From assembly GCA_004022145.1 (NCBI GenBank), contig RCNU01000002.1: a stretch of 64,000 nucleotides of DNA. One strand, written 5' to 3'. A program made the position numbers and the translations under genes. Numbering within the stretch: the stretch's first letter is position 1; each line of letters opens with the position of its first letter. The notes beneath the pieces were generated by a model. That model saw only the letters and a program-made list of their open reading frames with translations. It was not told the origin of the DNA and searched no databases. The stretch comes from Paecilomyces variotii (Eukaryota). Shown one piece after another: positions 1 to 64,000 of the stretch.

Positions 1-900
1 TCCAAGACTCTTAATTATTCCCTAAGCTCCTTATTAATTAGGTAGCTATAACCTTGTCTAATAAAACCCTTATTATAAAGTTTATATCCTAACTTTATTG
101 ACCCTAGAATTTTAAGTTATAAAGCCTACAGTCTCTCTACTAATAACAAGTGCATTAGTTCAAAGGCCATATCGAAGATAATTGTGATGAAACAGCATCT
201 ACGCAGTTATTCCTTCCTATTAAACTAAAAGAGGATCAAGCACTATCTACCCAATTCCTATACCTACTTAACAAGCCCTATCTACTAAAGATAGTGTGAT
301 TCCTTAAACCTGCTCATTAGAGTCTAATATCAACTTAAAAGTTTATATTCGAACGTTCCTACCTATAGCAATAGAAACAAAGACTTGGCAAATTATTATA
401 TCACACACTACCTGCCTTGATTAGGGCTTCACAGCGCATATTATTTTAAACTTTGATCTTCTTTTCGACGCTAGCTCTACAACTTTAGCCTGCAAGTTAA
501 TTAATTCGTTAGATACATTATCAGACATGATCAGTCTGCGGCGGCAGGTCCAATATAAACAGGGGTAGGAAGAGAGGGGGACACCTATATGCAGCAATAT
601 CATGCAGAAACAGTAAAAGAATAGGTACTAATAGGTACGAGCAGAAACAGGAGGTGTTGAAGAAGATAAGCACTAGCATAGGAGATCAGGAAATAGCAGA
701 TCAAAGCTAACAGCAACAAGGACCAAAGGAGGAGGAGGGGGGAGTGGTAGCCAACCCCAATAAAGCGCAGCAAAAGGGTCACGTTTCTGGACAGGAGAAA
801 GTTCGGACTCGGAGCGTTACTACCACAATGAAACACAAAACCAAGGCAGCCCAAAAATAAAGAGATAATTCCTTAGAGCCAGAAACAGCAAGGTCCTTAA
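1..900. mobile_element. RIP-like AT-rich degenerate repeat relic (family not identifiable)
   Basis: Visibly TpA-rich and CpA/TpG-poor (ttaattattccctaag, tattataaagtttatatcctaac), with many stops and no recognisable ORF; contrasts with the rest of the window. Boundary approximate. Confidence 0.45.
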
Positions 901-3900
901 AGCTTGAAACAGCGGGGTGGCTGTATGCGCCGCACCCGCGCCCCTCTCCACAGACATAACTAGATAACTTACTGATAAAAAGCAGAGTTCTTATGGTTTT
1001 AAATCTCTAATCTTGGAGATGTCTCCGGTCCGATCAAATTAAACTAGGTTACTACCTTACTACTCTCTTCTATCTCGAGGTGGATTTGCGGCGCATACAC
1101 GTATACACATAACAAGGCCCTGGGAGTCTGGGACTAATATTCCTCGCCGCAGCCGCGCAACTAAGACGAGCATTTTATGTTTCTAGTTTAGTGTCCCCGT
1201 CGGTAGGATTTAGGTAGGTCGTTGGTGTTTTAGCTGCAGATCTGCTGTCAGGACTCGGCTGCAGTGGCTATGCTATGTACGTCGTAACTCTCTCGTCGAG
1301 TCTCTTGCTTCCAAGTGGGGTGCGACACCTTCCATGAGGGAGAAACCTGCTGGGCGGGGTTTGCAGCCTTAGGTCAACTTAGTACTTAGTACACCGTGAC
1401 TGTGACTGTGACTGTAATATTCGACCTACGGGGTCGAGTTCAGGGTCCAGTCTTGTCTTGTCCTTTATGGTGGGTGCTACGTGGTATCGACGAATGGCGA
1501 TAACGGGGGATTTGCGACGCCTTGGTAGTATACCATAGCCTTGAGCATTTCATTCATCCAATGTTTCTGCTTGTACATACTATCCGAGCATGTGACTATC
1601 AAATCCCACTAGATCCGGAGTCTCAGCGTTTCACGTTGCCCCTGCGGTTCTCTGACAAAGCAGGATCCGTGAATGCGGGATGATAGATGCGCCGCAACAA
1701 TAGGTACTAGGAAGACGCCGGGCGAGATCGATGAGTTTGGAGCGGACATGCTAGACAGACCACGTGTGGGTGCTGGAAACGGAACGAAGTTATCATTTGC
1801 AAAGGTCGCAGACATTCGGCCGACCAGCTGCAGGCGGTCATCTTCAGCCCTACAGCGTGGAGACGTTGTGTCCCTACTTATTATTGCCACGCACACCGGG
1901 CCTTGGGGGCCGAATACGGGTTGCTAGTTGCCTCCACCATGGACGAATCTTCGACCGAGTGCTGGCGATATGCCTGCGGCGTTAAAGAATAAGGTGTCAG
2001 TCGTCAAGTGTGCAGTAGTTTGTCGGATATTGCGGCCGTTTCTACTCCCGGACTCCATACACGTTGACCCTCCTAGAATTCGGATAGCTATGAGGTCCGT
2101 TCGATACCGCCGCTAGCGTGGGTGTTATCGGTGTCTCTTCTTTGTCCCAGTGTTTTGAGTAATAGTGAGTACTTAGGAGGAATCGGCATAGCGAGTAAGT
2201 CAATGATGATTGTAAAATCCAATTGTTTTCCCCGATTGTTGAGCTCCAGCCGCTTAGCAAATTCCGAAACGGGAAGAAGCATTGGCCACGTCGACCCCGC
2301 GGGGAAATTGATTGTTCGATTCCTAGGTCAGTCAATGTGCTTGTAAATTAATGGTGGGTGGTAGCTAGCGAAATTTGTCATTCAACATTCGGATTCTCAG
2401 GGGATGCGAATAATCACTGTTGCCGTGGGTCTTGACATGCCGGCTGTCAAGTAGTAGTGGAAACTGTAGATAGAGTATGTGATCGGAGGCCTTTGGGGAG
2501 TCAGATCCTTAATTGCAGTAGGCAATCAGGATCGCAGTGAAATTGACTAGCGCCATAGCTGACTCACCTCGCTGAAGCTCGACCTCGACCTCTCCATTAG
2601 TGTTTCTTGTTGCGAGCCAGTCGCTAACGGTCTGGCCGTTGCCCCGATTAGGAAATTGACCTGATCATGGACATCTTCCACCCGCCTGCGCTCCCGTGGA
2701 TCGGCGAATGGGGGTGGCTTGGGGCATTTGGCATCTGGAGTCTCGAGTATATTCGACGCGGTGACTGCGTCTCCTGCTTGCTCGACTGCTTACCCATCTG
2801 ATTAGTGTTCCAGCAGCATTGCCAAGGGACGCCCTGTGACAGCATCACTGGGCGGCCATTATTGTTTTGTCATACACAACCCGCATGGCTATCGCAATCC
2901 CTGGACACTGACCAGTATCCAGATACTCGGATAGTGGATTAATCTTAGCCTTCCCTGTCAAACCGAACAGTCGGGAAGTCAGGCTGCGTCCGTGTTCTCA
3001 GCAGCGCCTGGAGTCGGGTGGAGCCTGCCATCCCTTTGGTGCCAAACAGTAACAATAGGTCTTCTATAGTGATGCTATGTGTCACCCCTCAATCCATACG
3101 GTTCCTCTCCTGAGCCGTCGTGGGAACATTGATCGTAGATGTTGACTTGGTATTCTAGAGCCACGTGCAAATAGTATACAGTTTGGCTGTGATATTTATT
3201 GCTTATCAGCTGTCTTCGGCGGTCGCTTCAAATATCTGGAGATGAACGCAAGTGTCTTCGAGTCTGAATACAAGGGAGATCCTCAGATCCCTGGCCAGCT
3301 GCCTATGGAAACCGACATTTCAGTCCAGAGAATGCATGATGCGTTCCAGGGAATTTCCGAGTAACAGTGCATCGTCAATATCCAGCACTGTCTGTCGACC
3401 AGTAGAACAGATGAGGAACGAGTTCCCTTAAGAGGAAGAGCATGAACACTTTTGATGTTGATTCAGATTAGGCATATGACATCCATCACTGCAGGCATGC
3501 TTCTTCGGATCAAGCACAGTAACAGTCACATCGACAGACTCAAGAGCATCAGTTAGCGGTCTAAGTAGCCCCTGCCAGACTAAATAGACTACTGCTTGAA
3601 GAGACGTCAAATAGGGTAGCCAATGGCGGTAGACCGTGAGGCTCCGCATGCAGACAGTTACCATTGTCAGACTCAACTTGGAGCGTCCGCATCAGTGTTA
3701 AGTGAATAATCTTGACCGCCTAGACAGTCTTTGTAAGGCATGTTCAAATATAGATCCTCTGACAAAGCCTTATTCTTGTCTGTTAGTGTCGCCCTAGCAG
3801 CAGGGAACAATAGGCGACCGCACATAACCGCGGGGCTGCAGCCAAACAAAAACCGCTTGGATTTGGGCTGTTTCTGCAGACCGCCAAACATCAGCATGTT

Positions 3901-5350
3901 GTCCCCAGCTGTTCATGTATTATTCATCCCTCGCGGATAGATCCCAGCGACTCGAATCCACTACTAGCTGATCTCCCCAACCTGCTGGGTCGGTCAACTT
4001 CCGCCCCAGGAAGCGGGCATCCTTGTACAACAAGAATAGAGTTGCCCACGGGGGCTGAAACTGCACCGAGCGGGTTTGTTTAAACTTCACGGAAGCTTGC
4101 GGCATTTGGGCACCTGCTTGATGCCTCTTGATGTGCGTCGTCGTTTAGAATCCCGTCGTGCACGTAGCAGAGCACTGTCCTAGTAGACTGTTTTTGACTA
4201 GGCCATCGTTAGGCCCCCCTGGCAAGGCCACACATCATAGATAGAGACATGAGATGAGATAGGTACCAACTAGGTCGTGCACCGCTTCCGCTGATCATCG
4301 GAGGTCAGTTCGCAGATGGGATATCGTCCCCTTGCGCTCGTTGTTATCATGTCGGCCTTCATTCCGGGGGGAGAAAACAAACAGAAATGGTTCTCCTGAG
4401 CCAGCTATCCGGGAAATGTCAATTCTCGGGCTGTGGTAAACTCTCTTGTCTGGCTAACGGGATGGAAAACGGTCATAAGCCTCCGTACCACTGGAACGGC
4501 ATGGGGAAAGCAGCAACAGTCGTTCGAGAAGCTCGAGGGCGGAGGCATTGAGCCAGTATGGCGATCCCAAATCCCAAGAGCTCGCTCGACAACGTGGTTG
4601 CCTCCAGTCCGCAAAAGGCAAAGCATGCGACGGCGGGGGGGATAAGACGTCTCTGCAGGCCTGCAGCCCTAGAAAGAGACGTTCATTCTATTCACGGATC
4701 GACCACGAAAGTCTGCTGGTAACTGGCCTGACGACATCAAACGGTGGGAGTTGGCGAGATAGGGTCGTGGCAGGACAACGTTTAGCGAAGGCAGCGTCCA
4801 GCGCCATGTCCCAAAAGAGACCGTCCTCTCAAGACCGGTGCAAGCCTCGCAACGGCCTTGACTCCAATGACCACGAGCGATTCGAACGAACCCGGACCTG
4901 GTTACAGTCCGTTTCTATCACGGACAGGGTCCCTCGAACAGCCGCAGTCCTGGATCAGCCTACCCAGCAGATCCACGATCCCTGCGCCGGGCTGGGCCAC
5001 GGATGCCCTTTTATAGCGACGCATCCATCGTACAGGAGGGGCATGCACCAGACAGCTTCGGTGGGTTCTACCACAGTTGGGGCTCTTCCAGCTGATCGGC
5101 TGCTAGAGGACGAGTTCCGTACGGTATGCTTAAATACTTCATGTTGTCCGACATGTTTGGACCCATTTCACTTCGAGCAGCAAGCCTCGTGGTTGCAGCT
5201 GGACGCCTGATTTCTAAAAGATATCTAAATACCTCGAACGCCCCACGATAGTCTGCCATACAGAAACTCATATAACAGCCTGCGTTCACTCTTCTCCGCA
5301 AGTGTCTATACAGATCCATCCAGCTACTTGCAAAGCATACTCAGCCCACC

Positions 5351-6347
5351 ATGCAGCGCAGCGGCAACTACCACTACCCTTACCCGCCAACGGGCTCGCG
5401 ATACTCGTCGAGTCATGGCACAAGTAGCGCTTTCAGCGCCAATGCCAACCCAAATGAAGACTGGACAAAGATCTCCGATCTAGCAGAGAGACGTCGGATC
5501 CAGAATCGCATTGCTCAGCGTAACTATCGTACGTAGCATCAGTCGCTGCTTCTTCAATGGTGTTTATGTACTAATCGAACCGCGCAACAGGCAAGAAGCT
5601 AAAGCGCCGTCTCGAGGATCTCGAGAGAAGAGCTGCCTCAGCCTCAGCTTCTCCCGAACAGTCACACGAGGAGCTTGACCAGAGCAAGACAGAGCAGACA
5701 GAAGCTTCGCGGCCTCAGGATAACCGCGCTCATGTGCAGTCTCACGGAGAAGCCAACTGGAGCAGCACGCATGGTCAGCACGACGATAACTACTACTCTC
5801 ATGAAGAGCGGTCTTCTCTGTTCACTCAGAGATGTACGCGACAGTTGTCGACGTCTCCGCCTCCGGTCCTCTCATACCCTCCCTACCCGTATCCGGAAAC
5901 ATACGGGCAAGCGACATACCCTCAGCAGTCCGTCTACCATTCGATGCCTGGTCCGTACGGAGATATCTCCATGCATGGCCAATACCTCGAGCCTCTGCCT
6001 TCGACTCTTCCTGCAATGGCGCCTGCGACTCCTCCCGCAAAACGGCGCCCAGCCTTTGCAGAGGACGACGTGCTTAGCCCATTCAGCGTGAGTTATGCCA
6101 CAATGGCAGGTATTGATCTTCCTGCATCCTCATCTCCCTCTCAGGAAGCAACCGTTCATGTGAGCTATCCTCGCCATCCCAGCAATTCGATCGATGGCAG
6201 TGCTGACGTTTTGGTACTAAGACGCCGCCCCTGACGTACTCGTTCGCCTACGATCTCTCAGGATCAGCGTCTCCCGAAGGATCAATGAACTACCCAGTGA
6301 CTCCGGGTTCTGTTCCTTGCTCGCCACCACATCTGTCACTTATTTGA
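5351..6347 (+). CDS. bZIP transcription factor (3 exons: 5351-5528, 5591-6159, 6222-6347)
   Basis: GT-AG splicing gives EDWTKISDLAERRRIQNRIAQRNYR|KKLKRRLEDLERRA (basic region plus zipper), followed by a Pro/Tyr/Ser-rich C-terminus ending in TGA. Confidence 0.9.
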
Positions 6348-9300
6348 CTTGCTTCTTTATTATCTGTATTTCAAATTTATCTTCGATGACCAGTCATTGG
6401 AGGGTTTTGTATATGATCATTATATTTACAGCGTGAGATGATATCATTTCTCTTTGCACTCTCACTCGTTCATAGGGACGCGGAATGGATTGCATATGGT
6501 GGGCGTTGCTTGATTCTGTTTTAGATATTGTATACTTTTATCGGTTTTGGTTCGGTGGTGAAGCAGCCGCATGCTTTTCTTCTTCTTCTTTTTGGTGATT
6601 GCCTTATGCAGTCACTCGTCAAAAGACTACCTATCCAGCACAATTCAACACTGTTGAGTGATATTACCAGAAATACATAAACCAATACACCAAGGAACCC
6701 GCTCAAGTAGTACCTTTGGCCCCCAAAACGCCGGACTTTTACATGCTACCTAACTATTCACACAGAACCCCTGCCTGCGCTAATACGAACGAGGCTATGC
6801 ATGCGCCGTTCTCATGCCCGTGAAAAAGAATGGGCCTTTCTGCCTAATTTCGTGGGTCTCTCTATCCCTTCGAGAACCTTTTATTCTCAAACCACCTCTT
6901 TTGCAGCTAACCTCAGCCTCAACGAGATGAAAGCCTTCTTCTCCGGAACCAAAAGGATTGAATTTACATCAGTAATACAAGTTCGGACTCGGAGATCACC
7001 AGCCGCCGATTCCCATGGAACGCCTTGCAGATACACCCCAGCAAGCAAAAGGATCCCCCGCCTTCCTTTCCCCTCCTTCCGTCTAACTAACTGACTAACT
7101 CAACCCGCACTCCCGGAGAGAGAGAAAGCCATTCTATTAGCGCCAGGAAATCCTAGTGAACGTCACAGGAAATATCGGATTCGGGGCAATTCCCGGCGAT
7201 AAGCGGACAAGCAACGCTCCGCGATCCGTGATACAGAGCTGAACAAGCCATGGCGGGAAGATGCATAACTAGGAATCCTGTCGTACGACCATTTCGCTCA
7301 GCCCTATCCGCAAAAAAAAAAAAAGGAAGACTGGGTGAGTAGGGCTAGATGGTGGTATGGTAGGAGCGAAGGATTGAGATGCTTGCAAGAAACGGACGTC
7401 AGGCAACAGACGTACATACATTGCTAGTAGTTTCAAAGCCTCAAAATGCCAATTAGTGGCTCTAGTTGTAGTATAATTCGTATCATTCCACAGGGTAAGT
7501 AAACTAACTGACTGAAATCCGCCCCAGTATTAATTACTTCCGGCCGGGTGCGGGCAGTGCACACTTACTTACTTATTATACACCTGCATTTTAACTCAAG
7601 TCTGGGGAATCATAATACCTATATTATTACGCAGGCATTCTTGTTTCTTCTCCCTCTTCTTTGGTCCTTCTGGAAACACATTAAATTTTGAATGCTGACG
7701 ATCTGCATTCGTGTCATGTTCTAGTGGGATTCGTTTCGTGCGCATATTATAATTCAGGCCGCCTGGTTCCGTAGCAGGTAAGGCGTACACAAGCGCCAGG
7801 TTTAAGCCACGGTTTAGTTAACCGAGACCGTGAAAAGGTTGGGGGCCAAATTCAGTGATGGCTTGATTGAAGGAACGAGGGAGGGATAGTTCTTCAGCTC
7901 GATGAAGAGGCGTAGTAGCGTAAATGAGGCAATTTCTAGCAACCATTATACCTTATGGTACCACGTGGGGGGGTTGTTTTACTAATGTTGTAGATTGAGA
8001 AGTAAGTATAGAATTCTGCTCTACGTTGGATGAGTCCCCAGATTCTATGACGAAATAGATGGCCTGGTACAGCCGTTTAGTTAGGTACAGTACAATGCCC
8101 GTGCTTTTATGGACTGAGAAGAAGATCGTTCTAAAAATATCGCTTGCAATGACAGTTGTGAACTGTTCGTAGATCAAAAGGTAGTAGTATTCGTGGAGAA
8201 TACTTCAAGGGCCCATTGCTAGACAATTAGGCCAAACATGTTATTTGGACTATGTATGTCTCTTCAGAGCCTCGCGCCTTGTGACTCTGAGGAGTCTGTA
8301 AGTAGTAAAGCTGAATATTACACCATATAAGTAATTATGTACAGTAACTTATCCTAGCACAGCAGAGACAGCCCATCCAATAATCAACTCCTCCTTCTCG
8401 CTCACCCCGACAAAATCGACTTGTTTACAAATCCAACACGGCCTCCACAAGCCTTCGGGGGCCTAAAGATGATAAGGTTCTTAGGCAGACCGTTAATAAA
8501 CAACTGGACAAGGCCAGCCACTGCGTGTTCGGATCCTTGCTACCTCGTGGGCCGATGATGATCTGTCAAAAAGCCCCCGAGACGCCTGTCCCGTTCTCTT
8601 CGTATCGTATCCTACCGTAATTGGATCGGACGCCGAACTCCAATGGACCGACCAAGCAGCGCTGCTGGTGCCGTTTCAGCTTGGAAAGACAGCAGAGTAT
8701 AATATCTACCAGTAATGAGTCGCGATAAGACGTGCCAAATGAAGAAATCATACTTTACTGGAGAATATTAACCACCGCACTCCACTCGATCCTTCTTATG
8801 GATAATGAGGCATCATTCCTTGATGGATTAGTCTTTCGGTTCGGATCGCTGGGACTCCGACTCGGAGTTAATAGTTATTGAAGATCAACACGTTGTTCGG
8901 AGTCCGGCGATAGCGAGGAGGGAGTAACGATCGTGGCGTATCCTTTGCTGGGCTATGAATCATGCATATGCCAGCGAAAAGGGACATGGATTGTCCCTTT
9001 CCAATACGATTATCTCGTCTAAGCGCTTTTCATTACATGCAAATCTATACTTTCTGAAACAGATTATGTAGTTTGAAGAGAAGAATCGATATCTACATAC
9101 ATCGGGCTACAGAATCTAACTACTAACCATCCCATTCCCAGATTAATTGATAACCAAGAGAAGAACAACAAATGATAACTGCTAATCTCTGCGAAACTAA
9201 TCACTAGCCTACTCACTTACCTCTCTTTGGGCCCTACGCAGGCGCAGCTCTCTCTGTTCCTGTACTTAACGGCGTAACCTCAAAAGAATCGATATAACGA

Positions 9301-10519
9301 CCCGATCGGAACTTCCCACAAGGTAAGCAGACGAACGTTATTTTCACATTAACTTTATTGATTTGCAGAGTCACCGGCTCTCAATTCAAGTTAGGATAGT
9401 GGTATTCCTTGTCTAGCTCTCTTAGAAGATATCCGCGCGTGAGTATACTTATTCCCGAGTTAGGAGGCGTTGGTTTTTATATAATCATAGCCCAATAGCG
9501 AGCAAAATATGCAGATAACTTATCGCAAAAAGTAATAGAGGACCATATAGATAGAGAGATTATATGATAATTCTACCTGAGCGGGAGTTATATTAAGATA
9601 AGGAGGACATTGTATGTCGTGATAGAAGAAAAAGTGAAAATAAATACACTAACTCCGTATAATATCTGTTACCAAATAAGCAGCGGTATTCAATGAATGA
9701 TTCTATACAGATTGACAAACTTATTCATTTTCATACTAAGTTATGTATTCTTTTAGACCATTGGAATCGAAAAAAGGATCGACCTAGACGTTGAAGAGAC
9801 TCCTGAGTTATTGATTGGAGAGATTGCCGACTTTGCTATTCTATTGCCATTTGCCCTTATCGCGTCATATCCACAAATAGTTATTTATATCTACTCTACA
9901 AACAAACTGCTATGAACTATCCTCAAGAGTAGTTGAGACATAGCTATCTACGCGAGAGCGAGAGAGACATACCCCAAAGGACCCTGAATGGTGCATTATC
10001 AGTAAAACCATCCCCATCACACATACCTCTCTGATCTGTATTTATCTTTACCCAGATAATACCTAGTACATATTATCACCCCCTAAACTGTAGCTAATTT
10101 AGTCCTCTCGCAAACCTATTTCATTTTTTTTTAACTTTATAAAAAGAAAGAGAAGAACACCCTAACCGGCTCTCTGGAAAACAACACCCCGCTTTCCACT
10201 ATAAACCATGCACTAAAGATCATTTATGTCGAGGTTTTGGAAAATAAAAAAAAAAGTAAAAACATGAAGGCATCGATAATCGCAGGGTGCGGGAGTAAGA
10301 GGATGGGATGGATGGGATGGAAAATGGCACTTGGGATGGATTGACGAGTGTGAAGATGGTAAGACACCGGAGACATGATTTGAATTCAAGAAGAGCAGAA
10401 AATTTGTATTTAACAGATGACTTGAGACAAGAAAAGAAAAAAAAAAGCGTTCTTCAGCCTAGAATCCCATGTCCTACTCGTTGGTGAATGTATTTCTCAA
10501 CAGATTCTTTCCCTTTCGT

Positions 10520-11638
10520 TTAACCGGCCTCTCCACCATTAAGACTCATCTGGCCGACATTACTCGAGGCCGCCGGCCTGCGTCTCCGAAGAGGTGCCTT
10601 CTTCCTCCTATTAATCGCTGCCTGCTGTGCTGTGGCTCCAACTGTACTCATCTCCGTGTCGCCATCATCGCCTCCTTCCTCGTCAGCATGAGTCGCGTGG
10701 TATATCGCTGCCTCATTAAGCTCATTGATATCATCAGGCTTCATTCGAAGCCACTTCATACGGGGTCCAGACTTGGCGCGCTCAGAGACTCGGAAACCAT
10801 AGATTCGCGGCTCGTACACCTTGCCACGGCCCAGGCCGGGAGCGAGGTTGGACGTCAGCATACCGTTGATCTGTGTCGGCTGGTTTGCTAGCGGCTCAGG
10901 GGACGTGAGAGTCATGGCAGCAGAGGAGGTCAAAGAGGAAGAACGGGACTGATTCGTGTTGGTGGTAATTGGCGAGGTGGGAGACATCGTAGGATCCAGA
11001 CGAGGCCCGATGTCCAAGTCCGGAAAGGTCATGAAGAACAGGCAGCCAAATGTCGTACCGAAGAATGCACCGTCAACAGATTGGAACCGGCTATTGGGAG
11101 GCGTATAGATGTCCTGGCAGCTGGGGCAGAAAAGCTTGACCGTATCCTGTCCAGGGGTATCCGTACGACCAACCGGCAGGACCTTGCATCCATTGCAAAA
11201 GGCACGGGGACAGACACCGAAATGCTGCATCTCGTACTTCTCCAGCATCTGCTGGATGCCTGGTCGAGAGGTGATATAGCGCTGATGGATCAACCCGTAA
11301 AGCAGCTCTGCGGAACTCTCTATGACGCTCAAGTCGCTTGCCACGCGCATATGCCTTCGGTCTCCAGCCCTCCGGTAACCCAGCGGTTTCTCATCGCCCA
11401 AGATCTCATCTTCTTCTTCATCCTCCTCCTCCTCTTCCTCTTCATCCTCGTCATCCTCCGGTTCAACGTCGAGGATCATCTCCAATGCCTCCTTGTACAT
11501 GGGCACCTGGGACTGCAACCCCGTCAGGTTGAAGTCATCCTCGATAAAATCCTCGGACACCTCCGCGAAGTACTCATGGCCTATCAGGGAGCAAAACGAG
11601 GGGATCCACGATTCGGGGGCGCCTTCAGACGACGACAT
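10520..11638 (-). CDS. ckb1: Casein kinase II regulatory (beta) subunit, Ckb1 type, intronless
   Basis: SWIPSFCSLIGHEYFAEVSEDFIEDDFNLTGL, acidic loop, LYGLIHQRYI, zinc ribbon CPRAFC...VKLFCPSCQDIY, DGAFFGTTF, YEPRIYGFRV. Confidence 0.95.
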   Translation of the reverse strand: MSSSEGAPESWIPSFCSLIGHEYFAEVSEDFIEDDFNLTGLQSQVPMYKEALEMILDVEPEDDEDEEEEEEEDEEEDEILGDEKPLGYRRAGDRRHMRVASDLSVIESSAELLYGLIHQRYITSRPGIQQMLEKYEMQHFGVCPRAFCNGCKVLPVGRTDTPGQDTVKLFCPSCQDIYTPPNSRFQSVDGAFFGTTFGCLFFMTFPDLDIGPRLDPTMSPTSPITTNTNQSRSSSLTSSAAMTLTSPEPLANQPTQINGMLTSNLAPGLGRGKVYEPRIYGFRVSERAKSGPRMKWLRMKPDDINELNEAAIYHATHADEEGGDDGDTEMSTVGATAQQAAINRRKKAPLRRRRPAASSNVGQMSLNGGEAG

Positions 11639-12660
11639 GGCGAAAGAGCTGAAGGCGGACGTTGATTGCGTTGATGCCGATAATTGACTCAAGTCCAGCC
11701 TTTCCAGGCCCTCAGCCAGCGTCGCTTCTGTCTCTCTCGACACGATGTTCACCGGATTGATGGCGCAACCGTCAGGGAGGTGGGAGGGTTCGCCCCTCTT
11801 TTGTCAGGCGTTTGGTGAAAAATAGCACTGACCGCCCCTTACCGCTTATGCCAACGGACTTGTGCGGGAGAGATCGATCGAAGGCGTCTCGAAAATCAAG
11901 GGCTGTACGTAGAGTGAAAGAAATGAGTTATCGCCGTATCATAGACGGATCATAACAGCGGTGACGGTTGTGTGCGACGAGGGAGAACGAAATGCGAAGC
12001 TGCGGGATGATCAGGTCACACTCCAGTTCTTGGCCTGGAGCATGTGTTGACCAAGATGGCCTGGTTTCAGTCAGCCACAAGGAGTTCCTGCGACGAGCAT
12101 AGAGGCAGACTGGGGTTTGGATGGTAATTACCGTTCTTTTCGTGCAGTTCCTAAGTATCTGGAAACGATGCCTGTGCGGTCGACGGAGTGCAGGGATCGG
12201 ATGCCGAAACTAGGTTCGCGGGGCACTGGGAGGGGAACACGGCCGGGAGCCTCTGAAGAAAGCTCGGGGAACCCGGTCTCTCGAGCGGAAATGAGAAGCT
12301 CTATACCAACATCAAGGGTCTGGAGTTCTCCGCAAAGATCGCACAGCAACCCGTTCTGGCGGGCGTTGACGTTTGCATTCTCGCCGCCTCTTGTTGCCCG
12401 CCGTCCTGATCGGCGCTGCATCACGTGCTGGCGATCTAGACTCCAGCGAAGACGCAGTTCTAGAGTCATCCCAGATAGCAGCGAGATGAAGATATATACA
12501 GCGCTACGAGAAGAAGGGCAGGTTCACAGATGCAATTGGCAAGGTGCAGCAAAGAACTAATGACATGTTCAGGGGTATCTGCCTGGATGAGACATAAACA
12601 AACTTCGTATATATACCAACATGGGGCCTAAGGAGTAAGTACTGTAAGGACGCTTGTGCT

Positions 12661-15206
12661 TTAAAACAATTCTCTCATCACTCGAGAGAACTCTCCTCCG
12701 CCGCCCAGAATTGCTGGCAGCCCTTCGCCGGTATTTGACAGCTCGCCTTCTGTCCCAACAAACCCGTTGATACCATCTGCTCCCGAGTGGGACGCAAAGT
12801 TACCATAACCTCCCATTGCCTCAAAGAAATTCGTCAACTCGTGGCTGATCTGTAACCCGTTCATTGGACTGTTTCCAAGCTCACTAATTCCGCTTATCTG
12901 CCCGTAGACGGATAGGTCGTCGATAGAGTGACCGGCCAGACCAGCCATGGCAACTGCAGCCGTAGAGTGAGCGTCGTGGGTCTCCGAATCCAACGGACGT
13001 GCTAGCAGGCCGAGCTTTTCCCCCGTCTTCCTGAGACCCTTGATCGTCTTCCAGAGGCGTTTTGAGACATAGGACTTAGCACTGAACCCGTTGACCAGAT
13101 CCAGGGCCATATAGAATTCGTCTCGCACCTGTCGGTTAAAGTCGACGGGCGCATGACATGCAGCGAGCAAGAGGACAGCTAAAGAGGCGACTAGGAAATA
13201 GTTAAAGCAGACCTGCTGCGTGCGGTAGATATCTGACGTCTGATTCAGCCGCGTCAGGACCCGAACTGTGTCCTTGGCGATATCCACGACCGCCTGGGCG
13301 TGCGTTCGGTTTTCAGCAATGCTCGCCGCCGAATGTAAGACCGGGCGATATATAAGAATCCTCAGATGGTTCATACGTAGATACAGAAGTACACGTAGCC
13401 GCCTGAGGCCACGGCTGATGGACTCTCCATTCTGGGGCGACTCCACCGCGTAGAACTTCAGATTATCCGGTATCTGCTTATACCACTGGAGCACCTGATA
13501 GTCCAGAAAGCCAATTTCATCACGTCTGATGTCCGTTGTCCCTTCCGATCCGAGACCGGAATACCAGACTTTGGAGCAGAGGCGATTGTAAACGACCATC
13601 CACTTTAGATAGGGAACCGTACCATCCTGATAAAGGTCAGTAAATGCAAGAGACATGGGAATGGGAATATTTACTCACCGGCTCGGGTAGGTTAGGATCG
13701 ATGTCCTCGTCCTGGAATACGAATGGTAGCCCGGTACCGAAGCTCCACCGTCGATCCAGGGAATATATCGACCAGAAGGTTTTGGTCACCTCAGTCCATT
13801 GTTCTTCGTTCGGAAAAGACTTCAGCATGGCGTCTCGCCGATGAAGGCCCATCTCGAAGCACATGCGAGCTGTCATACCAATGAGGCGGTAAGCCATTAT
13901 TTCATCGTCGGTATGAAAGTAGTACGTCGCCTAAAGAAGGCTACCATCAGCAGTCGAACGACGAGTGATAGGTCAGAAGACTTACCGCAAGAGCAAAAAG
14001 CTGAATTGTCTTGATATCGACCGGCTCCCACAGCTTGGCCTGAAGTACAGGCGCTATGCTGTCGAAAAGTCGTCTCCCAAGCTCATTTTCCCCATTTCCT
14101 TCTACTATCATGGTCGTCGCCAATATAAATTTCAAGATAGTCGTGTCATCATCCTGAAGACAGTCGGAACCAGGAAGTCCTCTTTCCGCGAACCCGGTGC
14201 GAGTGGCTGCTTCGAGGAAAGTGTAAAGGAGATTGGTCTGCTGGATGACCTTTTCAATGTTAATCAAGGGATACATGATCCCGACCTCCTCTTCATAGAC
14301 ACGACACAACCTGATAGCCTCCTCGCGTTTAATGATCCATATGGGATCTTTGGACGGATGAACCGAAAATACTGGCGCTGCGGGTAACTGCTGGGGGGGA
14401 CTGCCGGCCGGAGTCGCATGCGCCGTATCGTCATGCGCATCTTCTAGTTGAGTTATCCCCATAGTCCGAAGACTGGATTTCGCAACGTCGAAGTTGAAAG
14501 CAGAGCTTGTTGGCCCTCGGAAATGAGGAGGTTTCATGCGCGACTTTGCCGGAGAAGGCTGAATCGATGGGAAAGCATGCGGAGGCAGCGAAGCCGAGTG
14601 TGAGCCATCACGGGAGAGAGCGTCGAAAGTGGGTGTCTCCGATGGCAGTTTATTGACCCGAAGACTATTGAGATTGGTAAATAGTGTATTCACCTGTTGC
14701 TGTAGGGAATCGATCTGCTGTTTCATCGTCTTGAACTCCCTGCGAAACAAACGCTACAGTCAGCGCATGCTAGACGACGCAATAAGAGATTTCCTGGCAA
14801 AATCAATGGAGCAAATACTTACTCAGAGTCCTTGAAGTTGCTAGAACAGCAATTCGGGGCATATTGGCCTGTGCGATATCGTGAGCGATGACCCGGATAG
14901 AAACAAAGGCGGACTGCATACACTCGAGGTTGAGGTGGCCGCAACGCTGACAGGGGACCTGGCCATTGCACTTGATCTTGCGTCTCTTGCACTCATTGCT
15001 ATAGGATCTGTCAGCAGAATAACATAGGGCGGAGAAAGGTAGGCCTACCATGCGATCGAGATGTACCGATTCCGCTTCGCGCGCGTGTGCGTTCCGCTGC
15101 CTGATTCCGCCTTTCTCTTGGTGCTGTCAGTGCCAGGTGAGGGCGCCTGAGCGTCCGTGGGAGTCATCAATGATGCTCCATTTGTATGAGACGAGTCAGA
15201 AGCCAT
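12661..15206 (-). CDS. Zn(II)2Cys6 transcription factor with fungal-specific TF domain (multi-exon)
   Basis: Spliced N-terminus MASDSS...RAKRNRYISIAC|NECKRRKIKCNGQVPCQRCGHLNLEC; middle-homology region GMTARMCFEMGLHR...FWSIYSLDRRWSFGTGLP in downstream exons. Confidence 0.9.
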
Positions 15207-15907
15207 GGCACCGCGACGTCAGTATGGATACTCTGTATTCAGAGGGAAGATCAGACGCTTTCCCAGCAAGGTTGGCGGTCGGACAGGAGAGAAGAGTGCG
15301 GAACGAAGAAATTGCGGGGTTTTCCCCGGATCCACTGGAGTTCGGGGAATAATGTACAGTACATAAATAGGTAATTATCGAAGGCAGACGTGGCAGCCAA
15401 GCAGGGCGAGCCGTCCAGAAGATCGAGTACGTGTCGATACCTGCACGATGCGAAGATCATCAGAAGTCCTGAAGCTCGAGGGGAATCCTATGTATTGAAT
15501 ATGTTTGGCTGAGATCTCAGCAGAGCTTCACTGCTTGGCCTTAGACAATCTGGTCATTCTGTCTCTATTTGGTATTTAGGGGCCCTCATAGATTGAATGG
15601 CTTGCTAGCCACAGAGAATCGCCTGCATTGATATATGCATCTCTACTTGGATCAGGGAACTACTAGTCAAGTTGCATACCAGAAGATGATAATCATCCAT
15701 TATTCTCCATCAAATCGCTGTGGGCCGACTTCTATGCCACGTGCCAAGGCTCCGAGCGCGGAATCAGTCCCGACGTACGAAGATCTCGCGTCTTTCTCTT
15801 CCATTATTACTGCTTACTTACTTACTTACTGTCCCTGTCGTGCGAATTCACGTACCAGCCAGTCATCTAACAGCTCCACGATCTCAGGGCCTAAAGCAGA
15901 CGGCTGG

Positions 15908-16919
15908 ATGAGGCATCAGCAATGCTGGCGGATGCTTAATCACCCGTTGGTGCGGGCCTTTGTTCAGGCTTCTCGATCGCGCAGGTCGTGTCCTTGGGAG
16001 ACCAATTGCAGAGGCCATGCCACTCTCCCAGGCTCACCGTACCGCCCAGTCGATATCCTTGAGGATGGCAGCGTGAACCGTTTCCGTGATATGTGCTTCG
16101 AACCGCAACGGCCAGCCCTTCTCCCGCGCGGCCATTTCCGTGACCTCCCAGCATTCCAGCGATGGTTCGTTCGAGATTCACCATCCGCAACTCGATTGAA
16201 CTACGAATACCTGCAGCAGTCAGGAGAGACTCTTGTGCCTCTGGAACTTACCAGTGCTGATGACGGCAGTTTCCAGCGGTTCAACGCTCCATTGAGCCTT
16301 TTTCTGCAATGGACACAGGCGGCCGAAGCGCAATCGTCGCGTCTCTATCTCGCCCAATGCCAGCTTTCCGACCTCCCTCCGTCTCTCCGGGATGGTTGTC
16401 CAACGCCGGACCTGGTGGCGCAGGCAGGAAGGGGCGATATTTACGATGCGAATATTTGGATGGGGATGCCTCCCACTTATACACCGCTCCATCGGGATCC
16501 GAATCCAAACCTCTTCGTCCAGTTGGCCGGTGAGAAAGTCGTCAGACTATTGTCACCAATGGCGGGGATGCGCGTGTTTTCCCGTGTGAGGCAGGAATTA
16601 GGCCAGGATGTAGGCCATGCAGCAGCTGTCTTTCGAGGCGACGAGATGATGCACGGTCCGGAGAGGGTCCTCCTGGAAAAGGTCGTCTGGGGTGATAATG
16701 ATGGAAATCACGTATGCGCCGAAGACTCTAAACAGGACTGCGAAAGTTACGAAGCGCGCCTTGGGGCGGGTGATGGACTGTTCATCCCCAACGGCTGGTG
16801 GCACAGCATCAAAGGAATCGGCGACGGGGTCACAGCATCGGTACGTTACTGTTTCTGCTTTATGCCTTGCTCCCCAGAACTCACATTTTGATCACTAGGT
16901 AAACTGGTGGTTCCGCTAG
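15908..16919 (+). CDS. JmjC/cupin-like Fe(II)/2-oxoglutarate oxygenase (intron 16841-16898; start ATG 15908 or 15932)
   Basis: LYLAQ, NIWMG..TYTPLHRDPNPNLFVQLAGEK (HxD), GDGLFIPNGWWHSI (distal His); last exon VNWWFR*. Confidence 0.85.
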
Positions 16920-18234
16920 CCCTGTTCGTCTCGTCTTCTCCGACTTCCCTGCAACCAGCTCTAAGCATCCACTCAGTCCAGCAGTACATCACTCAAAAGG
17001 TGCAGTACCGGTTCAACAATTCCAGAGTACAAGTGCTGCATCGTAGGACTTACTTTGAGTTAACGAGACAGCATGCGACGACAGCATTTTGCAAGTAAAA
17101 TCAGCAATAACAGGATCATCAGTTTACGTTGCGCTGATCGGTTGCGTAGATATATTTGTAGGCAGCTCTCCACCTTACGGCATATTACATATCCTATATT
17201 TGCGGTGGCTGAAATATGGTTCAAGATGTAAGTCCTCGTTCTGGCTTCCGGAACGGTGTCGGGCCATGGAACGAGAGATCTCTTACCGTAAGGTAGTATT
17301 TGAAATCGGCTCAGTTACCATCAGACTATTTGTGGTATCATCAGCGACGCGAGAGCAGGTATCTACTGGACAATGCTTTTCCAAAGGACTTCGTAGGTAC
17401 AGATAGGCTGTTGGATCTCTCCGGCGGCTAGAGATCGATATTGGCCAGTGGCTGCGCTCCCCTGATAAGAGTCCGTTTCAGCGTCAAGGCATAAACCCAA
17501 CGAGTTCCTCAAGACCATTCAATGACACGTTACTTGCAGCCCAATGATCTAACCTGAACAGCGAGGCGTTGAAACGCCATGATCGCGATCGTCATATTGG
17601 CCCTGGTAGTGTCGTCTATAGCGCGATAGACATCAGGTCGCATTCACAGGGACCAGTAAGAGGACAAGGCAGCATGTCTTGAAGGGTTCAATGGGAAACC
17701 ACCATTTTACAGCGCCAGCTCCCTATTGATGCGCATGAATGGCTATTGATGCCGGATATCTTCTGCCTTGTGTTTCATGGCCTCACCATGATTTTCTTTC
17801 CGCTTGGTTGTGTTCTCGGGCCCTGGCTCGGGTGCTCAGCTGTCAAGAACTCGCTATTGTTGACCCCCAGAAGATGAAAGAGTCACAGTGAATAGCCTTA
17901 TTACCCATCGTTGGGCGTCTATTGTACAGTGCTTTATTCCCACGGCTGTCGGTGTTAGCATACAACTTTTCCTTTCTCTATCTCTCTTCCTTCTCTCGTC
18001 ATCGTCTACGTTCCTTGCTGCTGGTCAGATCCGTTCTATATCTTTTCATATTCCAAAAAGACTAACTCGTTGATCGATTATTCTGTATTTCATCCTTTAT
18101 ACTTCAGTGCAAAAAAAGAAAGGGAAAACGAACCCTGTCTGCGATACACCAATAATTTCTCTTCGAACTGACTCACCGACGGTGTCCTTCATTCAACGAC
18201 AATCTGTCCGGCGTCATCGAGAGGCTTGACCAAA

Positions 18235-19126
18235 ATGGCCATCTTCGACAGATCCCTGGCTGGTCCAGGCTATGTGATTCTCAATACTATCCGCGTCATG
18301 AATATCATCGTGTTCCTTACGATCATTGCTGCGTGCGCCGTCATGCTTGTCAAAATCAAACTAGTCAACAGCTTCTTCTTTTTCGAGGCCGTAGGGCATG
18401 TCATTACTGCGAGTATTAGCAGTGAGTATTCCATCATAGAAGGCAAAAATCATTCGTAGTATTAGCTAGCTGACCATGGCAGTTTTTCTCATTATATCTG
18501 AACTAAATATTCTTCGCGGTTATTTCAACAAGCACTGGCCCCTTCTGGGACAGGAGTCGGGATTTACGACCTTCGCATTCGCAATGGCCACTATTGGGAT
18601 TTCCCTGCTGGGAGATCTCAACTCGTCGGAAACGAGCCAGAAAGCCTTGGGGCTTGCCTTCTGGAGAATAGTAGCCGCGGCGGGTATCCTCGCCATTACC
18701 ATGGCATTCGTCAATCTATTGACCGTAAGTCCGATTCGTGTATAGTATACGAAGTCCGAAAGCTAATCATGCCAAACTCAGAGTTTCATATTTGCAGACA
18801 GAAAGGCCGGAGTGACTGCGCGTCATGTCCGTGCCTATGGCGCCGTTGCTCCCCAGAAAGTCTTCATCACCCGATCGAGCAGCAACAAGTCCTTCCAACT
18901 CGGTATGAATCGCGAAGAAACACTTCCAACTTACCGTCCGAGTACCGCGAGCACCAGATCCATGTCGATGCGCAACGCAACTCGATTCCCCTTGAAGATC
19001 TCCTCGCCCATCAACCACAACCACCAGTTCCAGGACGCCTCTTCGTCGCGATATTCCAGGGACGAGAATGATGTCTCAGTTCCGAACTTGGCACACCATC
19101 CCGCTATGTACTCTGGTCACATCTAA
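18235..19126 (+). CDS. Uncharacterised fungal four-TM membrane protein (exons 18235-18421, 18483-18724, 18783-19126)
   Basis: Three ORFs join through canonical introns; hydrophobic helices followed by a Ser/Pro-rich tail (LKISSP). Confidence 0.8.
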
Positions 19127-19758
19127 GAGAGTCATTCGACCTCGTCCCTGAGATCAGGACGTAGCCCTAGCTCCAGCTCCCTGTTGTGGAAATCTCCCAA
19201 TTAGGACATTGATACATCCCCTTCCCAACCGCGGTGACTCCTCTGATAATATGCCAGATCATATTTGCAGCACTGGATCCACCACTTTCTTTCAACTTTC
19301 GAAAGCTTTATTTTTAATATCGCATGTACATATAAACTGTTATTCTCATGGTTCTTTGAGCGGGAGCGTAGTTTGGGGCAGGTCCATCCATATACTCGGG
19401 AAATGCTCAGGATCGGCAAGTCTTTATTTTTGTTATTAACAAAAAAAGAAGAAAAAAGGAATATAAATGACGAAATATGTATCTTTATCAGATGAAATCG
19501 AAATATATTCCTTATTCTTTCACCATTGAAATGTAGTACTCGGGGTATGTACGTACCATAGGAGCTTGCCAGTTAGTCTTGGCACCACCTTGCCTCCGGA
19601 GTCCTGATAGCTTACTCCGAACGGACACAGTCCTACCTCCATACTCCATAACACGACAAGCCCTCGCGTCCTCCGACGACGCCGCAGCAAGCACTTTTTG
19701 ACCTTTGGTTTATGCTATCCAGACATGTGACGGTGGAAGTCACATACTTCGGAACAAG

Positions 19759-21008
19759 ATGGTTGAAGTAGGGATCTCTTTCCAGACGTACGTCCATCCG
19801 CAACTCTTCGCCTTTACTCTACCTCTATCTATTGTTGGTTATCATTATTATTCTAGCTAACACCCCCGCTCGTGCACAGCATCAAATCACTCCTCATCTT
19901 CTTCGCACCGATTATCATCCCGCGAGCAATAAATCTTTATCGAGGCCTTCGGATCTCCCTGTCGCAGGCAGGCAGGATTCCGCCGCGCCCGCTTTCTCCG
20001 CTCGCTACTCGCGCTTTGAATGTCTTATTCTTCGCTATCGTCCTTTTTCTCCTGCTCAGTTTACCGGTCAATCCGCATGCTCCGGCTGCGAATATATTCT
20101 CGCTGACGCGTTCGAGACTGAATACTCCGACGGAGGTGATATTTACTCGGTTGGCGCGTCATCGGGCGGATAATGTGCTTACGGAGGAGGATACGCTGTT
20201 ACGATCCAAGTTGACCTCGATGGCGGCGAGGAAGGCTTATCTTCGCTTTGGGGCGGAGCCTTTGATTAATTGCCAGTTCTGTTCGCCGGGTAGTCTGCAG
20301 TCTTATCTGCTTTACTATCTGCCGTTCAATGTGCTGGTGCCGCATCTTTTCCATATGCTTATTGTCGGCTTGGTTACGTCTGCGCCTTTTGCGGGTCAGG
20401 AGGCGGCGCAGTGGAGGAATACGTTTACTCTTGCGGGCCTTGCCCTTGCTGCGGTTGACTTGTATATAATGGCGACTTATGACCCTGTGCAGTCCGCGTC
20501 TACTGCCGTCAAGTTTGGTCAGGCGCCGCCGTCGGCTCTATACTATCGAATGGCTCTGGGACGGCCATTGGCGTTCACTATATTGGACGCTGTGTATGCC
20601 GCTCTGATCTACGTTTCTGCCACGGGTCGCCTCTTCTTCAGCCCGCCCTCGCAGGCGGACCAGATCGATCAGATTGTTTCAACAGCGACTTCGTCACTGA
20701 CAAGCGCCAGTTCGAAGCTGCACGCATTGAGCGTAACACGCAATGCTGTGGTGAGGCAGAAGGTGCTGAAGAACCGGGACGATGAGTACTGGCGCGCAGT
20801 GGTGGCTATGGAGGGTTCTGGCGGTAATGCAGACGGCAACTCAGGAAGCATCTGGGAGGAAGAAGAGGTCGTGAAAGCCATGTCGAGAGCTATGAATGGA
20901 CAGGCACGCGGAGGCATTGATCTATCAAGGCTAGGTGTCCAGGCGGGCGAGTATGTCGACGAGGTGACAGCTGGTCTGGAGAACGACGCCGTCGAGCGCC
21001 CTGAGTGA
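19759..21008 (+). CDS. Uncharacterised multi-pass membrane protein (intron 19788-19879)
   Basis: MVEVGISFQT|IKSLLIFFAP joins a 378-codon ORF with several TM segments and YLRFG...CQFC. Confidence 0.8.
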
Positions 21009-22144
21009 GGTCTGACATCCGCGATGCGCGATAGAGCCTTTGCAAAGACAAATAGATTGTAAAAATGTTTCTCTTATTGGTTTCTGGCTTCGATATAGCG
21101 ACAAGTCGGCGTTATCTAGTGAAAAGCGATACTCTATAGGGTATAGCACGCAGCTGTGACACGCGCCTCCACGTGGAAGTCAAGGTATCTATGCTGGACT
21201 GGCTCCCCACTGATTCAGAACGGACCCGTAAGATCAACCGTTTTCTCTTGCCGAAAATGTAATTATCAGTGCGAACTTCGAAGGATAGAGAAACAGAGAC
21301 TCGCAGAGTCGAGAAATGTCGAAGTACTGTTCGTCACAAAGCTAGAGTAGTCTCACCATGATCCATGGGCCTAGCATCTGCAGCATGACGATCTCCAGTC
21401 AGGATGGAGTATAGTACAGTACTCGCAGAGAGTAAGCTTTCTTGCAGAATATGCGCCGTAGTCCATAGAGAAATGGTTGAGCCCAACCAGACAGTTGCTC
21501 CATCTGATCAACGGGAGGAGAGACGAATACCTGGCAGCCCGTTGGTCCCTTCTGCCAAGCATGGACTTGTCGATTGTCCAAGGGAACCAAACGAACCAGT
21601 GGCACGCCAGACACTGCCAGCTGTGCACTGGAGCAATTTTCAGATGCCCTGTGACCCTGTCCGCCGTGTCTCAAGCGCAGTAGCTTCAACAGAGTCCTCG
21701 AGATGTGGAGAGAGCGTGGAGCATCGTGCCGCCATCATTGGGGCTTTGGCGTGTAGGCGGTGAGGGGGCAGCGAAGATCGGGGCATCTTCCACGAGACGA
21801 TCAACTCCTCACCACAAGACACTACGCGCTTTCTCCCGCCCCCATTGCCTTGTGCTCTTTTCCTGCTAGGGCTGCTTGTCCAGCTTTGTCTGCTCCCCTC
21901 CATCTCTTGTTTGGTCTTCAGTCGTGACTCTCAGTCTGTCTTTGTTGTTGTGCCAGTTCCAATTGTCCGGAACCTGTCAGGTACAGGATCGAACGTTCAG
22001 GAACCTGCGGCAGAATCACCAGACTTCTCACAACAATAAACACGCACATTCCCCTTGTATCGACCCCTCACACACTGACGGATCGGCACGGCTACATTTC
22101 ATAGGGCAAACAACTCTAGGTTATCTCAATCTCAGATCCTTATC

Positions 22145-23701
22145 ATGTCCAAAGAGACGTCTCCCCCGTCGCAATCGGTGACGGAACTCAACGCATGTGT
22201 TTCAACATCTAGCGGTCACCGGAATCCCAAAGAAACCACTTTTCGAGAATGGCTGTTGGAAAACCAGATTGGTACGTCAATCAATGGCTGCAGATTCTTG
22301 TTTCTTCCTGGGTTGGCACATCTCTTATACTGCAATCCATACTGACTGGTCGCCAGGTGCCTCTGTTACAATCCTGGCGATGCTATTGGCGGTTCATAAC
22401 CTGTACCCATCATTGCGGCCTTATACCGAGCCATTCTTCCAGCTTCAATACTACCAACCGAATACCGGCCTCTACACTCAAGGATGGGATGATATCTACT
22501 TTGTTATTTGTTCCGCCATCGGCTTCACCGCAGTGCGCGCAATTGCTATCGACTGGGTGTTCTGGCCCATGGGCCGACGTTGGGGTTTGAAAAGGAAAGC
22601 TTCAATCCGACTTGCGGAACAAGCTTGGATGGCCATTTATTATGGCTTGTTTTGGTCATGCGGAATGGTTCGTTTTCTCTTTACTTCCGCGGAAAACAAA
22701 GGAACCTATCCACTGATATACTTCCCGCTTTTAGTATCTCTGGTCTCATTCCAACTACTGGCTCGATTTCAAGGCCGTCTGGTCCGACTGGCCGTCGCGC
22801 GAAATGACCGTTTTCATGAAGTGGTATCTTCTTACGCAGTTGTCGTTCTGGATGCAGCAGCTTTTGGTGATCCACGTTGAAGAGAAGAGAAAAGATCACT
22901 ACCAGATGCTTTCTCATCATGTTGCCACGATCACCCTACTCACTTCCGCCTATATATATAGCTTTTACAACGTTTCCAACGTTGTTCTCTGCCTGATGGA
23001 CATTGTGGACCTCCTTCTGCCGGTAAGAACCCTCAAAAGATGCCAGCGCCCCTCAAGCGAATATTCTAACAGGCAATGCTGGGCAGATTGCAAAGATTCT
23101 GAAGTACTTGAAGTACGAAATGGCCTGCAACATCGTCTTCGGTGTATTCGTCCTTACATGGCTCGTCACGCGCCACATAGCGTACCCGCTTCTCTGCTGG
23201 TCGATCTACAAGGATGTCCCGGATCAGATGGCGTACGGTTGTTATTCCGGTGCCACTACGGAGATGATCTCAACGAACGGATACCCGGATAACTGGGGCC
23301 ATCTCTTGGGTCCTTTCAAAGATCTTAATGGCCCAATCTGTATGAACCGTCGTGTCAAGTGGATCTTTCTCTCTTTCCTCCTGTTCCTCCAAGGTCTTTC
23401 CTTGATCTGGTTTGGAATGGTCATTCGCGTGGTCGTTGGAGTTCTGCGTACAGGAAATGCTGAGGACACTCGAAGCGACGATGAAGAAGACGAGGTGGAG
23501 TCGGACTCCCAAGTCAGCAGTATGAGGCGAAAGGAGATGGCTAAGAACAGCATTGGTGACAGCAGCTCCAACTCGGAGGCAGCATTCCGCAGGTCGAGCA
23601 GTCGTCCTGTTCGAAGCCGTGGCCGTGGAGGAATCCGACTCGGTGATCAGAGCGACAGGAAAGCCCTGCTTGGTCGTATCGGATGCGACAAGCCCACCTA
23701 A
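22145..23701 (+). CDS. barA: Ceramide synthase (TLC/Lag1 domain), BarA-type; 4 exons
   Basis: Lag1 motif RKDHYQMLSHHVAT...YSFYNVSNVVLCLMDIVDLLLP|AKILKY; AEDTRSDDEED; C-terminal LLGRIGCDKP. The motif wording matches the BarA clade rather than LagA as recalled. Confidence 0.85.
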
Positions 23702-24978
23702 CCCTTTGCATTTCTGGCATATGATAGTCTTTGTCTTTGTCTTCATTTTATTTCTCTCGTCATCTTTAAGCGTGCTGTCGCTTTCGAATGTATGCCCTCT
23801 TCAGCAAATCTGGGCTTGTTATTTTCAACCTGCAATTACACCTTCACGTCAATTTTCGATGGTAACGACGAGGCGGACTTCCTTTCTTGTCATGGTGCAA
23901 CACTTTCTTATTTGTTCTATTCTTGGTGATCTGAATGATCTCAGCGTCTATAAGATCTCTCGCTGCAGTTGAATGTCGGCTACGGCTTGACAGAGGGATT
24001 GAATGCCCTGTACGAATGCTCACGTGTTTCCGATTCCAATCTCTGAAGAGATTGCGATGCAAATGAATACCCGGTCGCAATGTTTGTTCCTGTATGTTGT
24101 GCTTGTGTTTTTTTCCTTCCTGATCATCATGTTGTCATTTGCGAAATATCTGCATTCGATGAACACACGTCAAGGTCGGCATGTTAAGTGGTTTAACGGG
24201 ATGTAAAAAGAGAAATTTGACATGGAACGGGTTGTCTATCCGCGCTGGTCTTCCTTCCTTTGCCTCGTTCGTGTGTATGTGGTCCAGACTCTTTCTGCTG
24301 GGCCAAAATCACCTGTGGCTCGATTGAGCTAGGTGTGCTACGTGAGAACTCTACGAGAAAACATGCTTCAATTAAGCTGTTTGGTTTGAATTATATGGCA
24401 ATGAATAACGACTGAACAGGACTCGTCCCTCAGTTCAGCCGCTTGGCTGTCCATCTCTGCTCTGTACCAATATGGTCTTTGATGCCTGTTGTAAAAGTAG
24501 ACCTAACAGCTGTCCATGGCTGATACATTTGTGATCTCCAAGACCGTTATTATATCCATCAAGACGCCATATACCCCCTATATTCTCTAGGAACGGACTA
24601 GATCTCATGTCTCGAACCACCTGTCTCGCTCCTTCGAGCGGCTTCCAAGTAGTAGACAATGGTGCACCGCGGACCACTGTCTTGCTCAACACTGATAAGG
24701 GGTTCAGAAGGGGTTCAGACCTCGAAAACCCCGACGAAAACGGACAGCACGCTTCTTTTGAGCTTTGTCCTAGCGCCTAGTGTTCCGAATATGTCTTGCA
24801 GTAGTCTAGGACCGCGTCGGTGCCCCGGCTAAGTGGACCATGTGGCTGCCGGGGAAGTTCAGCCCCCCTTTTTATAGTCGTGAGGACGTGCACAGTATCT
24901 AGTCAATTTCTCAACGGCATCAGTGCCAAGGCTCATAGCAGCGTAGGATCATATCATTTTGCTGTTCTTTATGGGAAG

Positions 24979-25962
24979 TCATGATCCGTCTTTCTCTCGA
25001 AGCTTCGCCAGAGCTGCCGCGATACCTTCACTCACCCCTTCCTCCTCCTGACGCTGAGAATTTGGCACCTCTGAGCTCTCTATGTCTCTGCGTTCCGCTT
25101 CTCTAATGCTAGCCTCCTGAGCAGCAAGGAGCATGGCCTCCTCTTCACCCTGCTCCTCCTGTCTCTCGGGGGGACGGGCTGCCGCACTAGTCACAGGCGG
25201 AGGATTCCTAACAGGCGCGGTCTGTCTCTTCGCCTTTTCCACACGAAAGCCTTCTCTCACGGCACCGCACCACTGTCGTACCTTTTTCTCTCCCCAGCCC
25301 GGTACCATGCTGATCTGCTCTGGCTGTGCGTTGACAGCAGCCTGCAGACTGCCAAAGTTCGAGATCAAGCTCGCCGCGTCCGACTTGTTGATGCTCCTTG
25401 GCACGGTCACAAATTCAATCAAACTCTCCTGATAAGACTGCGCCTGCTGAGAGCGAATCGCAGTAGGCTGCGCATTTTCCGAAGACTTAAACAATTCCAA
25501 ATAATGAGCAGCTTCCGGCGCAGACCAGCATAGAATCAAAGTCAGATTATTGATAATCGACGTCTTTGACAGTTCCTTCAGACTGTCTTCGTGATTCGGT
25601 ATATCCACCATCACAAGGAGGATACGCAGGTTATATTTACCTGCCAGCAGTCTGATTCGCGAATAAATGTATTCTGGATGTAGACGATGGTACTTTAAAG
25701 ACAGGAACAGCGCACATGTAGTGCTGCCAACTACGTAGTCAGCTGGGATATCGGCGTATTCCCACGGGACGAGTTTGATATGGTTTAAGATCGGGTTTCC
25801 CCTCTGTCTGGTCGAGACGAGGACTGCAGAAGGGGCATTTCTGTTGGGTAGTGCTTGAGGCTTCGGTTGCTGGACTTTGGTTGGCTGTGTAGAAGTAGAG
25901 GAAGGTCGTGGGTTAGGCGCTTCAGTGGATTTCTCTGGTTCTTGGGAAGTAGTTGGATCCAT
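24979..25962 (-). CDS. rad10: ERCC1/Rad10/Swi10 excision-repair endonuclease subunit
   Basis: VSTRQRGNPILNHI, ALFLSLKYHRLHPEYIYSRI, CWSAPEAAHYLE, HhH motif VPGWGEKK. Confidence 0.95.
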   Translation of the reverse strand: MDPTTSQEPEKSTEAPNPRPSSTSTQPTKVQQPKPQALPNRNAPSAVLVSTRQRGNPILNHIKLVPWEYADIPADYVVGSTTCALFLSLKYHRLHPEYIYSRIRLLAGKYNLRILLVMVDIPNHEDSLKELSKTSIINNLTLILCWSAPEAAHYLELFKSSENAQPTAIRSQQAQSYQESLIEFVTVPRSINKSDAASLISNFGSLQAAVNAQPEQISMVPGWGEKKVRQWCGAVREGFRVEKAKRQTAPVRNPPPVTSAAARPPERQEEQGEEEAMLLAAQEASIREAERRDIESSEVPNSQRQEEEGVSEGIAAALAKLREKDGS

Positions 25963-26237
25963 CCTGGGAGGTAGACCAGGATCGTGTTGAGATTGGTATT
26001 ATTGTATTAAATAATGGAGAGCTTGAGGAAAGATTAGTTAACTAATTAACTAGGTATTGATCAGTGGAATAGTTGAATAGTTTAAGACTGGTTGATGATT
26101 ACTACTATCGCGGATCGGCCCAAGAGTCTTATCTCACCGCCCGGAGCTCCTAGCGTTGGTTTCGCCGCCAAAACTAACTTACTTTTCACTTTTTCTGCCG
26201 CCCGCCATCTGAAGAAATAAATTCAGCAGTTGCAACA

Positions 26238-28604
26238 ATGGAAGAAACACGCAAACGAAGACGGCTTTCGGAGAGCGGCAGCTTCCAGGTCGAAGATGCC
26301 GTTAAAGAAGCTATCAAAAATGACACAGTCGCTACTGAGCAGCAAAACACTCCATCTGCTGCTGCAGCTACTACTCGTCCACCGCGGAAAACGCTCTTCG
26401 TGCGATCTCTGCCCGCCTCCGCGACGACCGAGAGTTTGACCGAGTACTTCTCGCAGTCTTATGTGATCAAGCATGCAACTGTCGTTCTGGACCCGGAAAC
26501 GAAGCAATCGAAAGGCTACGGTTTCGTCTCCTTTGCCGATCTCGAAGATGCGCAGCGTGCTCTTGAGGAATTCAACGGGAGCGTTTTCGATGGGAAGAAA
26601 ATCAAAGTCGAATATGCCGAGCCTCGTCACCGAGAGGTCGACGAGACTGTTGGCAAGAGTCATCCCACTGCTGAGGCTCTCAAGTTGAAGGAGGAGAGAG
26701 AACGTCGGAAGGCGGAGACCCAGCCGCCTAAACTGATCGTGCGGAACTTGCCGTGGAGTATCAAAGAGCCGGATGATTTGGCTGTTTTGTTCAGAAGCTA
26801 CGGAAAGGTCAAGCATGCGGTCCTCCCTAAGAAGGGAAATCAACTCGCTGGGTTTGGATTTGTGGTTCTACGAGGCAGGAAAAATGCCGAGAAGGCGCTT
26901 GAAGGTGTCAATGGAAAGGAGGTCGATGGTAGGACAATCGCTGTCGACTGGGCAGTCGACAAGGAAACCTGGGAAAATGTACAGAAGACTGCGGAGGAAG
27001 ACGCCGACCCCAAACCGGAGGTCGACGGAGACGACGACGCCGCCGCATCAGCTCAAGATGAGGAACATCAGTGGGAAGACGCAAGCTCCGACGAAGAAGC
27101 CGAAGATAGCTCTGAGGAGGACGAAGATGTGGACATGGATGACGTGGAGGATGTAGATGATGACGAGGAAGAAGAAGAAGAAGAAGAGAAGGAAGATGAA
27201 AGAAATGCTTCGACAGTCTTCATTCGAAACCTACCATTCACGAGCACCGACGACTTACTATATGATCATTTCACCCGGTTCGGACCAGTGAGATATGCCA
27301 GAGTTGTTCTTGACCCCGAGACGGAGCGGCCCAAGGGAACCGGTTTTGTCTGCTTCTACAAGGTTGAAGATGCGGTCTCATGTGTACGGAACGCCCCTAA
27401 GCAGTTTGAGGTGCTGGCCGAGAAGGATAAATCCAAGCCATCCACGATAGTGAAGCACTCTGTTCTACAGAATGAGAACGCTGATCCGACCGGACAATAC
27501 ACCATGGACGGTCGTGTTCTGCAGGTCACGCGTGCTGTCAGCAAGTCTCAGGCTTCACGATTGCAGGAGGAAGGTGTCACGAAGCGACTTGCTAGAGACA
27601 CGGATAAGCGTCGTCTCTATCTTCTGTCCGAGGGTACGATTCCTTCTAACTCGGCTCTCTACAAGAAGCTTTCGCCTTCGGAGATCAAGATGCGCGAAGA
27701 CAGTCTCAAGCAGCGACAGACGCTCATCAAGAACAACCCGACGCTCCATCTCAGTCTCACCCGTCTTTCCGTCCGTAACATCCCACGACATATCACCTCC
27801 AAAGACCTGAAGGCTCTCGCCAGAGAAGCGGTCGTTGGCTTTGCCAAGGACGTCAAAGCAGGTCTCCGTCAGCCATTGTCCAAGGAGGAGCTGAAGCGAA
27901 GCGCCGACGAAATGAGGGAAGCCGAAAAGGAGCGGAAACTGAAGGGCAAGGGAATCGTCAAGCAGACCAAGATCGTCTTTGAGGGACGGGACGGCAGCAA
28001 AATCGATGAAAAGAGCAGTGCCGGAAGAAGCAGAGGTTATGGTTTCATCGAGTACGCCACTCACCGCAATGCCCTCATGGGTCTTCGCTGGCTCAATGGC
28101 CATGCTGTCGAGATGAAGCCCGAAAACGGCGAGAAGGGGAAGAAGAAGCGTCTCATTGTTGAATTTGCCATTGAGAATGCCCAGGTCGTCAAGCGAAGAA
28201 ACGAGCATCAAGCCAAGGTCCGCACTTCCAGCAAAACAGACAAGACGGACGATGACTCTCGGTCCGACGAGAAGGGAGGCCGCAAGGGATTCCAGAGAAG
28301 AGACCAGAGGAACGGTCAGAGAGGAGACCAGAGAAGAGACCAGAGGGGCGGTCAGAGAGGAGACCAGAGAAGAGACCAGAGGGGCGGTCAGAGAGCAGAC
28401 CAGAAGAGAGACCAGAAAGGGCCGCCAGGGAAGTTCAATCAAGGACTGAAACGGAAGAGGTCCGAGAGCGGCATCGACGAGAAGAAAACGGGGGACAAGG
28501 AGAAGGGTAAAGATCGCGGAGAAAAGGACAACGGTGTTGCAAAGAGGAATCGCATCATCGCGAAGAAGAGGATGCAGAGAAAGACGCGGAAAGGCAAGGC
28601 CTGA
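26238..28604 (+). CDS. nop4: Nucleolar RRM protein Nop4/RBM28 (60S biogenesis)
   Basis: Four RRMs (KGYGFV, GFGFV, KGTGFV, RSRGYGFIEY), acidic tract, DKRRLYLLSEG, RLIVEFAIEN. Confidence 0.95.
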   Translation: MEETRKRRRLSESGSFQVEDAVKEAIKNDTVATEQQNTPSAAAATTRPPRKTLFVRSLPASATTESLTEYFSQSYVIKHATVVLDPETKQSKGYGFVSFADLEDAQRALEEFNGSVFDGKKIKVEYAEPRHREVDETVGKSHPTAEALKLKEERERRKAETQPPKLIVRNLPWSIKEPDDLAVLFRSYGKVKHAVLPKKGNQLAGFGFVVLRGRKNAEKALEGVNGKEVDGRTIAVDWAVDKETWENVQKTAEEDADPKPEVDGDDDAAASAQDEEHQWEDASSDEEAEDSSEEDEDVDMDDVEDVDDDEEEEEEEEKEDERNASTVFIRNLPFTSTDDLLYDHFTRFGPVRYARVVLDPETERPKGTGFVCFYKVEDAVSCVRNAPKQFEVLAEKDKSKPSTIVKHSVLQNENADPTGQYTMDGRVLQVTRAVSKSQASRLQEEGVTKRLARDTDKRRLYLLSEGTIPSNSALYKKLSPSEIKMREDSLKQRQTLIKNNPTLHLSLTRLSVRNIPRHITSKDLKALAREAVVGFAKDVKAGLRQPLSKEELKRSADEMREAEKERKLKGKGIVKQTKIVFEGRDGSKIDEKSSAGRSRGYGFIEYATHRNALMGLRWLNGHAVEMKPENGEKGKKKRLIVEFAIENAQVVKRRNEHQAKVRTSSKTDKTDDDSRSDEKGGRKGFQRRDQRNGQRGDQRRDQRGGQRGDQRRDQRGGQRADQKRDQKGPPGKFNQGLKRKRSESGIDEKKTGDKEKGKDRGEKDNGVAKRNRIIAKKRMQRKTRKGKA
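28293..28415 (+). repeat. Coding minisatellite, 36-nt unit x ~3.4, in nop4
   Basis: cagagaagagaccagagg(aa/gg)cggtcagagag(g/c)agac x3, encoding QRRDQRxGQRxD. Confidence 0.9.
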
Positions 28605-28917
28605 TGTACAAAGTCTAGGGAAAAGTTTATGTCTTGAAAATATCCTTCATTATGTCTAATATATTCTACGGCGCTTCTGGTTGGAGCACCAATTCCACGA
28701 ACGTGTTTCTCCTTAGATGTCTTCGAATATAGTTGCCAGTAGTAGATCCGGTCCCAGAGTTGTAGCAGACTGCAGGCAACTCGATCTGATCTGGAAATGC
28801 AAAAGGAACAAAGATCATCTCTATTGAACAGCGTATGTCTATCTTGCCGTGACCATTCCATTATTCTCGGGTATTCGATTTGTTACTAGATCATTTACAA
28901 CGAGGCCCATAGCACAA

Positions 28918-29438
28918 TCACGTATTCGTAGCACCCACCACCTTTCCAACGATATTGTAGCGCTTGCTGAAAAACGTATACCACTCGCTCAGGACCGTCT
29001 TCTCCTTGTCATCGAGGTCATACCAATCGGGCCTGCAATCCTCAGGCTTCAGTGAGGAAGAGGCGAGTGCGCGTGAAGGGTCCTTGCCGGCGAAAACTGC
29101 AGGGAAACCACATCGTCAGCTTCTGCTGGAAAACTTCTAGTTGTGAATTTTCTCCGGGTGATAAACATACCGCGATATTGTCCCTCAGGTCCGTAGGCTG
29201 GGTTTCGAGAGACGTCGAACACGACACCTTTGATAGCGACCAAGGTTGGGCGACTCGGGTCGGTGCCTGGGTGCTTTGCGATCAGTATACGTTTGCGTGC
29301 ATCGATAATCGATGGGGGTATACACTCACCATCACATTTTGATAGCTCCTCGTAAGTAATGGGGTCGTCCTTGGGAGGGTCCAGCTGGACAGGCTGTTTC
29401 GGGTTGAATTGTTTCGGTTCCGGCTCGTGGCTCGACAT
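28918..29438 (-). CDS. Cytochrome b5-like heme/steroid-binding (MAPR family) protein; 3 exons
   Basis: Spliced ITYEELSKCDG|TDPSRPTLVAIKGVVFDVS..YGPEGQYR|VFAGKDPSRALA...LSEWYTFFSKRYNIVGKV. Confidence 0.9.
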
Positions 29439-30222
29439 TGTATCTGCCAATTCCAATGGGATACCCGAAAAGAGTCTCAATAGCTGATTACTCTAAATGT
29501 GCGACGGGAAGTGCCAGACAAGATGCGCATTCACGGGAATAATAATAATGTTTCCGTCGAAGAAAGCAAAGCTCCGACTGAAAGCCGCAAAACAAACGCG
29601 GGGTTTTCGGAGAGGGCGGGGTTTGTCTTCCATGGTTAATTAATTAAGTATGGCGAGCTCGTCTCTCGGGAACGAGAAATTCAACCAAACATATTCAGGT
29701 GATTTGATTGCACTTCTTTGCCCTAGCGGCATATAATCTGTCGGTGCTATATTCATTGCATATTATCATTATCAGGGGGTAGATGACTGTTGCCTGATAG
29801 GTCATAGTTATGCAGCCTCTGGAAACCGATGGACCTAGGCATGCAGACGATCGCTGTTCATGGACTAGGATTATAGATATGGCAATATTGTCAGAAGTTA
29901 TAGTTATTCCACTCTATTGTTATAAACCACATATAGACTGCATCTGGGAAGAGAGAGCAGTATACTCTTCGTTATAGAGAATCTTCAGTACGGTCACCAC
30001 TGCGCACCTTCCTCTTCCGTAGAAGCAACCAGTACAACACGAGCACAATCTTTTCTTCTCTTCTCATCCTTTTCCTTTTCCTTTTCCTTTTCTTCTCATC
30101 ATCATTCCATCCGGGAGACTTCTCCTCGATTTCTCTCTATCGATCCTGATCTTTACGCGAACATCTGAGTTTATTTATGTCCTACGAGATACTCTCGACT
30201 CCTTGCGGAGCGTCTTACGCAT

Positions 30223-30318
30223 CTTATCTGGCACTCCAGACATGGCCAAGAGATAAATGGCTGGAATGCTCGCCCTATCAGGGAAAAGCTGTCCCGGATT
30301 GCAGGGAGAATCTGATAA
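30223..30318. promoter_or_regulatory. Cluster of three HGATAR (AreA/GATA-type) sites upstream of the permease
   Basis: CTTATC 30223, AGATAA 30251 and TGATAA 30313 within 100 bp; the motif is short, so function is inferred. Confidence 0.35.
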
Positions 30319-30975
30319 GATGAGAAGCCCAGTCTGTCAAGGTGGACTACGAGATTGAACAGAGGTCTGGTTCGGTTCCTACAAACCACACCATGCAGAA
30401 GCGCATCATGTCGATTTCCTCCAGTCTCCCCGTATGATGGACGAGCAGAATATCCGATTAACAAAGGAGCGCGGTATCGTTATATCGCTGTTCGCCGCAT
30501 AAGGAAGATACCGAAGAACATACCTCGGCCCAGAAAACCGATAAAAATCGAATCCGGGTCCTATTCCTCTCCCGGCAACGCTTCGTCCGGTCCCGCGTCG
30601 AGGGGCCGGGCAAAGACTGGGGGTGGCCGTCATAAACCGTCGATAGCCAATTGTTCGTTGCTTTCGTTGCTCTAGACTAGTATGAGGGCAGCGGGTTGCT
30701 GTTACCTTGAAAACTTGCGCTGTCCCGGTGGAGCATATCAGGTTAAGCCGCACATGGAGTCTTCCGTTTTCTACAGTTTTTCATTATTATTTTCTTGCCC
30801 CTAGTGGTTCGCCCCATTGTATCTGTCTCCATGACATGCCACTGGTCTGGGGACAATAAATACCGTTCTCCGGAGCTATTTCTACTTAACGGGGCGCGGT
30901 TCTGTCTGTCTCGATTTTCTCGTCTGCTGCCCTCCCGACTGCTCTGCTCTGCTCTGCCAGCGCCGCCATTGACCG

Positions 30976-33467
30976 ATGGCAGTCGATTCGGAGGCCCCCA
31001 ATGGGCCAATTTCTCATACGGCCCTAGCTGCTGCCATCAGTAATAATGGTGATTACCCCACCATCGTGCCTGATCCGGAGTCAGTCAGTTTAGCCTCGAA
31101 GCGGGCCAAAGGGACAACAGTCAGCGAAAAGGCCAAAATTGTCGAAGACAACGCAGATTCTGTCTTGAACGTTTCCATCCAGGAGGGCACCGATCATACA
31201 CACCGTAGGTTGAAGCCGAGACACATACAACTGATCGGTATCGGTGGGACTATCGGTACAGCCTTATACGTTCAGATCGGGCAAGGCTTGATGCATGGCG
31301 GCCCCGCAAGTTTATTCATAGCATTTGCATTCTGGTAAGTACCTACTCATTGCTTGCTCTATTAATCGTTATGCTCCACGGTTCTTGGGAAGTTGCGATC
31401 CAGGAGTGGTTCTGCAATGAATTGGCTTGATATCCAGGAAAGCTGCAATCTATATGTTGGCACAGCGGACAATCCTGTTTCCGATGATCAGAATGGAATC
31501 AGCTTGGAGATTTCTTGCTTTTGGACGTCGAATCTTATACTGCTATTGTATAGGTGTACTTTTATCTGCGCAATTACTGTCTGTAAGACATCCCACTGCC
31601 CTGTTCTTGAACTGAGCCCTTGCAATGTTATCCACGGCCTTTCTCCCAACCGAACCGGCTGCGGCGACGTATTGTCCCTCCTACCGAGAGCGCCCCTGCA
31701 TGAGAACCCGGTCAGCCCAAAAAGCGCCAAACTCGTCTCATCGCCTGTCCTGCGCAGGTTCGGTTCCATCTGAGATGGTATCTGGATTGCTAGCTTGTTC
31801 CCTCTGAAAGATCTATAGCCCTTGGAAGTAAGCATGTGCTAAAATGTAGGATCCTCCGATCTATAGGTATGGCCGAAATGGTGACATATCTGCCGATATC
31901 GTCGCCTTTCGTTCGATTTGCGGGCCGCTATGTCGACGAGGCTTTCGGAGTCGCGGCCGGATACAACTTCTTCATCTTCGAGGCTGCGTTAGTGCCCTTC
32001 GAAGTCACCGCGTGCAACATGATCATCAATTACTGGAGCGATGCAGTCCCTGTAGGTGGAATCATTGCGATCATACTGGTCCTTTACGCGTGAGTGTCCC
32101 TACAAAGCCGCTGTCTAACCTGTAATGCGATAATCCTGCGTACACGGGAGCTCTAATACCTGGTCATAGTCTCCTCAACATCTTTGCCGTCAAGTGGTAC
32201 GGTGAATCCGAGTTCTGGTTGGCTATAGGCAAGGTGCTGCTTAGTTCCGGTCTGATTCTGTACACGTTTATCACCATGGTAGGGGGCAACCCCTTGGGTG
32301 ATCGCTTTGGGTTCAGATACTGGAAGAACCCGGGCTCTTTTGCAGAGTATTACAAAGAAGGGCATCTGGGTAAATGGCTCGGATTTCTGCAGTGCCTTAT
32401 CACGGCAAGTTTTACTATGGCAGGGCCCGATTACGTCTCTATGGCTGCTGGGGAGGCGGAAAATCCACGCAAGGTGATGCCAAAGGCGTTCAATGGTGTT
32501 TTCTATCGACTCACTGCTTTTTTCGTTCTCGGAGTCCTGTGCGTTGGTATACTGGTACCGTATAATGATCCTACGATGACAGCAGCCTTTGAACAGGGGC
32601 TACCAGGCGCTGCTGCGTCGCCATATGTCGTTTCGATGGACCGACTGCATATCCCAGTGCTGCCGCACATTGTCAATGCCATGATTCTCACAGCCTGTTT
32701 TAGCGCAGGGAACAGCTATGTTTATTGTGCTAGCAGAAGTCTGTACGGTCTGGCACTCGAGGGCAAAGCGCCCCGAGTCCTGGCCCGGTGCACGAAGAAT
32801 GGAGTACCCATTTACTGCGTTACTATTGTCCTGGTGATTGCTCTATTGAGCTTCCTGCAGGTATCTAATAGCGCTTCGGTCGTGCTAGACTGGTTCGTTA
32901 ATCTTGTATGCAATCCAACGACCCCCCTCAGAGATTCATAATGTCATCGTCAACGTATTCTGACAGGTGGATAGGTGACGGCCTCCCAACTTATCAACTA
33001 CGCAGTTATCTCCTTCACATTCATCCGGTTCAAGAAGGCACTGGACAAGCAGGGCATCTCGCGTGATTCCTTGCCCTACAAGGGTCGTTTTCAGCCATTC
33101 CTCGCCTGGTATGCCCTGGCGGGCACATTCACCATGGCGTTTGTTGGTGGCTACACCGTCTTCCTCCCGGGGAACTGGGACGTCCCAACCTTCTTCTTTT
33201 CCTACACCATGATCGGCGTCTTCCCCATTTTATATATTGGGTGGAAGCTTATCCGACGAACGGAATTCAGAAAGCCTGAAAAAGTTGATCTCAAGACCGG
33301 AGTCGCTGAGATTGATGAATATACCCAGAACTATATACCTACTCCTCCTAGGTGAGTGTCCAGTCGTTTTCCTCAATTTTTCTCATCGGTGGGATGGGTA
33401 AGCTAACGATAATTTTCCTTTTTTAAGAAACGCATTCGTCAAGTGGTTTAATATCCTTCTCGGTTGA
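30976..33467 (+). CDS. Amino-acid permease (APC/YAT family); 6 exons including a 29-nt microexon 31554-31582
   Basis: RRLKPRHIQLIGIGGTIGTAL, MAEMVTYLP, YGESEFW, AAGEAENPRK, SAGNSYVYCASRSLYGLA, LPYKGRFQP. Confidence 0.95.
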
Positions 33468-33919
33468 TAGTCAGATGATAGAACTTAAAGTTTACTCCAT
33501 GAGCTCATTTGAATTTGGCATTTACAGCAGTTTCAACCGAGAGGTGTAGCTCCGTTGATGCATAAATATTACCAATATATTCTCTTCTTTTATTCACATG
33601 CATAGCGGACATGGATTGTCAACTATAATTCATCTATGCTCATTAATTCTTAACTTTAAACATTTATCGGTCGTGCGCATCTATTATTCGGCTCTCAGTG
33701 CTTGACTCGCCAAGAAAGTAATCTATAAAAAAAAAATAATATGAAGAAGTAAAAAAAAAATGCAAAAATCCAGTTTTCTTTCCATCGGGTATCCAAAATA
33801 GTCCAGGGGTCCTAAGGACCTTATGCTGAAAAAAAAACAAAAAGACGGGTATATTATAAAAGAGCAATCGTTAAGAATAAATGTTTATATGTATGCACAG
33901 ACAACTAGATAGATAGGTG

Positions 33920-34838
33920 TTAGTTAGCAAACGGCGATTGTGAGAGATAGATAGATAGACATGGAAACAAAAGTGACATACATAGGAGGAGGAGGATTAT
34001 GAGATATGTTGGAGTCTGGAGTATGTTCTTGGGAGCAGCGTTGGATTTTGAAGGTGAAGTGGGAGTTGCTGTTGTATCTGCCTTTGCGGGGTTTGTGATT
34101 GAAATTGGATTTGCGGATGCTGACGCTGATGAATATGCAGATGCAGATGCGGATAAAGATAAAGATGTAGATGCGGATACAGTCGCAGACGCAGACGCAG
34201 TCGGAGTCGCCATCACAATCATAGTCGCTGTTTCAGTAACAGTAACTGGAACACCAGCTCTACATACACACACACAGAGAGAGAGGTTAGTCAACGAAAT
34301 TGTACTTTTCTCATGGACCAGCCCACGAGAAGAAAGACGGAAGATAAGGAAGGAGATAAGGATTGCATACATAACAGATGGCCAACCATCAACATAGTCA
34401 AGATAATTGTATCCGAGCTGGGCTTGCTATTCTCACACACACGTCAATTAGCATGTTTTTGTTTCCACGCTTAACTATTTCCGGGTATTCTCACATCGTA
34501 ATTTAGACCAATGTCCTCGTTTACTATTATATTATATATGGATTAGTATAAAAGAAAGTTTGCAGGAAACTGGGGGAGGGGTCCAACTCAACCTACAGTA
34601 ATGATAATAAAGTATATCAAAATCACCAGTTTCTGCTCCACTCATTATTCCCTGTCCACCTGGTGCGTAGACCACGCCGTTATTGTTCGAGCCATATATG
34701 ATGGTGCCGCCGCCGTCTGTGAGGTTCGTGCCTGATTCGTCTACGTATGGACCTTGGATGGTGGCGGATCTGCCGACGCGAATGGAGTATCTGTGCGAGG
34801 TTAGTTTCTGGTGTTATTTGATAGTAATAGGGGTGGGT

Positions 34839-34872
<34 letters not shown>

Positions 34873-35749
34873 AAAAAGGAATGAATGGATGGATGGGTGA
34901 AATATCAACGTACTCATCACCAGCTGGAGGAAGAGTCGACTCGAAATTACAACACTGTCCATGGCTAAACCAGAGATAATACCACGGTTCTCGATAATAC
35001 ATAAACGACCCCTCGACAGGACGTGTTCCATCCGGCTCTCTCGTAGCCGGATATGATTTCAGAAACGCATTATCTTCTCCAGGAAGAATGTCGTAAGCAA
35101 GATTCACCGCGTCGGGGTCTTCTCTGTCTTCAACCGACGTCAACTGCGAGGCGAGAGGTGCCTGCCAGATATTGGTCCAATAGCTCCCCCAAGCCAGGTA
35201 TGGTTGACCATTTTTCGGATCGATCAGGACACTAGGGTCGATAGCATTCGATGCACTGTAAGGATAGTTGCTGCTGAAGAGACCCGTACCCGTTGCGATG
35301 ATTTCTCCAAGATCAGTCCAAGGACCCCGGTCGATATCCGCAGTGATCGCTACTCCAATGGAGCTCTCCCGTGTTCCATCCCGGCTAACTGCGTAATAGC
35401 AGTAAAAGGACCCGTTGTACTCCATCACGTTTGGGGCCCATGGGTCTTCTCGGCCTTCTCTTTGAATCACACTTGGTCCATTTAACACTGTGCCTAGCGA
35501 TTCCCATGGTCCGCTCATGTTACTCGCCTTGAAATAGGGGATAGATACCCCTCCAGTGAAGGCGTAGTAGTTGTTGTTGTAGCGGATAACGCTGGGGTCA
35601 TGGACTTGAAGATTTCCTTGTAGGGCTATTGGATACCCAGTTGTTTGTACGGGGCTTCCAACGCCGACTGTTCCTGATGCGACAGGAGGGGCCGCATTCA
35701 CAGGAGAAATGAAAGCCAGGCTCAAGGCCACCAAAGATAGGAGAACCAT
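33920..35749 (-). CDS. GH43 endo-1,5-alpha-L-arabinanase with C-terminal Ser/Thr/Ala stalk and GPI-like tail; 5 exons
   Basis: Signal peptide; [55 protein letters not shown]; the final exon gives an S/T/A-rich region and hydrophobic end. Confidence 0.88.
34842..34869. repeat. (TA)14 microsatellite in intron 1 of the GH43 gene
   Basis: Direct reading of the sequence. Confidence 0.95.
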
Positions 35750-38124
35750 TTGGTAAGCTCTATGTTCGATGGATGCGAACATGACAAGAATGATAAAAGA
35801 CGATGCGAAGTTGGTGTGCTAGTAATAGAGATGCGCCGCAAGGTTTTTTATTCAAAAGCATTGGCATTTGACGACAAATCCGAGCTAGCTGGCATTCAAT
35901 GGTCAGGAACAATGGTTCTAGTGGGATATCAGTCAGTCAAGTCAGTCAATGGTCGGCTTACGACGATGCTACTCAGTCAGGCTATTTAGAAACTGCATCA
36001 CATACGATTCCTCAAGCACACTGGGCGCTATACGACAGGTCCAGTCGTCCCGAGACTAACGCTGACCAAAGAATCCATCAAGGAGAGTGGGAGCTAGTGC
36101 AAGGTCAAAAAGAGAAAAAAGAGAAAAAAGACGCATATAATGTATGGCCTGCTGGTAGAATACTTAAGGCCCAGCGACTAGCGGCATACAGAACTTGGAG
36201 AACAGCCGGCTGTATCCCTGACAAGCCTTAGAAGAGAAAGGAATGACAATAATGGGTAAGGAAACGAAGGTGAGTGGAAAATAAAAACCAATATAAGCAT
36301 ATAAGCGCCAGCGAGGGGGGCGAAGCAAAAAAGCAAAGGCCCAGACGAATCCCAACCCCTGCCAAACTGATTGCCTAACAAGCCAAGAGAGACCAACGTG
36401 CAGCCAGTTTTAACTACTCTAAGTAGAAAACCCAGAAAGTCTAGAATGCCAATATTCTCGCCTCTTTTCCTCTTCAGGCAGAAACTATGAGATCCATAGG
36501 CAGCCAAGAGGAGACTGATCGACGAATCCCTGTCATGGGCTAGAAGAGATGCTGTCCACAACACCAAATGATAAACCAACGAGAGTCGTTCTAACATGGC
36601 GTTGATGGTCCAGATTGTCTTTGTCCTGTCTTGGTATACATGTTGAGAATCCGCACTAAAAAGCTTGACACCGACGGCGTCTTCAATGATTGCCACTAAG
36701 TTCTAACCGCCGGTCGATCTGCACCCAGCCCTGGATGGATTTGCACTATGAAATTGGGATAGCGATGGCGAAACAACAGGCTTTGGCGCCGTTGTGGTCC
36801 CCTCGTAGGACTTCTATCCTGGAATCCGGCTTTGCCGGGCTGTGCTGGCTTGGCTCGTCTAAAAACCTTCTCTCCTTGCGGCTGATTATTATTATTTATT
36901 CTCAACTAACTAAAATAATATGCATCAGTGTGTTGTCAGCACTAGATAGGGTCATGGCTCGGAGTTCAGTCTGATTGATCTTCTTAACCGAGATTGTGAG
37001 TTGGTCCTCCTTATCGCCGCCAAGCGCTCAGCTGGTTTCGCAGGGGTTAATTAATACCTGAAACGAATTGAAACAGCCAAGTTAGGGATCAGTGTTACAC
37101 TTAAATTCAGGCACTAGCCATGATAAATGATGATCCCGGCGATAATAATCGTGCAAATTATACCTGAGGCGCAGGAGGTCGATTAAAGCTGGCTAAACTA
37201 ACACTCATCCCCTTCTCAATCAATAATAGTTAAGTTACACACCAGTGCGACCCGAGGTCGTCCCATTTGCAGCTGTCACACCGCCGTTATTGTTATCAAA
37301 GCGACTAGATACGAAAGTACTATGATAAAAAAGGCCGAGACTTAGGGATTCGAGGAAGAATCGGTCAAAATCCCTGCCGAAGACTTCTGACTCGGTGAAG
37401 ATATCAACCTTGGCCAACCTTGACAACGGTCTAAGTACCACCTCGCCCAAGGTCCCCCTAAACCCTACTTCTAGTCGTGATGAACGGACTAAAAAGAACC
37501 CACTGCTCGTACATCTTATTCCCCTCGTCCGTTCGTCCTCACCCGTAATCTCCCATTGGCAGTTCAATTAAGCGCCGTCGCCTTATGGTATTTCCATCGG
37601 CTGTCCTAACAATGTTGTCAACAGTTAGCCTGACCAGGCAGCAAGAGAAGTTACACCCTATCCGACAACATGGGGAAACAATTCCAAATATTGTTATCGA
37701 AAGGCTATTCTGGAACTAAAAAAAAAAAAAAAAAAAGAACAAGGGCTGAGACTTGTTTTTTGACTTTTTATTTCTTGGTATCAACTTTGATTTGTTTGAT
37801 TATGTTGAATGGCCCTGTCTTTCCACATCAAAAAATTACATTAGCTAGTTATAGACTATGGTCAATAATGATATAATGCTTGTTTTTCCCTGGCTTTCGT
37901 GCGCCATACAAGAAAACGCAATGACCACTCCGTAACTGTTTGTTCTCCTTGAGCTAATTCCCCGAAACGCCGAAATTATGGAGTAATAGGTACATTCGTA
38001 TATCTCGTTCCATGCATAAAACTCAAGACGAAGAAGAAGAAAACAAAAAAGGGTAGGACACATCCCACCGGCGCATCACCGTCAACGATGCAGACGTCGT
38101 CTCAAATCACGACTTGTCCAAGCT

Positions 38125-38601
38125 TTATTCAGCCTTCTCCCCTTCATTATTCGCCGCATTGAGCGCGTCCCTCCTCAACTGATTCCTCTTCCCCAGAATA
38201 CGCAGGGTATTCTTCTTCTCGATCTCCGTCATTTTATCCCAGTTCGCAATCCGGCTGAGCGTTCCATCGCGATTCACCACCAACGGGCCCAGGTGGTCGA
38301 GCTTGACGGAGCTGCCGGAGCCGGAGACGTCGAGTTTCTGCGCGTCCTCTTCGGCAGGTGGGAGGGCGAGAGGGGAGGAGTCGGCGTTGGTGGTGGAGTT
38401 TTCGGTGGACGAGGAGGCTTCTTGCTGGGTCTTGGGGTCTGAATTGGCGGCCATGTTGGTTGATGAGGTGTGAGAAAAGAGTCTGGTAGTGGTAGTTGTA
38501 GTGGCGGTGGATGACCGAGACTGGAACGTCGCTCGTGGGATAGAAGAAGGAGCAGAGAATAGTTGCGCAGCTCGACGATACAAGCTTTGATAAATGGACA
38601 T
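38125..38601 (-). CDS. Small conserved-looking fungal protein, possible mitochondrial presequence (alternative start 38454)
   Basis: Core VKLDHLGPLVVNRDGTLSRIANWDKMTEIEKKNTLRILGKRN resembles a conserved family of unknown function; Arg/Ser/Thr-rich N-terminus. Confidence 0.75.
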   Translation of the reverse strand: MSIYQSLYRRAAQLFSAPSSIPRATFQSRSSTATTTTTTRLFSHTSSTNMAANSDPKTQQEASSSTENSTTNADSSPLALPPAEEDAQKLDVSGSGSSVKLDHLGPLVVNRDGTLSRIANWDKMTEIEKKNTLRILGKRNQLRRDALNAANNEGEKAE

Positions 38602-40438
38602 ATCTCTCGTGGAGGAGGAGGAGTAGTGATAACACGAAGTAGGAAGAAGAATCGCAACGGCAAGGACGAGACAGTAAATAATCAGCTGGTTGTTAAGACC
38701 ACGTCTCATTGGGGGTCCACCATTAAGGTGATAATAAGGTAACTAATGATCTTGCTTCAAGAACCCCTCTACTCTAAGTATTTCTGACATCAGTCCCTTT
38801 CATAGAGTCTGTTTCTTTTCTTTTCTTTCCTTCTGAACATAATGAAAGAATTGATGATTGGGACGGCACCTAACACGATTAAGCGCTCATGACGCACTAA
38901 CTGGCGGCGGGAGAGGCTGGAGAGGCTTCTAGAAGGAACCGCAAAGAATCCCCGCAGCACTTTTCCCCCTCTTTTCTGCTGGGTGGTTTTAGAAAGGGTG
39001 AGCAAATACTCAGGAGGGAACATAAATGGTTCGAATAAATATTGGTACTGGCGATGTTATCATTCTCTACACGATCGGTTTGAGCTTCAGAGTAGTTCGG
39101 AGTTGGTCCACTGATGAATAATACCGTAGAGTACCTAAACCCCAACACATGCCTCGTATACTGTCTCCAGTTGGATACATAAGTTGAATAGTTAATGATA
39201 TCCCGATGATATTCCCTTTCCATTTACAGTATATTCCTCGTTTTACTATCCGCAGAGCCAACAGTCGTCTTCATACAGCCTGTTACTTACCGCCCCGTAT
39301 ATGGTAAAATACTCTTATTCCCAGGAGCACGTACCATAATCAGCATCGCATCAAAATAAAGATAATGCTAGCAGAATAGCGTGCTGAGAAGAGCACCGCA
39401 CCGCACCTGATTAGTTCGTGTCACGATCTACGTCTTATTTATACTACGTAGTAACAATAAGTTATAAGTTAATGACTCCACTCGAGAAAAGAATGGTCGT
39501 CATGTTTATCTACTACTGGAGGTAAACCTTCTCGATGCTGACCGAGTAACTACGTATCCTGACTACGCAAACTTCCATGTTATTAGGTACGCATTGTTCC
39601 GCGCTGATCTATATGACTTTCGATCTTTGCTGCTTCCCTGTGCATGGATTATATGTAGCCGCTGGATTAGCTAGTTGTTTGCACAGCAATATCATAGTTT
39701 TCCTCGTACGAGGTAGGATACGGGCTAAAGGTGTCGTGTAATTAAACAAAGATCTCTGACATATCTTCATCAATAATAGACTCATGCCGGAGGTGGAGTG
39801 AGACGACCCGTTCTAACTACTCCGATCTACACGAACTATGTATCAATGCGGTTATATAGAACGGGTAGCTGCAGTCGTCACCGTTTGACATCACGAAACT
39901 CAAGCCACCCAGGTATAATTAATGCTCGCTAGAATATAGTATAGTATAGCATGCCTCATGTCTAAACAGGGCTGTATACCTGCTATCATATGGTTCACCG
40001 TCGAGGATGAGAAGTATGGCATGTATCCAAATGACAGCCGGAGACGATCTTTCGGTCGCGCACAAAGCCAAGTGGGGAGATCTGGGCGAGGTTGGCCAAT
40101 CGGAGCATGCGATCGCAGCTGGACAACCAATTCAGCAAAGGCCTGGAATCGCGTCGATTCGCAAGGATGAATGAGAACGAAGAGGGCAAATCAAATAGGG
40201 AGTCGGAAAGTCGGCGACGAAGACAAAGTGGGAAACCCTTCACTTTTTTGCCGTCCCCGAGTCCTGTATAAAAGCCCATTCACACCGCCCGAGAGTGAGT
40301 CTCTATCCTCCGCTTTTCCTTCCCCGCTACTCATCTCCCCTCCAGCCCGGGTCATCGTACTGTGACGGTGCAAATCTTCCTCCTCTTATTAGTCGCTAGG
40401 TGTTTTCATACTTCCCGGCCAATAGCGGTTTGATCAAG

Positions 40439-40811
40439 ATGGCCCGCGGCAACCAGAGAGAGAAGGCGCGCGCGAAGAACCTGGCCGCCCAGCAGGAGGC
40501 AGCCAAGGTGAGTGATTCTCCATCAAGGCGCTCTTCTGACTTGCCTCCACTGGGTTTAGGATGACTGCTGACTGTCGGTGATCGAACAGAGACACAAGAA
40601 CCAGATGACTGGCTCCCAGTTCCAGAGAGCGAAGGAAGACACGGCCGCTATCATGCGTGAGAAGCAGAGACTAGGTACGGGTTCCCTGAATACTCTTCAC
40701 AAAGACGGGCGCCACTTGAGGGTACTACGGAGAAGTGATATTGACTTTTTTTTTTTCCAAACAGCCGATGAGAGAAAGGCTGCTGCTGCTGCTGCCGCCG
40801 GCAAGAAATGA
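40439..40811 (+). CDS. SERF/4F5 small EDRK-rich factor (exons 40439-40507, 40590-40674, 40765-40811)
   Basis: MARGNQREKARAKNLA...DTAAIMREKQ signature; TATAAAA at ~40267. Confidence 0.9.
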
Positions 40812-41307
40812 TGGCCGTCTTGGGCGGTCCAGAATTGTCCGGATCCCTTCATTTCTTTATCCGACCTCTCTCCTACCGCCGGTCTCGAGTCAGTCTGCGA
40901 CAGAAAGGACTATGTTGGAGAAAAATAATTTATCCTGCATACAGCCGACGGGCCGCCCGGCATAGGCACAGAGTCGGAGTGTCGCTTAAGGATATACCCA
41001 TTTAAGAATTACGATGCACATGTGGCTTCAGGGTCTGGCCCCAAAGCGTCGGATTCATTTGCTTTTTGGTTGTTAGCGAGGCGTCCATCAGCATCATAGA
41101 GCGTTCTTCCCAGACGGTGTTGCACCACACTTCCATACCCGGGATTCCAAAGATCGACTCATCTTCTTGAGACCCGTAGATTCTGGCCTTTCTGTGGGCC
41201 GTACGTATCGTAACACTTGTTTCCGGGATAATATAGATAGATGTAGCGGCTACTACCAACAAACGTCTCAGCAGGGCGGACTAGTTCTTTGCACGCCTGC
41301 TTGTTGC

Positions 41308-42459
41308 TTATGCATCTCCCCGGACTTGGTGACTGCTCCATAGAGACTTTGCCCTTGTGGACCAGGCTCTCCAGCCTTTCGGCAATAACGAAGTTGCGAT
41401 TGGTGCGCCTTTTCGAGATGGTTTGCCATTGCCAATATCGCTTTCAAGCAAGCCGAACGACTGCAGCGTCTCTAGAACTGGAAACTTCCTGGCCGCCAGA
41501 TCGATAAAGGTCCAGAGACTTTCCCCCTCCCAACCAACATGTAACGCGAATTGAAGGACCCTGCTGACTGTGTTCCTCTGCGCGTCCTCGGAGGAAGCAG
41601 CATCCAAAAGATAGAGGAGAAAACTCCATCCGGAGATGTCCTGCGGTTCAGCCAGACACCATCTCTGGCACTGATCGATCATCCATCGTGCCAGCGCCGA
41701 CGAACCGCCAGTGGGATCATCTCCGACCAGACTTCCAACCTTGTCCAGATGGCGAGATAAGATAGCATGTAGCTGGCGCATATAACTAAAGGCATAGTAG
41801 TTCCTAGGGTGCAGCTCAGCGGCACGAAGCACAACATTAAGCTCGTCTTCCAGCAGACAGCGCATTGCTTCGGGAATCGTAGCATTCCCCGTGCAGTTAC
41901 CGTATTGGATTTTGATCAATTGGTTCAAAACCCAGAATCGATGATGCCACAAGGTCGGGGACTTTGTGTGCCGGTGTAACCGTGAGCAAAGATAAGTCGC
42001 CATGAGCGTACGTTCTGTTTGGAGGAGCTCGATAAGGCGTCTATCACGCTCTTCCTGCGGCACACTCATAGAACTTTCGCTCTCAATCAAGGCCGTCAAA
42101 CGTCTTTTCCTCCAGTTGCATGCTGTCAGATATTCACAGTCAAAAAGAAGCATGACTTCCGTGGCGATAGCACGATCATCACTGAACCTGTCTCCTAAGG
42201 CTCCATTTCGAACACCGGATTCAGCCTCAGCTGAGCCGACTTCCGTGCCAGCATCCCCTGCGAGGCTCCCACCGCGGAAGAATTTCTGCCTGGCAATGAT
42301 AAAAGCCTGCGCCAAGGGTTTCTTGCCAATACCTATGCTGTTGCCATCCTGAAGGAGCGAGCCAAATGCCGGTGGGATGATTTCAAACTCCAGGATCTGA
42401 TTGTTCCTGTTTGAGAAGATCTGCTGGAGCTGCTCGTAGAACTGCTCCGGGCTTGACAT
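41308..42459 (-). CDS. Protein prenyltransferase alpha-subunit repeat protein (Ecm9/PTAR1-like)
   Basis: LTACNWRKR, HTKSPTLWHHRFW, AAELHPRNYYAFSYMR, DISGWSFL repeats. Confidence 0.8.
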   Translation of the reverse strand: MSSPEQFYEQLQQIFSNRNNQILEFEIIPPAFGSLLQDGNSIGIGKKPLAQAFIIARQKFFRGGSLAGDAGTEVGSAEAESGVRNGALGDRFSDDRAIATEVMLLFDCEYLTACNWRKRRLTALIESESSMSVPQEERDRRLIELLQTERTLMATYLCSRLHRHTKSPTLWHHRFWVLNQLIKIQYGNCTGNATIPEAMRCLLEDELNVVLRAAELHPRNYYAFSYMRQLHAILSRHLDKVGSLVGDDPTGGSSALARWMIDQCQRWCLAEPQDISGWSFLLYLLDAASSEDAQRNTVSRVLQFALHVGWEGESLWTFIDLAARKFPVLETLQSFGLLESDIGNGKPSRKGAPIATSLLPKGWRAWSTRAKSLWSSHQVRGDA

Positions 42460-42903
42460 TTGTATTCTGGAGAAGGGAATCCTGCAACTCACGCGACAAG
42501 ATGCATGTCCAGCATGTCAGTTTGTAGAGTAGTTCGACCGACAACGAACAACCCTTGAGCTGTAAGTCTAGTTAGTGAGAACGGCGCGTGGCCCGAGCGC
42601 CTCCCCGGCGCGCCTGGCCTTTTCCTTTCCCTTTCAGTGTCGCTTGACCTTCAAAACGTCATTTATGCTTCCTCTTCTCCGTCTGTCCTTTTTTTTTTTC
42701 TCTTTTGCAAACGACGCTGACGGACTGTGTCAGTCTCTCAAGTCTCTCTAAGACTCAGCTCGTGTTATCAGTCTGCTAAAGAAGGAGAGAAAGACACACG
42801 AAAAGAAGCTGCAGTCATGAGCGCTGCGAGCCAGCCTTCTGCGCGCGTGTGGGCGCCCGAAGCCGGCAAGTTGGATGCGCAACGAGACAACAAACCGGAT
42901 CCC

Positions 42904-43721
42904 ATGCTGTCTCTTATTCTAATAATCTTTTTTGTCCATCTGGCAATATACCTCGTGAACACGATCGGCGCAGCTACGATTGACAGTCTGGTACGAGCTA
43001 CCTTTCCTTTCCCGTTTTGACTTTTCGGAGCTCCATCATGCCACATGTTCGCATATGCGCTCAGCGGGCACTCAGAGTCTATATTCTGCTCTTAAATGCA
43101 CGGAGAGCTGATTTTATGGTAATATAGTTATGGATCGTCTACCTCAAACTCCCAACCGCTACGTCGAGGAATGCGAAGGAACAAGCGCGACTCAAACGTG
43201 AGGTGATACAGTTGAAGCGAGAGATGAACGCGACAAGCTCCCAGGATGAGTTTGCGAAGTGGGCGAAGCTGCGGAGGAGACACGATAAGACCATGGAGGA
43301 GTTCGAGACATTGAGTATGTACACTGTCATGTTCTTTGCAGAGAGTATATGGCTAATACGGTGGACTTTTTTGCTTCCAGACAAGATCATCGGTGCCAAC
43401 AAGAGCTCTTTCGAGTGGACCGTCAAAGTCGCACGTTGGCTTAGCACCAATGGATTCAAGCTGTTCCTGCAGTTTTACTATTCAAAGACGCCTGTTTTCG
43501 AGCTTCCACCGGGGTGGTTCCCTTACTACGTGGAATGGGTGTTGGCCTTTCCGCGGGCGCCGATGGGCACAGTCAGCGTCCAGGTCTGGGGCAGCGCCTG
43601 TGCAGCGGCCATCTCTCTGGCAGGCGATATCGTCGCATCTGCGGTGGCTCCGTCAAAGACACGAAAGGCGCAGGCTGTCCCTGCCGGCAGTGACAAAGAA
43701 GCCGACAAGAAGACGCAGTAA
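42904..43721 (+). CDS. get1: GET pathway ER insertase subunit Get1 (3 exons; an in-frame upstream ATG exists at 42817)
   Basis: [56 protein letters not shown]. Confidence 0.95.
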
Positions 43722-44020
43722 TCTTGTTATAATGAAGGAAGACAAAAAAAATACTACTCTTTGTAATTTTTTTCAATATTTGAATGGCTATATGAATGTA
43801 TATAACGGAAGAGTCATTCCATACGACCGAAGCTCGGCCGCCTCCAATCAAAATGAGGGCATTACGATGTTCGTCAGATATGATTAACAATCTTTATCGT
43901 CAACGACGCCGAGGTATATACCAGGGAATCTCTGTGCTTGACTCTATGATTGGTATATCATCACTCGAACATACCCAAATAATGTGAAGATAAATGGAGA
44001 CAAAAAAGAAAGAAAAAAAA

Positions 44021-44098
44021 GGATAGAGTCCGACCCCTTCGACAGGGTTTCTGCGAAGCAAGACACCAGATCTTTCCTCAAGATCCGTCAAACTCTCC
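44021..44098 (-). other. Unexplained 78-nt four-way-junction (cloverleaf-like) RNA element followed by a U-tract
   Basis: Minus strand: closing stem AGAGUUUGAC/GUCGGACUCU; arms GGAUCUU/AAGAUCU, UCU(U)GC/GCAGA and CCCU/AGGG; then UUUUUUUUCUUUCUUUUUU. Confidence 0.55.
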
Positions 44099-44148
44099 AC
44101 TTCACCGCTTTGCTATAAGCTACAGACTCAAAAATAAAATCTGAAATG

Positions 44149-44526
44149 AACTCCTCGCCTCAAGAATGAGCCCCATTGAGTTACCCACGCAGACCGCGAA
44201 GGATCCGCGCGAGCAATCGCATGACTATACAACCTCGACGAAAAGCAACCCAATTGAAACCCTTCTCCCCGCTCACGCCGTACCACAATTGTTTCCACCG
44301 AAGGCGTCGGGCACGATCGAAAGCAGGGGAAGGAAACAGGGCGTAAGCCGCTATCGAATTGCTTCTATGGCGGCGCGTTTCCGCATTGCCTGACAGAGCC
44401 AGTTCCTCGAAAGAGAAACCGGGCAGGATGTCCGGGGACTTTCTCCCAAAGCTTGAGATGGTATGAGTTTCCTGAAAGGAAAACTCTGTGCGTGAGCTTT
44501 GAATGCGATTCTTTGAGCGAGGAGTT
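44149..44526 (-). ncRNA. RNase MRP RNA (~378 nt)
   Basis: P1 AACUCCUCGC-UCAA/UUGAG-GCGAGGAGUU; P2 AAUCGCAU/AUGCGAUU; P3 CAAAGCU..AGCUUUG with internal loop; CR-I GAAAGUCCCCGG; P8-like UGCG-GAAA-CGCG; CR-IV AUAGUCA; P19 hairpin; CR-V CAAUGGGGCUCAUUC. Confidence 0.93.
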
Positions 44527-45175
44527 GGGAAAAGAAAGAAAGAAAAAGGAAAAGATCAGTGGGACGGGAATTTTTAAACGGGTTTGTTCGAGGAAAGTGG
44601 ATTTGGCGCTAGTCTGTTTTAGGGTAGTCATGTGACTTATATCGCTTGCCGTATTGGGATATATAGAATATCGTCCATGTTGGTTCTCGATCTCTTTTTC
44701 TGGGGGCGTATGATTTTAGATTATATAAGACAGATGGTTGTGAAAACGGCGCTACAACAAAAAGTTGTGACCTTTACTATTCGATTTTCTCAGTTTCTTT
44801 CTAACTCGGTACATACTACATACCTAGTAAAAAAGAGAGTCAGACCTGCTGGTAATGAAAGAACTATCCATATCAAAAGCATCTTCAACTATAAAGCACT
44901 CACCAGCAGACCAGAAATAACATGATTCCTGTATGGAACTGCTTCCTACATCCTAGTAAGCAAGGTATAGAATATACATCCCTGTCAATCGTCGCCCAAC
45001 CTCCCCAACACGGCAAGATCTGATCCGCAGCAGCCCACGGCTCACCGCTTGTAATTTCAGTATTGATTTATATGATTCTCATCCACTTGACTTGTATTAT
45101 TTTTTTCTCCATCAAATCATTAACCCCTCTTTCAACAAAGACACAACCCCCCCAAAAAAACAGACTCCATCCAAA

Positions 45176-45814
45176 ATGAACTTCGAAAACGCCAAAGGAA
45201 ACATGCTCAGCGTAATGGCCCCCTCTATACCACAAACCCGCACCTGCTCAGCATGCAAGAGACCCGAGCCCGCCTCACCCACTCCTTCACAGACCTTAAA
45301 GAGATGCGCCCGCTGCCATATCACCATCTACTGCTCTCGCGAGTGTCAGAAAGCGCACTGGAAAGCAGACCACAAGAACCGGTGCATATGGGGCGCGATT
45401 CGCAATAATATCTACCTCGATTCGCTTCCGGAAGAAGACGCCATGAAGCAGCTGATTGATGTGTATCGGATGCGTGTTGAGGATGATTATAAGTTTCGGG
45501 GTGATGCTCATGGTCTTTATGGATTGGAGGATCCGTTGGATGATTTCGAAGAGTTTCTTGATCTTGCGGAGGAGCAGATGGAGAAGGAAAAGGAAGATGC
45601 GGGGGGTCTTAAGAGGGCGGGGATTCTGCCTAGGTGGTGGTGCGAGGAGAAACGGAATGCTTGTGAGCGGAAGGCGATGAGAGATCCGTGGTGTCGGATT
45701 ACATATGCGGTTGAGAAGGGAGATATCCAGGAGCATTATAATGATGATATGATGCCGATGAAGCTGCGGATGTTGGGTGAAACGGTATATGGTTTCAATG
45801 TGATGACATTTTAA
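45176..45814 (+). CDS. MYND zinc-finger protein
   Basis: CSAC...LKRCARCHITIYCSRECQKAHWKADHKNRC plus LIDVYRMRVEDDY...LPRWW...MKLRMLGE domain. Confidence 0.85.
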   Translation: MNFENAKGNMLSVMAPSIPQTRTCSACKRPEPASPTPSQTLKRCARCHITIYCSRECQKAHWKADHKNRCIWGAIRNNIYLDSLPEEDAMKQLIDVYRMRVEDDYKFRGDAHGLYGLEDPLDDFEEFLDLAEEQMEKEKEDAGGLKRAGILPRWWCEEKRNACERKAMRDPWCRITYAVEKGDIQEHYNDDMMPMKLRMLGETVYGFNVMTF

Positions 45815-46098
45815 GGAAATTGGAGGGCCTTATCAGCTGAATCTTTTTCGTTCCCACCCTGCTAAGAGTCGCGTTACTTGAATGAGACCATGTGAATTCT
45901 GAGTACTTTTGCGAAAGTTCTGGAGTAAATATCCCGTGGTGGTATCCATTTTTTAGTTCCCAAATACAGACTGCAATGAAGTGCTATCATTGACGCCACA
46001 GCATACAGAACACAACCGGGTAAAGGAAAGCCAAATGTGAAAGCACATAGATACAATGATTCAAGTAACAATATAGGAAATGTAAGGCGTGAATACCC

Positions 46099-47608
46099 TC
46101 ATGCCTTGGACTTTTTCTTGGCTTTCTCAGTCTTCTTGGCCTTTTTGGCAGCAGGAGAGACCGTAGCCTCCACAGCGGCTTCATTCGACTTTGACTCAAC
46201 AGGCTCTGGTTCGGCAGCCTTCGTCTTCTTTCCCTTTCCCTTCGACTTCGGTGTGCCACTGGCCGGCTTTTCAACATCCTGAGCAGAAGCCTCGATAGTC
46301 TTGGGCTTCTCAGCTTCAACCGCTTCAGGAGCCTCCAGAGCAGGCTTCTCCTTTGTTTGCACAGGGACCTCGTCAACGCTCTTGAGCTCGGGAATCTCGA
46401 ATTCATATCCGAGCTCCTTGAGCTTCTCGAGTTTGGCAATTCTCCGTCGCTGCTCCTGCTCGATGCTCTTGGTCCACTTCGATCGGACCTTGCCGTTCTC
46501 CAAACGCTTCTTCTCGATCTTGTTCCAGGGAGTCTTCTTGAACCGCCTGTTGGCACCCTTCCAGATATCGGGATGCAGCTGTTCGTTGGGAACGAACTTG
46601 CACTTCAGAATATGACCGTACATCAGATAGTTGTTCATGGTCTCGGCAACGATTTTAGCGACAGAGGACGAGGCGAACTCGATAAATGCGTAGTGCTTAG
46701 AACGGCCAGTCACACGGTTGCGAGACAAACGTAGGCGAGTGATTTCACCGAACTGCGAAAAGTATGCGCGCATCTGGTGCTCGTAGAAACCGTGAGGAAT
46801 ACGTCTGTGATGTACCGAATTAGTATCGTGTAGTAGAACAACAGCTCACATAGAATACCGTACCCAACGTAAACTGTTCCAGTTTCCTCAGGCTGTGCAA
46901 TGCTCTTCTGCTTCTTCACAAGCTTACGCTTGAGCTTCTTCGAGTCCGGAATCTTGGGAACAGGTTTCTCGGGATCAAAGCCTTCGTCGCCGGAAGCATC
47001 CTCCTCGTCACCACTGCTCTCAAAGCCCTTGATGAGTGCGGCAGTCTGGTCATCTTCATCCTCATCATCCTCCTGCTCAGAAGCATCTGAGCTAGAAACA
47101 TCACTGAAATCTTCATTGACAATTTCCTTCTTCTTGGGCTTGCTGCTCTTCTTGGCCTTCGATTCCTTTTCCTCGGTGTCCGCAATATTCGAGTCTCCGT
47201 TTTCTTGTTCGCTCTTCTTGTCCTTCTTAGCAGACTTGGCTTTCTTGATCTCCTGCGAAGCAGTCTTGGACTGAGCATCTTCATCGTCGCTGAGGAAATC
47301 CGCTGCCCGCTTGCGGGGCTTGACTTGTCTCGCAGGCTCGCCATTGAGTTTCAAGGACGGCTTGGACGATGCGCCATTAGTCTCCACGGGGGCGGCGGCC
47401 TTCTTCAAAGCTGATTTAGCAGGCTGCTTGGACAATTCGACGGTCTTGGGTTCGGTCTTCTTCGATTTCTTCGCAGGCGGGTCGGATACCGCAGCGGCCG
47501 CAGCGGATGCCGCTGTAGATTGTTAGCAAGGCACGAGGAGCGTTGCAAAGGAAAAGTTGTGAGCATAAGTTTACCTTTGCGCTTGTTTGCTTTCTTCTCC
47601 GGTGCCAT
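46099..47608 (-). CDS. nop15: Nucleolar RRM protein Nop15/NIFK; 3 exons
   Basis: GTVYVG|RIPHGFYEHQMRAYFSQFG...RLSRNRVTGRSKHYAFIEF...ETMNNYLMYGHILKC; Lys/acidic N-terminus. Confidence 0.93.
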
Positions 47609-47797
47609 TTTTGCTCCGCTGGTTATACGACGAAGCGTTTGAAGTCGACTTGGATGGGATCAGGCACGGTAGTCGAAAGAGTGCGGAAACTTTTTTTTTT
47701 CTGGCGAGGCGGCGCCAAGACATGGAGCTTTAAGCTCTCCGCAGCGATCACTGATGGGTCTCCGCAACATCAACCATCACAATAACAGATCAATGTC

Positions 47798-48467
47798 ATG
47801 GGGAAGAAGAAGAACACGAATCGAGAGCTGACACACGAGGAGATATGGGACGACTCAGCCCTGGTCAGATCCTGGGATGAGGCCGTCGAAGAATACAAAG
47901 TGAGCCGCTCATTATGGGCATCTGTACGGTTCACGTGATCGAGATACGAGATACTAACCATTCGCCAGCTCTACCACAGCATCCACGCGAAGGGGGAGAA
48001 TATCGAAGATGTTTTAAGGCAGGCTGGTGCATCAGAGGATCTCGATTACGGTGAAGATGCGCAGACCGCAGCGGCACAGGTGGAGCCTGCCATGGCCGTT
48101 GATGACGAGTCTGAGAAACCGACTGAAGACGTATGTGGATATGTTCCTTCTTTCCTCTAGAATCTTGCTGATCAGGCAGCAGTTCAAATCGTCAAGTGCA
48201 CAGCCTTCCCAAGGAGGAGAGGGTCAGGGTATGAATCCGATTCCTAGTGGACCAAACGCCATGCCCGAGATCCTCCTGCAAGGTGAGACCACGATTCCTC
48301 CCTAAATGTTTTGCGCGGAGTGACCGGGAGCTGACAATTACTTTTTATGGCTTGAATCTGAAGGTCAGGATGAGAGCCTCAAAAATCTCATAATGGCATG
48401 GTACTATGCCGGTTACTATACCGGACTACACGAAGGACAACGACGAGCCAACCAGCGCAATTCCTGA
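47798..48467 (+). CDS. smn1: Survival motor neuron (SMN) homolog, ~156 aa (exons 47798-47899, 47969-48130, ~48180-48282, 48364-48467)
   Basis: Gemin2-binding EIWDDSALVRSWDEAVEEYK|LYHS and YG-box LKNLIMAWYYAGYYTG after hand-splicing; not captured by the ORF track. Confidence 0.9.
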
Positions 48468-49722
48468 TGTCCGCCACAGTCCCAGTTGGGATTCTGCTGG
48501 GACGCTATGAGTCTCAGGCATAGGCGAACAGAAAGTTTCGTTGGCATACTGCTTCATTCGGAAGTTACCGTTCGTTCTAATATCTTGGTCGATAATAATA
48601 TCTGCGGCACCGCAGCACTCTTGGACGGGTAGGTAGGACCCCATATCAAGCTCCATGACTGCCAGCAGAGGACACACCAAGATAGCAGTACACCCTCCTC
48701 GTTCCCCACGTGGGTGTTTGGATCAAGAAAAGTTCAACCGATGGCTGTACTGCGCAGTACTGTTCAAATGGGGCAGGAAGCTATCAGGAAGCTATAACGA
48801 CCGGTGCCAGTGTTAGAAAAAGGGACGACAAGCCACGACAAAGCCTGGCTATTATTCATAATAAATACAGGGATTAATGTCCATATCACTGCGCAGAGGA
48901 GATCTATTCGTAGACTAGCAGCCCATCGAAGTGTCTATATAGATGAAGGGGAACGGATCGACATGCCCTGAGACAAGTTGCCTCTTTCGGTGCCTCTCGA
49001 ACCCCAAAGCGAAACAGTAAGTCAGCCAGTATAGCTTGATGCGGTTGCAGAACCGTCGGCCTTGGTCAAAGAAGGCGAACAGATGGACCCGGTGGCTTTC
49101 CATCGAACCCTTCTTGGAATCTGCCGTGGCTCGTGCGACACGCCGGCGGATCTTTCGAAACGCGGCAGACGAAGGCCGAGACGCAACGCGCGACGCTTTC
49201 CCCCTCCGCTAACGCAGGATAACCCTTTACGGTTGCCGTGCACGGTTTAAGCACAAGCATCGACTGCCTCGAAAGTGTACCATTGCTGATCAGGTATGTG
49301 GAGGACGGCGAGATCTCTGCTTGTGGAACAGGAGAGCTTACGGATTTTGGTTCCTGAGACTTTCGGGCGTATGAGATTGCTGGGGAAAACTTGATGCCTT
49401 TTATAGTTCACGCGAGATATAATCATGGCCTTCCCACCGGTCATCGCGATTGTCTCTTTTCTGTTCCTCTTCTTCGTTCCCAAACCAACCGTCTTACCTG
49501 TATTTACGTTTCTCTCCTTAGTCCCTCTCGTTCACTTCCATTCTTTTCTTCCTTTCGTGTCACGAGCAGGCCCTCGAGAAGTATATATTGCACGTTCCTT
49601 CGGTTCTTAATACTGCAGTGCACTCCACTCCCTGGTCGGATTTCTGTGAATTCTGCTGGAAAATCGCTTCAGATTTTCGATCTTCGGCATTGTCGAAAAG
49701 CAAAAAATACAAGATTATCATA

Positions 49723-50693
49723 ATGGCTAGATTTTGGGCTTGGATTCCTTTCGTCGCAGGTGCGATGGCCACCATGGACCAGTCTATCTCAGTTGGAAGC
49801 CAGGACATCAGTGTCTCTACTTCGAGTTCCACGACCATCATCGTCATTTCCGCGAACAACGGAGGGTCTTCCCAGACTCAATATTACAATAGCCCGATGA
49901 TGCAGGCTGGTATGGTCCATCAGGTGAGAAACACCCCCGGGAGATGATCATGCGTGTATTTCTTTTTTTCTGATATATCTTACGTAGGTGACTGTTGGTG
50001 GAGACGCTGGTCTTGTCTACACCCCTGATACCATCCAGGCCGCTCCTGGTGATATGGTCCAGTTTAACTTCATGTCTAAGAACCACACGGTCACACAGTC
50101 CTCCTTCAGCGAGCCCTGTGTGGCCATGGAGGGCGGCGTCGACTCTGGCTTCATGCCTAATGCCGACAACACTGTCAGCCCGCCCCCGATGATGATGTTC
50201 CAAGTCACGTCGACTGAACCCGTCTGGATGTACTGTCGCCAGACGGGCCACTGTGGAAAGGGTATGGTCTTCAGTATCAACCCCACCGCAGACAAGTCCC
50301 AGGCTGCTTTCCAGGCTGCTGCGATGTCCATCAACGGTACCGTCTCAATGGACTCGAGCATGGCTGCAAGCTCTTCAGTAGCAGTCGCCGCCAGCTCTTC
50401 GGTGGCAGTGGCCGCAAGTTCTTCGGTGGCTGCTGTTGCTACCTCTGCTGCTGTTCCTCCGCCTGCTTCCTCCTCCAGCGCTGCTAGCATTGCGCAGGGC
50501 TCTGGTACTCTTGTCAGCGGCGGTGCCTGCGACTGCTCTTGCCTCTGTGGAATCAGCGCGTTCCCAGCTGGTGCTGGCCTGGGGATGCTGGGTGGAATGT
50601 CAGGTGAGTTATTACCGATGGGATAATATAGATCTGACCGAGTCTAACATGTCTGATATAGGTTCTATGCCCCTCGCCGTTGCGGGCCAGTAG
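49723..50693 (+). CDS. Secreted cupredoxin-like serine-rich protein; 3 exons
   Basis: Signal-like N-terminus; HQ|VTVGG..LVYTP..GDMVQFNF..KNHTVTQSSF..PC, WMYCRQTGHCGKGMVFSINP; (AASSSVAV)x3. Confidence 0.88.
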
Positions 50694-51741
50694 CTCCTCT
50701 AACCAAGAGAAACTTGAGCGAGACCCCAACATAGTATCCCTAGCAGCGCGAGCTGGCCATGGGAGATGATGGCCTACGCACCAATTTTTCAGTTCCCAGT
50801 GTTGCGGTATCCTCTTCGGCTGAGCCACATGTTATTAAAGGGGCCTGTTTTCTTGGAAGGTCATCTCATATGTTGAACCTACAGTATTTTTTTTTTCTAC
50901 AATATTTAACGCCGTGTTAATCACACGATTGAGAACCGCAGAGCGATGTAATAAATACACTGAATGTTTTTATCTACCCCCGTCAAATGCCTCACTGTTC
51001 GTGCTTCCCTTTTTTTTAAAGCTTCTTGTTTCCTCTGTCCTCTTTTATTTATTCCTGCGCCCTTCTTTTCGGGACCGGGAGAGATGTAATCGGATATGGT
51101 TTGATACCACAATTACACGGTTTGATGGTTCATGGTTAGCCGCGGTTCCAGCGTAATGTGTATCTGCATAGCATATATATAACCTAGGTGTATAGAACAA
51201 GTGGAATGTCTGTCACCTCCGGACATACTCTTAGGGGGACGGCACGTGCTATTCCAACTTCTCTTCCCACTACAGCCAGGCCATTCCACGTACCCCTGCT
51301 CAGTTGATGAGCAATGTACTACTAACTAACAACGACTTATACAGACCGCTATATTAGTACCCTCAATAATCCATCCATTTTGTCAAGAACCATCAATTAC
51401 CCCACCTATATATAACAGCAAACTTGCCAACAAATCCAAGATTTAAATGATAATTCATTAATTCCTAAAAATCCCAAAATAAAAGCTATCTAGCTAAGGT
51501 ATAATAAAAGGTTCTCTTCACATCCCTCCCCCATTCATTCATCATCAAATCCGGAATGGAATACATGCTGAACGATCATAAAATGGTAATTGTAGTTGTA
51601 GTTGGTAGTTCCAGACCAGCATAAGCTTAGCCAAGCCAAGCTAGTCCATGATAATGAAAAGAAACACCCCCTTTTTCTTCTTCTCGCCCTTTTCATTCAG
51701 TCTTCTTCGTTTTAACGTTCCGTGTTTTGCTTTGGGTTCGT

Positions 51742-52237
51742 TTACTGACCACCACCGCCAAGGAGAGCAGCAGCCAGAGGTCCGATGATGGGAATGTCAT
51801 TGAGAGGGTTGCTGGCAGCCGAAGGAGAAGGTGTGGGAGTTGGCGCCAGTCCGAAAGGAGTCGGGCTGGGCGTGGGGAAGAAGTCTTCGCCGCTGGCAGG
51901 AGTAGGGGCGGGGGTTTGCTGGGCCTGTAGGTAGGTATAGTTGTTTAGTATGTATGATTTTCTTAGATGAGATTGTATGGATGGATTTGTTTCGTGTGGT
52001 TTCTTTGATGTTACGGGGGGATCAGGGCAGGGGAAAGGAAACGGGGAAGTTATTCTTGCGGGAATGATATCTAAAATGGGAGAGAATTACGTCTCGCACC
52101 TCAAGAGCTTGATCGGCGGCCTCCATGGCCTTGTTCATGGCCTCGTCGACTGAACCGGGGAAGTCATTTGCGGTGGGCAGGGCGTTGGACAAAGCAGCCA
52201 GGAACATGAGAGCCGCAACGATGCTGAAGCGAGCCAT
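51742..52237 (-). CDS. Small secreted protein, 109 aa (intron 51925-52090)
   Basis: MARFSIVAALMFLAALSNA-LP...LEVRD|AQQTPAPTP...NPLNDIPIIGPLAAALLGGGGQ*; GTAATT...CAG intron keeps the frame. Confidence 0.8.
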
Positions 52238-54108
52238 TGTGAAGAATGAAGTAGGTTTTTCTTGATTGGGAATCGAAGACGATAAATAAAAGGAGTGGAT
52301 AGGCGAGAAGAATCCGGAAAGAGAGAGGTCGTATAGAGTCGATGGAGTTGGAGAAGAGAGAATAATGCCGAGCAAGATATCACGACGGGGGTTTTATAAG
52401 CATGAAACGCGAGATGCAGGTACTAAAGGGAGATCATTAAACAGAGCCACCGTGGAGAATCTACGGGCTGGGATCATAAATCAATGAAGGATCATCGTTG
52501 AGGTATGGTAGCTAGTATAGAGGAACTCGTCAGCTCGTCCCTGAGAGAGCAGCAAGGGAAATGTTTCCTCCCGCGAATGGAGAGAGGACTGGAATGGACA
52601 TAGAGTCGATCAATCTCTCAGCAGCAAATGAGAAGGTCCTTGATCGTAGAAGTCAAGGATGGTTTACTACACATTCCAATGGGCCGCCCTGTAACAGATG
52701 GTAATGCACATCATTATCAGCTGGCTCCATCTTATCCCTCGTGGAACCGCAAAACCAAGCACTGATCGACACCGCCTGCCTTATCGCCCTTGCATGACTC
52801 TGTTATGTGAGTTCAGCTGAACCAACAAGGGCTCTCGTTGGAGATCCTCTCTGTCTGTACCTGAAGGCTTGAAAGGGAGTGGAGGACCGGACAGAGATAT
52901 CCGAAGCCTTAACCAGAAAACTTCCGCGCGCTTCCTCTTTTAAAGCATTCCAAGAGTACTACACCATCAGGCCGTCTGATGACTACAGAAATACATAATT
53001 GGCATCCTTGGAATGTATCTCGCTCTATTGACACGTACGGCCCCATGAATTATTAAGAGGCCGCCGCAACACGAGTGAGAATATCGAACAGAAAGGACGT
53101 AGTCCTTCCCTCGGAATCTCGCTATTGGCACGATTTTGACCTCGACTGTCATCAGGGCAGGACGGACGAGACTTCGAAAATGCCGTCTGTAAAGTCGATA
53201 TCGACATGTTTTACGGTGGTCGGTAGATATCGAGGCGCAGCTCCGTAGACAACCCCGCGCGATCGACTTCCAAACATCACAAGAAGCCGACCAGGAAGGG
53301 TCAAGCTACGGATTGCCAACCAGCCATACATGCTTATGGACCATGGTTATCGATGAGTGGATTCCTGTTTCTGTTAGTGGCTCAGAAGTGGTTCAGCAAC
53401 AATTTGAAATGCAGCAAGCTCCGGACGAGGAAAGCATTCGCTAGCCCATCAGTCTCCTTTGGAGCTGTTGAAGATGCATCATTGATCCCCAGATTAACAT
53501 GATCTCCTTGCTCTACAAAGAGCAAGCAAAATGTAGACCATGGTGATGTATGCTCAAAAGCGAACCCAACCACCTCGTGGTTTCAAATCAAAGCACACAA
53601 AGTGCCTAATAAGAGGCGATGGCGGGATTAGAACGAGCCTAAATCACTCTGGGTCTCTTTCTGTAATTTGTAGACGGAATGAAGTAGCTTTGACGGAGCA
53701 AGGCCATCCATCGACAAGGGTATGGAGACCGGAAAATGTATGAAGTTTTATGTAGAGAAAAGGGAAGAGAAAGGGAGAAAGGAAAAAAAGGTGAAATTTT
53801 ATTAATTAATTCGCTAGCCTGTGGAGCAGCTTGTGATTATGTCAGCGAAATCAGTGGGATCTGGTTTATAGGCGGTAAAATGTGGCAGAAACGAGCTTTA
53901 TCTCTCGGCTTCCTCACTACTAGTTAAGTACCTAAGTAGCCATGTTCAGTCTCAACATGGACCATGGAATGGCCACACAGGAGGTTATTCCTTGTGCCGT
54001 GTTTACTTTTTTCCCGACGCCTTGGGGGTATACACTAACTTGACTGCGGAGATAACTTGTGGAGTACTCTGATCCTCGCATCTCTGTACAATCTTCCAGA
54101 CTGATGGC

Positions 54109-55534
54109 TTAGAATCGAGACAGAACCTTCTCATGGGTATCTGCCAGCGGCCAGTCGTTGAAATTCTTCTTGCTTAGCACCGACTTGGCCTGCTCTAACG
54201 TGAAACCCTTGGCCTCGACAGCAGGGTTATATCCAAGACCGCTCACTTTAGCAACAACATCCGACGGCACCAGTGCGGCAGTCTTGCCGTCAGCACGCTT
54301 GTACACTGTCACTACCACTGCACCTCCCAGGCCAAGATTGTGTTGTAGTGCTGCGTCCGTGCCGTCGATGAGGCGGTTGTTCGCCCAGCCACGCAGGTGC
54401 CAAACAAGTTCGGCGCACTGTGCGATACCTGTGGCGCCGAGAGGGTGGCCCTTGGAGATGAGACCTCCCGACGGGTTGATGACCATCTTGCCGCGATAGG
54501 TGATGTCACCGCGGCGCACCATCTCGTGTGCCTTGCCAGGCTCGCACAGCTCGAGCGCATCAATAGTGATCATTTCGTTAGCTGAGAAGCAGTCATGCAA
54601 CTCGCAGACCTTGATGTCCTTAACGTTAACGCCGGCCTCCGCGGTAGCAGTACGGCAGGCATAGCGCGTCATCTCAAAGCCCATCAAATCAATGGCGCTG
54701 CGGTCAAAGACAGATGGAGCGTCTGTCGCTATAGTCTGGCCGGCGATCAAAACGGCCTGTTCCTTCAGATGAGGTCTCGCATCGAGAAAAGCCTGGGAGA
54801 CAATGACGGCGGCCGCGGCTCCGTCCGAGGTCGGGCAACACTGCAGCTTTGTAAGAGGCTCATGGATCTTGGGCGATTGCAAGATCTGCTCCAGGGTGTA
54901 TTCGTCTTGGAATTGTGAGTACGGGTTGCGCTTGGAGTGTTCGTGATTGATGCGAGCAATTTCTGCGAAATCTTCCGGCTTCGCTCCATATCTTGAGATT
55001 GTTAGTCGACTTTTATAACAGTAGATCCGGATGCTCTTACTTTTCGATGTATTCTCGTCCCGCGTTGCCAAACATTTGGGCAGCGCCGGGGGCGTTCCCA
55101 AAGCCTCTCGTCTCCATCATCATCAGAACGAGCGGTCCAATCGGGTTCTCTCTGTCTTGGTAGGCAGACTGGAGACTGCCAGGATTCATCTTCTCAAAGC
55201 CAACCACGAGGACGCAGTCAGCGGCGCCGTGGCCGACCAAGGTCTTGGCCATAGCCAGACCCGTCGAGCCGGTCGAGCAGTTGTTGTTGACGTTGTAAAT
55301 TGGGATCTTAGTCTGGCCGAACTGATAGAAGACACGCTGACCGCAAGTGCTGTCACCGTAGACATAGCAGGCCACACCCTGTTCGACATCATCGTAGTTG
55401 ATGTGGGCGTCCAGCATCGCCTTCACACCGGCTTCAAACCCCATCTCATGATAGTCAACTTTGCCTCGAGGCTTGATGAACTTGGTCATTCCCACGCCGA
55501 GGACATAGGCGGGACCTGCTTGTTGTTTGCCCAT
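54109..55534 (-). CDS. SCP-x-type peroxisomal thiolase / nonspecific lipid-transfer protein (intron 54992-55040)
   Basis: VLGVGMTKF, NVNNNCSTGS, CCPTSDGAAA, ELHDCFS, NPSGGLISKGHPLGATG, QHNLGLGG; PTS1-like -SRF*. Confidence 0.95.
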
Positions 55535-55708
55535 GGTAGCGGTTCGAACTGGTCTAGGGTATCCGCGTCGAATAGGTAAAGATGGTGGGTAAAGAGCTGA
55601 CTGCCAGAATCTCCACCCGTCAGGTAAATATATATACAACCGAAGCCGAGAGTATGCGGCAGGCTGATCTCCTTTGGAAGTTCAGAAACGACGGCCGCAA
55701 GTAGATAG

Positions 55709-55844
55709 CCGAGGCCTGGATCAGTCCTGAGTAAGATAGCTATTCTAGAGAAAAGAAGTAGCGAATGGCCTGCGTGGAGTACTAGTAGCTGGGTGCTCTT
55801 TGTCTGGGGATATGATGCGGTTTGGTTTGCGGGGACGACCGAGG
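55709..55844. promoter_or_regulatory. Two CCGAGG (CCTCGG) FarA/FarB-type fatty-acid response elements
   Basis: CCGAGG at 55709 and 55839, upstream of the thiolase TATA-like run (~55627-55637); a third copy at 56457. Confidence 0.6.
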
Positions 55845-58256
55845 TTCCGACGGCTGCTCGGCTGGTCCCCTGAGCATTTGAACGCTTATTCAGATTCGAC
55901 AAGTAACTAACTAACTAGTTAACTTATCTAGTTGATAGCTAACGTTCTTCACACGGCATTGTCACAGAGGAGTATCTATTGAATTCAATGTCTATAGCAC
56001 AGTTTAGCCATGTGTTATGATCAACCGCTGTTCGTCTAGATCTATTGAGTTGTGTCGTTGATGAAGATGTGCTGCCGAGCAGCTATGCATAACTAGTCTA
56101 GTCATTACGCGACGCTGCCAGAAATGTGCTGTGGTTGACACCTATTCAAAGGGTGAAATTGACATGAGTCCGACATGATATGACTGATAGCTTATTTCAC
56201 ACTCGTTTGCAAAAGTGTTGCAATTGTTTTTAACACTCTTGGATTCTCTCCGAACTGTAAGGGTTTATTCGGTCCCCGGGGGTGTGGGGTGTGATATAAC
56301 TATATAAAATGTGCCAGCCCGTAATAGCCGGCAGGCTATAATTACGGTTAGAAATTAGCAGGAGCATCCTCTACTTGTTGCTATATACTACTAACTTAAG
56401 AGGCATTATCATTGTTAAAGCAACTGAATATCACCCCCTTAAGGCAATAAATGCGGCCGAGGAGCCTAATGGCACAATTACCTAGGTATCTGGTGTTGGC
56501 CTTCATACGGGAAAGTGTCTGATACTGAGAAGCTACGTAGAACGACTAACTATTTAACCTTCCTCGACAAAGTCTGCAGAGAGAAGAGTTCTAGATACAT
56601 GCATTAACTTCCACGCCGCTATTGCTCTACTGCTTAGATGGTGTAGAAATGCGCTGATCAGCCAGGCCCGGTCCGTCTCAGGGATATAGCACACTGTTCT
56701 AGCCTCTAGGTAGCACGGTCGCCTTTTCGCTCCCGTTGGCCTATCGTTGCGCTGTTATTACAGAACCCAATATGAAAACCTGCATAGCGTTTCGGACCGG
56801 TTCATGGTACGATCCCGGATGCGTTCAACGGGCTCCGGTCCAGGCTTGTGCTGGATCTGCTCTTCGGCCTCTGTAACGTATCCGAGTCTATCAATGCCGT
56901 CGCCAGCCATGGTAGCAACTGCCAGCGATACGCTGTGCTGGTTCGCGCATCGTGGTTGGCATGGACGTAGCCTGGAAGCTCTCACCATTCTTCTTCTCTT
57001 TGACTCTCGACTGTCGCGTGTCCTGTGCTTCTCGGTCTCAGTAAGCATGACCAACGCCACGGGGGACCCCTGCCTTGCACCCCCTATGGTACAGTAGACA
57101 GGTGATAGTACTGTATCTCAAGCATTGGGACTGGGGACAGGACATCTCGATGTCGGCGGGGTCGCGAGAGCGCGGACAGGATCTACCACGCTGCCCTGTC
57201 AGGATGCAGATGATGCCCCTGCTGGGTCTGGCGCCATTGCGGGAATACCATCAGACCCTTGGTTTCCGCGGGGTAGCGTCCATCCAAGATATGCCGTATC
57301 GGTTGGCAAGAAGAAGATGAAGCTCGCTCTGGTTTGATTTATGCTTAACCGGGTCTGTTCATCAAGACGTCACTGGAGCGTTTAGCTAAGCCAGTCCAGT
57401 TCCGCCCGTCACGGCCCACTCTCGCCCAGCGTCGCCGACTCGCGGACCTCATCTTCGATCAGAAAACCCCCTCCGTTCGCGCTTCATGTCCATAGTGAGG
57501 GGGTTGATGAGATCCTGTTCGCGTGTTTCTGTCTGAGGTAAGTCCAAGGTCATACTCCAGCCTACTCTGCGCACTTCTGCTTGACCCAAGAGCAAGGAAA
57601 AAAGAGTGTACCAGAAGAGTATACAGGATGCTGATGTTGTTTCCGCCCCGCTAGTTCTGGACCTAGTTCGACTTGAAACCACAGGAGTGGACCGGAAAAT
57701 ATACTTGAATGATCGTACGAAGGTGCTGCAGGACATTGAAATACTGAACAACCTTTATTGGACTGTTCCTGGTCAGCAATTGAAGGTGGTGGCCGACTTT
57801 AGACGCGAGCTTCTACCGTTCTTCCAGAGAGCAACGGCTTTGTGTCAAGCAGTTCTCTGGGGGTATCCTATAGCCTCCTTTGTCCAGTACCTGTCTTGGG
57901 TGTTGGAGATAAGAGAATCAGCAAAGCTAGGAAGGGTCCAGCAGTCCAATTCATGGACAATTGTGGGACGTCAAACGGTCTGCTCGCACCCTGAGAGACC
58001 GCTTGCGTTCCATAGGGTTCCCCAGCCCATCACCAGAGGGACAACAATACATCGGCAACCGCTACAATTTCATTGTTAGAACCAGTGACCGGGAGTTCTT
58101 GACGACTAAGCGACAAACAATCGATAGAATCACACGGTTGCCCCAAATGAGGCACATCCAGGGATGACTCCAAACGAACACTCTGGACATGCAGCCTTTT
58201 CCTCTTTGTCCACAACCCCGTCAGCAGCCATAAACCCATCATCGTCCTCATCAATC

Positions 58257-59535
58257 ATGGACGAACACACTCGCAACAAGCTGTTGAAGCGGTACAGGAC
58301 CCAGATCGCCTCGGGCGTTTCGACCATCTGCGCGTCGCTTGCTGTGGTACGTGGATCCGATCAAGCTCGAGACCTGGGTGTAGAGCCCTAGAACGGCCGC
58401 AGAAATAAGCAATACTGACCGAGGCATCTTTTCCTCGCAGACTCCGTTGGAAAACATCAAGACTCGCATGCAAACGTAAGTTCAACACCAAAGGCAACAA
58501 GATGGACCTGGTATATCGCTAACAACTGCTAGCCACAATTTCCGTAACGTCGTCGAATGCGCCAAATATATATGGCGCACGGAAGGATTCCGCGGATACA
58601 CTGCAGGTATGTATGCGCGTTCCAGTCTTTCTGGATAATCATTGACACGCTTCCGATTGCTAGGATTTCTGCCGCCGTTGCTCAGTATTACTGGCGTGCG
58701 CGTGCTGTCCTTCTCTACGTACCAAGTCGCGAAACATTCTATTTCTGATTGCTTCGAAGCGACCACGGGACAGTCGCCTTTACTCTACTACAACCACCCT
58801 GGAAGCACCCCAACTCTGACCACGGTCTTCACATTTACAGCTTCCGGCATGATAGCCGGCATTACCACATCTTTCCTGGCTTGTAAGTGCGCTATGCAGG
58901 TTCTCAATAATCACATTCACTTATCTGGTCACAGGTCCCTTCGAATTGACTAAGAATGTCGTCCAGACTTCTTTCCTGATGACCCATCGCTCCCAGGCAT
59001 CACCGGATGCTGTCAGAGACCCTTCTCTCCGCAAGCAGCCTCGTCTAGGAACAGTCGAAGCGCTTAAGCAGATCATCCGTCGTCACGGAATCCGCGGGCT
59101 CTACACGGGTTTCCACCTTCATGCTATGAGAGACACGATTGGCACCGGCATCTACTTTGGTGTCTATGAAACAACCAAGCAGCTGGTCGCAAAATACATC
59201 GGAACGGAGCCATCGTCGCCCTTTGGTGCTCCCATGGTGGCTGGAGCGCTCAGTGGAACCATTCCGTGGATATGCGTAAGTGAATTCCATGTCTTCTCTT
59301 GAGAGTTGTGAATGCTGACGAGCTTCAGACGTATCCCCTCGACACACGCAAAACTCGGGCGCAAAGTATTCTCCTCGGTAAAACCAAGGAGATAGGCGAG
59401 GCGTCCGCAGCCACAGCCGGATCGAACATCTACAAGGGTTTATCCGTCAGCCTGATCAGAACCAGCGTTAACAACATGATCCTCTTGACCCTTTTCGAGT
59501 ACATCAAGACCAAGATCAATGAGCTGGACGACTAA
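58257..59535 (+). CDS. Mitochondrial carrier family protein (multi-exon; possible upstream ATG 58164)
   Basis: Three PX[DE]XX[KR] signatures after splicing (PLENIKTRMQ, PFELTKN, PLDTRKTRAQ) and GIRGLYTG. Confidence 0.9.
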
Positions 59536-60051
59536 ACGAAATCTTATAAATGGACGGCCATTTTGTTCTCACACATGAATCTCATGAGAGATTCAGACGG
59601 GTCATTTGATATTGCCCACTAAATATGGTGGGATCTAAGTTTTCATCATGTGCATGGTTTATTCTTTTTTCTAAATAGTCTTGTATTATGTACATACATC
59701 GAGGCTCGAGCCCAGCGCTCTTGAGCAGCCGATAGCAAATTCCACATAACGGTGGTCCATGAAGACGACCACAATGATTATCCAATAAATCGTTTTCTGA
59801 TGTGAAACTTCCTTTTAACCTATTGAAGCACAAGCTGTCATCAAATTATAAACAGTCTAGTAGAGTAATATCTGATAAGCATGGATGATCGATCGATCTA
59901 GAAATCAAGGCACCCCGCGTTGCAGCCTCAGGCGATCACCCGACGTCATCCCGCCGAGTTTACCCCAAAGATCCGTTCGTTGTCCAAACAAGAGACGAAT
60001 ACTGCGGAATTTCGTTGCTGTCGCGTTGCCCTACTCGACCCGGTACCCAGG

Positions 60052-63000
60052 ATGGCTTCGTGAGTGCTCCATCACCTGCTTAGCTCTAGATCGAATGGAA
60101 TGAGATCTGGGAAAATGTCAAGACCCTCGCTGACCCATTCTTTACCCACAGGAATATTCTGCAACTGCCATTTCGGCGCACCCATACCATATCCCTCGCC
60201 GATGCCATCACACAATATATCTCTTCTAAATATGACCAGCGACCTGATATGTTCGCCGATGACCTGATGGTCCTGGATCGCTTGCGCACAGAGGCCGTCA
60301 ATGTCCAGGAGCCCCATGTCAGCGGTATCAGTCGGCTGGTCACCTACGCCGCTCAGCTGAAATGGCTGGGTGGAAAATTTCCGATCGACGTAAGATAAAC
60401 AAAGAAACGGTCCTTTTGGTTGTGGTATACAAGTGAATATATGTGCGACTGTGATGTTGACTTGGAATCTGCCGTATATAGGTTGGTGTGGACTTTTCGT
60501 GGTATCCGGCGTTTGGATTCAATACGTCTAGACCGGGTGAGTCCCGACCTGAGCGTTCTTCAAAGAAAGTGGATGGATTTTGGGACTAATCTGGGAGAAT
60601 TGTAGTCTCACAGAATAATCTCCGTTTCGAGCTCGCGAACGTCTTGTTCAACCTTGCCGCGCTTTATTCACAGCTTGCTTATTCCTTGAATCGAACGACT
60701 TCCGACGGGCTGAAACAAGCATGCAACTACTTCTGCCAGGCGGCTGGTGTCCTGGCACATCTCCGTACCGACATAGTCCCCGATCTACGCTCTTCGCCGC
60801 CCGAAGATATGGACGAGATGACGCTGCAGAGTTTGGAATCCCTGATGCTCGCGCAGGCACAGGAATGTTTCTGGCAGAAGGCAGTCAAGGACGGGCTGAA
60901 AGATGCTTCCATTGCCCGCTTGGCTGCGAAGGTGTCCGATTTCTATGCCGAGGCTGGTGATTATGCGATCAAATCGAATGCGATCAGCACGGACTGGATC
61001 CACCATATGACGGCCAAGCATCATCACTTTGCAGCTGCAGCTCAGTATCGGCAATCACTCGACTGCTTGGATAAGCGGAAATATGGCGAGGAAGTCGCGC
61101 GGTTGCGAGATAGTTTGACATGTGTCAATGAGGCTCTTAAGGAGTCTCGCTGGATCAATCGAGTCGTCCTTGGCGACTTGAACGGGCTCAAGAGTCGTGT
61201 CGCGGAGGATCTGAAGCGAGCAGAGAAAGACAACGATGTCATTTATCTACAGCCTGTCCCACCGAAATCGGAACTCAAGTCGATTGATCGCGCATCCATG
61301 GTGGCTTCAAAGGCACCACCTCAGGTTACTGATGCTATATCCATGCTCGGAGAGAAGGGGCCATTGGGTCAGCCTCTGTTGGTCAAACTTGTTCCATATG
61401 CCGTTCACGTCGCTGCCAGCATATATTCGGATCGTCGTGACCGGTTGGTCAATGAAAAGATCGTTGGAGAGCTGGAGTCAATGACGGATAAGTTGCGAGA
61501 GTGAGTGCTTTGTCTCTCGTATTTTACATTCTGAAGGAGTGCTAACATCTTCTCTAGTCTCCTACAATCCTTGAACCTACCGGGTTCTCTTCAAGCACTG
61601 GAAAGGCCTCTGGGTCTGCCTCCCGCTCTAGTATCGCATGCCGAAGAACTACGGCAGCAGGATGGGCTGTACCGTCTGCGCCGGTCTCTGGAAGACGTAG
61701 AGAAAGTCAAAGCAAATGACCGCGCCGTCTATAATGAGGGCGTCGAGTTCTTATCTGCGGAAAAGGCCGAGGACGACGCCGCCCGTGCTAAATATGGCAC
61801 GGATCGTTGGACCAGACCATCGTCAGAGGTTGCTGGCGAAAATCTCTACACAACAGCCAGCGAGATCGCTGGGTATTTCAAGTCGGCACAGAGTACTGAC
61901 GATCTTGTTCAGGGCAAGCTGAGGGACTCAGAGGCGGTCTTGAGAGTGCTCACAGGAACTAATAGGGATTTGGAGGCATATGTTCCAAGCAGCCGCAGGG
62001 CGGATATCACGCCACAGGTAGAGCAGGAATCGAGCAGGCTGAGGAGCTGCTTGAACGAGGTTAGTCGTCTAGAGAATAGGAGGAAACGAAAGATCGAAGC
62101 CGTCAAGGATAAGGCTCGGACCGATGACATCAGTAGGGTCTCCCAAGTTGTTGCATGTGCGGTTCTCAGCTACTAACTAACATGTAATTTCAGATCAAGC
62201 ATTACTCAAGGAAACAGCCCGCCTCGAGCGAGAGTTCCCCATGCAGCCCATCGAAGCCAGCCAATTCGAGAATTTGTTCGAAGAGAGGCTCCATCTCTAC
62301 GACTCTGATCTCGAGATGCTGGAGCAGGAGCAGAACGAGCAAGATCAGATCGCCGCTCGAGTGCGTGAGGCGAATCGGGCCTTCACCAAGGCTCGCAAAG
62401 GTGACTCGTCAACCAAGGACAGAGAAAAGGCCCTCCAGGAACTGGAAAACGGCTACCTGAAGTACAAGGAGATTATATCCAACACCGAGGTTGGAAGGAA
62501 GTTCTACAACGACCTAGCCAAGATCGTAGGACGATTCAGAGAGGACACCAAAGCCTTCATCCACCAGCGGAGAATGGAAGCAAGCCAGTTAGAATCGTAC
62601 GTCAACCCAACTCACAACCCTTACTTACTTCCCCCCTGGAGACAATTCCAATTACTAACAACAACATGCAGCGACATCACCAACGCAGCAGCAATGGCCT
62701 CTCTGAATATATCCCAACCCAGTTTCCGCCCTCAGCACCAACTCCCAACAAACCACCACCCATCACCTTACACCCAACCTCCTCCTGAACCTCAACTCCA
62801 ACAAAAACCCACACCACAGCCCCAGCCACAACTACAACCCCTCCCCTCCCGACCCGTCATGACAGGAGAACCGCTAACGGCTCCCCAACCAACTCGCGCA
62901 TCAGCCGTTCCTCCCCCCGTTGCAACATCGGGAATCTGGTCTCCCGAAATGGGAATCCGATTCGGCGGAGGACCGACCCCAGCATCAGCAGCTCCTTCGT

Positions 63001-63077
63001 CGACCCAGCCTCAAACACCGGGAAGTGCTCCGATGCAAGGGAAATGGGATCCAAGTCGTGGCGTGCGGTTTTCGTAA
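60052..63077 (+). CDS. palA: pH-response regulator PalA/Rim20 (Bro1 + V domain + Pro-rich tail); multi-exon
   Basis: MAS|NILQLPFRRTH, FSWYPAFG, FELANVLFNLAALYSQ, LAQAQECFWQKA, AEKDNDVIY, GRKFYNDL, WSPEMGIRF, WDPSRGVRFS*. Confidence 0.95.
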
Positions 63078-63592
63078 ATTACTTCTTTTTTTTTGGATTC
63101 GTTTTCGTCAGGCTCACATAATAAAAGCGGAATGTTCTTTTCGTTTTCTTATTTTTTCAGTCTTGAATAAAAACTTTGCCAGCCAGGTGAGGTCCAGGTG
63201 ATAAATCATCTAGAAGAAGAAGAAGAAGAAGAACCACAAGAGTATATAAAGATACGACTATAACATTTCTTGATACCAGAACTTTTTATCATTTCATAGC
63301 CTGATTTGCATTTAGATTCTTTTCTATTCTTTCTTTCTTCTCTATATATCTTCTCGTCGTTGTACATACAGATAAGTGAGGATTACCCGAAGAGTGTATA
63401 CAATATTGGGAGTATTATATATACTATATGTCCTCTGTCATCTGATGTATGTATACGGTATATTGGGATTTATATTATGTATGTATACGGTAGTGCATGT
63501 AAAAGCGCATTCGTGGTCCCCTCCGCAGTTAGGACCTGAACGCTGCGGGTGGAGGGGTCCTAATATAGACTATGTTGCCGTTCCATCGCATC

Positions 63593-64000
63593 TCAGACGG
63601 CTTCAGTATCCTCCTCAGTATGCATTACGTTGTCATCAGATCGTCCAGAATCACCACCAGGGCTAGGAAGTATATCGTTACTTCCTTCAACGGCCCCAAG
63701 GAAGAAGTCAAGTTCACTCGGACCTCCCAGCGAGTTTTGTTCGTTCTCGGCCAATTGCTCCAGCAGGCGGAGGAAAGGGTCCTTTTCCGAAGAGCCATTC
63801 TCGCTGGCGGCGGTTGCATGAGAACCACTCGCCTGTGAGATCGCTCCGGGCGTAAGGGCCGTCATACTGGTAGAGACACCATCAGGACCATGAGCAAGTT
63901 CTCGGCGAACGGCGTCAAATGGGAACGTAGCGTATTGTGGATTCGACGGCGGCGTGGCCGCAATATGAAGTAGGGTATCAGACAACGACCCTGGGGGCGA
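63593..64000 (-). CDS. 3' end of a gene truncated by the window, probably a Zn2Cys6-type transcriptional activator
   Basis: Open frame ending DPFLRLLEQLAENEQNSLGGPSELDFFL...*, an acidic/hydrophobic activation-domain-like tail; the DNA-binding domain is not in the window. Confidence 0.55.
   Translation of the reverse strand, partial: SPPGSLSDTLLHIAATPPSNPQYATFPFDAVRRELAHGPDGVSTSMTALTPGAISQASGSHATAASENGSSEKDPFLRLLEQLAENEQNSLGGPSELDFFLGAVEGSNDILPSPGGDSGRSDDNVMHTEEDTEAV

Follow-up and report, generated by a model that had tools for sequence, protein, structure and literature searches.

A conserved tRNA-like element in the spacer between RNase MRP RNA and an snR66-type snoRNA of fungi

Introduction

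Among the closest described systems are the tRNA-snoRNA genes of plants, which are transcribed by RNA polymerase III (Pol III), an enzyme that terminates at runs of T. In the tRNA-Gly-snoR43 dicistrons a real, functional tRNA stands immediately upstream of a box C/D snoRNA, and in Arabidopsis the dicistronic RNA is cut apart first by RNase P and next by RNase Z (PMC3858429); the arrangement has been described as exclusive to plants (PMC2780460). A second precedent comes from mammals: MALAT1 and MEN-beta, non-coding RNAs made by RNA polymerase II (Pol II), have a tRNA-like structure directly downstream, which in the case of mascRNA has a degenerate anticodon arm, and the maturation of MALAT1 depends on RNase P (PMC7522407). 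In organelles, the tRNA-like structures of tRNA punctuation and of the plant mitochondrial t-elements stand between the functional RNAs of a polycistronic transcript and keep them apart, RNase P being the enzyme that cuts them (PMC3858429).

In Saccharomyces cerevisiae, NME1 and SNR66 show the same gene order and strand as the locus described here (PMC9731477); both are occupied by Pol II (bioRxiv 10.1101/352906), and snR66 is a known substrate of Rnt1p that needs 5' processing (PMC4334505). The literature within reach of our search, which excluded the primary papers on snR66 processing, yielded neither a structured element after NME1 nor an NME1-SNR66 dicistron. Nor did we find a description of the element presented below. 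"NME1" and "snR66" are absent from the main texts of the surveys of 17 conserved fungal RNA structures (PMC8216456) and of the fungal snoRNAome (PMC5824354), the supplements of which might list the intergenic region. More generally, the 3' end formation of fungal RNase MRP RNA is poorly described, as is the expression of a snoRNA whose surroundings are too tight for a promoter of its own.

Here, we analyse a locus of Paecilomyces variotii within a window of 64,000 nucleotides (the whole stretch of contig RCNU01000002.1 that was considered), in which the minus strand encodes, in this order, RNase MRP RNA, a tRNA-like cloverleaf and an snR66-type C/D snoRNA. As in MALAT1 and MEN-beta, the tRNA-like structure lies directly downstream of a non-coding RNA and has a degenerate anticodon arm; unlike in the mascRNA system, a second functional RNA follows. 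We propose the logic of mascRNA for the 3' end of MRP RNA, the cleavage here being predicted. As in the plant dicistrons, a tRNA-shaped unit immediately precedes a C/D snoRNA, but this unit is a mimic without decoding function, missed by tRNA finders; it lies within a unit headed by MRP RNA, and the T runs would be incompatible with read-through by Pol III. Unlike the organellar elements, this one is nuclear and placed between two non-coding RNAs.

Materials and Methods

Homologous loci were collected by a scan of metagenomes with a motif composed of the snR66 C box and guide, which gave 29 fungal loci. A covariance model of the element (R1) was trained on group A, the sources of the same type as the window; elements outside its reach were located through the T-arm anchor together with complementary 7-mers, and for L017, L004, L002, L027, L026, L001 and L010 the register was set by eye and the elements were then confirmed with RNAalifold. 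RNA data were Logan contigs from four metatranscriptome runs of three studies.

Results

The Two Flanking Genes

The RNase MRP RNA gene expected upstream of the element is borne out by the Rfam model RF00030 (44523..44153, minus strand; 107.3 bits, E 4.4e-29). Its 3' end lies at about 44148/44147 (..GAGGAGUUC[A]) and is marked by non-templated poly(A): contigs of X17 and X19, which come from two studies, end at 44147 and continue with 22 and 18 non-templated plus-strand T, therefore poly(A) on a minus-strand RNA. On the 5' side, RNA contigs stop at 44526-44546, which is a weak hint, as a masked low-complexity tract adjoins. X17 also holds a joint from 44186 to 44337 with 20 letters on one side; such joints often come from other organisms.

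About 180 nt beyond MRP RNA, and about 55 nt beyond the element, lies an snR66-type snoRNA (table 1), the real second cistron, which was absent from the original prediction. All of its C, D', C' and D boxes, the terminal stem and the conserved D' guide are present. The best sub-threshold Rfam match in the region is to RF00477 (snosnR66; 33 bits, E 0.0015), with an alignment covering the C box and guide; the gathering score of 65 is not reached here or in the filamentous-type loci (25.8-38.7 bits), and the yeast-like locus L001 alone passes it (85.3 bits). The snoRNA's 3' end is at about 43870, where an RNA contig ends and is followed by 21 non-templated A (RNA sense). In Neurospora crassa, the snR66 homologue CD2 guides 26S-Um2379 through its D' guide (PMC2780460).

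Table 1.— Positions of the two RNA genes, the tRNA-like element and their parts in the window.
Feature	Position	Strand	Sequence or pairing	Basis
RNase MRP RNA gene	44148..44527	minus		Rfam model 44523..44153 and RNA-supported 3' end
U-rich leader, directly 5' of tRNA-like element	44130..44139	minus	UUUUAUUUUU	sequence
tRNA-like element, 104 nt	44026..44129	minus		MFE cloverleaf, RNAalifold, covariation, model R1
Acceptor stem, 5' strand	44129-44123	minus	GAGUCUG, pairs with CGGACUC	
Linker	44122-44121	minus	UA	
D-like arm, 4 bp	44120-44107	minus	GCUU/AAGC, loop AUAGCA	
Single nucleotide after D-like arm	44106	minus	G	
Variable arm	44105-44053	minus		
Window-specific insertion in variable arm	44061..44097	minus		gaps or unrelated in the other 10 group A sequences
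Strand of the original prediction, inside insertion	44096-44087	minus	AGAGUUUGAC	
Insertion hairpin, 8 bp	44087-44067	minus	CGGAUCUU/AAGAUCUG, loop GAGGA	
Variable region	44052-44049	minus	AGAA	
T-like arm, 5 bp	44048-44033	minus	ACCCU, GUCGAA loop, GGGGU	
Acceptor stem, 3' strand	44032-44026	minus	CGGACUC	7-bp stem with GAGUCUG
Discriminator position	44025	minus	U	sequence
Pyrimidine tract	44002..44025	minus	T8 (44020-44013), T6 (44007-44002)	sequence
snR66-type box C/D snoRNA	about 43972..43870	minus		boxes, terminal stem, sub-threshold RF00477
snoRNA terminal stem, 7 bp		minus	AUGUUCG/CGAACAU	read from sequence
snoRNA C box	43963-43958	minus	UGAUGA	read from sequence
snoRNA D' guide		minus	CAUAGAGUCAAGC	aligns with Rfam consensus
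snoRNA D' box	43934-43931	minus	CAGA	read from sequence
snoRNA C' box	43902-43897	minus	UGACGA	read from sequence
snoRNA D box	43877-43874	minus	CUGA	read from sequence

This gene order extends to other fungi. MRP RNA is found directly upstream and on the same strand at the Rfam gathering score in 23 of the 29 loci; the matches in L025, L023 and L006 are cut or sub-threshold (Rfam results given for 13 of the 29 loci), the MRP 3' end of L022 was recognised by eye, and in L013 and L028 the upstream DNA is too short. The element was found in all 28 loci with upstream DNA, within spacers of 110-206 nt (23 loci measured), and we are almost certain that a conserved structured element sits between MRP RNA and snR66. 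In L006 and throughout groups B and C, the C box follows the element after just 16-18 nt, a distance that leaves no room for a separate snoRNA promoter.

Architecture of the tRNA-Like Element

The minimum free energy (MFE) structure of 44132..44022, read as minus-strand RNA, is a clean cloverleaf (-38.5 kcal/mol, z -2.84, equalled by 1 of 200 shuffles), and the plus strand folds worse (-21.6, z -1.03). Order and spacing are those of a tRNA: a 7-bp acceptor stem, a 2-nt linker, a 4-bp D arm, 1 nt, the variable arm, a 4-nt variable region and, directly adjoining the acceptor stem, a 5-bp T stem. The same spacing is seen in the MFE structure of the window, in the RNAalifold consensus of 11 sequences and in the single-sequence MFE structures of 7 of 10 homologues. 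Two hallmarks of tRNA are absent: in place of a 7-nt anticodon loop there is a variable arm with loops of 4-6 nt or long insertions, and in place of a 7-nt T loop closed by G53-C61 the loop has 6 nt in 18 of 19 sequences, the T-stem closing pair (the equivalents of tRNA 53 and 61) being mostly U-G, not G-C.

The region had originally been read as a 78-nt four-way junction with a 10-bp closing stem, AGAGUUUGAC/GUCGGACUCU. That an element exists here was correct, as it folds well and is conserved; its boundaries and fold were not, since, as the homologues show, CGGACUC has its conserved partner in GAGUCUG, and the 5' strand of this conserved acceptor stem (44129-44123) lies 31 nt outside the interval first reported. 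The 83-nt stretch 44100..44018 is stable in the window sequence taken alone (-29.5 kcal/mol, z -2.06, matched by 4 of 200 shuffles; plus strand -20.2, z -1.51), but its MFE structure is a three-way junction and the longer cloverleaf is more stable. The supposed closing stem is paired in 50.6% of cells (11 distinct homologues), against 38-45% for slid controls, a value equalled by 342 of 500 shuffles, and its 5' strand falls in the insertion that the other sequences lack. That insertion also holds the reported 7-bp GGAUCUU/AAGAUCU hairpin, found in the window only, and what had been taken for an arm with a UUC(G) loop is really the 3' strand of the closing stem of the variable arm. We consider it highly improbable that the four-way junction is the functional unit: as a conserved structure it is refuted, and it may be a competing fold in P. 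variotii. The T-like arm (CCCU/AGGG, GUCGA loop), the U runs after the element and the deduction of a minus-strand RNA from G-U pairs all stood.

No Rfam family accounts for the element. ARAGORN reported no tRNA gene in the window and none in 23 of 29 loci scanned, and Rfam searches of 43700-44200 and of 13 loci at E up to 10 returned no family matching the element, tRNA included. The mascRNA-menRNA covariance model gave no match over the same sequences and E range; with no similarity of sequence or model, the likeness to mascRNA is functional and architectural only.

Conservation, Covariation and the Question of a Pol III Site

RNAalifold predicts the acceptor, D, variable and T helices from 11 distinct sequences, with compensatory change in 7 of 21 pairs. 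The cloverleaf at 44129..44026, conserved unlike the 10-bp closing stem, is paired in 97.8% of cells among the 11 distinct homologues (slid controls 32-50%; 0 of 500 shuffles reach this), with double changes in 7 pairs and a covariation score of 0.314 against 0.190 when shuffled (0 of 500). An alignment fitted to the model, with 15 distinct rows and by its nature leaning toward the structure, gives 96.9% of cells paired and 9 double-change pairs. R1 scores 84 bits in the window and 63-91 bits in 14 group A sources, window included, with one match per source; it is weak on group B (18.7-25.7 bits) and L010 (11.6 bits, E 2.8) and finds none of the nine L009-type loci.

Across all 19 distinct sequences, including Y-shaped versions and one yeast-like version, the acceptor and T helices are contiguous and form a minihelix of 12 bp in which 222 of 228 cells are canonical. 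All 19 share the UC of the T-like loop, whose pattern is N-U-C-R-N-A. The remaining parts are less constant: in groups B, C and D one of two arms, the D arm or the variable arm, is missing, groups B and C being Y-shaped and without the D-like arm, and the yeast-like L001 keeps a three-way version, which extends the comparison to NME1-SNR66. Least conserved in length and sequence is the variable arm; elements span 50-113 nt. In 17 of the 19 distinct homologues, the 25 nt ahead of the acceptor stem include a run of 4 or more U, the leaders of L024 and L004 having U3 only. Trailer runs of this length, in contrast, are seen downstream in no more than 7 of the 19 and are not a conserved feature.

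The D-like arm, UAGCUUAUGGCAAAGC, hardly changes among the 11 group A sequences; as 4 of its 4 stem pairs never vary, it is without covariation support and could be a conserved DNA motif. Compared with the consensus sequences, this arm (UAGCUUAUGGCA in homologues, UAGCUUAUAGCA in the window) resembles an A box, which makes the earlier statement that A and B boxes are lacking only half true, and the GUCGAA loop partly resembles a B-box core. The element might thus be a Pol III promoter or TFIIIC site acting at the level of DNA. One possibility is a small Pol III gene from which the snoRNA is expressed, with plant tRNA-snoRNA genes and the yeast SNR52 leader as models. The other is a downstream TFIIIC element of an MRP gene transcribed by Pol III, comparable to the B box downstream of yeast SNR6; MRP transcription would then terminate at the conserved U run before the element. 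In the window (T8) and in some relatives (L019, at least 6; L024, 7) a T run follows the element, as behind a tRNA gene, which fits such a site. However, the acceptor stem, variable arm and T stem covary, which shows selection on RNA pairing, something that a DNA site would not need; the D-like arm is missing in the Y-shaped groups B and C; and the closing pair of the T stem is U-G. The T runs also count on the other side: T8 and longer runs would stop Pol III ahead of the snoRNA, the trailer runs are not conserved, and the leader is reduced to U3 in 2 of 19. With Pol II present on the yeast genes, and with the RNA contigs described below crossing the upstream T5 and the downstream T8 and T6, we regard a Pol III or TFIIIC site as unlikely.

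RNA over the Spacer

Transcription past the MRP 3' end, as had been predicted, is seen in RNA contigs that reach from within MRP RNA across the spacer. A 300-nt contig of X19 (44173 to 43870; depth 72, that of the MRP body being 2074) spans the whole spacer. It passes over the T4/T5, T8 and T6 runs and finishes in non-templated poly(A) where the snoRNA has its 3' end, although one contig over two genes is no proof of a single molecule. X10 and X16 have one long contig each over 43000-44527, and such contigs do not tell transcripts apart; X17 has no contig over the spacer. Upstream of the gene, at 44554-45200, no RNA contig was found, which argues against DNA carry-over. No contig ends at 44130/44129 or 44025/44024, the contigs being unable to show RNA ends.

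The U-rich leader is either a 3' tail that cleavage leaves on the MRP precursor or a terminator of the Pol III type, a role that the conserved U run before the element would fit as well. La binds such U tracts, as known from work on yeast pre-U3 and snRNAs. The element might accordingly remain uncut, serving as a binding or folding module for La, tRNA-binding factors or the proteins shared by RNases P and MRP, which would help assembly of the MRP RNP or snoRNP before exonucleases remove it. Its conservation right after MRP RNA with a La-type U tract would agree with this, as would the lack of cleavage ends in the contigs. Positive evidence is lacking, however, every nucleus has nucleases ready for tRNA-type geometry, and a position within 16-18 nt of the C box in several lineages suits a cutting site; we consider an uncut module improbable.

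Discussion

The idea of a tRNA mimic acting as a co-transcribed processing module, already part of the original prediction, holds at its core and has gained strength beyond what could be seen at first, given the tRNA spacing, the covariation and the contigs leading from MRP RNA into the spacer. We propose that Pol II makes MRP RNA, the element and the snoRNA as one precursor, in which the mimic would be recognised by the enzymes that process tRNA ends. Nuclear RNase P would cut 5' of G44129; the MRP precursor would then carry a U-rich 3' tail, and trimming would take off about 18 nt until the mature end near 44148 is reached. The need for such trimming would set the locus apart from mascRNA, as the predicted cut is about 18 nt downstream of the mature MRP end. 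tRNase Z would cut after U44025 and yield a 5'-extended pre-snoRNA, which 5'-3' exonucleases would trim to the snoRNP boundary, the excised tRNA-like piece being a by-product analogous to mascRNA.

An acceptor stem with a T stem-loop is a known minimal substrate of RNase P (PMC3858429), and the coaxial acceptor and T minihelix of about 12 bp expected of RNase P and tRNase Z substrates is found in the 19 sequences. In the window (T8) and in L019 (at least 6 U) the snoRNA is kept despite a run between it and the element, which argues for Pol II. The polymerase, both cleavages and the enzymes responsible are what we infer, and we put the probability of the whole mechanism, a Pol II dicistron with a tRNA mimic cut by RNase P and RNase Z, at about 0.5. 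The wider claim, that across the Ascomycota RNase P cuts the mimic to form the MRP 3' end and tRNase Z cuts it to release snR66, is tentative and stands just short of even odds.

A different nuclease has to be considered for the snoRNA in particular. The work on yeast treats snR66 as a substrate of Rnt1p, and L001 has a 9-bp hairpin capped by AGUU between the three-way junction and the snoRNA; another enzyme would thus free the snoRNA, at least in the yeast-like locus. Extended to the whole family, the element would be a signal for an RNase III-type nuclease (Rnt1/Pac1 class), as the original prediction had also suggested, or an exonuclease stop that sets both mature ends, and the long helices in the variable arm would suit such a role. 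Yet this long arm is the least conserved part; an AGNN-capped stem is not conserved in groups A to C; the hairpin in the window has a GAGGA loop in place of an AGNN tetraloop and is itself not conserved; and the AGUU hairpin, seen in L001 only, is separate from and beside the junction. What is conserved, the acceptor and T minihelix with its U-C loop, is no known determinant of RNase III. In the lineage of the window the RNase III alternative finds no support, and we think it unlikely that the element as a whole works in this way.

RNase P is the sister enzyme of RNase MRP and has most proteins in common with it. If the proposal of a dicistron cut by RNase P and tRNase Z is true, RNase MRP would be functionally dependent on RNase P, and a single tRNA-shaped "comma" would couple the MRP ribozyme, an rRNA methylation guide and the tRNA-processing machinery; a stable small RNA like mascRNA might also result. 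Processing of the mascRNA type and of the plant tRNA-snoRNA type would then extend to nuclear Pol II transcripts of fungi. For annotation, the block of MRP RNA, element and snR66 can serve as a syntenic landmark, and the conserved tRNA mimic between MRP RNA and the snoRNA provides a concrete hypothesis that is testable in existing yeast mutants.

Linkage of the MRP RNA Gene and a snR66-Type snoRNA

The gene next to the element of the original prediction is, as proposed there, the RNase MRP RNA gene. Downstream of it, on the minus strand, we read from the sequence a box C/D snoRNA that had been overlooked, so that the predicted element lies within a spacer of ~180 nt separating two noncoding RNA genes. 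A permissive Rfam scan of 43700-44200 gave snosnR66 (RF00477) as the top snoRNA family, at 33 bits (E 0.0015) against a gathering score of 65, which it does not reach; its alignment to the yeast consensus takes in the C box and the D' guide CAUAGAGUCAAGC. In Saccharomyces cerevisiae, SNR66 is reported to adjoin NME1, the MRP RNA gene, directly and on the same strand (PMC9731477), and the Neurospora crassa homologue CD2, tabulated as "intergenic," targets 26S-Um2379 with its D' guide (PMC2780460).

Features of the MRP RNA-snoRNA region (window positions)
Feature	Position	Strand	Basis or detail
RNase MRP RNA gene	44523..44153	-	Rfam RF00030, 107.3 bits, E 4.4e-29
tRNA-like element	44129..44026	-	104 nt
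Acceptor-like stem, 5' strand	44129-44123	-	outside the originally predicted interval
Acceptor-like stem, 3' strand	44032-44026	-	
snR66-type snoRNA	43972..43870	-	sequence
snoRNA terminal stem AUGUUCG/CGAACAU		-	sequence
snoRNA C box UGAUGA	43963-43958	-	sequence
snoRNA D' box CAGA	43934-43931	-	sequence
snoRNA C' box UGACGA	43902-43897	-	sequence
snoRNA D box CUGA	43877-43874	-	sequence
Get1-like gene	43128-43721	+	named by eye
Get1-like intron	43315-43380	+	GT..AG, 66 nt; joint of an RNA contig (run X17)

When a metagenome collection was scanned with a degenerate motif covering the snR66 C box and guide, 29 loci were obtained. An MRP RNA lies upstream on the same strand in 23 of these at the Rfam gathering score; a cut or sub-threshold match was found in three more (L025, L023, and L006) at a permissive threshold, with which 13 of the 29 loci were searched, and in L022 the MRP 3' end is visible by eye. 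The two remaining loci have too little upstream DNA to decide (L013, about 150 nt; L028, 19 nt). The linkage is general within this fungal sample, and the spacers, measured in 23 loci, span 110-206 nt.

Convergent with the snoRNA is a Get1-like gene, judged by eye to be of the tail-anchored protein insertion receptor type. It is syntenic in most loci with a window-type element (group A). In 15 group-A and group-B loci (group B having Y-shaped elements), its exon 2 shows 38-73% identity to that of the window, a rough gauge of divergence among these fungi. Upstream of the MRP RNA (44556-44650, minus strand), an A-rich TATA-like box precedes the RNA by ~35-45 nt and a palindromic TCACATGAC motif by ~110 nt. 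Copies of the palindrome also stand upstream of the MRP RNA in L017, L024, and, twice, L019, and L021 has it as TCACCTGAC; a CTAGCGCC-like motif is recurrent as well. These are possible shared promoter elements.

A tRNA-Like Cloverleaf Conserved with Covariation

The original prediction was a four-way junction with a 10-bp closing stem. Its 83 nt (44100..44018, minus strand) do form a structure (-29.5 kcal/mol, z -2.06, 4/200 shuffles as good; the opposite strand is weaker, with -20.2 and z -1.51), yet the minimum free energy (MFE) fold has a three-way junction, and judged on the window sequence alone the structure is only modestly above chance. The homologues place the boundaries elsewhere: All 28 loci having upstream DNA share an element with a conserved closing helix, GAGUCUG...CGGACUC. 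The stretch 44132..44022 folds as an exact cloverleaf (-38.5 kcal/mol, z -2.84, 1/200 shuffles as good; plus strand just -21.6 kcal/mol, z -1.03), in which a 7-bp acceptor-like stem is followed by a UA linker, a 4-bp D-like stem with a 6-nt loop, one G, a long arm with the closing stem GUGAAGUG/UGCUUCGC, AGAA, and a 5-bp T-like stem with the loop GUCGAA, directly continuous with the acceptor 3' strand.

RNAalifold, run without structure input on a MAFFT alignment of 11 distinct group-A sequences, recovered the same four helices (21 pairs, 7 with compensatory changes). Paired cells amount to 97.8%, against 32-50% with the 3' partners slid by 1-3 columns; neither the 16 double-change cells (4.9 in shuffles) nor the covariation score of 0.314 (0.190 in shuffles) was reached in any of 500 shuffles. 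The double changes are located in the variable-arm and T stems; acceptor stem variation is one-sided within group A, and the D-like stem lacks covariation support because it never varies. Searched over 30 sources, the covariance model derived from the alignment gave no more than one match per source, with none elsewhere in the 64-kb window; 14 matches reached 63-91 bits, and three other Y-shaped lineages scored weakly. The model-fitted alignment (15 distinct rows), which is biased toward the structure by construction, has 96.9% of cells paired and nine pairs with double changes. The cloverleaf is the single-sequence MFE fold in 7 of 10 group-A homologues; in L021, L024, and L026 the MFE retains the acceptor stem with the interior folded otherwise.

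The T-like arm and the minus-strand assignment were drawn correctly at the outset. The 10-bp closing stem AGAGUUUGAC/GUCGGACUCU did not hold: It is paired in 50.6% of cells of the 11-sequence alignment (38-45% when slid), 342/500 shuffles equal it, and its 5' strand, like the 7-bp GGAUCUU/AAGAUCU hairpin, lies inside an insertion absent from the other sequences. Given this lack of conservation, it is very improbable that the originally drawn fold is itself the functional unit. A match to a described family, named as a refutation, was not found (Rfam 15, E up to 10; window and 13 loci). The finding is real and of more interest than a chance folding; its boundaries need redrawing. The unit consists of the MRP RNA, the 104-nt tRNA-like element, and the snR66-type snoRNA; divergent ascomycete-type loci conserve it, with covariation.

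Other Lineages and the Universal Core

Groups B (L015, L004, and L027) and C (L010 and L009 type) have Y-shaped folds consisting of an acceptor, one long arm, and a T arm. The yeast-like L001, the sole locus whose snoRNA exceeds the Rfam snR66 threshold (85.3 bits), has an element of 50 nt in all, with the acceptor CGGUUUG/CAAACCG, a D-like hairpin, and a T-like hairpin. Over 19 distinct sequences from all lineages, 222 of 228 cells in the 12 acceptor and T pairs are canonical; acceptor pairs 1, 2, and 5 show full switches (G-C to C-G, A-U to G-C, and C-G to U-A), T-stem pairs 1-5 have two to five canonical types each, and the T-like loop follows the pattern N-U-C-R-N-A, in which U-C never varies (19/19). 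Pairing and loop conservation together define a universal core, a 12-bp acceptor/T minihelix with a T-loop-like cap.

L001 also carries a separate 9-bp AGUU-capped hairpin (~5125-5104, minus strand) between the three-way junction and snR66. It is shaped like a classic Rnt1p site, in keeping with the published dependence of yeast snR66 on that enzyme. Yeast snR66 is described as an Rnt1p substrate "also processed by other ribonucleases" (PMC4334505), a wording that suits the extra hairpin and allows for a second pathway. That the element itself serves as an RNase III signal or exonuclease stop is distinctly unlikely, as the long arm is its least conserved part and there is no conserved AGNN stem.

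RNA Contigs across the Spacer

Four metatranscriptome runs from three studies were compared over 43000-45200 using Logan contigs, which show neither RNA ends, strand, nor abundance and in which overlapping molecules may be merged. The spacer is found in RNA, as predicted for transcription past the MRP 3' end. A 300-nt contig of run X19 (depth 72 vs. 2074 for the MRP body) leads from 44173 inside the MRP RNA through the T4/T5 runs, the entire element, the T8 and T6 runs, and the snoRNA to 43870, terminating in 21 nontemplated A (RNA sense) 3-4 nt past the D box; every spacer position is therefore bridged by reads in minus-sense RNA. X17 has no contig over the spacer, and X10 and X16 each have one long, uninformative contig over 43000-44527. 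None of the four runs has a contig over 44554-45200 upstream of the MRP gene, which argues against DNA carry-over; it should be noted that the contig stop at 44526-44546 adjoins a masked low-complexity tract.

In two studies (X17 and X19) the MRP contig ends at 44147, followed by 22 or 18 nongenomic T on the plus strand, that is, a poly(A) tail on a minus-strand RNA. This marks an adenylated MRP 3' end at ..GAGGAGUUC(A), 5-6 nt beyond the Rfam model end, after which most loci have AGUUC or a close variant. Poly(A) on the MRP RNA (two studies) and on the snoRNA (one run) suggests adenylated surveillance or processing intermediates.

Several contigs stand apart. One of X17 joins 44186 to 44337, omitting 150 nt of the variable MRP RNA middle; one side of the joint has just 20 letters. 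It probably represents MRP RNA from a different fungus present in the sample, its conserved parts alone matching. Short X17 and X19 contigs match only the conserved snoRNA C-box/guide part (43930-43963) and then diverge, the X17 one continuing like the L028 snoRNA; these point to snR66 RNAs of other fungi in the same fermentation samples. An X19 contig (depth 27.6; 43701-43899) reaches from the Get1-like 3' end into the snoRNA gene, of which it covers the final ~30 nt. Contigs being strandless, it may represent either read-through beyond the snoRNA or a convergent 3' UTR antisense to it.

Proposed Expression and Processing

In several lineages the gap between element and C box is a mere 16-18 nt, leaving the snoRNA no room for a promoter of its own; transcription would have to start at the MRP promoter or at one inside the element, the latter implying Pol III. 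Between element and snoRNA lie T8 in the window and longer runs in L019, and T runs that long terminate Pol III. A role of the element at the DNA level, through Pol III or TFIIIC, would suit the invariant, A-box-like D-like arm and the U runs on its flanks; the covariation, the lineages without a D arm, and the T runs crossed by RNA make it unlikely. RNAPII occupancy is reported on yeast NME1 and snR66 (bioRxiv 10.1101/352906), and together with the T runs and the RNA across them this favors a Pol II dicistron of MRP RNA and snoRNA.

The best-supported reading of the element is a tRNA-shaped "comma" between the two RNAs. RNase P would cut before G44129, leaving a U-tailed MRP precursor to be trimmed to ~44148, and tRNase Z would cut after U44025, leaving a short pre-snoRNA leader for 5'-3' trimming. 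Both cleavages and enzymes are well-motivated inferences: The acceptor/T minihelix, conserved in every lineage here, is described as a minimal RNase P substrate, and in the Arabidopsis tRNA-Gly/snoR43.1 dicistron RNase P is reported to cut first and RNase Z second (PMC3858429); maturation of the tRNA-like mascRNA of MALAT1 is likewise RNase P-dependent (PMC7522407). That the element is instead an uncleaved protein-binding or folding module seems quite improbable.

Full-text literature searches, with two primary yeast papers on snR66 processing outside their scope, turned up no structured or tRNA-like MRP RNA-snR66 spacer element and no MRP-snoRNA dicistron, and neither "The fungal snoRNAome" nor "Discovery of 17 conserved structural RNAs in fungi" mentions "NME1" or "snR66" in its main text. 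A passage of the N. crassa snoRNA paper calls tRNA-snoRNA dicistrons exclusive to plants (PMC2780460). We rate the element as belonging with the known tRNA-like processing signals, as a novel variety.
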